The notes under the pieces: generated by a model
Seen by the model: only the letters and a program-made list of their open reading frames with translations
Told to the model about the DNA's origin: nothing
The model's database searches: none
Assembly: GCA_900551135.1 (NCBI GenBank)
Contig: URUX01000001.1
Coordinates: 1 to 47,298, forward strand
Reading direction: 5' to 3'
DNA length: 47,298 nucleotides
Origin: an uncultured Clostridium sp.
Lineage (GTDB): Bacteria; Bacillota; Clostridia; Lachnospirales; Lachnospiraceae
In this document: positions 1-47,298 of the stretch, piece after piece
How the letters are laid out: each line of letters begins with the position of its first letter
Numbering within the stretch: the first letter of the stretch is position 1
Translations under genes and position numbers: made by a program

Positions 1-322
1 CCGGAAGCATGTAAACGCCGATGAAATTGGTTGCGCCAAAATTCAGGACACCGTGTTCCATGTTTTCTATCTGCCGGATATATTCTTTGGCGCTGTTGCA
101 GGTAGCGACCATGTTTTCTGCAAATGGGCGAAATGCTTCTCCATGAATCGTCAGAAAGGTCTGGTTGCCCATCCGGTCAAAAAGAGGAATGCCCAGTTCA
201 TCCTCTAAGGCTCGAATCCGCTTACTGAGAGCGGGCTGGGAAATATAAAGTTTATCAGCAGCTTTGGCAAAATGCTGAGTTTTGGCTAAGGTAAGGAAAG
301 ATTCCAGTTTTGTAATATCCAT
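1..322 (-). CDS. LysR-family transcriptional regulator, N-terminal part (gene continues past the left window edge)
   Basis: It is absent from the ORF track because it is open to the window edge. The reverse complement of 322..1 reads MDITKLESFLTLAKTQHFAKAADKLYISQPALSKRIRALEDELGIPLFDRMGNQTFLT..., a canonical LysR HTH. It is divergent from the transporter gene at 490. Confidence 0.85.
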   Translation of the reverse strand, partial: MDITKLESFLTLAKTQHFAKAADKLYISQPALSKRIRALEDELGIPLFDRMGNQTFLTIHGEAFRPFAENMVATCNSAKEYIRQIENMEHGVLNFGATNFIGVYMLP

Positions 323-374
323 AGAGAAACTCCGTTAAAATGAAATGTAGACAGCGAGTTGCTGCAAATTAATC

Positions 375-389
375 ATAACAAAAAGTTAT
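375..389. promoter_or_regulatory. Candidate LysR-type operator (ATAAC-N5-GTTAT, which fits T-N11-A) in the divergent intergenic region
   Basis: The palindrome ATAACAAAAAGTTAT lies between the LysR start (322) and the transporter start. The LysR T-N11-A rule is established knowledge; the site assignment is inference. Confidence 0.3.
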
Positions 390-489
390 CAGTTTGTAAA
401 CTTTATTCGATTGAGTTAACAAAAAAGAGGAATATAATGAACATATAAAACAAATGTACCAGTTGGTGAGCGCGCAGTCTGAATGATGC

Positions 490-1871
490 ATGATGAGGAG
501 GGGAAAGTATGTCAAAAGAACAAAAGAAAAAATGGATACCAATGCAAGCGCCATTGCGGCGATAGCAGCATTTTTCATTATTTTATTTTTACCGCTTCCA
601 GAAGCAGTAACTCCGGAAGCGCAAAAGAGTATGGCACTTTTTGCGTTTGCATTAATTATGTGGATTGCAAGGCCGATTCCGATTTACCTTACTTCACTTA
701 TCCTGATTTTGCTGCTTCCTCTGATTGGGGCAGTAGAGGATCAGGAGATCGTCTTTGGTGCTTTGGGCTTTGATATTATCTGACAACAAAGTTTGCCAAA
801 ACCCCTGCACAGGTTCTGGTAGTCTTTGTAATCGTCAATTACATTCTGGCATTTTTTGTTCCGTCCACTACAGCAAGAGCATCTTTGATTGTTCCTATTG
901 CACTGGTTATTCTGGAAATTTATAAAGCGGTTCCCGGAAAAAGCAATTTTGGCAAATTGTTAATGCTGCAGGGAGTTCAAAACAATGCATTTGCGATGTC
1001 TGTCGTTATGACGGCGACATCCGCCCAGGTACTGGCAATTGGATTTATTAATGAACAGGCAGGGGGAGATGTCGGATATATGCAGTGGCTGCTGGGTTCA
1101 CTTCCCCAGGCGCTTCTGACTACGGCAATCGCATTTGTAGTAGGCCTGAAACTGTATAAGTGTAAAGAAGAAATGACAGGCGCTATGGGCAATGCAGCGG
1201 AAACCCTGAAAAAACAGTTAGATGAGCTGGGGCCGATTTCTCTGCGTGAAAAGAAAGCGTTATTTATTTTCCTGCTGACCTTGTTTTTATGGGCAACCGG
1301 AGATTACCAGGAAGCATGGTTTGGCTTTGAAATCAGTACGGAGCAGACCGCTGTTATCGGAATGCTGCTTTGTCTGATTCCTGGAATTGGTGTAATTACA
1401 TGGAAAGAAGCCAATATTAAATGGGATTTGATGATTTTCTCAGCCGGCGCTTATGCAGTTGGAAATGCAGTCAACGATACGGGAGCGGCCAGCTGGCTCA
1501 TTGGCAATCTGGTGGAGACAATGGGGCTGGACAGAATGAATCCTTCAGTAGTTGCAGTCATTTTGATTTTTATAACAGTATACAGCCATATGATATTTAC
1601 CAGCAAAACAGTCAGAACAACTATCTTGATTCCTGCGATTATTACACTGGCGCAAGGACTGGGAATCGATCCGGTTCCGTTAGCATTGGTATGTGCATTT
1701 GGTATCTCTACAACCATTACCTTGCCGCCGCATTTAAAAGTAAATACCCTTTATTTTGGAACAGGGTATTTTGACGTAAAAGATGAACTGTTCTTTGGTT
1801 TGATTTCCTGTTTTATTGCAGCCTGTTCCATGTCCTTGATTTACTTTACCTGGATTCATGTGATAGTATAA
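490..1871 (+). pseudogene. DASS/SLC13-family anion:Na+ symporter, disrupted (ORF pieces 490..783 and 885..1871)
   Basis: - The two ORFs lie in different frames, with the frame-0 continuation open from 774.
- The junction reads ...EDQEIVFGALGFDII* / LTTKFAKTPAQVLVVFVIVNYILAFFVPSTTARASLIVPIAL.
- It seems to lack the roughly 25-aa FLGGF...GL..RIA segment expected from DASS proteins such as VcINDY.
- The only good SD (AGGAGGGG, 496-503) serves ATG 509, which is out of frame. It yields MSKEQKKKWIPMQAPLRR* unless the A6 run at about 527-532 were A7. Confidence 0.6.
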
Positions 1872-1899
1872 AATGGACTGTTAAAGGAGAGAACTGCTT

Positions 1900-3141
1900 A
1901 TGAAAAATAAAATTCTGTTAGCGATAGCGGATGGGGTAGGAGATCGCCCTTGTGAAATTTTAGGATGGAAAACTCCGCTGCAATATGCAGATACTAGGCA
2001 TCTGGACGCATTGGCAAAGCAGGGCTCATGCGGGATCATGGATCTTTACCGTGCCGGAATACCAGTGGGGACGGATCTGGGACATTTGATTTTGTTTGGG
2101 TACGGAATTGAAGATTATCCGGGACGGGGGCCGATAGAAGCCTTTGGAGACGGAGTAGAACTGATAGGAGGAGATATCGCATTCCGGTGTAATTTTGCTT
2201 CTGTCGATGAAAATGGAATCGTAACCGACCGAAGAGCTGGAAGGATACGAGAAGGCACAAACCAGCTTGCACAGGCATTAAACGGGATAAAAATAGGGGA
2301 CGTCCAGGTGCTGTTTAAAGAAGCAACGGAGCACCGTGCAGTTTTGGTTTTGAGAGGCCAGGGATTGTCGGCGGCAATATCCGATACCGATCCAAAGAAA
2401 GAAGGGTGTCCGGTGAAAAAAGCGGCAGCCAGGGATTCCAGTTCGGAAGCAGCTTATACGGCAGAAATTTTAAATCAGGTGATGGAAAAGGCGCACCAGA
2501 TTTTAAAGGAACATCCATTAAATAAAGAGCGGATGGAAAGGGGACTTTTGCCTGCAAACAGTATTTTAACCAGAGGAGCAGGAAGGATGACCAGAATTGA
2601 AAAAGTTACAGAAAAGCTGGGATTTAGCGGCTGCTGTGTAGCATCTGAACGTACTGTTTTAGGAGTTGCAAGACTGGCGGGATTTGATATTATGACAGAT
2701 TCTGCATTTACCGGAAATATTGATACCGACATTGAGAAAAAGGCTGCGTTTGCAGTAGAAGCTTTAAAAAACCATGGTTTTGTGGCTCTGCATTATAAAG
2801 CTACAGATTTAATGGGGCATGATAATGAACCTTTGGGAAAAGTCAGAGCGATAGAGCAGTTTGATAAGATGGTCGGAATGGCAGCGGAAGCTGTCTCCAG
2901 GGAGATCCAGGAGCCGGTTATTATTGCACTGGCAGCCGATCATTCAACGCCCTGTGAACGATGCGAACACAGCGGAGATCCGGTTCCGGTGGTAATAAGC
3001 GGACGGAATATCAGAAGAGATAACGTGTCTGTTTATGATGAAATCGCCTGTGCAGAAGGCGGATTGGGAAGAATAAAAGGTGAAGATTTTAACTGTATAT
3101 TACTGGATTACCTGGAAGTAACGGTAAAACAGGGAAATTAA
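1900..3141 (+). CDS. apgM: Cofactor-independent phosphoglycerate mutase, archaeal-type (metalloenzyme/PhosphMutase superfamily)
   Basis: 413 aa. The N-terminus KILLAIADGVGDRP, then GTDLGHL, the C-terminal HYKATDLMGHD and ADHSTP motifs are typical of apgM-like enzymes. An SD (AAAGGAGAG) lies upstream. Confidence 0.7.
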   Translation: MKNKILLAIADGVGDRPCEILGWKTPLQYADTRHLDALAKQGSCGIMDLYRAGIPVGTDLGHLILFGYGIEDYPGRGPIEAFGDGVELIGGDIAFRCNFASVDENGIVTDRRAGRIREGTNQLAQALNGIKIGDVQVLFKEATEHRAVLVLRGQGLSAAISDTDPKKEGCPVKKAAARDSSSEAAYTAEILNQVMEKAHQILKEHPLNKERMERGLLPANSILTRGAGRMTRIEKVTEKLGFSGCCVASERTVLGVARLAGFDIMTDSAFTGNIDTDIEKKAAFAVEALKNHGFVALHYKATDLMGHDNEPLGKVRAIEQFDKMVGMAAEAVSREIQEPVIIALAADHSTPCERCEHSGDPVPVVISGRNIRRDNVSVYDEIACAEGGLGRIKGEDFNCILLDYLEVTVKQGN

Positions 3142-3150
3142 AAGAGGTCA

Positions 3151-3197
3151 AAACCTCCGGGCCAGAATGAGGAAGTTATTCTGGCCCGGAGGTTTTT
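3151..3197. terminator. Bidirectional intrinsic terminator between apgM and the BCCT gene
   Basis: An 18-bp stem AAACCTCCGGGCCAGAAT / ATTCTGGCCCGGAGGTTT is followed by a T run on the + strand and preceded by an A run. Confidence 0.8.
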
Positions 3198-3200
3198 GAG

Positions 3201-4709
3201 TTAGTTTTTACCAGTCTCACTCAGATATGCTTTTGCATCTTTAAAGAAGCTGTAAATCATCATGACAATAATGATTCCCACAGGAAAGGCAGCAATAATG
3301 GATACTGTCTGGAGATTAGCCATGGAATTGTCAGAAAAAACCAGGGCAATAGGGAATAAAATCAGCAGCACAGCCCAAAACAGCTTGACGGCTTTGGACG
3401 GTTCCTGGCCATCCGGCAGTTCTTTATAGGAATAAGAAGCAGCGACCAGAGCCAGGGCATCGTAGGAAGTGGAGTAAAAGGTAATCATGGTAATAGCCAG
3501 TAAAATCAATCCCACAGCGGGAAGGGGCAGGGTGTCCATAACGGCTAAGATAGCAGTACACAGGTTCTGGCTCTGTTCATAGATGCCGAGAATATCCAGT
3601 TGTCCGTGCATCTGGAGTCCCAAACCATAGTTGCCCAGCACGATAAAGGAGACAAAGGTGCCAGCCAGTCCGTAGAAGTATCCGCCCAGTATGGTCTGCT
3701 TAATGGTGCGTCCCTTACTGATCGTTCCGATAAAAAACGGAGCAGCCACACACCATACCATCCAGTAAGCCCAGTAGAAAATCGTCAGATTCTGAGGAAA
3801 AGAGGAGGTACGCAGGGCATCGGTCCAGGTGGACATAGCAATAAAATTCTGCACCATATTTCCAAGAGAAGTGATTCCGGTTTCGATAATGTACTGGGCC
3901 TTTCCACCGCCGATAAATACATATAGAAGAAAGGCGAAGAAAAAGTATACACATCCTGCTGCAAGTCTGGCAATTCCCTTCATTCCGAAATATACGGTTA
4001 CAATGTAAATCACGCCTACAATGACTAAAATTGCAATGGTCAGCAGCTTGGACTCTTCAATCCCTAAAAACTGGCTGAATATAATGGAAAGTAAGGGGGA
4101 AGATACGGAAAATGTTGTAGCGGTTCCGGCTACCAGGGCAAAAACTGCAATTAAGTCAATGATCTTTCCGGCAGCGCCGTCTGTCTTTTTACCCAGCAGC
4201 GGCCGGCAGGCTTCCGAATATTTCTGTTTAGTACGTTTGCGGACATGAAGCATAAATCCAAACGCAACAGCCAGAACCAGGTAAAAAGCCCAGGGAATCG
4301 GACCCCAGTGGAACAGCGGATACGTAGAAGCCCAGTCCTGAATTGTGCCCATATCTGAAATATGGGGTTCATTTGCATATAGTATCCATTCACAGAGAGA
4401 GTAAAACAGAATGTCTGCGGCTAAACCGGAGGTAAACATCATAGCGCCCCACTGGAAGTCGGTATAAGCAGGTTTTTCTGTATTGCCCAGACGGATGGTT
4501 CCATATCGGGAAAATGCAATATATAAACTGATAAAGAAAACGCCAAGCCCTACAATCAGATAGTAGCTGCCAAGCTGATCGCCAAAGAAAAACCGGACAG
4601 ATTCTAAAGCTGCAGAGGACTGCTCCGGCCATGCCATAAAAAGAACACATAAAAGGATAATGGCGGCACAGGGAATTACGGTGGTTACCCAGTCAATGCG
4701 AGATTTCAT
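3201..4709 (-). CDS. BCCT-family (betaine/carnitine/choline) transporter
   Basis: 502 aa and polytopic. It contains SRYGTIRLG, FQWGAMMFTSGLAADILFYS and WTIFYWAYWMVW-type BCCT signatures. The SD TAGGAGG precedes the ATG. Confidence 0.85.
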   Translation of the reverse strand: MKSRIDWVTTVIPCAAIILLCVLFMAWPEQSSAALESVRFFFGDQLGSYYLIVGLGVFFISLYIAFSRYGTIRLGNTEKPAYTDFQWGAMMFTSGLAADILFYSLCEWILYANEPHISDMGTIQDWASTYPLFHWGPIPWAFYLVLAVAFGFMLHVRKRTKQKYSEACRPLLGKKTDGAAGKIIDLIAVFALVAGTATTFSVSSPLLSIIFSQFLGIEESKLLTIAILVIVGVIYIVTVYFGMKGIARLAAGCVYFFFAFLLYVFIGGGKAQYIIETGITSLGNMVQNFIAMSTWTDALRTSSFPQNLTIFYWAYWMVWCVAAPFFIGTISKGRTIKQTILGGYFYGLAGTFVSFIVLGNYGLGLQMHGQLDILGIYEQSQNLCTAILAVMDTLPLPAVGLILLAITMITFYSTSYDALALVAASYSYKELPDGQEPSKAVKLFWAVLLILFPIALVFSDNSMANLQTVSIIAAFPVGIIIVMMIYSFFKDAKAYLSETGKN

Positions 4710-4904
4710 AAAGACCTCCTAAAAGATGTTCAAAAAAAGTAAAATTTGAAATATATTGAACATGATAGCACCGGAAGAGGGAAAAAGCAAGAGAAAAAAT
4801 GAAGATTTTATGACATTTTCAAAAAACCTCTGTTAAAATCCTGAAAGATCCACTATAATACAAGCTGCGTAAAAAGTGAAAGAGTTATAAGGAGGAAATT
4901 CCAA

Positions 4905-5417
4905 ATGAAGAAGGCAAAGAGTATGCTGGCTGTTATGGGCTGTGCCGCAATGCTTCTTAGCGGATGCACCCAGAGCAACATTGTAACGCCCAGCGGAGAA
5001 GCTGCCGCACCGGATTTTTCGATAAAAGAAGATGTGCAGATTGTCTGGGAACAGGTTTATGAGGATCTGGGTGAGATTTTTATGGAGTCCGATGAATATC
5101 CGAATTTAGAGCAAATCGGCTTTAACGTGGATGATGAGGAAAAGATGGTAAACCTGGAAATATTAGTATCCGAGGAGGCCAGCAAAGAAGAGGCGGTTGC
5201 TTACGCAACTGATCTGGTAAAGGCGATTAACGACGAGGTACAGATTCAGAGTTCCTACTATGAAGCATCTACACCAGAATCCTATGGCGGCTTTTTTAAG
5301 GAATACGGTTTCCATGCAGTAGTAGCTCCCATCCGTTCAGAAGGAGATGCATCTGCTTATCTGGTAGACGACACAGTAGCAGCCGGTGAAGAGCGGGCCA
5401 TCAAGGCAGCAGAGTAA
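4905..5417 (+). CDS. Acidic lipoprotein of unknown function
   Basis: The signal peptide carries a lipobox (MLLSGC). A strong SD (TAAGGAGG) is present, followed by the terminator at 5427-5456. Confidence 0.65.
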   Translation: MKKAKSMLAVMGCAAMLLSGCTQSNIVTPSGEAAAPDFSIKEDVQIVWEQVYEDLGEIFMESDEYPNLEQIGFNVDDEEKMVNLEILVSEEASKEEAVAYATDLVKAINDEVQIQSSYYEASTPESYGGFFKEYGFHAVVAPIRSEGDASAYLVDDTVAAGEERAIKAAE

Positions 5418-5426
5418 CGATCAAAA

Positions 5427-5456
5427 GGCCCTGTCTGGCATCAGACAGAGCCTTTT
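5427..5456 (+). terminator. Intrinsic terminator after the lipoprotein gene
   Basis: The stem GGCCCTGTCTG / CAGACAGAGCC has a 4-nt loop and is followed by TTTT. Confidence 0.6.
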
Positions 5457-5471
5457 AAAAAGGAGATTAAA

Positions 5472-5648
5472 ATGACAATTCCCAAAGACCCCATTATGCT
5501 GTTAAGCTACATCAACACCCAGCTTCGGGATTACTATCCCTCATTAGAGGAACTGTGCCATGGTCTGGGTACCGATCAAGAGGAACTGAAGCAGAAACTT
5601 TCTGCAGCAGGATATTTTTATGATGCGGCAAAAAATCAGTTTAAGTAA
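5472..5648 (+). CDS. DUF4250-like small protein (58 aa)
   Basis: It is below the 60-aa cutoff of the ORF track. It reads MTIPKDPIMLLSYINTQLRDYYPSLEELCHGLGTDQEELKQKLSAAGYFYDAAKNQFK*. The SD AAAGGAG lies 6 nt upstream. The sequence matches my memory of the DUF4250 family. Confidence 0.65.
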   Translation: MTIPKDPIMLLSYINTQLRDYYPSLEELCHGLGTDQEELKQKLSAAGYFYDAAKNQFK

Positions 5649-5649
5649 A

Positions 5650-6657
5650 TCAGTACTGTTTCCACAAAATATCACGGTTGATGGTCCGGTAAAACAATTC
5701 CCGGATTTTTTTCGGATCGCGGGTCTGGCCCAATATCCACATCAGCTTTGTAACGGCAGCTTCTAATGTCATATCATAAGCTTCCAGCAGGCCAAAATCC
5801 CGCTTCATCTTTTTTCCAACCTCGTAGACAGACATGTTGCTGCCTTCGTTGGTTACCTGGGTGGTCATAATTACTGTTTTTCCCATGGAAGTCCATTTGT
5901 CGATGGCCTGGCGGTAGTCTCCCGATTCATAGGAAGGAAGGCCGCCTACGCCAAAGGATTCAATGATTACGCCGTCATAATGCTCGGCCATGTAATTAAG
6001 AAGTCCTGCGTCCATAGAGGGAATCAGCTTCAAAAGACCTACATTGGAATTCATGGTCAGGGAAAAGCGGACGTTCCGTTCCTTCTGCTCCTTGTCATCC
6101 AGATAAAAGATGACATGATCTTCTTGTACCGTGGCGATGTAGGGAAAATTAATACTGGAAAATGCATTATAGCTTTTGGTACGCTCCTTTTTGCCACGGG
6201 TTCCGGCAATGACTTTTCCGTCAAAGACCAGATTTACGCCGTGAGCTTTCGGACAGGAGGCGAACAGCAGACTGTCGGCCAGGTTCATGCGGGCATCGGT
6301 ATTTTCCATATCAATAGGCTTTTGAGCGCCGGTAATGACAATGGGTTTGGGAGAATCCTGAATCAGATAAGACAGGGCTGCAGCCGTATAGGCCATGGTG
6401 TCGGTACCGTGGCAGACTACAAAACCATCATACTGATCATAATGTTCTTCTATTGACCGGGCAATCAGCAGCCAGTGATCCGGCTGCATGTTGGTACTGT
6501 CAATATTTAAAACCTGCAAAGTGTCTGCAAGGCAGAACTGTTTGGTATCTGGAACAAAGGAGAGGAGTTCGTCAGAAGACATAACCGGTTTTAATCCGTC
6601 ATCACTTCGTTTACAGGCAATGGTTCCGCCTGTTCCAATTACAAGAATGTGCTTCAT
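5650..6657 (-). CDS. ansA: L-asparaginase, type I
   Basis: The track ORF extends to 6795. However, the SD (AAAGGA) and the conserved N-terminus MKHILVIGTGGTIAC begin at the ATG at 6655-6657. HGTDTMAYTAAALS is also present. Confidence 0.85.
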   Translation of the reverse strand: MKHILVIGTGGTIACKRSDDGLKPVMSSDELLSFVPDTKQFCLADTLQVLNIDSTNMQPDHWLLIARSIEEHYDQYDGFVVCHGTDTMAYTAAALSYLIQDSPKPIVITGAQKPIDMENTDARMNLADSLLFASCPKAHGVNLVFDGKVIAGTRGKKERTKSYNAFSSINFPYIATVQEDHVIFYLDDKEQKERNVRFSLTMNSNVGLLKLIPSMDAGLLNYMAEHYDGVIIESFGVGGLPSYESGDYRQAIDKWTSMGKTVIMTTQVTNEGSNMSVYEVGKKMKRDFGLLEAYDMTLEAAVTKLMWILGQTRDPKKIRELFYRTINRDILWKQY

Positions 6658-6900
6658 AAAGTTGAAATCCTTTCTAAGCGGAGAATCTCGCTTTGGAGAG
6701 TCGTTGTTATCGGTAATGACAGCATCTGTATATATGGATGCTGCTTTTATTTTATAATTGGCAGGGCAATTTGTCAATTTCAGGATTCCGGCCATAGGAG
6801 AGTGGGAAACTTCGGTTTTCTGGTTGCCCTATACATCGTCAGCAAAGTATGCTAAAATGAAACCGTATTTTTAGTTTATATTTTATGAAAGGAAGCAACT

Positions 6901-8403
6901 ATGCAGATAGTATTAGAAGGATTAAGCATGGCCTGGAACTGGCTGTTAGATAATATTTTGTTTATTAATCTGATTTTATCCATAATCATTGTTTTTTTTC
7001 AGAGAAGAGATCCGAAGACAGTATGGACCTGGCTTCTTGCCCTTTATTTTATCCCGGGTTTTGGTATTATATTTTACCTGCTGTTTGGTCAGGATTTTCA
7101 CAAGAACAAGATGTTCCGAATTAAAAGCCTGGAGGATCAGATGGGTTCCTCGATCCGCAGTCAGGAAGAAATTTTGCGGAATTTCAACCATGAAAATATG
7201 GATGATCCCCTGGTTCGGGATTATGGCGATCTGATTATGTACAATTTAAAAACTTCCGGCAGTGTTCTTACGGTACACAATGAGGTTAAGATTTTTTCAG
7301 ATGGAGAGGCCAAATTTGAAGATTTGCGGAACAGTCTGCGCAAAGCAAAAAAATTTATCCACATCCAGTACTACATTATAAAAAATGATGAAGTATTTGA
7401 TTCGATTGTACCGATTCTGATTGACCGGGTACGAAACGGGGTAGAAGTCCGGATTCTCTATGATGGTATGGGCGGCCGTTTTATGCCGAAAAAACGCTGG
7501 GAAGAATTAAAAAACGCAGGAGTTCAGGTAGGCGTATTTTTCCCTGCGCTGCTGGGGCGTTTAAACCTGCGTGTTAATTATCGAAATCACCGCAAAATCG
7601 TGGTAATTGACGGAATTATCGGATATGTAGGCGGCTTTAATATTGGCCGGGAATACATTTCCAGAGATCCAAAGTTCGGCTATTGGCGGGATACGCATTT
7701 GAAAATTACCGGAGATGCAGTTATCAGCCTGCAGATTCGATTTGTATTAGACTGGAACTATGCAACCCATGAAAATCTGTTCCAGCTTCCAGAGTACTTT
7801 GATTCACCTTACCGCAATGGCCTGGTAAAAGCCATGCAGGAGGAGGGAAAACGTCTGGTGGCAGTCCAGATTGTAGCCAGCGGGCCGGATACTCTGGATC
7901 GTCAGATCCGCAACAATTATCTGGAACTGTTCCACAAAGCAAGAAAAAGCATTTATATTCACACTCCTTATTTTGTACCGGATGATGCCGTTCAGTCGGC
8001 TCTGCGCATAGCAGCCAGATCTGGTGTGGATGTACGGCTTATGATTCCGTGTAAGCCTGATCATCCCTTTGTGTACTGGGCCACATATTCGTATGCCGGC
8101 GATCTGATTGAAGCTGGTGCAAAATGTTACGTATACGACAATGGATTCCTCCATGCCAAAGGAGTTATGGTAGATGGAAGAGTCAGCAGTTATGGTACTG
8201 CCAATATGGATATTCGAAGCTTTGAACTGAATTTTGAAGTAAATGCAACGATTTATGATGAAACCATTACCCAGCAGTTAGAAGAAGAATTCTTAAGTGA
8301 TTTGAAGCACTGCCGGGAAATTACGAAAGAAGTATACGAATCCAGATCCCTGCTGATTCGAATAAAAGAGCAGGGCAGCCGGCTCCTGTCCCCGTTGCTG
8401 TAA
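6901..8403 (+). CDS. cls: Cardiolipin synthase
   Basis: 500 aa with two N-terminal TM helices and two PLD HKD motifs (NHRKIVVIDG and LHAKGVMVDG). The SD is AAAGGAAG. Confidence 0.9.
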   Translation: MQIVLEGLSMAWNWLLDNILFINLILSIIIVFFQRRDPKTVWTWLLALYFIPGFGIIFYLLFGQDFHKNKMFRIKSLEDQMGSSIRSQEEILRNFNHENMDDPLVRDYGDLIMYNLKTSGSVLTVHNEVKIFSDGEAKFEDLRNSLRKAKKFIHIQYYIIKNDEVFDSIVPILIDRVRNGVEVRILYDGMGGRFMPKKRWEELKNAGVQVGVFFPALLGRLNLRVNYRNHRKIVVIDGIIGYVGGFNIGREYISRDPKFGYWRDTHLKITGDAVISLQIRFVLDWNYATHENLFQLPEYFDSPYRNGLVKAMQEEGKRLVAVQIVASGPDTLDRQIRNNYLELFHKARKSIYIHTPYFVPDDAVQSALRIAARSGVDVRLMIPCKPDHPFVYWATYSYAGDLIEAGAKCYVYDNGFLHAKGVMVDGRVSSYGTANMDIRSFELNFEVNATIYDETITQQLEEEFLSDLKHCREITKEVYESRSLLIRIKEQGSRLLSPLL

Positions 8404-8503
8404 GAATGCAGCCGGTTCCGGACCGTTACAGTAAAATAGCAGGAATGGTATGAGTTCTCCCTTTTTTGTGCATATTATGTGTGACAGGAAAGGGAGAATT
8501 ATT

Positions 8504-8950
8504 TTGAACAGATTTGCGATTGATTTTTTTAAATGCGGCATAGCCGGCTGGTGTCTGGAAGTGATTTTTACCTCAGCAGAGTCCGTCATAGCCGGAGACT
8601 GGCGGCTTATGGGGCATACGTCCCTGTTAATGTTTCCGATTTATGGTATGGGGGCGCTATTAGGGCCTATTGGACGTCAGGTAGATTTGTGGATTGGAGA
8701 CGGAAGCAGCGGAGCAGGGACAGAACTGAATCCGGCCGATCAGGCTGTCCGCCATGGTATGCTGTATATGGTGCTGATTTTTATCGGAGAATATGTGTCG
8801 GGACTGTTTTTGAGGGGACGGGGAATGTGTCCATGGGATTATACCGGATGCAGATCCAGCGTAAACGGCCTGATCCGCCTTGATTTTGCACCATTCTGGT
8901 TTCTGACAGGGCTGCTTTTTGAGCAAATCACAGGTGTCCAGAAGAGATAG
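8504..8950 (+). CDS. Membrane protein, putative ABC-transporter type IV family (PF06541-like)
   Basis: The GWCLEVIFT, FPIYGMGALL and PWDYTG motifs are present. I prefer the TTG start at 8504, which is 7 nt after the SD AAGGGAG, over the track start at 8450. Confidence 0.55.
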   Translation: MNRFAIDFFKCGIAGWCLEVIFTSAESVIAGDWRLMGHTSLLMFPIYGMGALLGPIGRQVDLWIGDGSSGAGTELNPADQAVRHGMLYMVLIFIGEYVSGLFLRGRGMCPWDYTGCRSSVNGLIRLDFAPFWFLTGLLFEQITGVQKR

Positions 8951-9028
8951 CAGCCGTTTGGCCAGGTATTTTCTTGCCTGCTTTCAACGCTTTTTTCGGT
9001 CTGAATCTTCCCATGGCTGGATGGTTAC
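8950..9028 (-). repeat. Palindromic intergenic repeat family, copy D (reverse orientation, degenerate)
   Basis: GCTTTCAACGCTTTTTTCGGTCTGAATCTTCCCATGGCTGGATGGTTAC aligns to the reverse complement of the full-length copy at 35560-35710. Confidence 0.6.
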
Positions 9029-9053
9029 AAGAAGTAAAATTTGTGTCATGTAC

Positions 9054-9082
9054 TTGTATTTGCTTCGGGGATTTTATATAAT
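9054..9082 (+). promoter_or_regulatory. Candidate sigma-A promoter for plsC-pheA-DUF815-ppx-ppk
   Basis: TTGTAT-17 nt-TATAAT. Confidence 0.4.
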
Positions 9083-9150
9083 AAAGTGGCAAAGTGAAGG
9101 CCGTACAGAGAGTGAGGACGGCCTTAAAAAATCCCCGGAGGACGCAGTTT

Positions 9151-9888
9151 ATGATACGTATTTTATTAGTAGCCATTATCTTATTTTCTTTTTTAGTCTT
9201 AAGTATTCCCATTCTGATTTATGAACATTTTCTGGGAAAGAAAAATCCGGATAAAAGAAACCGCCAGAGCCTTAAGATTGTCCAGTTTATGTTCCGCTTT
9301 ATTTTAAAAATAAGCGGAGTTTCTTATACAGTAGAAGGGCTGGAAAACATCCCGAAGGATACGGCTGTTCTGTATGTAGGAAACCACAGAAGCTATTTTG
9401 ATATTCTGCTGGGCTACGTTACAGTCCCTGGACTGATGGGATTTGTAGCCAAAAAAGAGATGCTGAGATACCCGTCTTTAAGAGACTGGATGCGAAATGT
9501 AAACTGTCTGTTTTTAGACAGGGAAAATATTAAAGAGGGGTTAAAGACTATCCTGAAAGGAATTGAACAGGTAAAAAGCGGAATTTCCGTCTGGATTTTC
9601 CCGGAAGGAACCCGCAACCGCAATGAGGATCGCAAGGATCTGCTGCCATTTAAAGAGGGAAGCCTGAAAATCGCAGAAAAAAGCGGCTGCCCGGTAATTC
9701 CGGTAGCTATGACAGGAACAGCAGATATTTTTGAAAAGCATATGCCGTTTATCCGGTCATCGAAGGTTACGGTTCGATATGGAAAGCCGATTTATCTAAA
9801 GCAGCTTCCGCCGGAACAGAAAAAATTTTCAGGAGCCTATACCCGTGATGTAATAATCGGGATGTTGAAAGAGATGGAGCAGGAATAG
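9151..9888 (+). CDS. plsC: 1-acyl-sn-glycerol-3-phosphate acyltransferase
   Basis: The NHRSYFD (HX4D) and FPEGTR motifs are present. The start is taken at ATG 9151, 8 nt after GGAGG; the track ORF starts at 9094. Confidence 0.85.
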   Translation: MIRILLVAIILFSFLVLSIPILIYEHFLGKKNPDKRNRQSLKIVQFMFRFILKISGVSYTVEGLENIPKDTAVLYVGNHRSYFDILLGYVTVPGLMGFVAKKEMLRYPSLRDWMRNVNCLFLDRENIKEGLKTILKGIEQVKSGISVWIFPEGTRNRNEDRKDLLPFKEGSLKIAEKSGCPVIPVAMTGTADIFEKHMPFIRSSKVTVRYGKPIYLKQLPPEQKKFSGAYTRDVIIGMLKEMEQE

Positions 9889-9890
9889 AC

Positions 9891-11027
9891 ATGCAGAGTT
9901 TGGATTTACAGGAGATTAGGGGAAAGTTAGATCAGATTGACAAAACCATTACAGAACTGTTTGAAGAGAGAATGAAACTGTGTGCAGATGTGGCAGCCTT
10001 TAAGATTGAAACGGGAAAAGCCGTTTATGATGGAGCCAGGGAACAGGAAAAGCTAAAGAAAGTCCGGGAACTGGCCCATGGTGAGTTTAACGGACAGGCT
10101 GTTGCGGAACTGTTTTCCCAGATTATGACCATTAGCCGCAGATACCAGTACCAGCTTCTGGCAGAACACGGCAAGGTTCCGCCTTCTGGATTTGAACCAG
10201 TTGAACAATTGAACAAAGACCATGTCCGGGTAGTATATCAGGGAGTAGAAGGAGCCTACAGCCATGAGGCTGCGACGCGGTATTTTGGAGAAGACGTCCA
10301 GGCTTACCATGTCCCTTCCTGGGAAGAAGCCATGGAGGAAGTGAGTCAGAAACAGGCAGATTATGCAGTCCTTCCCATTGAAAATTCTTCTGCAGGAGCA
10401 GTAAGCGGTATTTATGATCTGCTGGTGAAATATAATAATTACATAGTGGGAGAAGTATTTCTGGATGTTAATCATGCGTTGTTAGGACTCCCGGGAGCCG
10501 CATTAGAAGAAATCAAAACCGTTTATTCCCATCCCCAGGCATTGATGCAGAGTTCCGAGTATTTAAATGCCAATAAAAACTGGCGTCAGGTCAGCGTGGA
10601 AAATACGGCCATGGCGGCCAAAAAGGTTTTAGAAGACGGAGACAAAAGCCAGGCGGCAGTTGCCAGTGAAAATGCAGGAAGAATTTATGGTCTTACTCCG
10701 TTAAAGACCAGCATTAACCATAATAAATGCAATACCACAAGATTTATTGTGGTGACGAACCGTCCGATTTACCAGACTGGAGCCAGAAAGGTCAGCATTT
10801 GTTTTGAACTGCCTCATAAAAGCGGTACCCTTTACAATATGCTGGGTAATTTTATTTTCAACCATGTAAATATGGTAATGATTGAATCCAGGCCTATATT
10901 GGGGAGAAATTGGGAATATCGGTTTTTTGTGGATATCGAAGGCAGCTTAAGCGACAGTCCGGTTCAAAACGCATTGCTGGGGATCGCCCAGGAAGCGGTG
11001 GGAATGCGTATTTTAGGAAATTACTGA
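9891..11027 (+). CDS. pheA: Bifunctional chorismate mutase / prephenate dehydratase (P-protein)
   Basis: An N-terminal CM type 2 helix (IDKTITELFEERMKLCADVAAFK) is followed by a PDT domain (TRF, ESRP motifs) and a C-terminal ACT-like region. Confidence 0.9.
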   Translation: MQSLDLQEIRGKLDQIDKTITELFEERMKLCADVAAFKIETGKAVYDGAREQEKLKKVRELAHGEFNGQAVAELFSQIMTISRRYQYQLLAEHGKVPPSGFEPVEQLNKDHVRVVYQGVEGAYSHEAATRYFGEDVQAYHVPSWEEAMEEVSQKQADYAVLPIENSSAGAVSGIYDLLVKYNNYIVGEVFLDVNHALLGLPGAALEEIKTVYSHPQALMQSSEYLNANKNWRQVSVENTAMAAKKVLEDGDKSQAAVASENAGRIYGLTPLKTSINHNKCNTTRFIVVTNRPIYQTGARKVSICFELPHKSGTLYNMLGNFIFNHVNMVMIESRPILGRNWEYRFFVDIEGSLSDSPVQNALLGIAQEAVGMRILGNY

Positions 11028-11046
11028 TATAGATAGAGGGAAGAAT

Positions 11047-12327
11047 ATGGATACTTCAAAATTTGTACTGTATAGAAATTTGGAACATCAGGAATTATTT
11101 GACTCCATGGCAATGCTGCTGGATGAAGAAGAGCCGGCTGCAATGGACGGCTTCGCCTGTGCCAGCTGTTTACTGGAACTGGCTGCTAAATATGGTTTTG
11201 AAGGAAATCTGTGGCACTGTTTTCTGGCATATTGTCTGGCAACCCACGAAAATGCTTACAGTACAGCCTGTGAGATAGTAGGCCCGGTTCATGGTACAAT
11301 TAATGAATTGGCAGCCCATGATTTCTCCATGATGAAGGAATTATTTGATAAGGATACAACGCTTCTGTCCGGCGGAATTTGGGGGTATTTATCTGACTTC
11401 CATGCAGCGGAGAGGACGGGAAAGGTCTTTAACCGGCGGATTCGTGACAGGATTATAACACTGGCAAAGGAACTGGAAGCAGCCGCTGACACCAAAGAGT
11501 TTCAGAGGCTGGTTACAGAATTTTACAAAGAGTTTGGCGTGGGACGGTTTGGCCTGAACAAAGCATTCCGCATTGAAGAACGCGGTACAGAAGCCGGACA
11601 GGGAAACACATGGATTGAGCCCATTACCAGCATCGATCATGTATATTTAGATGATCTGGTAGGTTATGAGATTCAGAAAGAAAAGCTGATTGCCAATACA
11701 GAAGCGTTTATTGAAGGAAAAGAGGCTAATAATGTGCTTCTGTACGGAGATGCAGGCACTGGCAAATCGTCCAGCGTCAAAGCTATTTTAAATCAGTATT
11801 ACGGCAGGGGACTGCGTATTATAGAGGTCTATAAGCATCAGTTCCGCTGTTTGTCCAGCGTACTGGAAGAGATTAAAGATAGAAATTACAAATTCATTAT
11901 TTATATGGATGATTTATCCTTTGAGGATTTTGAAATCGAGTACAAATATTTGAAAGCGATTATTGAAGGCGGACTGGGCAAAAAGCCGTCCAACGTGCTG
12001 ATTTACGCTACCTCCAACCGCCGCCATTTAATTCGGGAGAAGTTCAGCGACAAGAAGGAGATTCTGGATGATCTTCACGGAAATGATACGGTTCAGGAAA
12101 AACTGTCTCTGGTTTCCCGGTTTGGGGTGACGATTTATTTTGGAGCCCCGGACAAGCTGGAATTCCAGAATATTGTAAAGGTTCTGGCAGAGCGTTACGA
12201 TTTACATATTCCGGAAGAAGAACTTTATGCAGAAGCAAACAAATGGGAACTGTACCACGGCGGTTTTTCCGGACGGACAGCCACCCAGTTTATTACTCAT
12301 CTGTTAGGAAAACAGTCAAAAGAGTAA
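11047..12327 (+). CDS. DUF815-family AAA ATPase
   Basis: 426 aa with Walker A GDAGTGKSS and Walker B IIYMDDLSFE, plus the ATSNRRHL motif typical of PF05673. Confidence 0.75.
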   Translation: MDTSKFVLYRNLEHQELFDSMAMLLDEEEPAAMDGFACASCLLELAAKYGFEGNLWHCFLAYCLATHENAYSTACEIVGPVHGTINELAAHDFSMMKELFDKDTTLLSGGIWGYLSDFHAAERTGKVFNRRIRDRIITLAKELEAAADTKEFQRLVTEFYKEFGVGRFGLNKAFRIEERGTEAGQGNTWIEPITSIDHVYLDDLVGYEIQKEKLIANTEAFIEGKEANNVLLYGDAGTGKSSSVKAILNQYYGRGLRIIEVYKHQFRCLSSVLEEIKDRNYKFIIYMDDLSFEDFEIEYKYLKAIIEGGLGKKPSNVLIYATSNRRHLIREKFSDKKEILDDLHGNDTVQEKLSLVSRFGVTIYFGAPDKLEFQNIVKVLAERYDLHIPEEELYAEANKWELYHGGFSGRTATQFITHLLGKQSKE

Positions 12328-12339
12328 GGAGGAGGATCT

Positions 12340-13908
12340 ATGGCAGCGATACAGACATTTGCAGCAATTGATATAGGCTCCTTTGAGATGGAACTGAGTA
12401 TTTACGAAATATCCCCTAAAAACGGTGTCTGCGCCATTGACAGAGTCCGGCACAGAATTGCCCTGGGACGGGACGTTTACAAGGATGGAAAAATCAGTTA
12501 CGAATCCATTGATGAGATGTGCCGGGTTCTGGAAGACTTTTCCCGGATTATGAAGGGCTACAGGGTTCAGGCATACCGGGCCTATGCCACCAGCGCCCTT
12601 CGCGAGGCAGAGAACAATCAGATTATACTGGATCATATAAAAGTCCGGACTGATTTGGATGTGAAAATCATCAGTAATTCAGAGCAGCGCTTTATCAGTT
12701 ACAAGGCGATCGCTGTAAAAGATGTGGAATTTAATAAGATCATTCAAAAAGGAACGGTAATTGTGGATATTGGATTTGGCAGTATCCAGCTGACTCTTTT
12801 TGACAAAGATACTCTGGTTACGACGCAGAATCTTCCTTTGGGCGGACTCCGGGTGCGGGAACTGTTGTCAGGGGTTCAGGCGAATATGGAATTAACGATG
12901 GAGTTAATCGGAGAGATTGTAGAAAATGAACTGTTTACCTTCCGCAAGATCCATTTAAAAGACAGAGAGATTAAAAATATTATCGGAATTGGACGCAATA
13001 CGGGATATCTGTTTCGGGATCCGGCAAGAGGCACTATGCCGGATCGCATTACAACAGAACAGGCCCGGACTTATTATCAGGAACTGGTTCACATTGGAAT
13101 GGATGCAGCCGCAGACAAATTTGGTGTAAACGAGGATTTTGCCAAGTTTTTACTGCCAAGTGCAGCGATTTATAAAAGCCTCTATGATATGACGGGAGCG
13201 GAGATGATCTGGCTTCCCGGAAGCAGTATGTGCGACGGAATTGCAGCAGATTATGCAGAAAAGAGCCGTCTGGTAAAGTTCAACCACGATTTTGAACGGG
13301 ACATTGTTATAGAAGCCCGCAATCTGGCAAAGAGGTACAAGTGCCACAGCAGCCATAATCAGGCACTGGAGGATTACGCTCTGGGAATTTTTGACGTTAC
13401 CAGACGGTATCACGGAATGGGAAAAAAAGAGCGCCTGCTGCTGCAGATTTCTGTTCTGCTGCACGCCTGCGGAAAATTTATCAGTATGAAAAATGCCAAT
13501 GAATGTGCATACAATATTATTATGTCTACAGAAATCATTGGTCTGAGCCATTTGGAACGGGAGATTGTAGCCAATGTGGTCCGTTACAATATCCGTGATT
13601 TTGAGTATGACAAAGTACATCTGGAACTGGGAGCATTTCAAAGCGGCCTGACAGATGTGGATGTAAAGAAAGTTACGGTTCTGATTGGAAAACTGACTGG
13701 TATTTTAAGACTGGCCAATTCCATGGACAGAAGCCATAAGCAGAAGCTGACTGGATGCAGGATGATTCTGAAAGATCGGAAACTAATCATTACTACAGAC
13801 TATGAAGGAGACATAACCTTAGAGCGAGTGTCTTTTGAACAGAAGGCAGATTTTTTTGAGGAAATCTATGGAATTCGCCCGATTTTGAGGCAGAAAAGGA
13901 AAGGATAA
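12340..13908 (+). CDS. ppx: Ppx/GppA-family exopolyphosphatase
   Basis: 522 aa. An ASKHA-fold N-terminus (AAIDIGSFEMELSIYE) is followed by an HD-like C-terminal half. It sits immediately upstream of ppk1. Confidence 0.85.
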   Translation: MAAIQTFAAIDIGSFEMELSIYEISPKNGVCAIDRVRHRIALGRDVYKDGKISYESIDEMCRVLEDFSRIMKGYRVQAYRAYATSALREAENNQIILDHIKVRTDLDVKIISNSEQRFISYKAIAVKDVEFNKIIQKGTVIVDIGFGSIQLTLFDKDTLVTTQNLPLGGLRVRELLSGVQANMELTMELIGEIVENELFTFRKIHLKDREIKNIIGIGRNTGYLFRDPARGTMPDRITTEQARTYYQELVHIGMDAAADKFGVNEDFAKFLLPSAAIYKSLYDMTGAEMIWLPGSSMCDGIAADYAEKSRLVKFNHDFERDIVIEARNLAKRYKCHSSHNQALEDYALGIFDVTRRYHGMGKKERLLLQISVLLHACGKFISMKNANECAYNIIMSTEIIGLSHLEREIVANVVRYNIRDFEYDKVHLELGAFQSGLTDVDVKKVTVLIGKLTGILRLANSMDRSHKQKLTGCRMILKDRKLIITTDYEGDITLERVSFEQKADFFEEIYGIRPILRQKRKG

Positions 13909-13910
13909 GT

Positions 13911-16070
13911 ATGGAAGCGCAGGAAAAAAAGGATTTTTTAAATCCCCAAAACTATGTCAACCGAGAACTGAGCTGGATAGAATTTAATTATCGGGTGCTC
14001 AGCGAAGCCAGGGATAAAAGTCTTCCCCTGTTTGAACGCCTGAAATTTTTAAGCATTACTTCTTCCAACTTAGACGAGTTTTTTATGGTCCGGGTTGCGT
14101 CTTTAAAGGATCTGGTTCATGCCAATTACAGCAAACCGGACATTGCGGGAATGACTCCTGGAGAGCAGTTGGAAAAAATCAGCAGGAAAGCCCACGAACT
14201 GGTTAATGTCCAGTATTCTACCTATAACCGTTCCATTCTTCCGGCGCTGCACCAGAACGGCCTCAATGTATTAGACGGTTATGAGGATCTGACACCCGGA
14301 CAGGAAGCGTATGCGGATCAGTATTTTAAGGAAAATGTATATCCGGTACTGACGCCTATGGCAGTAGACTCTTCCCGTCCATTTCCGCTGGTACACAACA
14401 AATCGTTAAACATTGCGGCTCTCTTAAAAAAGAAAAAGGGCGGAAAAGAACTGGAATTTGCCATGGTTCAGGTGCCCTCTGTTCTTCCGAGAATCGTGGA
14501 ACTGCCGGTGACGGTGGCAGAGGATGGAAAAGAAATCCACAATGTTATTCTTCTGGAAGAGATTATTGAAAAAAACATGCAGTCTCTGTTTTTAAATTAT
14601 GATATTATTACGGCTCATCCATTCCGGATTATGCGAAACGCAGATCTGACCATTGATGAAGAAGAGGCCGTGGATTTGCTGGAAGAAATCCAGAAACAGT
14701 TAAAACGCCGTCAGTGGGGAGAGGTAATCCGTCTGGAGATCGAAGAGAAGATGGATAAACGGCTGTTAAAGATTCTGAAAAAAGAACTGGCAGTCAGCAG
14801 CGAAGATATTTTTGAGATAAACGGGCCTCTGGATCTGACATTTCTGATGAAGATGTACGGAATGTCAGGCTTTGAACGGCTGAAAAATCCGTCGTATCAG
14901 CCCCAGCCAGTGCCGGAACTGATGAATGAAGAGGATATTTTCACGAATATCCGGAAAGGGGATATTCTTCTGCACCATCCTTACGAAACCTTCGATCCGG
15001 TGGTGAATTTTGTCCGGGCTGCGGCAAAAGATCCCAGTGTACTGGCCATTAAACAGACCCTGTACCGGGTCAGCGGCCATTCTCCCATTATTGCGGCTCT
15101 GGCAGAAGCAGCAGATAACGGCAAGCAGGTATCTGTACTGGTAGAACTAAAGGCAAGATTTGATGAGGAAAACAATATTATCTGGGCGAAAAAACTGGAA
15201 AAGGCAGGATGCCACGTTATATACGGTCTGGTGGGCTTAAAGACCCACAGCAAGATTACCCTGGTAGTTCGCAGGGAAGAAGACGGAATCCGCCGGTACG
15301 TCCATCTTGGAACGGGCAATTATAATGATTCTACGGCGAAACTGTATACAGACTGCGGTATCTTTACCTGCAATCCTCTGTATGGCGAAGATGCTACGGC
15401 TGTATTTAACATGCTGTCCGGATACTCCGAACCTCTTAGCTGGAATCGTCTGGCAGTAGCGCCTCTGTGGCTGAGGGACACGATGCTGCGTCGTATCCGG
15501 AGGGAACAGGAGAATGCGGAAAATGGCAAGAAAGCCCACATTATTGCCAAAATGAACTCGCTGTGTGATAAGGAAATTATTGCGGCGCTGTATGAGGCCA
15601 GCTGTGCAGGCGTTAAGATAGAACTGATTATCCGGGGAATCTGCTGTTTAAAAGCTGGAGTGACAGGACTTAGTGAAAATATTTCTGTTCGTTCTATTGT
15701 GGGAAATTTCCTGGAGCACAGCCGGATTTTCTATTTTGAGAACAACGGATCTCCCAAACTCTATATGGGAAGTGCAGACTGGATGCCTCGAAATTTAGAT
15801 AAACGTGTGGAAATTGTATTCCCTGTAGAGGCAGAACCGGTACGGGAAAAAGTGATGCATATTCTGGAAGTTCAGCTTGCCGATAATGTAAAAGCCCATA
15901 TCCTTCAGCCGGACGGCAGTTATGAAAAGCCGGACCGCAGAGGCAAAGGAAAGGTTAACTCCCAGGAACAGTTCTGTGAAGAAGCCATTCGCAGCGCAGA
16001 TTTAGAGAGAAAGAAAATCGATCCGGCAGAAAGAAGAACCTTTATCCCAATTGAAAGCCAGGAAGAATAA
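13911..16070 (+). CDS. ppk1: Polyphosphate kinase 1
   Basis: 719 aa. It has NRELSWIEFNYRVL, the autophosphorylated-His region LKTHSKITLV, and tandem PLD-like C-terminal domains. Confidence 0.95.
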   Translation: MEAQEKKDFLNPQNYVNRELSWIEFNYRVLSEARDKSLPLFERLKFLSITSSNLDEFFMVRVASLKDLVHANYSKPDIAGMTPGEQLEKISRKAHELVNVQYSTYNRSILPALHQNGLNVLDGYEDLTPGQEAYADQYFKENVYPVLTPMAVDSSRPFPLVHNKSLNIAALLKKKKGGKELEFAMVQVPSVLPRIVELPVTVAEDGKEIHNVILLEEIIEKNMQSLFLNYDIITAHPFRIMRNADLTIDEEEAVDLLEEIQKQLKRRQWGEVIRLEIEEKMDKRLLKILKKELAVSSEDIFEINGPLDLTFLMKMYGMSGFERLKNPSYQPQPVPELMNEEDIFTNIRKGDILLHHPYETFDPVVNFVRAAAKDPSVLAIKQTLYRVSGHSPIIAALAEAADNGKQVSVLVELKARFDEENNIIWAKKLEKAGCHVIYGLVGLKTHSKITLVVRREEDGIRRYVHLGTGNYNDSTAKLYTDCGIFTCNPLYGEDATAVFNMLSGYSEPLSWNRLAVAPLWLRDTMLRRIRREQENAENGKKAHIIAKMNSLCDKEIIAALYEASCAGVKIELIIRGICCLKAGVTGLSENISVRSIVGNFLEHSRIFYFENNGSPKLYMGSADWMPRNLDKRVEIVFPVEAEPVREKVMHILEVQLADNVKAHILQPDGSYEKPDRRGKGKVNSQEQFCEEAIRSADLERKKIDPAERRTFIPIESQEE

Positions 16071-16073
16071 TAT

Positions 16074-16151
16074 GTAACAGTTCAGCCGTGCGGAGATTCT
16101 GACAGAAAAAACGCTGTAAGCGGGCAGGAAGATGCATGGCTGAACTGTTAT
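16074..16151 (+). repeat. Palindromic intergenic repeat family, copy B (short internal-deletion form)
   Basis: GTAACAGTTCAGCCGTGCGGAGATTCTGACAGAAAAAACGCTGTAAGCGGGCAGGAAGATGCATGGCTGAACTGTTAT. The terminal 13-bp inverted repeat is TAACAGTTCAGCC. The element starts 4 nt after the ppk1 stop. Confidence 0.75.
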
Positions 16152-16153
16152 AC

Positions 16154-16203
16154 AAAAACCGACCGCTCTGTACCTGTATCATCAGGCAGAACGATCGGTT
16201 TTT
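16154..16203. terminator. Bidirectional terminator between ppk1 and the convergent PLC-like gene
   Basis: A long imperfect hairpin (ACCGACCGCTCTGTACCTG ... CAGGCAGAACGATCGGT) is flanked by A5 upstream and T5 downstream. Confidence 0.6.
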
Positions 16204-16214
16204 GCAATCTCTGA

Positions 16215-17195
16215 TTAGTCTCCTACGGGAAGTCCGCTGTGATAGGAATAATCCCCTAATTCATCCAGTAAAAATTCATAAGAAGACGGGTTGGTCAGCC
16301 GTCCGCCATTCAGCAGTTCATCAATGAGAGAGTAAATGACGCCGCATTTGGTAAGGGCTCTGTGAAACAGATCCGGAAAAGAGGCGGTAGAAGCCATCTG
16401 CTGGTTCCATGGATTGCACCAGACTTCGTGGTTGGAGTTTAAGCTTTTTTTGGGAGAAGCAACCTTGTCCGTTACAATTTTAGTAGAGGCAAGGGGATGC
16501 TTTAAAAACAGGGACTCCACAAATTCAATGCCAGCCTGCTTTTTACCGGATTTATCTGCCAGAGTACGGCAGCCGAAACGCATGGCCAGAATGGAGCGCT
16601 GAACCAGCCTTGGGGTTACGCGGAAATTATTTTTGTAGGTAATGGGGTAGTAGGTTTCGTTAATACACTGAGCCAAAAACCGGGAAATAAACTGGGTCTC
16701 AAAACCGTTTAGACAAATAGTAGCGGCCTGATTAAACTGAGAGGGCAGTTTATGCTTGTACTTATACAGCAAAAGGGCATCGATGTCATTTTCCAGAAGT
16801 GCATGAAGCCCGTGATGGTGGGAAGTAGGATTGGCGACATCATAGCCGATACGTCCATAAACAAAGGGATGGCAGGTATAGTCACCGATATAGTGCCCCA
16901 GATAACCGCAGAAATAAGCCAAAGCCCGTTCCCGCTGCTGTTTGGATTCGATTTTTGCAATGTTGTTCAGGCAGCAGCGGAAAAACTGACTGACATGGTG
17001 TTCATGCATATAGGAGCCGACATTCCGGTAATCTCTATGGCGCAGAATAGGCAGATTATAGAAAAACATATCTGGCCCCTGAAGTCCCAGCTGGTAGAGC
17101 CAGCGGTATTTGGCAATAATAAATTTTAACGGGCCAGAAGGCATATTGTTGTAAGCCTTCATGCCCAGAATATAATGTGTAGTAAAACCAGGCAT
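16215..17195 (-). CDS. Zinc-dependent phospholipase C family protein
   Basis: It has the N-terminal MPGFTTHYILG and His-rich motifs (HEHH, GHYIGDYTCHPF, HHHGLHALLE). The start is taken at ATG 17195, 8 nt after AAAGGAG; the track start at 17201 is a TTG. Confidence 0.65.
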   Translation of the reverse strand: MPGFTTHYILGMKAYNNMPSGPLKFIIAKYRWLYQLGLQGPDMFFYNLPILRHRDYRNVGSYMHEHHVSQFFRCCLNNIAKIESKQQRERALAYFCGYLGHYIGDYTCHPFVYGRIGYDVANPTSHHHGLHALLENDIDALLLYKYKHKLPSQFNQAATICLNGFETQFISRFLAQCINETYYPITYKNNFRVTPRLVQRSILAMRFGCRTLADKSGKKQAGIEFVESLFLKHPLASTKIVTDKVASPKKSLNSNHEVWCNPWNQQMASTASFPDLFHRALTKCGVIYSLIDELLNGGRLTNPSSYEFLLDELGDYSYHSGLPVGD

Positions 17196-17224
17196 AATCA
17201 AGACTCCTTTCTTTTTCTAATATT

Positions 17225-17252
17225 CTATCACAAAAATGAGGAATTGTGATAG
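17225..17252. promoter_or_regulatory. 9-bp inverted repeat (CTATCACAA-N10-TTGTGATAG) in the divergent promoter region
   Basis: A perfect palindrome lies between the PLC-like gene and the alanine symporter gene. It is an operator candidate. Confidence 0.3.
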
Positions 17253-17313
17253 TGGTTTTGGGCATAAATTCTTCTGGAAAAGAATAGAAAATAGAAAAAG
17301 ACAGGGGGCAGAT

Positions 17314-18732
17314 ATGACAGATTTGATTCATCTGGTACATAAAGCAGTCTGGGGGCCGTGGCTGCTGGTGATTTTTCTTGGAACCGGATTCTATTTGACC
17401 ATTCGTTCAGGCGGATTTCAGATACGGGGAATTGGTACCTGGATGGGACAGACTGCCGGAAGTCTGGTAAAATCGTTAAAAACCGGTTCCAGAGGAACGT
17501 CTCAGTTTCAGACTGCCTGTACCGCTCTGGCAGCCACAGTAGGAACCGGAAATATTACCGGTGTGGCTACTGCGCTGGCGGCAGGAGGCCCTGGGGCGGT
17601 TTTCTGGATGTGGGTGTCAGCATTTATCGGGATGATGACGGCCTATGGAGAAACCTGGCTGGGAATTACTTATCGTCGCCGGGAGGATAAAAAGACAGGA
17701 AATGGAAGGCCGGAAGAGGGGAAATGGCTCTGCGGGCCTATGGTAACGTTAAAATACGGGGTAAAATGTCCGGCGGCAGCAGGGATATATGCATTTCTTT
17801 GTGTTTTGGTTTCTCTTGGAATGGGAAGTATGGTACAGGCCAATTCTCTGGCGGAAACAGCAGAGTTTACCTGGAAGATGCCAAGGATTTGGTGTGCGGT
17901 AATCTTAACTGCGGCAGCAGGAGCAGTAATTGGGGGAGGAATCAGGCGGATTGGTCTGGCAGCGGAAAAACTGATTCCCTGGTCAGCGGGGATCTATCTG
18001 GGAGCCTCGGTTCTGGTACTGGTATTTTGCTGGAAACAGATTCCCAAAGCGTTTTTGGAGATTGTTTCAGATGCATTTTCACCGTCATCAGCCGGTTCCA
18101 GTATGGCTGGAGGTATGGCTGGCTGGGGGATGAAAACCGCAGTCCAGTATGGGATTGCCAGAGGGGTCTTTTCCAATGAAGCTGGGCTGGGCAGTCTGGC
18201 AATTCTTCATGGGACGGCAGAAAATACAACACCGGAGGAACAGGGGATGTGGGCTATGTTTGAAGTGTTTTTTGATACGATAGTCGTATGTACCGTAACG
18301 GCTCTGGTGATTCTCTGCGCAGCGGCCCAAAAAGGTTTTCCTATTCAGGATGGAGCGTCTCTGGCAGTTCGCAGTTTTTCTGAATTTCTGGGAGATGGGG
18401 GAGAATATGCGGTGGCGCTGTCCATGATGTTGTTTGCATTTGCAACCATTATTGCATGGTACTATATGGGAAAGCAGGCGGCAGATTACCTTTTTGGGGA
18501 GGGCGGCAGCGGTATGGCAGGAAGCGTTTATGGAATCCTGTATTTAGGCGCCGTTTTTTTTGGATGTGTGGCCAGAATCGATGCGGTTTGGGAATTGTCC
18601 GATATATGGAATGGCCTTATGGCGCTGCCAAATATCGGCGCCATCCTGATTCTGGCACCCCGTATCCGCTATCCTTACAGTCTGGATAATGGGCGGCTCC
18701 ATCAGAGAAAGAAAATAAAAATTGCCCCTTGA
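17314..18732 (+). CDS. Alanine/glycine:cation symporter (AGCS family)
   Basis: The TALAATVGTGNITGVATALAAGGPGAVFWMW signature is present. The start is taken at ATG 17314 after a GGGGG SD; the track ORF starts at 17236. Confidence 0.85.
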   Translation: MTDLIHLVHKAVWGPWLLVIFLGTGFYLTIRSGGFQIRGIGTWMGQTAGSLVKSLKTGSRGTSQFQTACTALAATVGTGNITGVATALAAGGPGAVFWMWVSAFIGMMTAYGETWLGITYRRREDKKTGNGRPEEGKWLCGPMVTLKYGVKCPAAAGIYAFLCVLVSLGMGSMVQANSLAETAEFTWKMPRIWCAVILTAAAGAVIGGGIRRIGLAAEKLIPWSAGIYLGASVLVLVFCWKQIPKAFLEIVSDAFSPSSAGSSMAGGMAGWGMKTAVQYGIARGVFSNEAGLGSLAILHGTAENTTPEEQGMWAMFEVFFDTIVVCTVTALVILCAAAQKGFPIQDGASLAVRSFSEFLGDGGEYAVALSMMLFAFATIIAWYYMGKQAADYLFGEGGSGMAGSVYGILYLGAVFFGCVARIDAVWELSDIWNGLMALPNIGAILILAPRIRYPYSLDNGRLHQRKKIKIAP

Positions 18733-18757
18733 CAGCTTTGAGGAAGACCCGTATACT
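18729..18757 (+). promoter_or_regulatory. Near-consensus sigma-A promoter
   Basis: TTGACA-17 nt-TATACT, overlapping the stop of the symporter gene. Confidence 0.6.
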
Positions 18758-18759
18758 TA

Positions 18760-18931
18760 CCATAGTAAAAGGGAGTAGCTCACATCAGGAGCCGGGGACA
18801 TAAGGCTTTTGATGTCATGCGCTGTCGTCATCACGATTCCTGGCAGAGTCTGTAGGGGAATCCGGTACGCATATTAAGAAGCGAGACTTTTATTGTATCT
18901 TTTGTGGTACAATAAGAGATCGCTTTTTTTG
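18760..18931 (+). promoter_or_regulatory. Structured 5' leader with terminator; candidate riboswitch or attenuator controlling the Ca2+/Na+ antiporter (class uncertain)
   Basis: A leader of about 120 nt carries several hairpins:
- CATCAGGAGCC[GGGGACATAA]GGCTTTTGATG;
- GATTCC...GGAATC nested inside ATGCG...CGCAT.
An intrinsic terminator follows. The strings AAAGGGAGUAGC and GGGGACAUA resemble yybP-ykoY (Mn2+) motifs. GCCGGGGAC and AGGGGAAUCC resemble ydaO (c-di-AMP) motifs. Confidence 0.5.
18881..18931 (+). terminator. Leader (attenuator) terminator upstream of the antiporter gene
   Basis: The stem GCGAGACTTTTATTGTA / TACAATAAGAGATCGC is followed by T7 and sits 38 nt before the start codon. 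Confidence 0.7.
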
Positions 18932-18969
18932 TTGCGGCAAGTTCACTTAGGAAGAGAGAGGTAGGAAAA

Positions 18970-19899
18970 ATGATTTTAGTATGGATCATGTTGGTAGTCG
19001 GTTTTGTCCTGCTGATAAAAGGCGCCGATTATTTTGTAGAGGGAAGCTCTGCAGTGGCAAAAATTTTAAGGATTCCAAGTGTGGTAATTGGCCTTACCAT
19101 TGTGGCAATGGGAACCAGTGCGCCGGAGTTGGCAGTCAGTGTAACGGCAGCGCTTACAGGAAACAATGAAATTGCAGTAGGAAACGTAATCGGTTCCAAC
19201 ATTTTTAATCTGATGGTAGTAACTGGTACCTGCGGTGTAATTCTTCCTATGGCAGTGGACAAGGGAATTTTAAATGGAGACTTTATTTTCTCAATTCTTA
19301 TTTCCGGAGTGCTGCTGGCATTCTTTGCCTTTGATATGCAGATCGGCCGTTTAGATGGAATGCTTCTTCTGGTTCTGTTTGCTTATTTTATTATAAAACT
19401 GGTAAGGAAAGCACTGAAAGAACGAATCGAGGCCCAGGAAGAGACGGAACCCCTTTCTCCACTCAAAATCTTTGTTTATATTGTAGGGGGAATCGCAGCA
19501 ATTGTAATGGGCGGCGATGTTGTCGTTGACAGTGCAAGCAAGATAGCAGGTTCCTTTGGATTAAGCCAGAACCTGATTGGCCTTACCATTGTGGCAATGG
19601 GAACCTCTCTTCCGGAACTGGTGACCTCGATTGTAGCGTCCAGAAAAGGGGAAAACGGACTGGCTTTAGGAAATGTAATTGGTTCCAATATCTTTAATAT
19701 TTTAATGATTTTGGGAATTTCTTCTGCAATTCACCCGATTGCAGTTACCATCCAGTCTTCATATGACTTAATTGTTTTAATCGTTTTCAGTACTGCAGTA
19801 TGGCTGATGGCCAGAAGCAGGAAAGAAGTTAACCGGGGCGAAGGCATCGCAATGCTGGCCCTGTATTTCGGATATATGGTATACATCATTATGCGATAG
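18970..19899 (+). CDS. Calcium/sodium antiporter (CaCA family, YrbG-like)
   Basis: 309 aa. The two alpha-repeats GLTIVAMGTSAPELAVS and GLTIVAMGTSLPELVTS are each followed by GNVIGSNIFN. Confidence 0.85.
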   Translation: MILVWIMLVVGFVLLIKGADYFVEGSSAVAKILRIPSVVIGLTIVAMGTSAPELAVSVTAALTGNNEIAVGNVIGSNIFNLMVVTGTCGVILPMAVDKGILNGDFIFSILISGVLLAFFAFDMQIGRLDGMLLLVLFAYFIIKLVRKALKERIEAQEETEPLSPLKIFVYIVGGIAAIVMGGDVVVDSASKIAGSFGLSQNLIGLTIVAMGTSLPELVTSIVASRKGENGLALGNVIGSNIFNILMILGISSAIHPIAVTIQSSYDLIVLIVFSTAVWLMARSRKEVNRGEGIAMLALYFGYMVYIIMR

Positions 19900-19910
19900 T
19901 ACCGGATAAT

Positions 19911-19966
19911 CAGACAGGAACGCCGCTTAATCATCATCTTTGATGGTTTAGCGGCGTTCCTGTCTG
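19911..19966. terminator. 17-bp perfect inverted repeat after the antiporter gene (possible terminator, weak T tract)
   Basis: CAGACAGGAACGCCGCT-22 nt-AGCGGCGTTCCTGTCTG. A second small hairpin (CTTGTGCGCC GTTT GGCGCAAG) plus TTT follows. Confidence 0.4.
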
Positions 19967-20221
19967 ACTTGTGCGCCGTTTGGCGCAAGTTTGGATACGT
20001 TTAGCAGTTTTTAAACAGTGGTAATCAAACCAGGAGTCCGGTATGGTTATCATTTTTTTGTCACAGCTTAAATTATTTAAGACTGCCAGTTCCTCCTGCC
20101 CAAGAGTCCTCTTGTATAGGATGACCTCATCATCGGCTGTTTCGATAAAAGAAATTGACCCATATGTATAAGAAATACAATAATTAGTATAGTTGTCTAA
20201 ACATTTTGTGTCAAGATTCAT
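19934..20221 (-). pseudogene. Remnant of a GH13 alpha-glucosidase / oligo-1,6-glucosidase-type gene (C-terminal beta-domain fragment only)
   Basis: YGSISFIETADDEVILYKRTLGQEELAVLNNLSCDKKMITIP matches the conserved C-terminal pattern of GH13 enzymes (YG.y..l..dd..v.aY.R.....e.llvv.N.s......lP). No catalytic domain lies upstream and there is no SD. The tail runs into the hairpin at 19911-19966. Confidence 0.4.
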
Positions 20222-20249
20222 TCGTGTATCGGATAAATAAGAGTCTGTA

Positions 20250-20296
20250 CAAAAAAATAATAGTCAGACTGAACCAACATCCATATCTGACTATTT
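20250..20296 (-). terminator. Orphan terminator-like hairpin (minus-strand sense) in the AT-rich gap
   Basis: A 10-bp stem AATAGTCAGA / TCTGACTATT is followed on the minus strand by TATTTTTTT. No intact gene lies upstream of it on that strand. Confidence 0.4.
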
Positions 20297-20318
20297 TATA
20301 ACTAGAAAAAAGGGAGGA

Positions 20319-20342
20319 GAGCTGATAATTTCTTATCAGCTC
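20319..20342 (-). terminator. Second orphan hairpin (GAGCTGATAA-TTTC-TTATCAGCTC)
   Basis: A perfect 10-bp stem with a tetraloop. On the minus strand it is followed by TCCTCCCTTTTTTCT. Confidence 0.35.
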
Positions 20343-20539
20343 GAGTATTATGAAAAAAATCTTGTAAGCTATTTTATTTAAGAATAACAGCTTGTGCTGT
20401 TTTCTATGGTTATAGTATATTCAGAAATCGTGAAGAAATCATGTTAATTGTGTAAAAGGTTTTTGAATGAATTTTGAACAGTTTGTGAACAAAAAACAGG
20501 AAAAGACAAAGATGGATATGCTTCCGGATGGCTTTTTAC

Positions 20540-20568
20540 TTGCAATGCCTGGCCGGATTTGATAAAAT
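20540..20568 (+). promoter_or_regulatory. Candidate sigma-A promoter for ppiB
   Basis: TTGCAA-17 nt-TAAAAT, with a TG at the extended -10 position. Confidence 0.5.
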
Positions 20569-20646
20569 CAACATATCAGGATGCCGGGGCAAAAATCCGG
20601 CATCGCAGACAGCGGCGTTACAGCCTCGAATGAAAGGAGAAACAAC

Positions 20647-21165
20647 ATGAAAAATCCAGTAATTACGATTACAATGGAAAACGGCGACGTAATGAAGGCA
20701 GAATTATATCCGGAAGTCGCTCCAAATACGGTTAATAACTTTTTAAGTCTGGCAGGAAAGGGATTTTATGACGGCCTGATTTTTCACCGTGTCATTAAAG
20801 GCTTTATGATTCAGGGCGGATGTCCGGATGGAACCGGTATGGGAGGCCCAGGATACTGCATCAAGGGTGAGTTCAGCCAGAACGGCTTTAAGAACGACCT
20901 GGCGCATACGCCGGGCGTGCTGTCCATGGCCCGTTCCATGATGCCCAACTCCGCAGGTTCCCAGTTCTTTATTATGCATGAGACATCTCCGCATTTAGAC
21001 GGCGCTTATGCTGCATTCGGCCAGATAATCGAGGGCATGGATGTAGTAAATAAGATTGCCGATGTCCGCACAGATTACAGTGACAGACCAATGAAAGAGC
21101 AGAGGATTAAGAGTATTACTGTTGAAACATTTGGAGAGACGTATCCAGAACCGGAGCGCTGCTAA
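20647..21165 (+). CDS. ppiB: Peptidyl-prolyl cis-trans isomerase, cyclophilin type
   Basis: The FHRVIKGFMIQGG and GSQFFI motifs are present. The start is taken at ATG 20647 after the SD AAAGGAG; the track ORF starts at 20581. Confidence 0.9.
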   Translation: MKNPVITITMENGDVMKAELYPEVAPNTVNNFLSLAGKGFYDGLIFHRVIKGFMIQGGCPDGTGMGGPGYCIKGEFSQNGFKNDLAHTPGVLSMARSMMPNSAGSQFFIMHETSPHLDGAYAAFGQIIEGMDVVNKIADVRTDYSDRPMKEQRIKSITVETFGETYPEPERC

Positions 21166-21168
21166 ATT

Positions 21169-21909
21169 ATGACAAAGACCTGTGACGTAGTGATAAATGG
21201 ACAGCTTCATAAGGTCTGCATATCGGATGAACCGGAGGCTCTTCTGGCTGCTGAGGCGGCTGGAAGAGCCGTTCTTGGCGTAGGGGAAGACTGTGCAGTT
21301 TCCTGCCCATGGCTTTCGACTTTTATCAGAAGCTGGGATGAGGTAGGGGAGAAGGCGCTGCAGACTATAGCGGAACGTCTGGTACGGCGTGAAAACCAGA
21401 TTCCATGGGTAATATGTGAGACAGACAGGCTGGTTATCCGGGAGGCAGGGGAAAATGATCTGGAACAGCTGGCTTTTCTGCAGATAAAAGCGTTTGAGAG
21501 CAGGGAATCTTTAAACTCCTATATTTCCTGTCAATATGGATTTTATGAATACGGGCTGTGGGTTCTGGAAGAAAAAAACAGCGGCTGCATTGCAGGGGCA
21601 GCCGGTGTGTGGAATCCGGAAGATACCGTCTGCGATATGTTAAAAGCAGCAGGAGAGATACCGGAAGACTATCTGGAAATGGGTTATCAGATCGCTGAGC
21701 CGTATCAGAGAAAAGGCCTGGCAAGAGAAGCCTGCCAGGCGATTATGGCATATACGGACTGGGAACTGGAATGTAAGGTCTGTATTCAGGTAGACAGAAC
21801 AAATCTGCCGTCACAAAAACTGGCAGAGTCACTGGGTTTCCGGCGGATTATTCCTCGTACAGATAGCGGAGAAATTCAATGGCCGTATCTGTACGGCTGG
21901 AGTTGCTGA
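21169..21909 (+). CDS. GNAT-family N-acetyltransferase with an N-terminal extension of about 85 aa
   Basis: The C-terminal two thirds show the RimJ/RimL-like pattern (RLVIREAGENDLEQL ... YQRKGLAREACQAIMAY ... NLPSQKLAESLGFRR). Confidence 0.65.
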   Translation: MTKTCDVVINGQLHKVCISDEPEALLAAEAAGRAVLGVGEDCAVSCPWLSTFIRSWDEVGEKALQTIAERLVRRENQIPWVICETDRLVIREAGENDLEQLAFLQIKAFESRESLNSYISCQYGFYEYGLWVLEEKNSGCIAGAAGVWNPEDTVCDMLKAAGEIPEDYLEMGYQIAEPYQRKGLAREACQAIMAYTDWELECKVCIQVDRTNLPSQKLAESLGFRRIIPRTDSGEIQWPYLYGWSC

Positions 21910-22531
21910 GCAGGGTAAAATACGCCTCTTTCATTTGTGTACCTGCCTTTTCGCGGAAATGTGAGTGATCCAGATTAATAGCAGCAGGGAAGAAATTGCC
22001 GTTTTCATCCGCTGCCATGTAAATATCATCCTGAACCGTGTCCCAGATATCAGCAGGAAGAGTTTCCTCCAGATTTAAAAAGCCTCCGTTTGCAGCATAG
22101 TGGTCAACTGCAGCCGTATCTGCAATTATAATATCCAGATCCTGGCTGGCGACGATGGCCGTTACCTTGGCCAGGGATGCGTAATCCAGTTCAGAAGAGG
22201 TTTCTTCAAAGCTGATGTAGAGACTGGTATCCATTTCTACTTTATCTTTTTTTCCATAGCCCATGCGGATTTTAAAATCGTCTGCCAGCTTCTCATAGTT
22301 GGCAGCAGACATAGAACGGTCATTCATAACAATGGTGAAAAGCTGGGTTGTGAAACTTTTCTGGTAAAAAATAGTGCCGATAACGTAGATAAAAAATAAT
22401 ATAACACAGCCAATCAGCATATGGATTTTATAATATTCCCATATATACCAGAGTTTGTCCTTAAAGGACATTTTTTTGAGTTTTTCCCCTTCTTCTCTGG
22501 CTTCCGTTTTTATTGATTCTTTCAAAGACAT
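21848..22531 (-). CDS. Membrane-anchored protein of unknown function
   Basis: It has one N-terminal TM helix (HMLIGCVILFFIYVIGTIFY) followed by a domain of about 170 aa predicted to lie outside the cell. The start is taken at ATG 22531 after AGAGGA. The 3' end overlaps the convergent GNAT gene by 62 nt. Confidence 0.5.
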   Translation of the reverse strand: MSLKESIKTEAREEGEKLKKMSFKDKLWYIWEYYKIHMLIGCVILFFIYVIGTIFYQKSFTTQLFTIVMNDRSMSAANYEKLADDFKIRMGYGKKDKVEMDTSLYISFEETSSELDYASLAKVTAIVASQDLDIIIADTAAVDHYAANGGFLNLEETLPADIWDTVQDDIYMAADENGNFFPAAINLDHSHFREKAGTQMKEAYFTLLSNSSRTDTAIEFLRYLYEE

Positions 22532-22583
22532 AAAGCGTTCCTCTTTTCTGAGAGTATTTTTTCCAAAGCTGGACAATCGATGT

Positions 22584-22638
22584 TGGCAACAGTTTTGCTT
22601 TTTTCTGTCTGAATCTTTGCATGGCTGAACGGTTGCCT
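22584..22638 (-). repeat. Palindromic intergenic repeat family, copy C (mini form, reverse orientation)
   Basis: GGCAACAGTTTTGCTTTTTTCTGTCTGAATCTTTGCATGGCTGAACGGTTGCC. The core is the reverse complement of GTTCAGCCATGC(A/G)AAGATTCAGACAGAAAAA from copies A and B. Confidence 0.6.
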
Positions 22639-22778
22639 ATCTTGCAGTATACCATAAAAAGATAAAAAAAATATGAAAAAATTATGAAATCACAGGGAAA
22701 GTTGATTTTTTATGCCGGATTCGATATAATGAACACCAGGTATTGAAATTACTAAATGAGAAATGAGGAAGGTGCGGT

Positions 22779-23486
22779 ATGCTTCAGGGACTGTTTAACT
22801 ACGACAATCCGGTTTGGCGGTTTATCGGCAAGCTGGGAGACTTGATTATTTTGAATATTTTATGGATGATTACATCCATTCCGATTGTTACAATAGGCGC
22901 TTCTACTACAGCCCTCTATTATGTGACATTAAAACTGGTCCGGGATGAAGACGGCTATACCATTAAGTCGTTTTTTAAATCATTTAAGGAGAACTTTAAG
23001 CAGTCTACCATTATCTGGCTGATTATGCTGGCAATAGGCCTGGTGCTGGGGTTTGATTTATATTTCTTTATTTACATGCAGACCGAACCATCCAAGCTTC
23101 GCACGGTTATGGTAACGGTATTCGGGTCACTAAGTCTGGTGTATTTCTGTGTCCTGACCTATGTGTTCCCTCTCCAGAGCCGTTTTTACAATCCGGTGAA
23201 ACGAACACTGTTTAATGCGTTTTTTATGTCTGTTCGTCATCTTTTCCAGACTCTGGGAATCGTGATAATGGATGGTGCTGTAGTGGCTCTTATGGTTGTC
23301 AGCTTTTTTGCAGCGCCTCAGTTTTCCGTACTGTTTTTCCTGTTCGGGTTCCCGCTGATCGCTTTCGTGAATTCCTATGTGTTCCATGCGGTCTTTAAAA
23401 ATTATATCCCAAAGAGCGACAGGGAGGATGAAAAGGAACTTCGACCGCTGTTTGCAGATGAAACGGATGATCAGAAAACCGTGTAA
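22779..23486 (+). CDS. YesL-family (DUF624) membrane protein
   Basis: The N-terminus FIGKLGDLIILNILWMITSIPIVTIGASTTALYYV is the DUF624 signature. Six TM segments are predicted. Confidence 0.8.
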   Translation: MLQGLFNYDNPVWRFIGKLGDLIILNILWMITSIPIVTIGASTTALYYVTLKLVRDEDGYTIKSFFKSFKENFKQSTIIWLIMLAIGLVLGFDLYFFIYMQTEPSKLRTVMVTVFGSLSLVYFCVLTYVFPLQSRFYNPVKRTLFNAFFMSVRHLFQTLGIVIMDGAVVALMVVSFFAAPQFSVLFFLFGFPLIAFVNSYVFHAVFKNYIPKSDREDEKELRPLFADETDDQKTV

Positions 23487-23585
23487 ACCCTGTTGGAACC
23501 AGTTAATAAGTTTTGTCAAATACGGTACGATTTTTATGGTATTTAAGATATTTGGTCATATCGAATTGAATTATACTATGGATTG

Positions 23586-23611
23586 CGGACTCTTCGGGGT
23601 CCGTTTTTTTG
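23586..23611 (+). terminator. Intrinsic terminator with UUCG tetraloop
   Basis: CGGACTC-TTCG-GGGTCCG is followed by T7, about 100 nt after the YesL stop. Confidence 0.75.
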
Positions 23612-23757
23612 TTTTATGTCCGGAAGCAGTCTGATTCCACATTTTTCTGGAGTGCTGAGAGACTTTGGGGGTTTTGTGCAAAACATCTCGTTCCAGACGG
23701 TTTTGTCTTTTAAACTGCCGCATTTTAAACAAATAAAAAGTTTTGACGAAAAAAGGC

Positions 23758-23786
23758 TTGAAAAAAGAAGTGTAAGTGTTTACAAT
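23758..23786 (+). promoter_or_regulatory. Candidate sigma-A promoter for ispE and the GntR gene
   Basis: TTGAAA-17 nt-TACAAT. Confidence 0.5.
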
Positions 23787-23849
23787 GTATTTATATTAAT
23801 ACTGTATACAAAATAATGTATTTCAAAAACATAAACAGAGGGAATTTGT

Positions 23850-24746
23850 ATGGCGACTCATTTTAAGCTTCGGGCTTATGGAAAAATTAATTTGGGACTG
23901 GATGTTTTAAGAAAACGGGAAGACGGATACCATGAAGTACGGATGATCATGCAGACAGTAGGACTGTATGATCAGATTGATTTGTTTTTCCGCCAGGAGC
24001 CGGGAATTGAGATAGAAACCAACCTGTCCTATCTTCCGGTAAATGAAAACAATCTGGTATACAAAGCGGCAAATCTTTTGATGGAAGAATTTCAGGTTAA
24101 AAACGGCCTATTTATCCGCCTTCGCAAGCTGATTCCCGTTGCAGCAGGCATGGCTGGAGGAAGCAGTGATGCGGCTGCGGTTTTAGTAGGCGTGAATAAA
24201 ATGTTTCATCTCGGATTGTCAACCGAAGAACTGATGGAACGGGGAGTAAAGATTGGCGCAGACGTACCATACTGTATTATGAGAGGAACTGCATTGTCAG
24301 AGGGAATTGGAGAGAAACTGACAGCCCTGCCTCCAATGCCCCAGTGTCAGGTTCTTCTTGCAAAACCGGCTGTCAGCGTATCTACAAAGTATGTCTATGA
24401 AAATCTTCATGCCAACAGCCTGAGACCGGAGCAGCATCCGGATATTGACGGTATGATAGAGGCTATTGCAGCGGGAGATTTGTCGGGAGTTTCTGCAAAG
24501 TTAGGAAATGTTCTGGAATTAGTTACAGCAAAAAAATATCCGGTTATTGAAGAGATTAAAGGGGTTATGCGTCGGTACGGAGCAGCAGGAGCCATGATGA
24601 GCGGAAGCGGCCCTACAGTGTTTAGTCTGTTTGATAATCCGAAAGCAGCGTCGGATGCTTATGAGGAACTGCGTTATGGAAAGAGCAGAGAACTGGCAAA
24701 GCAGGTGTATTTAACTAATATTTTCAACAATAAGAATATTCGATAA
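23850..24746 (+). CDS. ispE: 4-(cytidine 5'-diphospho)-2-C-methyl-D-erythritol kinase
   Basis: GHMP-kinase motifs are present (KINLGLDVL, PVAAGMAGGSSDAAAVL, MSGSGPTVF). Confidence 0.9.
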   Translation: MATHFKLRAYGKINLGLDVLRKREDGYHEVRMIMQTVGLYDQIDLFFRQEPGIEIETNLSYLPVNENNLVYKAANLLMEEFQVKNGLFIRLRKLIPVAAGMAGGSSDAAAVLVGVNKMFHLGLSTEELMERGVKIGADVPYCIMRGTALSEGIGEKLTALPPMPQCQVLLAKPAVSVSTKYVYENLHANSLRPEQHPDIDGMIEAIAAGDLSGVSAKLGNVLELVTAKKYPVIEEIKGVMRRYGAAGAMMSGSGPTVFSLFDNPKAASDAYEELRYGKSRELAKQVYLTNIFNNKNIR

Positions 24747-24795
24747 ACGGTTATAATATCAGGAATCTGGAAATACAATCAAGGAGGAGAAAATC

Positions 24796-25473
24796 ATGGG
24801 AAGCGATTTTCGGGTAACAATGAATGAATATCTGCCATTGAGAGACGTAGTGTTTAATACTCTGCGCCAGGCGATTTTAAAGGGGGAACTGGAGCCGGGA
24901 GAAAGACTGATGGAAATCCAGCTGGCAGAGCGTCTGGGAGTCAGCAGAACGCCTATCAGAGAGGCAATCCGCAAACTGGAGTTAGAAGGTCTGGTTTTAA
25001 TGATTCCGAGAAAGGGAGCAGAGGTTGCGAAAATTTCTGAAAAAAGCCTGAAGGATGTCCTGGAAGTGCGCCGTTCTTTGGAAGAACTGGCCATTGAACT
25101 GACTTGCCAGAGAATTTCCGAAGAAGGGATTGAAGAGATTGAGGAAGCCCAGAAAGAGTTTGCAGACGCAATCTATAAAGGGGATGTTATGGCCATTGCA
25201 GAGGCAGACGAACAGTTCCATGAATTGATTTACAAGGCAACGGGAAATAAACGTCTGGTTCAGATTCTCAACAACCTCAGGGAGCAGATGTACCGCTACC
25301 GCCTGGAATATATCAAAGATGCAGGAAAGCGTCAGGTGCTGATTGTGGAACATGAGCACATTCTCCGCTGCATTAAAAAGCACAGCATTGCAGAAGCTAA
25401 GGCAGCAGTCAGAGAACATATTGATAATCAGGAGATTACCGTATCGAAAAATATTAAAGAACAGGCTTCATAA
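24796..25473 (+). CDS. GntR-family transcriptional regulator (FadR/FCD subfamily)
   Basis: The wHTH GERLMEIQLAERLGVSRTPIREAIRKLELEGLV is followed by a helical FCD-like C-terminal domain. Confidence 0.85.
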   Translation: MGSDFRVTMNEYLPLRDVVFNTLRQAILKGELEPGERLMEIQLAERLGVSRTPIREAIRKLELEGLVLMIPRKGAEVAKISEKSLKDVLEVRRSLEELAIELTCQRISEEGIEEIEEAQKEFADAIYKGDVMAIAEADEQFHELIYKATGNKRLVQILNNLREQMYRYRLEYIKDAGKRQVLIVEHEHILRCIKKHSIAEAKAAVREHIDNQEITVSKNIKEQAS

Positions 25474-25510
25474 AGAAGTTGTTAATAAATGTAAAAAAAA
25501 TATAAAGTGA

Positions 25511-25539
25511 TTGACGCAGTGACAGCCGGTTATTATAAT
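25511..25539 (+). promoter_or_regulatory. Consensus-like sigma-A promoter of the TetR-RND operon
   Basis: TTGACG-17 nt-TATAAT. Confidence 0.6.
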
Positions 25540-25540
25540 G

Positions 25541-25555
25541 GTGACAGGTTGTCAC
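25541..25555. promoter_or_regulatory. Palindrome GTGACAGGTTGTCAC, candidate TetR operator
   Basis: It lies immediately downstream of the -10 box. A third GTGACA half-site sits inside the spacer at 25519-25524. Confidence 0.4.
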
Positions 25556-25639
25556 TTTTCTTTTATTGTTTGAAAACGGCCAGTATATTGGAAACTCATT
25601 GCCTGATTAAACAGGCGTTAGAGAAAGAGGGTGAGAAAT

Positions 25640-26263
25640 ATGCCTACAGATAGATTTGCGCGTCTGCCGGCAGAGAAGAAAGAAATTATTCGGATGGCCG
25701 CCATATCTGAATTCACAAAAGTCCCATTTGAAAAAGTATCCATTAACAAGATTATCCAGAACGCAGATATTTCCAGAGGAAGTTTTTATACCTATTTTGA
25801 GGATAAAAGAGATCTGCTTCAATATGTTTTTTCTGATATCCTGTTGCAGGCTTATGAATTTTTCAGGAAAAGACTGATTCAGAACCAGGGAAATTATTGG
25901 AAAACTCTGGATGAAATGTTTTTGGACTGGTTTCAGTTTGAATGGAGCGAAAATCTGACAGAGATAGCCAGAATTGCCATGCTCCAGACAGAGGGAGGAC
26001 GGTTTTCCGGCTGCAAAGGCCTGAAATCCATGGAGAAAGCGGTTGATATAGAGAAGTGGATTTATGACAATGGAGACTGGTCAGATTTGCGGAGTCAGGA
26101 TAAGGAATTTATCCGTCTGACAGCAGATTTGGGAATGCAGACCCTGGTGATGTCTCTGGGTCAGAGATTTGATTTTCCTGAACGAACCGAAGAAATTTAT
26201 CACATGTTTACACAAAAATTAGAAATTATCCAAAAGGGAGCCTGTGTTCCCAAAGGGGAGTAA
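25640..26263 (+). CDS. TetR/AcrR-family transcriptional regulator
   Basis: The HTH is VSINKIIQNADISRGSFYTYFEDKRDLL. The start is taken at ATG 25640 after AGAAAGAGGG; the track start at 25631 is a GTG. Confidence 0.85.
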   Translation: MPTDRFARLPAEKKEIIRMAAISEFTKVPFEKVSINKIIQNADISRGSFYTYFEDKRDLLQYVFSDILLQAYEFFRKRLIQNQGNYWKTLDEMFLDWFQFEWSENLTEIARIAMLQTEGGRFSGCKGLKSMEKAVDIEKWIYDNGDWSDLRSQDKEFIRLTADLGMQTLVMSLGQRFDFPERTEEIYHMFTQKLEIIQKGACVPKGE

Positions 26264-26281
26264 ATCAGTAAGGAGAAACGC

Positions 26282-27397
26282 ATGAAAACAAAAACCAAAA
26301 TTATTACAGGAATTGTGGCAGTCGGGATTGTAGCGGCAGTGGCCGTTCCCAGACTGCTGAAGCCTGCACAGCTTACAGATCAGGTAACGATACCGGTTGT
26401 AAAGGCAGAAATGCCGGAAAATGGTACAATTATCCTGTCAAAAGAAGTCATTGGTACGGTGGAACCATCGGATATTATTTACGTAATGCCAAAAGTAACC
26501 GGGGAAATTGTAGAAATCTACGCAGATACCGGAGACGTGGTAACCCAGGGGCAGCCCCTTTGCCGGATCGATAATAAACCGATTGACAGCAGTAAAATTT
26601 CTTTAGATGCAGCAAAAGTGGCCATGGATACAGCAAATGCCAATCTGGCCAGAATGCAGGTGCTTTACAGCAGCGGCGACATATCGGCTCAGACTTTTGA
26701 GCAGGTCCAGACAAGCGCCCAGTCTGCAAAACTCCAGTATGACGGCGCAAAGCTGGCGTATGATCTTCAGGTGGAATACAGCACAGTGACGGCTCCCATT
26801 GCAGGAAAAATCGAGAGCAGTTCCATGGTGCTTCACAATATGGCGGCTCCTTCCGCACAGCTTTGCGTGATTACGGGAGAAGGCGGAAAGAAAGTGACGT
26901 TTTCTGTTGCAGACCGCCTGAGAAATGCCATTCAGCTGGGAGATGAGATTTCCATGGAGAAACAGGGAAGTTCCTATACGGGGACAGTAACAGAGATTGG
27001 TTCCATGGTAAATCCCCAGACTGGTTTGTTTACCGTAGAGGCTTCTGTAGATGACGGGGGAGCACTGGCTCCGGGCGTCAAGATTCAGTTAAGCGTGGTT
27101 TCCGATAAAGCAGAAAATGTTATGACTCTTCCTGTGGACTGTGTTTATTATGACGGCGGCGATGCTTATGTGTATACATATGACAATGGAACCGTCCACA
27201 AGGTTCCGGTGGAAGTGGGAATTTATGATTCAGAACGGGCAGAGATTATTTCCGGAATTACAGCCGAGAATCTGGTAATTACTACCTGGACTTCCGAACT
27301 GGCAGAAGGCGCTGCAGTAACGCTTCAGGATGAATCTCAGGCTGTGGAAACAGAGCCGGCAGGAGAGACAGAATCTGCGGCATCAGAAGCACAATAA
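26282..27397 (+). CDS. Efflux RND transporter periplasmic adaptor subunit (HlyD/MFP family)
   Basis: It has an N-terminal TM anchor, a lipoyl-like motif (GDVVTQGQPLCRID), a coiled-coil hairpin and beta-barrel motifs (APIAGKIES). Confidence 0.85.
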   Translation: MKTKTKIITGIVAVGIVAAVAVPRLLKPAQLTDQVTIPVVKAEMPENGTIILSKEVIGTVEPSDIIYVMPKVTGEIVEIYADTGDVVTQGQPLCRIDNKPIDSSKISLDAAKVAMDTANANLARMQVLYSSGDISAQTFEQVQTSAQSAKLQYDGAKLAYDLQVEYSTVTAPIAGKIESSSMVLHNMAAPSAQLCVITGEGGKKVTFSVADRLRNAIQLGDEISMEKQGSSYTGTVTEIGSMVNPQTGLFTVEASVDDGGALAPGVKIQLSVVSDKAENVMTLPVDCVYYDGGDAYVYTYDNGTVHKVPVEVGIYDSERAEIISGITAENLVITTWTSELAEGAAVTLQDESQAVETEPAGETESAASEAQ

Positions 27398-27410
27398 GGA
27401 GGCGGACTCA

Positions 27411-30400
27411 ATGAATTTAACGAAAACCGTATTAAAACGTCCGGTTACCACAGTCCTGTGTGTTTTGTGTTTAATGGTATTTGGTTTTATCTCCCTGTTT
27501 TCATCGAAAATGGAACTGACTCCGGAGATGAATATGCCCATGATGGTAATCAGTACGATTTACGTGGGAGCCAGTCCGGAAGATGTGGATGAACTGCTGA
27601 CCAAGCCGATTGAGGATGAGATCGACCAGTTAAGCGGCGTGGACTCCATTACATCTATGTCCAGCGAAAATTCTTCCCTGGTGCTTTTACAGTACGATTA
27701 CGGCACAGATATGGATAAGGCATATTCCGATTTGAAGAAAAAAGTAGATGTGCTGGAAAACTCTCTGCCGGAAGATGCCATGGCTCCGATTATCATGGAG
27801 TTTGACATAAACAGCACGCCTTCCATGATGATGGCGGTCAATAATTCCGGCGTCAATAATTTGTATAATTATGTAAATGATTCTGTAGTCCCGGAACTGG
27901 AGAAAATTCCCAGTGTAGCCAGCGTGGATTTATCCGGCGGACAGGAAGAGTATGTGAGGATTCAGCTGATTCCGGAGAAACTGGCCCAGTACCATCTTTC
28001 CATTAATTCTGTGGCGACTGCGGTTTCCGGTGCCAGCTTTTCCATACCGGCAGGTTCCACAGAGGTGGGAAGTCAGGAACTAAATGTTTCGGCAGGAGTA
28101 ACCTATGATACGGTAGACAGCTTAAATGAAATTCCGATTACCACTCCGGGGGGAGACATTGTGTATCTGGATGATATTGCAGTTGTAGCCAATACCGTAA
28201 AAGACGCTTCCAGTATCGGACGCTACAATGGAAGAGATACGGTATCTGTCAGCATCCAGAAACAGCAAAAGAGCAGCGTTCAGGAGGTTTCCAGAGAAGT
28301 GGCCAAGGTTATGAATAAACTGAAGGCCAATGATGAAAATCTGGAAATGGTAGTAGTATACGACGCCAGTGATCAGATTGAAGGGGCACTGAATTCGGTG
28401 TTCCAGACTATGATTATGGCAGTAGTGGTTTCCATGATCATTATTTTCCTCTTCTTTGGAGATATCAAAGCATCCCTGATTGTAGGAACCTCTATTCCGA
28501 TTTCTATTATGGCGGCCCTGGTTTTAATGTATTTAATGGGATTTTCCCTGAACGTAATTACCATGAGCGCCCTGGTACTGGGCGTGGGCATGATGGTAGA
28601 TAACTCCATTGTAGTGCTGGAAAGCTGTTTCCGTTCCACAACGGGTCATGGATTTCGGGAATACCGTCAGGCAGCCATTGAAGGAAGCGGAATCGTGCTT
28701 CAGTCTATTATCGGCTCTACGGCAACTACCTGCGTTGTATTCCTTCCGCTGGCATTTTTATCAGGTATGAGCGGCCAGTTATTTAAGCCTCTGGGCTTTA
28801 CCATTATTTTCTGTATGGTAGCTTCTCTGATTTCGGCAATGACCATTGTACCGCTGTGTTATGCGTTTTACCGTCCAAGAGAGAACAGCCATGCGCCTGC
28901 GTCTTCAGCAGTAAAAGCCATGCAGAAGGGATACCGCAGTATTATGGAGTCGGTTCTGCCTAAGAAAAAGACGGTTATGTTTGCCACAATCGGCATGCTG
29001 ATTTTGTCTTTTGTCATGGCATCCCAGCTCCGTTCTGAAATGATTCCGGCTACTGATGAGGGAACCATAGCAGTTTCTGTTGAAATGCGCCCGGGAATCA
29101 ATCTGGATAAAGCGGAAGCGATTTTAGGAAAGGTGGAACAGATTATTTGCACAGATGAAGATCTGGATTCCTATATGCTGACTTATGGGGGCGGAATGTC
29201 CATGTCAGGAGGAAGCGGCAGTTTTACCGCCTATTTAAAAGATGACAGAAAACGAGAAACCAGTGAAGTAGCAAAGGGATGGAAATCGTTATTAAATACA
29301 GTAGATGACTGCAATATTACAGTTGAAGAGAGCAGCACCATGTCCAGCCTGTCTGTAGGAGATACGTATCAGGTTATTTTGCAGAGTACCCAGTACGACG
29401 AACTGAAAGAAGTTTCCGACAGGATTGCGGAAGAATTAAAAGCCAGAGAAGAGATTGCCAGAGTACATACCAGTCTGGAAAATGCAGCTCCGGTTGTAAA
29501 GCTTCATATTGACTCCGTAAAGGCAGGGGCAGAAGGCATGACGCCGGCTATGGTGGCAGGTACTGTCAACCAGATTTTAAGCGGCGTGGATGCGACAACT
29601 CTGGAAGTAAACGGCAATGAAGTAGACGTCCGTGTGGAATATCCGGCAGATGACTACAAGACCATTGATCAGTTAGAGGGAATTATGCTGACCAGTCCTT
29701 CCGGCGGAACCGTGGCACTGACAGATGTGGCTGATATTGTGTTTGAAGACAGCCCGGCCAGCATTGCCAGAAGCAACAAGCAGTATCAGGTAACGATTTC
29801 TGCAGAATATGCCCAGTCTGATGATACCGGAAGACACGCAGCCAGAATTGACAATCAGCTTTTTGAAGAAGTGGTAAAACCCAACATGACACAGACCATT
29901 TCTGTGGCAGCCAATGATATTATTGAGATGATGAATGAAGAATTCGGAGCGTTAGGCGAGGCGATTTTACTTGCGGCCTTCCTGGTATTTGTCGTGATGG
30001 CAGTCCAGTTTGAATCTCCCAAATTTTCATTTATGGTTATGACCACGATTCCATTCAGTCTGATCGGTTCCTTCGGCCTGCTGTGGCTTACCGATGTTTC
30101 CATCAGTATGCCGTCGCTGTTAGGTTTCCTGATGCTGGTAGGTACAGTAGTAAACAACGGTATTCTGTATGTAGATACGGTCAACCAGTACCGGACCTCC
30201 ATGGATATGAAGACGGCTCTTATCGAAGCAGGCGCAACCCGTCTGCGCCCGATCCTGATGACGACTCTGACGACCATTGTGGCCGTGATTCCTATGGCTC
30301 TGGCATTTGGAGACAGCGGAGAGATGATGCAGGGCTTAGGCCTGGTAGACGTAGGCGGACTGATAGCATCTACCATTTTATCCCTATTGATGCTTCCGGT

Positions 30401-30452
30401 TTACTATAGTATTATGAACCGAAAGAGGAAAGCGGAACCCGATTATGATTAA
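27411..30452 (+). CDS. Efflux RND transporter permease (AcrB/HAE1-like)
   Basis: 1013 aa counted from ATG 27411, which follows the SD AAGGAGG. It has 12 TM segments and two large loops, with the typical KRPVTTVL N-terminus and VDNSIVV / VNNGILYVD motifs. Confidence 0.9.
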   Translation: MNLTKTVLKRPVTTVLCVLCLMVFGFISLFSSKMELTPEMNMPMMVISTIYVGASPEDVDELLTKPIEDEIDQLSGVDSITSMSSENSSLVLLQYDYGTDMDKAYSDLKKKVDVLENSLPEDAMAPIIMEFDINSTPSMMMAVNNSGVNNLYNYVNDSVVPELEKIPSVASVDLSGGQEEYVRIQLIPEKLAQYHLSINSVATAVSGASFSIPAGSTEVGSQELNVSAGVTYDTVDSLNEIPITTPGGDIVYLDDIAVVANTVKDASSIGRYNGRDTVSVSIQKQQKSSVQEVSREVAKVMNKLKANDENLEMVVVYDASDQIEGALNSVFQTMIMAVVVSMIIIFLFFGDIKASLIVGTSIPISIMAALVLMYLMGFSLNVITMSALVLGVGMMVDNSIVVLESCFRSTTGHGFREYRQAAIEGSGIVLQSIIGSTATTCVVFLPLAFLSGMSGQLFKPLGFTIIFCMVASLISAMTIVPLCYAFYRPRENSHAPASSAVKAMQKGYRSIMESVLPKKKTVMFATIGMLILSFVMASQLRSEMIPATDEGTIAVSVEMRPGINLDKAEAILGKVEQIICTDEDLDSYMLTYGGGMSMSGGSGSFTAYLKDDRKRETSEVAKGWKSLLNTVDDCNITVEESSTMSSLSVGDTYQVILQSTQYDELKEVSDRIAEELKAREEIARVHTSLENAAPVVKLHIDSVKAGAEGMTPAMVAGTVNQILSGVDATTLEVNGNEVDVRVEYPADDYKTIDQLEGIMLTSPSGGTVALTDVADIVFEDSPASIARSNKQYQVTISAEYAQSDDTGRHAARIDNQLFEEVVKPNMTQTISVAANDIIEMMNEEFGALGEAILLAAFLVFVVMAVQFESPKFSFMVMTTIPFSLIGSFGLLWLTDVSISMPSLLGFLMLVGTVVNNGILYVDTVNQYRTSMDMKTALIEAGATRLRPILMTTLTTIVAVIPMALAFGDSGEMMQGLGLVDVGGLIASTILSLLMLPVYYSIMNRKRKAEPDYD

Positions 30453-30487
30453 TGCATGTCCGGTTAAGGGCATGAAGGAGGGAACAT

Positions 30488-31651
30488 ATGAAACACTTAC
30501 ATAACCTGGCAGCGTTTGGCCTTGCGGCAGTTCTGGCAGCGTCAGCGCCTTTCGGAGCATATGCCGGAAGTCCTGAATTTGCCTATACGCCTGAAAAATG
30601 GTCTGCCCTCAGAGATAACAGGCTGGAATATGGCGAGATTGCGGATTTGGTTCATGAATACAATCCTACTGTGTTAAATAATCAGGCTTCTTATGAGCAG
30701 AACCGGACCGGCGATTTGGGCAGGAGCGATGGGGACATTGCTGCCAGCTACCGCCAGAATGCCCAGAATATTTATGACCAGATTGACATGCTGGACCCGG
30801 ACAGCCTGGGCTATGACAGTACGGTTCTGGCTCTGGAACAGCAGGCCAAGGCTCTGGAAGCCAGCGCCACCCAGGCAGAAAGCGGCAATTTTGGCATGCT
30901 GAGTCAGAACAAACAGGCAGAAGCCGCAATTGTGGCTTCAACCAAGACATTAATGATTAACTACCACCAGCTGTTATTAAACCTGGAGTTATCGAAAAAG
31001 AATCTGGCGCTGCTGCAAAGCCAGCAAAATGCCGTACAGCGCAAGGCGGACATTGGCATGGCAACCCAGATGGATGTGCTGAATGCCAAAAGTGCAGTGG
31101 AAACTATGGAAATGACCATTTTAAGCACAGAAAAGCAGATTAGAACAACAAAACAGAGTTTGTGTCTGGCGGCCGGATGGGCATATAATGCCAGCCCGGA
31201 AATCGGAGAATTGCCGTCAGTCAGTAAGGATGAGATTCTTGCCATCAATCTGGAAACCGATAAGGAAGAGGCAGTAAAAAATAATTACACCCTGTCTGCG
31301 AACCGCCATCGTTACAGCAATACCAGAGTGGAAGAAACCAGGGAAACCCTGGAAGAAACCATAAAAAATAATGAATCCCAGATTCGTTCTTCCGTAACCA
31401 GCAGTTATCAGGCTCTTTTGCAGGCTCAGGCTGACTATGAGCAGGCTCAGACGGAACTGGAACTGTCCCGGAAGCAATTTGATACTGCCGCCTTAAATCT
31501 GTCCATTGGCAATCTGAGCCAGCTGGAATATGAGCAGCAGGTTTTTGCACTGGAAGGCGCAAAAACGGCTCTGGAATTAAAAGATATGGCAGTTCTTCAG
31601 GCTTATGAAGCGTATACCAGCGGCGTGGCAGGTCTGGCATCTGCAGGTTAA
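30488..31651 (+). CDS. TolC-family outer-membrane-efflux-like protein, paralog 1
   Basis: It has a signal peptide and a two-fold repeated helical pattern typical of TolC/OEP proteins (LEYGEIADLVHEYNPTVL ... GMATQMDVLNAKSAVE ... LSQLEYEQQVFALEGAK). Confidence 0.65.
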   Translation: MKHLHNLAAFGLAAVLAASAPFGAYAGSPEFAYTPEKWSALRDNRLEYGEIADLVHEYNPTVLNNQASYEQNRTGDLGRSDGDIAASYRQNAQNIYDQIDMLDPDSLGYDSTVLALEQQAKALEASATQAESGNFGMLSQNKQAEAAIVASTKTLMINYHQLLLNLELSKKNLALLQSQQNAVQRKADIGMATQMDVLNAKSAVETMEMTILSTEKQIRTTKQSLCLAAGWAYNASPEIGELPSVSKDEILAINLETDKEEAVKNNYTLSANRHRYSNTRVEETRETLEETIKNNESQIRSSVTSSYQALLQAQADYEQAQTELELSRKQFDTAALNLSIGNLSQLEYEQQVFALEGAKTALELKDMAVLQAYEAYTSGVAGLASAG

Positions 31652-31663
31652 AGGAGGCGGCCC

Positions 31664-32863
31664 ATGAAAACCATGAACGTTTCGTTTCGCTGCGTAAAGG
31701 CAGCGCTGGCGCTGGGAGCAGGCATAGCACTTTTGGCTCCTCCAGCTTCGCCATATTTCCTGAAAGCAGAAGCAGCAGTACAGCAGCCGGCAGATATGGA
31801 TGATGAAACCTGGGGCAGGCTGCTGGATGATACTCTGGAGTACGAAGAAATTCCGGATTTAATCGAATACTTTAATCCGGTTTACCGTTCAGCAGCCGAT
31901 TCGGTGGAAGACGGTTTAAAGGATTCCTATGAATTAGCAGAGAAAATGCGGGAAGACGGAAAGGAATACCGTCAGCAGGCCAAAGGTCTGGAGGCAGAAG
32001 GAGATCAGATTTATTCGGCTCAATATAAGGCTATGGCCAGAAGTCTGTCATCTGCCGCCAGTACCATGGAAAAGGCGCTGGATAAACAGGCAAAAAGGCT
32101 GGATCAGAATACGCTGGCGCCAATCCGGTATCAGCTGAGTTCTGCGGTACAGTCTCTGTTTATTGGTTATAAGCAGATGGAGGCAAACCGGGAAATGCTG
32201 GAAAAGATGGTTCAGCTGTACAGTGCGATGCTGTCTATGTCGGATACCCAAAGCCAGATTGGAATGGCGACATCTGCGGATTTGCTGTCAGCTAAAGTCA
32301 GTCTGACTTCAGCACAAAATCAGCTGCAGACCCTGGATAACAGCATGGATTCCATGCGGAGAACCCTGATTATGCTGACCGGATGGGATTACACGGATAA
32401 TCCGGTTTTTGGGGCTGTTCCGGAGCCGGATATGAGCCAGATTGACGGCATTGACCGAGAAGCGGATAAGGTAAAAGCAATTGCTTACAATCAGTCCATT
32501 ATTTCTTTGAAGAATACAAAACAGGCAAACCGGACGGTAAAAGATATCCATTCCAAAGAGCGGAGCGTGACAGATGCAGAGGAACAGCTCCGCAGTAATA
32601 TGGATACCCTGTATTACAGCCTTCTGGAAAAACAGGCAGCCCTGAAAGCGGCTGATACGGCATTTTTGCAGGCCCAGCTTACCATGGAAAGCAATAACCG
32701 GCGTTATGAACTGGGAATGCTTGGACAGGCGGAATATCTGGGAGCCCAGATTGCCTGCTGTCAGGCAGAGGCAGCCAGAGACACTGCCAGTATGAATATG
32801 CTGCAGGCATTAAATGAGTACAACTGGGCTCTCAAGGGTGTAGTGTCTGCGGATCAAAATTAG
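31664..32863 (+). CDS. TolC-family outer-membrane-efflux-like protein, paralog 2
   Basis: It has a signal peptide and shares W..L.D..LEY.EI.DL...NP and G(M)AT..D(L/V)L.AK with paralog 1. Confidence 0.65.
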   Translation: MKTMNVSFRCVKAALALGAGIALLAPPASPYFLKAEAAVQQPADMDDETWGRLLDDTLEYEEIPDLIEYFNPVYRSAADSVEDGLKDSYELAEKMREDGKEYRQQAKGLEAEGDQIYSAQYKAMARSLSSAASTMEKALDKQAKRLDQNTLAPIRYQLSSAVQSLFIGYKQMEANREMLEKMVQLYSAMLSMSDTQSQIGMATSADLLSAKVSLTSAQNQLQTLDNSMDSMRRTLIMLTGWDYTDNPVFGAVPEPDMSQIDGIDREADKVKAIAYNQSIISLKNTKQANRTVKDIHSKERSVTDAEEQLRSNMDTLYYSLLEKQAALKAADTAFLQAQLTMESNNRRYELGMLGQAEYLGAQIACCQAEAARDTASMNMLQALNEYNWALKGVVSADQN

Positions 32864-33509
32864 AAGAAACGGATTCCCACCATTCTGTCAGCCGCAAGGA
32901 AAGCCGGATATCGGGATGAACTGCAAAAAGAGATTCATAATCTTCTTCAGCAAGCAGTCCGGCCAGTTCCTTTTTAGAAGAATCCGGTACGACGGCAGCC
33001 GTATCGCTGACAAAGCAAAGAGAGGGATAGAGGACGCACCACCAGTTGCGTCCTTTTCCTTTGCCTAAAATGACTCGGACAGAATCGTAATCACCGGCAG
33101 GAAACAGCATATCTCCATAAACCTTTGTTGGAAAATGGCTGACCCCTACCTGAACCTGGGCATCATAGGAAAAGCCCCTGCTGCGGATAAATTCGCTGGC
33201 AGCCAGTTCCAGCTGTTCTTTATGGAGGTTTACATAAGATACAATCTGCTCTTTGGAAGCAGATTCAGAGTTCTGGTTTTCTGCAAGATCATCTGCGATT
33301 TTATTGAGAAGAAAGGAGCGTACTTCTAATTTTAAGGACTGATCTTCTTTTCGGTTGCTGTCTGCAATTACATGGAAACGAAGAACTTTTTCACTGATTC
33401 TCCGGGCCAGATTCTGGTCACGGTCATTTAGGTGAACCAAGCACAGCAGAAAGGCCAGCAGAACCAGGCTGAGGCCGAGCAGAATATCGTTTTTTACGGA
33501 TTTCATCAT
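32832..33509 (-). CDS. spoIIR: Stage II sporulation protein R
   Basis: LRFHVIADSN, the GKGKGRNWWCVLYPSLCF motif and an N-terminal TM/signal segment are present. The start is taken at ATG 33509 after GGGAGA; the track ORF starts at 33584. Confidence 0.85.
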   Translation of the reverse strand: MMKSVKNDILLGLSLVLLAFLLCLVHLNDRDQNLARRISEKVLRFHVIADSNRKEDQSLKLEVRSFLLNKIADDLAENQNSESASKEQIVSYVNLHKEQLELAASEFIRSRGFSYDAQVQVGVSHFPTKVYGDMLFPAGDYDSVRVILGKGKGRNWWCVLYPSLCFVSDTAAVVPDSSKKELAGLLAEEDYESLFAVHPDIRLSLRLTEWWESVSSNFDPQTLHP

Positions 33510-33633
33510 ATATAAATCTCCCTGTCTGTTTAGATTTCTGTTGTAATTGTTGACACCTGTGGTATAATTTAAACACGTATGCAATAAAAATAATCAACAG
33601 GCTTTGAGTAAAGCTTAATAGGAGATAGATGAC

Positions 33634-34689
33634 ATGGAAAAAAAGACGGTAGCAGTTTTGTTTGGAGGCCAGTCCTCAGAACATGTAGTTTCCTGCATGT
33701 CGGCTGCAAACGTAGTAGAACAGATTGACACAGATAAATATAATCTTCTGCTGATAGGGATTACGGAGGATGGCCGCTGGCTGAAAGCGCCGTCACTGGA
33801 TTCGATTCGGGACGGAAGCTGGAAAGAAAGCAGGGCAGAAGCGGTGATTCTTCCAGATGCCACAAAAAAATGTGCATTAATTAAAGAGGGAAGTTCCTGG
33901 CAGGAGGTTGCTATAGACGGAGCGTTTCCGGTTCTTCACGGGCTGTATGGAGAAGACGGCACGGTTCAGGGCTTGTTTGAACTGGCCCGCATTCCCTATG
34001 TAGGCTGCGGCGTACTGGCTTCCGCGGTTTCCATGGATAAACTGTATACCAAGATTATTGTAGATGATCTGGGGATTCGCCAGGCGGCTTATGAGCCTGT
34101 GATGAAAGAACAGCTGACCCATATGGATGAAGTGGTAAGCCGCATAGAAGCCAGATTTTCTTATCCGGTATTTATTAAGCCCAGCAACGCAGGATCATCG
34201 AAAGGCGTTTCCAAGGCAGAAGACAGAGAGAGCCTGATCGAAGGCCTTTGGGAAGCGGCACGGCACGACAGAAAGATTCTGGTAGAAGAAACCATTGTGG
34301 GCCGGGAAATCGAGTGCGCTGTTTTTGGAGGCGGTTCGGTACCGGTGGAGGCCTCTGGTGTCGGAGAGATTTTAGCTGCTGCTGATTTCTATGATTTTGA
34401 TGCAAAGTATTATAATGCAGAGTCCAGGACGGTAGTCGATCCGGAACTGCCTGGAGACGCTGCCGAGACAGTCAGAAAAAATGCGGCGGCTATTTTCAGC
34501 GCGGTAGACGGCTATGGCCTTGCCCGCGTGGACTTCTTTGTGAAAGAGGAGGGAGAAGTAGTCTTTAATGAAATCAATACGCTGCCTGGATTTACAGCGA
34601 TCAGTATGTATCCTATGCTTTGGGAAGCAAGAGGCATTGATAAAAAAACTCTGGTGAACCGGCTGATTGAGCACGGTCTGGCACGTTAG
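33634..34689 (+). CDS. ddl: D-alanine--D-alanine ligase
   Basis: VAVLFGGQSSEHVVS, HGLYGEDGTVQGLFEL, the ATP-grasp motifs and NEINTLPGFT are present. Confidence 0.95.
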   Translation: MEKKTVAVLFGGQSSEHVVSCMSAANVVEQIDTDKYNLLLIGITEDGRWLKAPSLDSIRDGSWKESRAEAVILPDATKKCALIKEGSSWQEVAIDGAFPVLHGLYGEDGTVQGLFELARIPYVGCGVLASAVSMDKLYTKIIVDDLGIRQAAYEPVMKEQLTHMDEVVSRIEARFSYPVFIKPSNAGSSKGVSKAEDRESLIEGLWEAARHDRKILVEETIVGREIECAVFGGGSVPVEASGVGEILAAADFYDFDAKYYNAESRTVVDPELPGDAAETVRKNAAAIFSAVDGYGLARVDFFVKEEGEVVFNEINTLPGFTAISMYPMLWEARGIDKKTLVNRLIEHGLAR

Positions 34690-34735
34690 CCGCCTTCAGG
34701 AGTGAGAAGTTAAGCAATCAGGAGGGAAGAACCAG

Positions 34736-35557
34736 ATGACAGACAGAAATGCCTCCATTGGCGTTTTTGATTCCGGCGTTGGAGGCCTTACCGTGGCCAG
34801 AGAGATTATTCGCCAGATGCCGGATGAAAGAATGATCTATTTTGGAGATACGGCCAGAGTTCCTTATGGAAGCAAGTCTAAGGACAATATTATCCGGTTT
34901 TCCAAACAGATAATCCGTTTTTTGAAAAGCAAGCAGGTAAAGGCCATTGTAATTGCCTGCAATACAGCCAGTGCCTATGCGCTGGAGGAAGTAAAAAGAG
35001 AATTGGACATTCCGATTATCGGAGTGATTCGGGCCGGGGCTGTCAGCGCTGTAAAGGCAACCCAAAATGGAAAGATTGGTATTATTGGCACAGAGGGAAC
35101 CATCCGCAGCGGTATTTATGAAACCGTTATAAAAGAATTGATGCCGGATGCGCGGGTAACAGGAAAAGCCTGTCCTCTGCTGGTACCGCTGGTAGAAGAG
35201 GGACTGTTTCACGATTCTGTTACCGATGAGATTGCGTCCCGTTATCTCAGTGAATTGAAATCCAGATATGTAGATACGCTGGTTCTGGGCTGTACCCATT
35301 ATCCGCTGCTTCGTTCCACCATCAAGCGGCTTATGGGAGAAGAGGTGACTCTGGTGAATCCAGCATACGAAACAGCCATTGAACTGAGAGATTTACTGGA
35401 AGAAAAAGATTTGCTCTGTGATGAAGGAGCAGCAGAAGCTGGAGAAAAGTATCAGTTTTATGTCAGTGATTTGGCGGAGAAATTCACCAATTTTGCCTCT
35501 GCTATTCTTCCGGAGCAGGTACGGGAAACCAAAAAGATAGATATTGAAACCTATTAA
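34736..35557 (+). CDS. murI: Glutamate racemase
   Basis: IGVFDSGVGGLTV, ACNTAS and GCTHYPLL catalytic motifs are present. Confidence 0.95.
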   Translation: MTDRNASIGVFDSGVGGLTVAREIIRQMPDERMIYFGDTARVPYGSKSKDNIIRFSKQIIRFLKSKQVKAIVIACNTASAYALEEVKRELDIPIIGVIRAGAVSAVKATQNGKIGIIGTEGTIRSGIYETVIKELMPDARVTGKACPLLVPLVEEGLFHDSVTDEIASRYLSELKSRYVDTLVLGCTHYPLLRSTIKRLMGEEVTLVNPAYETAIELRDLLEEKDLLCDEGAAEAGEKYQFYVSDLAEKFTNFASAILPEQVRETKKIDIETY

Positions 35558-35559
35558 AA

Positions 35560-35710
35560 GTAACAGTTCAGCCATGCGAAGATTCAGACAGAAAAAGGCG
35601 TTGAAAGCTTGTTTTCATAAGAATTTTCCTGTCTGAATCTTCATAGGGCGGACGCCTGACGCTTCTTGTCCGCTGTAAGCGGGCAAGAAGATGTGTGGCT
35701 GAACTGTTAC
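35560..35710 (+). repeat. Palindromic intergenic repeat family, copy A (full-length, about 151 bp, nested hairpins)
   Basis: The terminal inverted repeat is GTAACAGTTCAGCC ... GGCTGAACTGTTAC. Two inner hairpins are present:
- GAAGATTCAGACAGAAAA / TTTTCCTGTCTGAATCTTC;
- CTTCTTGTCCGC / GCGGGCAAGAAG.
The element starts 3 nt after the murI stop. Confidence 0.8.
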
Positions 35711-35770
35711 TATTAAAAGACTATCCTAAATACAGTAGTTTACAGACTAATTTGGAAAGCAGGAGGCAAT

Positions 35771-36217
35771 ATGACAAAAGATGTACTCGTCACAGTCAGC
35801 GGACTTCAGACCATGGGCGGTGAGAGCGATCAGATTCAGGTCATTACCGCAGGAAATTATTATCAGAAAAATGGAAAACACTATATTGTTTATGATGAGA
35901 TGATAGAAGGATTTGATGGTCCGGTTAAAAACACAATTAAAGTAGGAGAAGATACCATGGATGTGATTAAACATGGCGTTGCCAGTGTCCACATGGTGTT
36001 TGAAAAAGATAAAAAGCGAATCGCTTCCTATACGACTCCCATGGGAGAAATGGTCATTGGTTTAAACACCACCAATATCCAGGTGGAAGAAGAGGAAGAC
36101 GCTTTAAAGGTGCAGGTCAATTATTCCCTGGATATTAATTATGAACACGTATCGGAGTGCAACATTGTAGTCAGCGTCCAGTCCAAAGGACAGGCGGCGA
36201 TACATTTAATGAGTTAA
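35771..36217 (+). CDS. DUF1934-domain protein (YwiB-like)
   Basis: 148 aa with the pattern VITAGNYYQKNGKHYIVYDE ... TIKV ... VIKHG ... MVFE, typical of DUF1934 beta-barrel proteins. Confidence 0.75.
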   Translation: MTKDVLVTVSGLQTMGGESDQIQVITAGNYYQKNGKHYIVYDEMIEGFDGPVKNTIKVGEDTMDVIKHGVASVHMVFEKDKKRIASYTTPMGEMVIGLNTTNIQVEEEEDALKVQVNYSLDINYEHVSECNIVVSVQSKGQAAIHLMS

Positions 36218-36223
36218 AATACA

Positions 36224-36270
36224 AAAGAAGCCATGATATTGCAGGACAATAAAAATGGCTTCTTTTTTTA
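36224..36270 (+). terminator. Intrinsic terminator after the DUF1934 gene (left boundary of the AT-rich operon)
   Basis: AAGAAGCCAT-20 nt-ATGGCTTCTT is followed by T5. Confidence 0.8.
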
Positions 36271-36316
36271 AATAAATAGGTTTAAATAACAGCTTAACAA
36301 ACACTTAATAAAATAA

Positions 36317-36345
36317 TTGCTATGTGTTATTGATTGTGATATACT
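36317..36345 (+). promoter_or_regulatory. Candidate sigma-A promoter of the AT-rich operon
   Basis: TTGCTA-17 nt-TATACT with an extended -10 TG (TGATATACT), about 40 nt before the first ORF. Confidence 0.5.
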
Positions 36346-36384
36346 CAATATGTAACGTTTCGACAAGATCATCACGGTAAGGAG

Positions 36385-36867
36385 ATGATGACTTTGTATC
36401 AAAAAATTTATAATAGCATGGCGGTGATTATACGAAAAATAGAAGATAGGGCTCAAAAGGATAAGACTTTTTTAGGGCGGTTTCGCAGCTATGATAAACA
36501 GAAAGCGCAGACAATCTTGTGGGAAAAAATTCCTCTTTTATTTGAACAAGATGGGAGTGGATATAAGGAGATAGGAACTCGGGAGTTGGAACACTGGGAG
36601 GATGCAGATCAATTTATCAGCCAGTGCGATGATGATTTTGTGCTGGCATATTTGCTGCTTCAGATGGATTTGGCAATTGAAAAACGAATCCGATCAGAAG
36701 GAGAATTGTCCAATAAGATTCGCATCCTAGAGGCTTTAAACAGCAACCATAACGAAACGGCAATTATAATCCTCCCACAATTGGCCTTTTTTTGGGAGAG
36801 GAGCGGCAGAGGAACACAGCATTCTTGTTTGATGCTGATGAAGACAGTTATCCCGCAATTATTGTAA
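36385..36867 (+). CDS. Island ORF 1: hypothetical helical protein, possibly the N-terminal part of a single frameshifted gene with ORF 2
   Basis: The SD AAGGAG sits directly before ATG ATG, and an in-frame TTG at 36394 is better spaced. I recognise no family for residues 1-125. The last 24 residues (WERSGRGTQHSCLMLMKTVIPQLL) follow a T7 tract and look like out-of-frame sequence. Confidence 0.55.
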   Translation: MMTLYQKIYNSMAVIIRKIEDRAQKDKTFLGRFRSYDKQKAQTILWEKIPLLFEQDGSGYKEIGTRELEHWEDADQFISQCDDDFVLAYLLLQMDLAIEKRIRSEGELSNKIRILEALNSNHNETAIIILPQLAFFWERSGRGTQHSCLMLMKTVIPQLL

Positions 36868-37436
36868 TGCCTTCTGTCTGGAAAGCAAAAGTGAATAGCG
36901 CTGCAATTTTGACCGGATACGAAGAGGAGGTCTGCACCCAGCAGAAACAGTATCCTTATGATGGGCCTATTGTCCCAGAGGGTGTTGCCTTGCTGGAAGA
37001 TATAGAACCGGATAAGACGTTATATTTGCTCCATTGTCAGGGAATTGGAAGAATGGCGATAATGATTTGCAAGGATTTTTTGATAACGGAATATCTGAAT
37101 ATGCTGTTGGAAATAGTAAGAGTAAGTCTGATTTTAGTTCCATCCATGACGACGGGAGAGTACGATTTTAAGACAAATATCCATTCGTGTGAACATGCAG
37201 ACTGCTGCGTTGTACAGGCGAATTGCTGCTCGGCCAGATGGATGGTAAAAGAAGAACACAGGATAAAACCAGATACCTGTGGCTATTGTCTGAAAAGTGG
37301 AAAAAATCAGAACCCCAGATATTGGGGAGAGGCGAATATAATTCCGCTGGAGAGGCCGAAACTGTGCAGAACTGGCGCATGTGAAGAAGGGTGTTTGTTT
37401 TGGCAGGATTTTTATTACAAGAGAAAAAGAAGCTGA
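36792..37436 (+). CDS. Island ORF 2: nitrilase-superfamily (C-N hydrolase)-like protein with a Cys-rich C-terminus
   Basis: It shows the ordered motifs NSAAIL, QQKQYPY, IGRMAIMICKDFL, SLILVPSMT and EHADCCVVQANCCS. These match the order and spacing of nitrilase-fold motifs (NSa.., yrKihL, riG..ICyD, lll.Ps, iEn..yvv.aN). The frame is open from 36753. Alternative starts are TTG 36792 or ATG 36867, which overlaps the ORF 1 stop as TAATG. Confidence 0.55.
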   Translation: MGEERQRNTAFLFDADEDSYPAIIVMPSVWKAKVNSAAILTGYEEEVCTQQKQYPYDGPIVPEGVALLEDIEPDKTLYLLHCQGIGRMAIMICKDFLITEYLNMLLEIVRVSLILVPSMTTGEYDFKTNIHSCEHADCCVVQANCCSARWMVKEEHRIKPDTCGYCLKSGKNQNPRYWGEANIIPLERPKLCRTGACEEGCLFWQDFYYKRKRS

Positions 37437-37449
37437 AAGGAGGACTTAT

Positions 37450-38229
37450 ATGAAGTGGGACATAGAATTGTGCCGCCAGATTAGTGAGATTCATAACAGG
37501 GATATGTCCTCAGGGGAAGCCCGTCAATGGGAAGAGCGATTGATGGAGTTAAATAAGGAATACATGTATGAACTGATGCGGCTTTACCAAAAAGGGGACA
37601 AAGAACAGATGTATTCGATGCTGCGCCAGGGACAGAAGATTTCCAAGGCATTTGAGTATTCTGCGGAAAACAGCCAGCGGCTGCTGGCATACTATATGGG
37701 GCTGTTAGGTGGAATTACTTACGAGGCAGGTTTTTTGTTTCGGGATATGGCAGAGAAAAGAGAGTTCCCTATAGTAATGAAAGGGCTGTGTGCAAAAGCT
37801 CATTACAGCAATATATTGAAGTACTTATACCGGCATCCTTCGGCCCGTCATAAAGATATTGTAGAGTTTGAAAAAATTAAACCAGGTTTTCTTACGACTA
37901 TTATGAGAGATTTGGAAAAAAATGGGGCTGTAAAAAAATACTGCAGTGGGAAGGCGGTGTTCTATGAACTGACTATTGATGGAAAGGAATTTGTCGGGGC
38001 TTTAGAAGAAATGGATAATGACAGAGTTCCGCCGGATTATCTGGGAATGGCAAAGACTGGAATAAGGCCAGAACAGAACACAGCGCCTGGGTATCTGGAA
38101 AAAAGTCGGGCAGCCAAATTAGTGAAAACAAGGGATGCAGAAAAATTTGTGGCTGTCCATTATTTAGAGGCAAATAGGGAAAGAAAGCTGAAGAATAGAG
38201 ACGTATATAGCCAAAAAATGATTATATAA
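37450..38229 (+). CDS. Island ORF 3: winged-helix (MarR/ArsR-like) DNA-binding protein with a helical N-terminal domain
   Basis: The SD AAAGGAGG lies 6 nt before ATG 37450; the track ORF starts at 37381. The wHTH pattern is NILKYLYRHPSARHKDIVEFEKIKPGFLTTIMRDLEKNGAVKKYCSGKAVFYELTIDGKEF. The C-terminal tail is basic. Confidence 0.6.
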   Translation: MKWDIELCRQISEIHNRDMSSGEARQWEERLMELNKEYMYELMRLYQKGDKEQMYSMLRQGQKISKAFEYSAENSQRLLAYYMGLLGGITYEAGFLFRDMAEKREFPIVMKGLCAKAHYSNILKYLYRHPSARHKDIVEFEKIKPGFLTTIMRDLEKNGAVKKYCSGKAVFYELTIDGKEFVGALEEMDNDRVPPDYLGMAKTGIRPEQNTAPGYLEKSRAAKLVKTRDAEKFVAVHYLEANRERKLKNRDVYSQKMII

Positions 38230-38230
38230 G

Positions 38231-38884
38231 ATGGGTGAAGATATGAATGAATTAATGAAAAAAATGGAGGAAGTATTAAGCGAGATCGAAGGAAAGATGA
38301 CGCATGATGACTTGGAAAAAATTCAGGACTTGTCAGAGATTCAAGATTCTAGACTGAGAGACAGTATAAATGAACTTATCTTTGTTTTGAGAGTTCTCTT
38401 AAAACAGATGGTTTCAGATGAGGTGAAAGAAAAACTGGCAAATTGTCTGGGAAATGCGCTGGCGGAAAGAATTATAGGGATGACAGAACAATCTTTAGAA
38501 TATTATTATGCTATGGCTCCTATTCGAAATATCGAAGGGGAAAAAAACGAGACGGTCTCTAATATTATTTCTTTTGTCTTTAACAAATATATATTGCGAT
38601 ATGAGAAAAACTACTTTACAGCAGCGCTGGAATACGGGCTTGAAGGAGAAGAGTTAAAAAAGATTGCAAGGTGCCTGGATGTGCTGGTTTCTTATTATGT
38701 TCAAAAACATTATGGCCGCCAGACCATAGCGGAAGATTTGAAAGATGAAACTGGTCTGGATGAAGGGACGATTGATATAATTGTAAATCTAATAGAAGAA
38801 AATTATCAAAAGCTGCAGTTTAATGAAATTTTGGATCATCTGAGCTATCTGGGCGATAGGGTTGCAGATGTGGAATCATTATAA
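38231..38884 (+). CDS. Island ORF 4: acidic all-helical protein of unknown function
   Basis: 217 aa. It starts 1 nt after the ORF 3 stop, which suggests translational coupling. I recognise no family. Confidence 0.55.
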   Translation: MGEDMNELMKKMEEVLSEIEGKMTHDDLEKIQDLSEIQDSRLRDSINELIFVLRVLLKQMVSDEVKEKLANCLGNALAERIIGMTEQSLEYYYAMAPIRNIEGEKNETVSNIISFVFNKYILRYEKNYFTAALEYGLEGEELKKIARCLDVLVSYYVQKHYGRQTIAEDLKDETGLDEGTIDIIVNLIEENYQKLQFNEILDHLSYLGDRVADVESL

Positions 38885-38889
38885 ATACA

Positions 38890-38932
38890 AATCAAGCAGG
38901 AGACGGTCAGTTACCGTCTCCTGCTTGATTTT
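38890..38932. terminator. Bidirectional terminator (right boundary of the AT-rich operon)
   Basis: A perfect 18-bp stem AATCAAGCAGGAGACGGT / ACCGTCTCCTGCTTGATT with a 5-nt loop and T-rich flanks. Confidence 0.8.
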
Positions 38933-38953
38933 AAACTGTCTGAACAGCTTTCA

Positions 38954-39424
38954 TTATGCTTCTTTTTTGTCTTTCTTCCAGAACATCAGCTTGTCTCTTA
39001 AGCGTTTCTTCTTTGGTGCAGGCTGAATAGCTTTGCCGCGGACGCTTTTCAGTTCGGTGATGTAAAGCCCGCTGATAACAACTTTGGCTTCGCTCTTAAC
39101 CGGAAGAACCTGATAAACTTTCTCATCTGCGATGAGAGTTACAATCTTGGGACCAACCTTGGCTTTTACAATCGGCAGCTTTGCCCAGCGCATATATTTT
39201 GGGGTCTGCTCATAAACCATCTTGGGAAGGCCGGACTCTTTGATTTTTAACTTCTTTTTGTCGATTACCAGGATTGAGACAGTCTGCTTGGCAGCTTCCA
39301 TCATAGACTGGGATGCGGCCTGCTTCTTCTCTAACTTACGTCCGAAGTAGTACAGAACTCCCAGAATGATTGCAGCGATAAGCAGAATCCAAAGGATAAC
39401 ATTCAAAATTAAACTCCAGTTCAT
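38954..39424 (-). CDS. Single-pass membrane protein with a Lys-rich C-terminus, unknown function
   Basis: 156 aa with an N-terminal TM helix (LILNVILWILLIAAIILGVLYYF). The SD GGAGGT precedes the ATG. GC content looks like the flanking core genes, not like the island. Confidence 0.6.
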   Translation of the reverse strand: MNWSLILNVILWILLIAAIILGVLYYFGRKLEKKQAASQSMMEAAKQTVSILVIDKKKLKIKESGLPKMVYEQTPKYMRWAKLPIVKAKVGPKIVTLIADEKVYQVLPVKSEAKVVISGLYITELKSVRGKAIQPAPKKKRLRDKLMFWKKDKKEA

Positions 39425-39463
39425 CGGGCAATACCTCCAACAGTTTCCTTATGTATAGGTAAG

Positions 39464-39492
39464 AGTATACCATTTTTAATGAAAAAACGCAA
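39464..39492 (-). promoter_or_regulatory. Candidate sigma-A promoter for the 38954..39424 gene
   Basis: On the minus strand it reads TTGCGT-17 nt-TATACT with an extended -10 TG. Confidence 0.45.
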
Positions 39493-39522
39493 GCAAAAGT
39501 AAATTTTCTCTTAAGATTACGC

Positions 39523-39551
39523 TTGACAGCTTGACAACTATATGGTAAACT
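39523..39551 (+). promoter_or_regulatory. Candidate sigma-A promoter for rpoB-rpoC
   Basis: TTGACA-17 nt-TAAACT. A second overlapping TTGACA lies 8 nt downstream. Confidence 0.55.
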
Positions 39552-39645
39552 GGAATGTGCACTATTGTGGCAATTTAGGCCTTTACGGGTCAATTGCGCC
39601 CAAAAATAAAACGTGAAAGAAAAAGAAAACAGGGGTGAAACGTCA

Positions 39646-42600
39646 ATGGAGAAAAGCAAGATGCGTCCGGTGCCGGCCGGTAAGAGCGTAAGAATGAGCT
39701 TCTCAGGACAGAAAGAAGTCTTAGAGATGCCAAACCTGATTGAGATTCAGAAAAACTCCTATCAGTGGTTCTTAGACGAAGGACTCAAGGAAGTGTTTGA
39801 AGACATCTCTCCGATTGCAGATTTTGCAGGTCATTTAAGCCTGGAATTTGTGGACTTTACATTATGTAAGGATGACATTAAGTACACCATCGAAGAGTGC
39901 AAAGAGAGAGACGCTACTTATGCAGCGCCTTTAAAGGTAAGAGTGAGACTTTGCAACAAAGATAAAGATGAGATTAATGAACATGAGATTTTCATGGGCG
40001 ATCTTCCGCTTATGACTGACACAGGCTCTTTCGTTATCAATGGAGCAGAGCGAGTTATCGTTAGCCAGTTGGTTCGTTCACCTGGCATCTACTACGGGAT
40101 TGCCCACGACAAGGTAGGAAAAGAACTGTACAGCTGTACCGTTATTCCGAACCGTGGCGCCTGGTTAGAGTACGAGACGGATTCTAACGATATTTTCTAT
40201 GTCCGCGTAGACCGTACCAGAAAAGTTCCGGTTACAGTATTGATTCGTGCACTGGGTTATGGTACAAACGCAGAGATTATTGATTTGTTCGGTGAAGAGC
40301 CGAAATTGCTGGCCAGCTTTGGTAAGGATACTTCCGATAATTACCAGGATGGCTTATTAGAGTTATATAAAAAGATCCGTCCAGGCGAGCCGTTATCCGT
40401 TGATAGTGCAGAAAGCTTGCTTAACAGCATGTTCTTTGACCCCAGAAGATATGATTTGGCAAAAGTAGGCCGTTATAAATTTAATAAAAAACTGGCATTT
40501 AAGAATCGAATCAAAGGCCATACCCTGGCGGAAGATGTCGTTGACACCACCACCGGAGAGATTCTGGCAGAGGCCGGCACCAAGCTGGATAAGGAAATGG
40601 CAGATAAGATTCAGAATGCAGCAGTTCCGTTTGTATGGATTGAAGGACCGGAGCGCAGGCAGAAAGTTCTGTCCAATATGATGGTAGATCTGGCTTCCTA
40701 TGTTTCCTTTGATCCGGAAGAGGTTGGAGTTACAGAGTTAGTTTACTATCCTGTACTGGAATCTATCCTGTCAGAAGTTGGAACTTCCGATGAGGAAGAG
40801 TTGAAATCAGCCATCCGCCGCAGTATTCACGAACTGATTCCAAAGCATATTACCAAGGAAGATATTCTGGCTTCCATTAACTACAATATGCATCTGGAAG
40901 AAGAAGTGGGAAATGCAGACGACATTGACCATCTGGGCAACCGTCGTATCCGTGCAGTCGGAGAACTGCTTCAGAATCAGTACCGCATCGGTTTGTCCCG
41001 TATGGAACGTGTGGTAAGAGAGCGTATGACCACTCAGGATATGGAGGGAATCACTCCGCAGTCCTTAATTAATATTAAACCGGTAACTGCTGCAGTTAAA
41101 GAGTTCTTTGGCAGTTCCCAGCTGTCCCAGTTTATGGATCAGAACAACCCGCTGGCTGAACTGACCCATAAGAGACGTCTGTCTGCATTAGGTCCTGGCG
41201 GTCTGTCCAGAGATCGTGCCGGATTCGAGGTTCGAGACGTACATTACACCCATTACGGACGTATGTGCCCGATCGAGACTCCTGAAGGACCGAACATCGG
41301 TCTGATTAACTCTCTGGCAACTTATGCAAGGGTAAATGAATATGGATTTATTGAGGCGCCTTACCGCGTTCTGGACAAGTCCGATCCGTTAAATCCGGTT
41401 GTAACCGACGAGGTTGTATACCTGACTGCTGACGAAGAAGATAACTTCGTAGTTGCACAGGCGAACGAGCCGTTAGACGAGGACGGACATTTCGTTCATA
41501 ATAACGTATCCGGACGTTTCCGCGAGGAGACATCCGAGTTCCAGAAAAAGAGAATCGACCTGATGGACGTTTCCCCGAAGATGGTATTCTCTGTGGCAAC
41601 TTCCATGATTCCGTTCCTGGAGAACGACGACGCAAACCGTGCGCTGATGGGTTCCAACATGCAGCGTCAGGCAGTGCCGCTGTTATCAACCGAAGCGCCT
41701 GTTGTCGGTACTGGTATTGAGAACAAGGCAGCAGTTGACTCCGGCGTGTGCGTAGTGGCTAAAAATGCTGGTGTGGTAGAGAGATCTGCTTCTAATGAGA
41801 TTATCATTAAGAGAGACTCTGACGGCAACCGCGATGTATACCATCTGACCAAATTTAAGAGAAGCAACCAGTCCAACTGCTACAATCAGAAGCCGATTGT
41901 ATATAAAGGCAACCATGTACAGGCTGGAGAGGTTATTGCAGACGGCCCGTCCACTTCCAAGGGCGAGATTGCTCTGGGCAAGAACCCGTTAATCGGATTT
42001 ATGACCTGGGAAGGTTATAACTACGAGGATGCGGTTCTCTTAAGCGAGCGTCTGGTTCAGGAAGACGTATATACTTCCGTTCATATTGAGGAATACGAGG
42101 CAGAAGCCCGTGATACCAAGCTGGGACCGGAAGAAATTACCCGCGACGTTCCAGGCGTAGGTGAAGATGCATTAAAAGACCTGGATGAGAGAGGAATTAT
42201 CCGTATTGGTGCAGAAGTCCGCGCCGGCGATATTCTGGTTGGCAAGGTAACTCCTAAGGGAGAAACTGAACTGACTGCAGAAGAAAGACTGCTTCGTGCA
42301 ATCTTTGGCGAGAAGGCCAGAGAAGTCCGCGACACTTCCTTAAAAGTACCTCACGGCGCATACGGCATCATTGTAGACGCTAAGGTATTTACCAGAGAAA
42401 ATGGAGACGAACTGTCACCAGGCGTAAATGAGACTGTCCGTATCTACATTGCTCAGAAGAGAAAGATTTCTGTAGGCGATAAGATGGCAGGACGTCACGG
42501 AAACAAGGGTGTCGTTTCCCGTGTACTTCCAGTAGAAGATATGCCATTCCTTCCAAACGGCCGTCCTCTGGACATCGTGCTGAATCCTCTGGGCGTACCT

Positions 42601-43533
42601 TCCCGTATGAACATCGGACAGGTGCTGGAGATTCACTTGAGCCTTGCGGCTAAGGCATTAGGCTTTAATATTGCAACGCCGGTATTTGATGGCGCAAACG
42701 AGAACGACATCATGGATACTCTGGATATTGCAAACGATTATGTAAATGGAACCTGGGAAGATTTCCAGGAAAAATATAAAGATGTGCTGGATCAGGGCGT
42801 TATGGATTACCTGGGAAGCCATTTGGAGCACCGTGCACTCTGGAAAGGCGTTCCGCTGTCCAGAGATGGTAAAGTACGTCTGCGCGATGGCCGTACCGGC
42901 GAATACTTTGACAGTCCGGTTACCATTGGCCACATGCACTACTTAAAGCTGCACCATCTGGTAGACGATAAGATCCATGCCCGTTCCACTGGCCCATACT
43001 CTCTGGTAACCCAGCAGCCTCTGGGCGGTAAAGCCCAGTTCGGCGGACAGCGTTTCGGAGAGATGGAGGTTTGGGCTCTGGAGGCATATGGCGCTGCCTA
43101 TACCCTTCAGGAGATCCTGACCGTGAAGTCCGACGACGTAGTAGGACGTGTAAAGACCTACGAGTCTATTATCAAGGGCGAGAACATTCCGGAAGCAGGT
43201 ATTCCGGAGTCCTTCAAGGTACTGTTAAAAGAACTTCAGTCTCTGGGACTGGATGTAAGAGTGCTGCGTGAGGACAACACAGAAGTTGAAATGACAGAAA
43301 ACATTGATTACGGCGATACCGACTTACGCTCCATTATCGAGGGAGACCGTCACAGCCGCCAGGAGGAATCCTTTGGCAGATACGGTTACCAGGAGCAGGA
43401 GTTTAAGGATAATGAACTGGTTGCCGTGGAAGATGACTATGTAGAAGATTCTGATGCAGACGGGGGTTTAGATCTGGATTTTGACGACAGCTTCGATGCA
43501 GACGATGCTTCTGATTTTGATGAAAACGAATAG
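39646..43533 (+). CDS. rpoB: DNA-directed RNA polymerase subunit beta
   Basis: The sequence is unmistakable ([48 protein letters not shown]). The start is taken at ATG 39646 after AGGGGTG; the track start at 39613 is a GTG. It ends in an acidic tail. Confidence 0.97.
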
Positions 43534-43548
43534 AAGGGAGTACCGCTC

Positions 43549-46500
43549 ATGCCAGAGACAACAAATGAAACTTATCAGCCGTTGACTTTTGACGCAATTA
43601 AAATCGGACTGGCTTCTCCGGAAAAGATTTTAGAGTGGTCACATGGCGAGGTAAAGAAGCCGGAGACCATTAACTACAGAACGTTAAAGCCGGAAAAGGA
43701 TGGCCTGTTCTGTGAAAGAATCTTTGGACCTACCAAGGACTGGGAGTGTCATTGCGGCAAATATAAAAAGATTCGCTATAAAGGCGTTATCTGTGACCGT
43801 TGTGGTGTTGAGGTAACGAAAGCAAGTGTTCGTAGAGAGCGGGTAGGCCATATTGCCCTGGCCGCTCCCGTATCCCATATCTGGTATTTTAAGGGTATCC
43901 CCAGCCGTATGGGATTAATCCTGGACATTTCTCCAAGAACTCTGGAGAAAGTCCTGTACTTTGCATCTTACATTGTACTGGATCCAGGTCAGACCAGCCT
44001 TCAGTACAAGCAGGTTCTGTCTGAAAAGGAATACAGAGAAGAGATCGATAAGTACGGCTATGGCGCATTCCGTGCTGGAATGGGTGCTGAAGCTATCCAG
44101 GAGATTCTCCGGGCGATTGATCTGGAAAAGGATTCCGCAGATTTAAGAAAGCAGTTAAAAGAAGCTACAGGCCAGAAGCGCGCACGCATTATCAAGCGTC
44201 TGGAAGTTGTAGAGGCATTCCGCAATTCCGGAAATAAGCCGGAGTGGATGATTATGACTGTAATTCCGGTTATTCCTCCGGATATCCGTCCGATGGTACA
44301 GCTGGACGGCGGCCGTTTTGCAACTTCTGACTTAAACGACCTGTACAGAAGAATTATTAACCGTAACAACCGTCTGGCCCGCCTTCTGGAACTTGGCGCT
44401 CCGGATATCATTGTCCGCAATGAAAAGCGTATGCTTCAGGAAGCAGTAGACGCCCTGATTGATAACGGCCGCCGCGGAAGACCGGTAACCGGCCCAGGCA
44501 ACCGTGCGTTAAAGTCCTTATCTGATATGTTAAAGGGTAAGCAGGGACGTTTCCGTCAGAACCTGTTAGGTAAGCGTGTTGACTACTCCGGACGTTCTGT
44601 TATCGTAGTAGGACCTGAATTAAAGATTTACCAGTGTGGTCTTCCAAAGGAAATGGCAATCGAACTGTTTAAGCCGTTCGTTATGAAAGAACTGGTTTCC
44701 AACGGAACTGCCCACAACATTAAAAATGCAAAGAAGATGGTTGAACGTCTGCAGCCAGAGGTCTGGGACGTATTAGAGGATGTAATTAAAGAGCATCCAG
44801 TTATGTTAAACCGTGCTCCTACTCTGCACCGTCTGGGTATTCAGGCATTTGAGCCGATCCTGGTAGAAGGTAAGGCAATTAAGCTGCATCCTCTGGTTTG
44901 TACTGCATTTAACGCAGACTTTGACGGTGACCAGATGGCAGTCCATCTGCCTCTGTCCGTAGAAGCACAGGCAGAGTGCCGCTTCATGCTGCTTTCTCCG
45001 AACAACCTGTTAAAGCCTTCTGACGGCGGTCCTGTAGCCGTTCCGTCCCAGGATATGGTTCTTGGTATTTACTACCTGACCCAGGAAAGACCAGGAGCAG
45101 CAGGCGAGGGCATGATTTTCAGAAGTGTGAACGAAGCGATTCTTGCATACGAGAACAAGGCAGTAACCCTTCACTCCAGAGTAAAGGTAAGAATGCAGAA
45201 GACCATGCCGGATGGAACTGTAAAAACCGGTATTGTAGAGTCTACAGTAGGACGTTTCATTTTCAATGAAATCGTACCTCAGGATTTAGGCTTTGTAGAC
45301 AGAAGCATTGAAGGCAATGAACTGCTGCTGGAGGTTGACTTCCATGTAGGCAAGAAGCAGTTAAAGCAGATTCTGGAAAAGGTTATTAATGTTCATGGAG
45401 CAACCCAGACTGCAGTAACACTGGATGATATTAAGGCCATTGGCTACAAATATTCCACCAGAGCTGCAATGACTGTATCCATTTCGGATATGACGGTACC
45501 GGCATCCAAGAAGCAGTTGATTGCAGATGCCCAGGCAACCGTTGACAAGATTGCAAAGAACTTCCGCCGTGGTCTGATCACAGAGGAAGAGCGTTATAAA
45601 GAAGTAATTGAAACCTGGAAGAATACGGACGACCAGTTGACCCACGATCTGCTGACCGGCCTGGATAAGTACAACAACATCTACATGATGGCTGACTCCG
45701 GAGCCCGTGGTTCTGATAAGCAGATTAAGCAGCTGGCAGGTATGCGTGGATTGATGGCCGATACAACCGGACATACAATCGAGCTGCCGATTAAGTCCAA
45801 CTTCCGTGAAGGTCTGGACGTACTGGAGTACTTTATCTCCGCTCACGGCGCACGTAAAGGTCTGTCCGATACAGCGCTGCGTACCGCTGACTCTGGTTAC
45901 TTAACCAGACGTCTGGTAGACGTTTCCCAGGACTTAATTGTTCGTGAGACAGACTGCTGTGAAGGCAAAGAGATTCCATTTATGGAAATCAAGGCGTTTA
46001 CAGACGGACAGGAAACCATCGAGAGTCTGGAAGAACGTCTGACCGGCCGTTATATTGCAGAGACTATTACCGATCCGGATACCGGAGAAGTAGTTGTAAA
46101 AGCCAACCATATGTGTACGCCAAAGCGTGCTGCAGCCGTTATGAAGGTATTAAAGAAGCTGGGCAGAGATTCTGTTAAGATTCGTACCGTATTAAGCTGT
46201 AAGTCTCACATCGGTGTATGTGCAAAATGTTACGGTGCGAACATGGCGACCGGACAGCCTGTACAGGTAGGTGAAGCAGTTGGTATCATTGCAGCTCAGT
46301 CTATCGGCGAGCCAGGTACACAGCTGACCATGCGTACGTTCCATACCGGCGGTGTTGCCGGCGGCGATATTACCCAGGGTCTTCCCCGTGTCGAGGAACT
46401 TTTCGAGGCACGTAAGCCAAAGGGTCTTGCAATTATCTCCGAGTTTGGCGGAGTAGTTGCAATCAAGGATACCAAGAAGAAACGTGAAATCACCATTACC

Positions 46501-47196
46501 GACAATGAGACCGGCAATTCCAAGACCTATCTGATTCCTTATGGTTCCAGAATTAAGGTTCAGGACGGCCAGGTACTGGAAGCTGGTGATGAACTGACCG
46601 AAGGTAGCGTAAATCCGCACGATATCTTAAAGATCAAGGGCGTTCGTGCAGTACAGGATTACATGCTTCAGGAAGTACAGCGTGTATACCGCCTCCAGGG
46701 TGTAGAAATCAACGATAAGCATATTGAGATGATTGTACACCAGATGTTAAAGAAGATTAAGATCGAGGAAAGCGGCGACAGCGATGTATTGCCAGGCGTA
46801 TCCATGGACGTTTTAGACTTCAATGACATGAATGAGAAGCTGATTGCAGAAGGCAAGCAGCCGGCAGAAGGCAAGCAGGTTATGCTGGGTATCACAAAGG
46901 CATCCCTGGCAACGGATTCCTTCTTATCTGCAGCATCCTTCCAGGAGACCACCAAGGTTCTGACCGAGGCGGCAATTAATGGTAAGGTAGACAAACTGAT
47001 TGGATTAAAGGAAAACGTTCTGATTGGTAAACTGATTCCTGCCGGAACCGGTATGAAGCGGTACCGTGACGTTCATCTCAGCACTGACAATGGTCAGGAA
47101 GTGATGGATGAGGATGATGACGAGATGTTAAAGCCAATTAACATTCAGCCAGAAGATGCAGAAGAAGTGCTGAATCTGGATGAAGAAGAGATTTAA
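43549..47196 (+). CDS. rpoC: DNA-directed RNA polymerase subunit beta'
   Basis: The sequence is unmistakable: the zinc-binding motif [35 protein letters not shown], and the trigger loop and bridge helix regions. Confidence 0.97.
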
Positions 47197-47218
47197 ATAA
47201 GAGTTAAGTAAGATAGAG

Positions 47219-47255
47219 AGGCTGTTGCGCTAATAATTAGTGCACAGCCTTTTTT
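47219..47255 (+). terminator. Intrinsic terminator after rpoC
   Basis: The stem AGGCTGT(T)GCGC / GTGCACAGCCT is followed by T6. Confidence 0.7.
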
Positions 47256-47298
47256 CGCAGTAAAATACCACGCTGTTATGGGAGCAAGCCGCAGACTA

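Follow-up and report, generated by a model that had tools for sequence, protein, structure and literature searches.

A three-gene accessory cassette between DUF1934 and rpoB in a Lachnospiraceae genome, with a broken gene for a predicted nitrilase-fold protein

In the 47,298-nt stretch of Lachnospiraceae DNA analysed here (the window), a compact AT-rich block has ddl, murI and DUF1934 to its left and rpoB to its right, housekeeping flanks that our analysis confirmed. How many genes does this block hold, how long has it been there, and what might it do? An earlier sequence-only reading had described a self-contained operon of four ORFs, possibly defensive and acquired horizontally. The block in fact has three genes, named A, B and C. 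We are highly confident of its anatomy, a broken A-B-C operon in which A would encode a nitrilase-fold enzyme. The features of the locus are the following.

36223..36270, plus strand: intrinsic terminator serving the upstream DUF1934 gene and marking the cassette's left edge (RNA fold)
36230..38928, no strand: segment that the sister lineage L109-L111 lacks (blastn comparison with the window)
36317..36345, plus strand: sigma-70-type cassette promoter, -35 TTGCTA, 17-nt spacer, TG-extended -10 TATACT (consensus scan)
36385..36826, plus strand: gene A 5' fragment, codons 1-147 (alignment with the 456-477-aa intact homologues and the 470-aa allele of L112-L114)
36826..36827, no strand: deletion junction, 370 bp lost (alignment to L112 and L018)
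36828..37436, plus strand: gene A 3' fragment, in the frame of 'ORF 2' (alignments; PADLOC RTasNitrilase on the joined fragments)
37450..38229, plus strand: gene B, 259 aa (Pfam MarR; PDB profile search; position after A)
38231..38884, plus strand: gene C, 217 aa, or 213 aa if the start is 38243 (orphan; position after B)
38889..38931, no strand: 19-bp perfect hairpin, right edge of the cassette (scan and RNA folding)
38954-39424, minus strand: orf5, a conserved gene of 156 aa between the block and rpoB

The strong terminators said to bracket the block were confirmed by RNA folding. The left hairpin (36223-36266, followed by a T run) folded at -18.1 kcal/mol (z -5.35) and the right one at -32.7 kcal/mol on the plus strand and -33.7 kcal/mol on the minus strand (z -9.6 and about -9). 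The latter is a bidirectional terminator common to gene C (plus strand) and orf5 (minus strand), a conserved gene which the sequence-only reading had overlooked. The promoter proposed for the block was also recovered, with a TG extension, and its -35 element, its spacing and TGnTATACT are kept in 8 related lineages. The genes are as tightly packed as had been described. No integrase or transposase was found within the block, and the sole flanking direct repeat, the 11-nt GCTTCTTTTTT, lies away from the insertion boundaries, in agreement with the earlier statement on mobility genes and repeats. The claimed contrast in composition held only in part. Among 2.66-kb stretches of the window, the block has the lowest GC content (39.7%, compared with 45.0 +/- 2.4%; 0.3% of sliding windows are equally low), but the figures of 28-47% against 45-60% were overstated, the difference being modest (36-43% for the block genes, 41% for DUF1934 and 48% for rpoB).

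The first two of the ORFs described previously, 'ORF 1' (36385-36867) and 'ORF 2' (36792-37436), do not form a pair of overlapping genes but represent both ends of a single gene for a protein of about 470 aa, the normal length of intact A. Homologues of the joined ORFs measure 456-477 aa, and the nearest lineage has an intact 470-aa allele in three independent samples (L112-L114). The difference between the window copy and the L112 allele is one clean 370-bp deletion: window 35739-36826 corresponds to L112 1594-2681 and window 36826-39500 to L112 3051-5725, with 1 nt of microhomology at the junction. An identical junction was obtained by alignment against L018, and the same broken allele is found, identical, in two other assemblies (L015 and L016). 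About 120 codons were lost, including the conserved FPEM(I/L)G motif of the catalytic Glu, and the frame was shifted. What is left upstream is the helical N-terminal domain and the beginning of the next domain; past 36826, 'ORF 1' runs out of frame until its stop at 36867. In the 3' fragment, two-thirds of the nitrilase-fold domain (its C-terminal part) and a Cys-rich tail remain, and so do the motifs of the Lys, of the second Glu and of the Cys (MICKDF). When joined, the window fragments matched the PADLOC RTasNitrilase profile (E 1.5e-4). The catalytic triad is incomplete in the window because the Glu motif is deleted, and the merged 351-aa model of ORF 1 and ORF 2 is not a native protein, since the two are ends of one gene with a deletion between them. 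Judged by its reading frame, gene A of the window is a pseudogene. As it lacks the catalytic Glu motif and is frame-shifted, any enzyme-dependent function would therefore be lost there.

The nature of intact A was addressed by structure prediction and by alignment, and the nitrilase fold suspected earlier was upheld. An AlphaFold2 model of the intact ortholog P0003 (pLDDT 91.3, pTM 0.92) has the alpha-beta-beta-alpha four-layer sandwich fold, a result that pertains to this ortholog rather than to the window copy. Among the 98 PDB matches that Foldseek returned at E <= 1e-3, the 50 listed all belong to the nitrilase superfamily (Nit2, amidases and carbamoylases; best E 2.5e-9, target TM-score up to 0.66). 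Residues P246, E247, K306, E323 and C347 are invariant across 38 A sequences sharing 19-58% identity, and the Glu-Lys-Glu-Cys set aligns residue for residue with the triad of K. lactis Nit2. Pfam CN_hydrolase (PF00795) was matched by 7 of the 38 members (best E 1.2e-5), and its gathering score was reached neither by the window fragments nor by P0003. The A family, 819 cluster representatives at 50% identity (E <= 1e-3) and mostly 450-520 aa long, is thus predicted to be a very divergent branch of the nitrilase superfamily. In addition to the fold, its members have a helical, fast-evolving N-terminal region (about 185 residues) and end in a tail that holds four conserved Cys. No NCBIfam entry and no dedicated Pfam model was found for the family.

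Gene B, the former 'ORF 3', begins at ATG 37450 behind a GGAGGA ribosome-binding site. In its product, a winged helix-turn-helix lies in the centre, preceded by a helical N-terminal region and followed by a variable tail. The MarR/ArsR-like winged helix noted earlier was borne out by Pfam MarR (25.3 bits for a cut-off of 24.6, E 1.4e-5) and by a profile of 26 B proteins, which matched AspA, MJ223 and MarR structures in the PDB (E 2.5e-5 to 1e-4). B is thus a predicted winged-helix DNA-binding protein. MarR regulators are compact homodimers of about 150 aa, in which helices at both termini serve dimerisation and a ligand pocket is present. In contrast, B proteins are 230-300 aa long and their winged helix lies mid-protein, behind a long helical N-terminus of about 115 residues in the alignment. 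Protein C is acidic and all-helical, with a conserved C-terminal half containing D-E-T-G, and it gave no credible match in Pfam, NCBIfam, PADLOC or the PDB. Gene B follows A in every A-B-C locus, and C follows B in 49 loci. Comparison with L018 gave dN/dS values of 0.39 for B and 0.15 for C, and both genes are intact and under purifying selection in the window.

The history of the locus was then read from related genomes. The sister lineage L109-L111 has an empty site, made of DUF1934, a 72-nt spacer and orf5. Its flanks are 88.5-95% identical to those of the window, homology stops at 36229, and blastn found no counterpart for 36230-38928. In several other species, whose flanking proteins retain about 75% identity, the cassette occupies the same locus. 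The window cassette is therefore not a recent arrival; it is ancestral at this locus to a group of Lachnospiraceae species and was deleted as a whole in the L109-L111 lineage. Thus, of the earlier proposal of horizontally acquired cargo, the accessory nature stands, with an empty site in a sister lineage, but recent acquisition does not. Between lineages the cassette proteins are 34-71% identical and the flanking proteins 74-99%, so that, on alignment, the cassette evolves much faster than its flanks. Gene A was inactivated at least five separate times, with B and C always intact, by the following lesions.

Window: 370-bp deletion
L018: 244-bp deletion
L012, L105 and L106: nonsense codon
L107: 4-bp duplication
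L014: deletion with frameshift

Intact A alleles persist within the same species as broken ones, which indicates that the lesions are recent. The retention of B and C may therefore reflect insufficient time for decay.

Does the cassette exist beyond this locus? The A-B-C order was found in 48 loci, which form 23 non-redundant groups in mostly unrelated contexts, in support of the earlier reading of the block as a self-contained unit. Outside the window's own clade, the flanks vary from group to group; the cassette is found next to metG, gerA or an IS21 element, or after the atp operon. On one contig it sits within a duplicated segment, at least 10.4 kb long, in which an IS21 element is also present. 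In one nested A clade, a NUDIX hydrolase takes the place of B-C, and module swaps of this sort have been described for defence systems (PMC9226505). Searches that started from B and C gave cassette-type relatives only, and in 104 loci every B or C homologue lay next to an A gene or a remnant of one. Within our survey, the A family was seen solely in gut and rumen metagenomes. Neither universal presence with host-like composition, nor assignment to a known pathway, nor a lack of co-occurrence was fully found. A-B-C is a conserved, unannotated accessory cassette of gut and rumen Firmicutes and, as neither curated annotation nor a published description of it was found, apparently an undescribed one.

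The 92 neighbouring proteins are mostly ordinary housekeeping proteins. They also include two integrases, some transposases and four AAA_15/AAA_21 ATPases of the AbiL/AriA/GajA type (a small sample with no control set). No cas genes were found among the Pfam families listed for these neighbours, and no transporter or further catabolic gene travels with the cassette. The predominance of housekeeping neighbours counts against a conflict role, as any defence enrichment would amount to those four proteins. No copy of the cassette was found in phage, viral-contig or plasmid records, which counts in the same direction.

Similarity to defence systems was assayed with the profiles of PADLOC-DB v2.0.0. 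RTasNitrilase was the best profile match for 21 of the 38 A members, a weak similarity (best E 6.9e-10); CARF_nitrilase was weakly matched by eight members and RT_UG5-nitrilase by two. The link to defence-associated nitrilases suggested previously thus has weak profile support. No single listed system had all its components matched, A matching nitrilase-domain models only, and B and C gave nothing specific beyond generic winged-helix similarity. These results also count against a conflict role: B and C have no specific match, and the matches of A to defence nitrilases are weak.

What, then, would the intact cassette do? Overall, we read the locus as a three-gene cassette whose A gene is broken in the window and whose intact form is a conflict-type module, a reading to which we give slightly less than an even chance. 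Its functional part, that the intact cassette is such a module, we hold more tentatively still. The weak defence-profile match, the patchiness, the repeated loss and the occasional defence or mobile neighbours make it plausible that A has a role akin to defence or to that of a toxin. As a conflict module, the intact cassette might provide phage defence by abortive infection, or act in a toxin-antitoxin-like manner. A would be the effector, hydrolysing an amide or amine C-N bond of an essential small molecule, possibly of nucleotide or NAD type; its fast-evolving N-terminal domain, together with B and C, might sense the trigger or restrain A, and B would probably also autoregulate the conserved promoter. 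Under such a role, the repeated loss of A alone could be due to the cost of a potentially toxic effector.

Catabolism or detoxification is an unlikely explanation, yet the best of the alternatives. A would be an amidase or nitrilase acting on an amide or nitrile from the diet or on a damaged metabolite, B a substrate-sensing MarR-like repressor and C an accessory subunit, and the loss of A would reflect relaxed selection when the substrate is absent. Regulated catabolic operons classically place a MarR-like protein beside an enzyme, and niche-specific catabolic genes are also patchy and often pseudogenised; both points count against a conflict role. The top structural matches of A are metabolic (Nit2 omega-amidase, aliphatic amidases, D-carbamoylase and beta-ureidopropionase), and Nit1 and Nit2 are metabolite repair enzymes. 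The MarR score of B above threshold, the restriction of the family to gut and rumen metagenomes in our survey and the housekeeping neighbourhood also suit such an operon, as does the NUDIX pairing in one clade, which recalls the nitrilase and nucleotide hydrolase coupled in NitFhit, the Rosetta-stone protein with PDB entry 1EMS, one of the matches. However, the cassette brings no transporter or additional catabolic gene, its proteins diverge far faster than the flanks, and the N-terminal domain and Cys cluster of A are missing from metabolic nitrilases. Moreover, A matched defence nitrilase profiles better than Pfam CN_hydrolase (6.9e-10 against 1.2e-5), and the mid-protein winged helix of B is unlike compact MarR dimers.

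It is improbable that the cassette is a selfish addiction or toxin-antitoxin-like module with no phage role, A being the toxin and B and/or C the antitoxin and autorepressor. Persistence would result from post-segregational killing and decay would start with toxin loss, which agrees with the repeated inactivation of A beside intact B and C. The tight operon with its DNA-binding protein and conserved, autoregulation-style promoter, the presence/absence polymorphism and the duplicated IS21-bearing segment also agree with it. On the other hand, the cassette was not found in plasmid or phage records, where addiction modules are most useful, its components are far larger than those of classical type II systems, and one chromosomal locus is kept across several species.

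A further point against a conflict role is that purifying selection on B and C without A fits an A-independent role as well as an orphaned antitoxin or regulator. There is little chance that B and C serve an A-independent cellular role (for example, B regulating other genes) and that this clade is reducing to B-C with A dispensable: both genes are intact in every lineage with a broken A at this locus, and the low dN/dS values come from two copies without a working A, but all B and C homologues in the 104 loci adjoin A or its remnant, the seeded searches found cassette-type relatives only, and the lesions in A are recent.

Under our preferred reading as a conflict-type module, a close defence parallel is found in the nitrilases associated with reverse transcriptases. 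The RT-nitrilase fusions UG1/DRT type 1 had been assigned to class 1 in the sequence-only reading; within the UG/Abi reverse transcriptases, they fall in class 3 (PMC9226505). In DRT1, the nitrilase domain is a proven effector with a substrate still unknown (PMC13275509, PMC9226505). DRT type 1/UG1, UG5 and UG29 (class 3) share with A a C-N hydrolase domain in a non-metabolic accessory setting. However, reverse transcriptase, alpha-repeat and primase domains are all missing from A, B and C, and the families listed for the 92 neighbours include no such gene either, in line with the earlier remark that no reverse transcriptase lies here. The partners of A are instead a winged-helix protein and a helical protein, and the cassette hosts are Firmicutes.

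CARF-nitrilase fusions and the Csa3/CasR regulators of CRISPR loci show a weak profile likeness to A and B. Of the 43 members of B and C, which were scanned jointly, 13 weakly matched PADLOC Csa3 models (best E 3.6e-6), one B sequence matched NCBIfam cas_HTH at E 5e-4 (19.5 bits, far under the 60.2 cut-off), and no Csa3 chain appeared in the PDB profile search with B. From our reading of the alignment, the region of B before the winged helix appears to be helical and not a CARF fold; most likely, the similarity to Csa3 is confined to the winged helix.

NitFhit (PDB 1EMS) couples a nitrilase-fold enzyme to a nucleotide-pyrophosphate hydrolase, in parallel to the A-NUDIX variant, but its partner is of the HIT family and is fused in one eukaryotic polypeptide. 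This parallel is no more than an analogy, with nothing direct to say on the A-B-C form of the window. Finally, Nit2 of yeast and mouse, aliphatic amidases and D-carbamoylase (PDB 4HG3, 2W1V, 3HKX and 6LEI) have the same fold and Glu-Lys-(Glu)-Cys motifs as A. Identity to these superfamily enzymes is just 8-18%, and most A members fall under the PF00795 threshold. A differs from metabolic nitrilases in its extra N-terminal region and Cys cluster and in that its gene is always accompanied by B-C or by a NUDIX partner; the window copy differs further, its catalytic Glu segment being gone.

The interval 36271-38935 is a discrete unit lying between the DUF1934 gene and rpoB. A sequence-only reading had described an operon of four ORFs here; comparison with homologous loci indicates three genes, A, B and C, laid out with their surroundings as follows.

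35771-36217, DUF1934 gene (Pfam E 2e-36)
36223-36270, terminator of the DUF1934 gene, hairpin followed by a T run (fold -18.1 kcal/mol, z -5.35)
36317-36345, sigma-70-type promoter of the cassette (TTGCTA, 17 nt, TG-extended TATACT)
36385-37436, plus strand, gene A, a pseudogene, delimited by alignment with intact homologues and with the intact loci L112-L114
37450-38229, plus strand, gene B, 259 aa, with a GGAGGA ribosome-binding site
38231-38884, plus strand, gene C, 217 aa
38889-38931, 19-bp perfect hairpin at the right edge (each strand folding at about -33 kcal/mol, z about -9)
38954-39424, minus strand, orf5, 156 aa with a hydrophobic segment at the N terminus, located between the block and rpoB and missed by the sequence-only reading

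The block had been called AT-rich. It is indeed the lowest in GC of all 2.66-kb stretches (39.7%, against a window mean of 45.0 +/- 2.4%), and just 0.3% of sliding windows were equally low, but the contrast is modest, since the GC content of its genes is 36-43%, compared to 41% for DUF1934 and 48% for rpoB. No Rfam family was detected within 35400-39700. In the 5' UTR of gene A, the segment at 36370-36392 (ATCATCA...GGAGATGATG) is conserved in seven lineages. It can fold into a hairpin that would mask the start codon of A together with its ribosome-binding site; such a conserved hairpin was predicted in three lineages and was discarded, as it is no more stable than shuffled sequences (z -0.5 to -1.4).

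The first two ORFs of the earlier description, ORF 1 (36385-36867) and ORF 2 (36792-37436), had been taken for two overlapping genes. They are the two ends of a single gene broken by a 370-bp deletion. Searching with the joined ORF 1 and ORF 2 retrieved homologues of 456-477 aa, and alignment with these showed that an internal block of approximately 120 residues is missing from the window copy, the ORF 2 frame agreeing with the homologues from LFDADEDSYP onwards. An intact A of 470 aa was found in L112-L114, contigs from three independent samples of the nearest lineage; the window is collinear with them (93-95% identity), interrupted by a single clean gap of 370 bp. At the junction, position 36826 of the window joins positions 2681 and 3051 of L112, which share 1 nt of microhomology. 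As a result of the deletion the reading frame is shifted and the conserved FPEM(I/L)G motif is lost. It is not an assembly error, because both the L015 and the L016 assembly carry the same allele (100% identity along 2.8 kb). A slip in the T7 run at 36793-36799 does not explain the overlap of the two ORFs, as the ORF 1 frame continues to match the homologues beyond the run (FWERSGRGTQHS; FWER.GRGTQHS), and programmed frameshifting was also rejected, the real break being the deletion at 36826. The window copy of A is a dead pseudogene, and ORF 1 and ORF 2 should be annotated as such, under a single name. We are highly confident of this anatomy of the cassette.

The order spoIIR (minus strand), ddl, murI, DUF1934, A-B-C, orf5 (minus strand), rpoB is common to 6/6 GTDB species representatives with close A relatives, and the same order from spoIIR to rpoB was found on many metagenomic contigs. 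Between lineages, the flanking proteins are 74-99% identical, compared to 37-50% for B and 34-55% for C; in A, the N-terminal part is 35-54% and the C-terminal part 57-71% identical. The cassette is therefore old at this locus and fast-evolving, and did not arrive by a recent insertion. An 11-nt flanking repeat, GCTTCTTTTTT, was considered as an insertion scar and rejected, as it does not coincide with the boundaries set by the empty site. The latter was found in L109-L111, contigs with flanks 88.5-95% identical to the window, where the DUF1934 stop codon lies 72 nt from that of orf5 with nothing in between; the segment absent corresponds to 36230-38928. The block is thus present in some relatives and absent from others, and the cassette is accessory and dispensable.

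The DUF1934-rpoB gap is a recurrent insertion site, since other cargo occupies the slot between C and orf5 in relatives: a DDE transposase in L011 (9030-10913), and a zinc-ribbon protein of 669-776 aa in L013 (8935-11714) and L014 (8846-11176), accompanied in L013 by a 213-aa ORF. orf5, a conserved neighbour of rpoB, shows 81-95% identity within the clade, occurs in genomes devoid of the cassette as well, and received no family assignment. Further upstream, in the murI-DUF1934 spacer (35551-35719), 24-nt inverted repeats (35551-35574 and 35696-35719, 92% complementary) bracket a segment, 35562-35710, which is in the opposite orientation in the sister-lineage contigs L109-L111. A possible explanation is an invertible DNA switch lying upstream of the DUF1934 gene; the segment has no Rfam match.

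The lesions observed at this locus show that A was inactivated independently at least five times:

370-bp deletion, in the window, L015 and L016
244-bp deletion between 14-nt repeats, in L018
Trp-to-stop change at codon 68, in L012, L105 and L106
4-bp GTCC duplication, in L107
deletion with frameshift, in L014

Intact alleles occur alongside, within the same lineages or the nearest ones (L108, L011, L013 and L112-L114), and elsewhere in the broader family A is nearly always full length. At the DUF1934-rpoB locus, every lineage keeps B and C intact; comparison of the window with L018 gave dN/dS values of 0.39 (B) and 0.15 (C). Intact, deleted, nonsense and frameshift alleles of A are seen within single species, and a sister lineage has lost the whole cassette: this population pattern offers a clean natural example of an accessory system decaying from its putative effector onwards. 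Relative to L018, the synonymous divergence of the window amounts to 0.07-0.11 for A and B (36828-38226), 0.33 for C, and 0.37-0.52 for ddl, murI and DUF1934 (33634-36217). The low values for A and B suggest that this part was recently exchanged by recombination between lineages carrying different A deletions.

Protein A has no family in Pfam or NCBIfam. An exhaustive profile search recovered 819 cluster representatives (clusters at 50% identity) with E <= 1e-3, 485 of them with E <= 1e-10; members are mostly 450-520 aa long and the matches cover nearly the full length. This large family is abundant in human-gut and rumen Firmicutes and carries no annotation. Metagenomes were scanned with the narrower family alignment A4, alignment A3 being too diverse for this purpose. 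Structure was predicted for P0003, an intact ortholog. A first AlphaFold2 model based on 6 sequences (pLDDT 53.5) was discarded and replaced by one based on a 38-sequence alignment (pLDDT 91.3, pTM 0.92). Foldseek comparison of this model with the PDB gave 98 matches with E <= 1e-3, the best being 4HG3 (E 2.5e-9), and among the 50 matches listed all 50 belong to the nitrilase superfamily (Nit2, amidases, D-carbamoylase, beta-ureidopropionase and the glutaminase domain of NAD synthetase). P246, E247, K306, E323 and C347 (P0003 numbering) are invariant among sequences that are merely 19-58% identical, and they line up with the catalytic residues of K. lactis Nit2. The predicted model therefore shows a nitrilase fold with conserved catalytic residues, bearing out the nitrilase-like signal first noticed in ORF 2. 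Ahead of the nitrilase domain lie a helical bundle (about 105 residues) and then a beta-rich segment (about 80 residues), and behind it a tail with four conserved cysteines (C392, C400, C452 and C456). Pfam CN_hydrolase was matched weakly by 7/38 members; the PADLOC model of RT-associated nitrilases (RTasNitrilase) matched 21/38, with a best E of 6.9e-10, and the CARF-nitrilase model (CARF_nitrilase) 8/38. Its fold and catalytic residues place A in the nitrilase superfamily as a very divergent member, though below the Pfam threshold. In a BFVD search, only a cyanophage CN hydrolase came up.

B contains a central winged helix, as had been recognized in the third ORF: Pfam MarR is barely above threshold, and a profile of 26 B sequences matched the AspA and MarR structures at E 2.5e-5. 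The long region preceding it is read as helical from the alignment, and a variable tail follows. Matches to CARF/Csa3 proteins were sub-threshold and explicable by the winged helix. C is acidic and is read as all-helical from its sequence and from weak helical-bundle matches. Searches of Pfam, NCBIfam, PADLOC and the PDB gave no credible relative; COMMD-HN, Sld5 and gasdermin-like helical domains (E 0.04-0.15) were dismissed as noise.

Distant A members lie in differing sites: after the atp operon (L019), near an integrase (L020), next to an AAA_15/AAA_21/DUF4435 ATPase (L022) and beside gerA (L023). In these four loci, A is followed by a gene of 230-300 aa and then by one of 204-229 aa, which BLAST and iterated HMMs identified as homologues of B and C. 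Altogether, A, B and C occur together in 48 of the 104 loci collected, corresponding to 23 non-redundant groups. The gene order A-B-C is thus conserved in varied contexts, and the ORFs do form a co-occurring set in other genomes. ORFs of 630-670 aa just after C in several loci were considered as a fourth conserved gene; they are mutually unrelated and share no common function (GH20, MetRS, BlaR1, a Zn-ribbon protein and a transposase). In most of the other loci, the stop codon of A overlaps the start codon of the next gene, which encodes a NUDIX hydrolase of 186-188 aa (Pfam E 1.2e-17), and B and C are missing. The NUDIX-linked A proteins form one clade inside the A-B-C diversity in a neighbour-joining tree, and their wider genomic contexts differ. 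We therefore read the NUDIX gene in place of B-C as a partner swap, not a chance adjacency. This partner is ADP-ribose-pyrophosphatase-like, and the pair was seen in many rumen and gut metagenome loci (L027-L082, for example L027 8001-9969).

The genomic neighbourhood was surveyed through 92 proteins encoded within three genes of the cassette, from 19 locus groups outside the window's clade and from three inserted genes within it. Most are housekeeping proteins (ATP synthase, MetRS, SMC, FtsY, citrate synthase and others). AAA_15/AAA_21 ATPases account for 4/92 and match AbiL, AriA, GajA or PtuA models (best E 2.2e-85); phage-type integrases account for 2/92, and transposases are also present. 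This uncontrolled count is suggestive of a defence-island signal. Contig OLRV01000192.1 contains two copies of a segment at least 10.4 kb long (L073 6953-17374 and L074 781-11202; 99.96% identity, 17,035 bp apart). The segment carries A-B-C, an IS21-type IstA/IstB pair and two SAM-methyltransferase-like genes, and represents a mobile or duplicated element, or else a repeat arising from assembly. IMG/VR viral contigs, GenBank phages and PLSDB plasmids yielded no relatives.

Our preferred reading, which we hold tentatively, is that the intact cassette is a conflict-type module, in which A would be the effector and its N-terminal domain, together with B and C, a sensor or restraint. This reading is favoured because A has affinity for profiles of defence-linked nitrilases, all but its catalytic domain evolves fast, the distribution is patchy with loss of the whole cassette, and decay is effector-first. 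The swap to a NUDIX partner, of a kind known from defence modules (PMC9226505), and the precedent of the DRT1 nitrilase, an immune effector (PMC13275509), point the same way. A more specific proposal, possible but rather doubtful, is that A-B-C is a new anti-phage system devoid of reverse transcriptase, in which the winged-helix/helical pair would restrain and trigger a free-standing nitrilase-fold effector, with a NUDIX-paired sister form; the NUDIX pairing would then point to a nucleotide- or NAD-derived substrate. The main rival to the conflict-type reading, and a less likely one, is a regulated catabolic or metabolite-repair operon, in which B would be a MarR-like repressor and A an amidase.

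With regard to known systems, PADLOC v2.0.0 matched none to the cassette, and no description of a nitrilase cassette without reverse transcriptase was found in the literature searched. The UG1/DRT1 type, earlier cited as class-1, in fact belongs to class 3 of the UG/Abi reverse transcriptases, i.e. DRT type 1 (PMC9226505). Nitrilase-fold domains have been proven to act as immune effectors but are poorly understood, the substrate being still unknown in DRT1, where the nitrilase is the immune effector, and in UG5 (PMC13275509). Swaps of modules and partners have been described for defence modules (PMC9226505), which the replacement of B-C by NUDIX in one A clade resembles. If A-B-C is an anti-phage system, it would provide a small model of three proteins in which to identify the compound hydrolysed by defence nitrilases like the one of DRT1, and the recurrent knock-outs of A would be natural evidence of an autoimmune cost. 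As a defence or toxin module, it would be a far simpler setting for nitrilase chemistry, consisting of three small proteins and involving neither a reverse transcriptase nor a filament. DRT systems are defined by their reverse transcriptase, so that the A-B-C cassette, which has none, is not a DRT system; what is new here is a nitrilase, the putative effector, in an architecture without reverse transcriptase.
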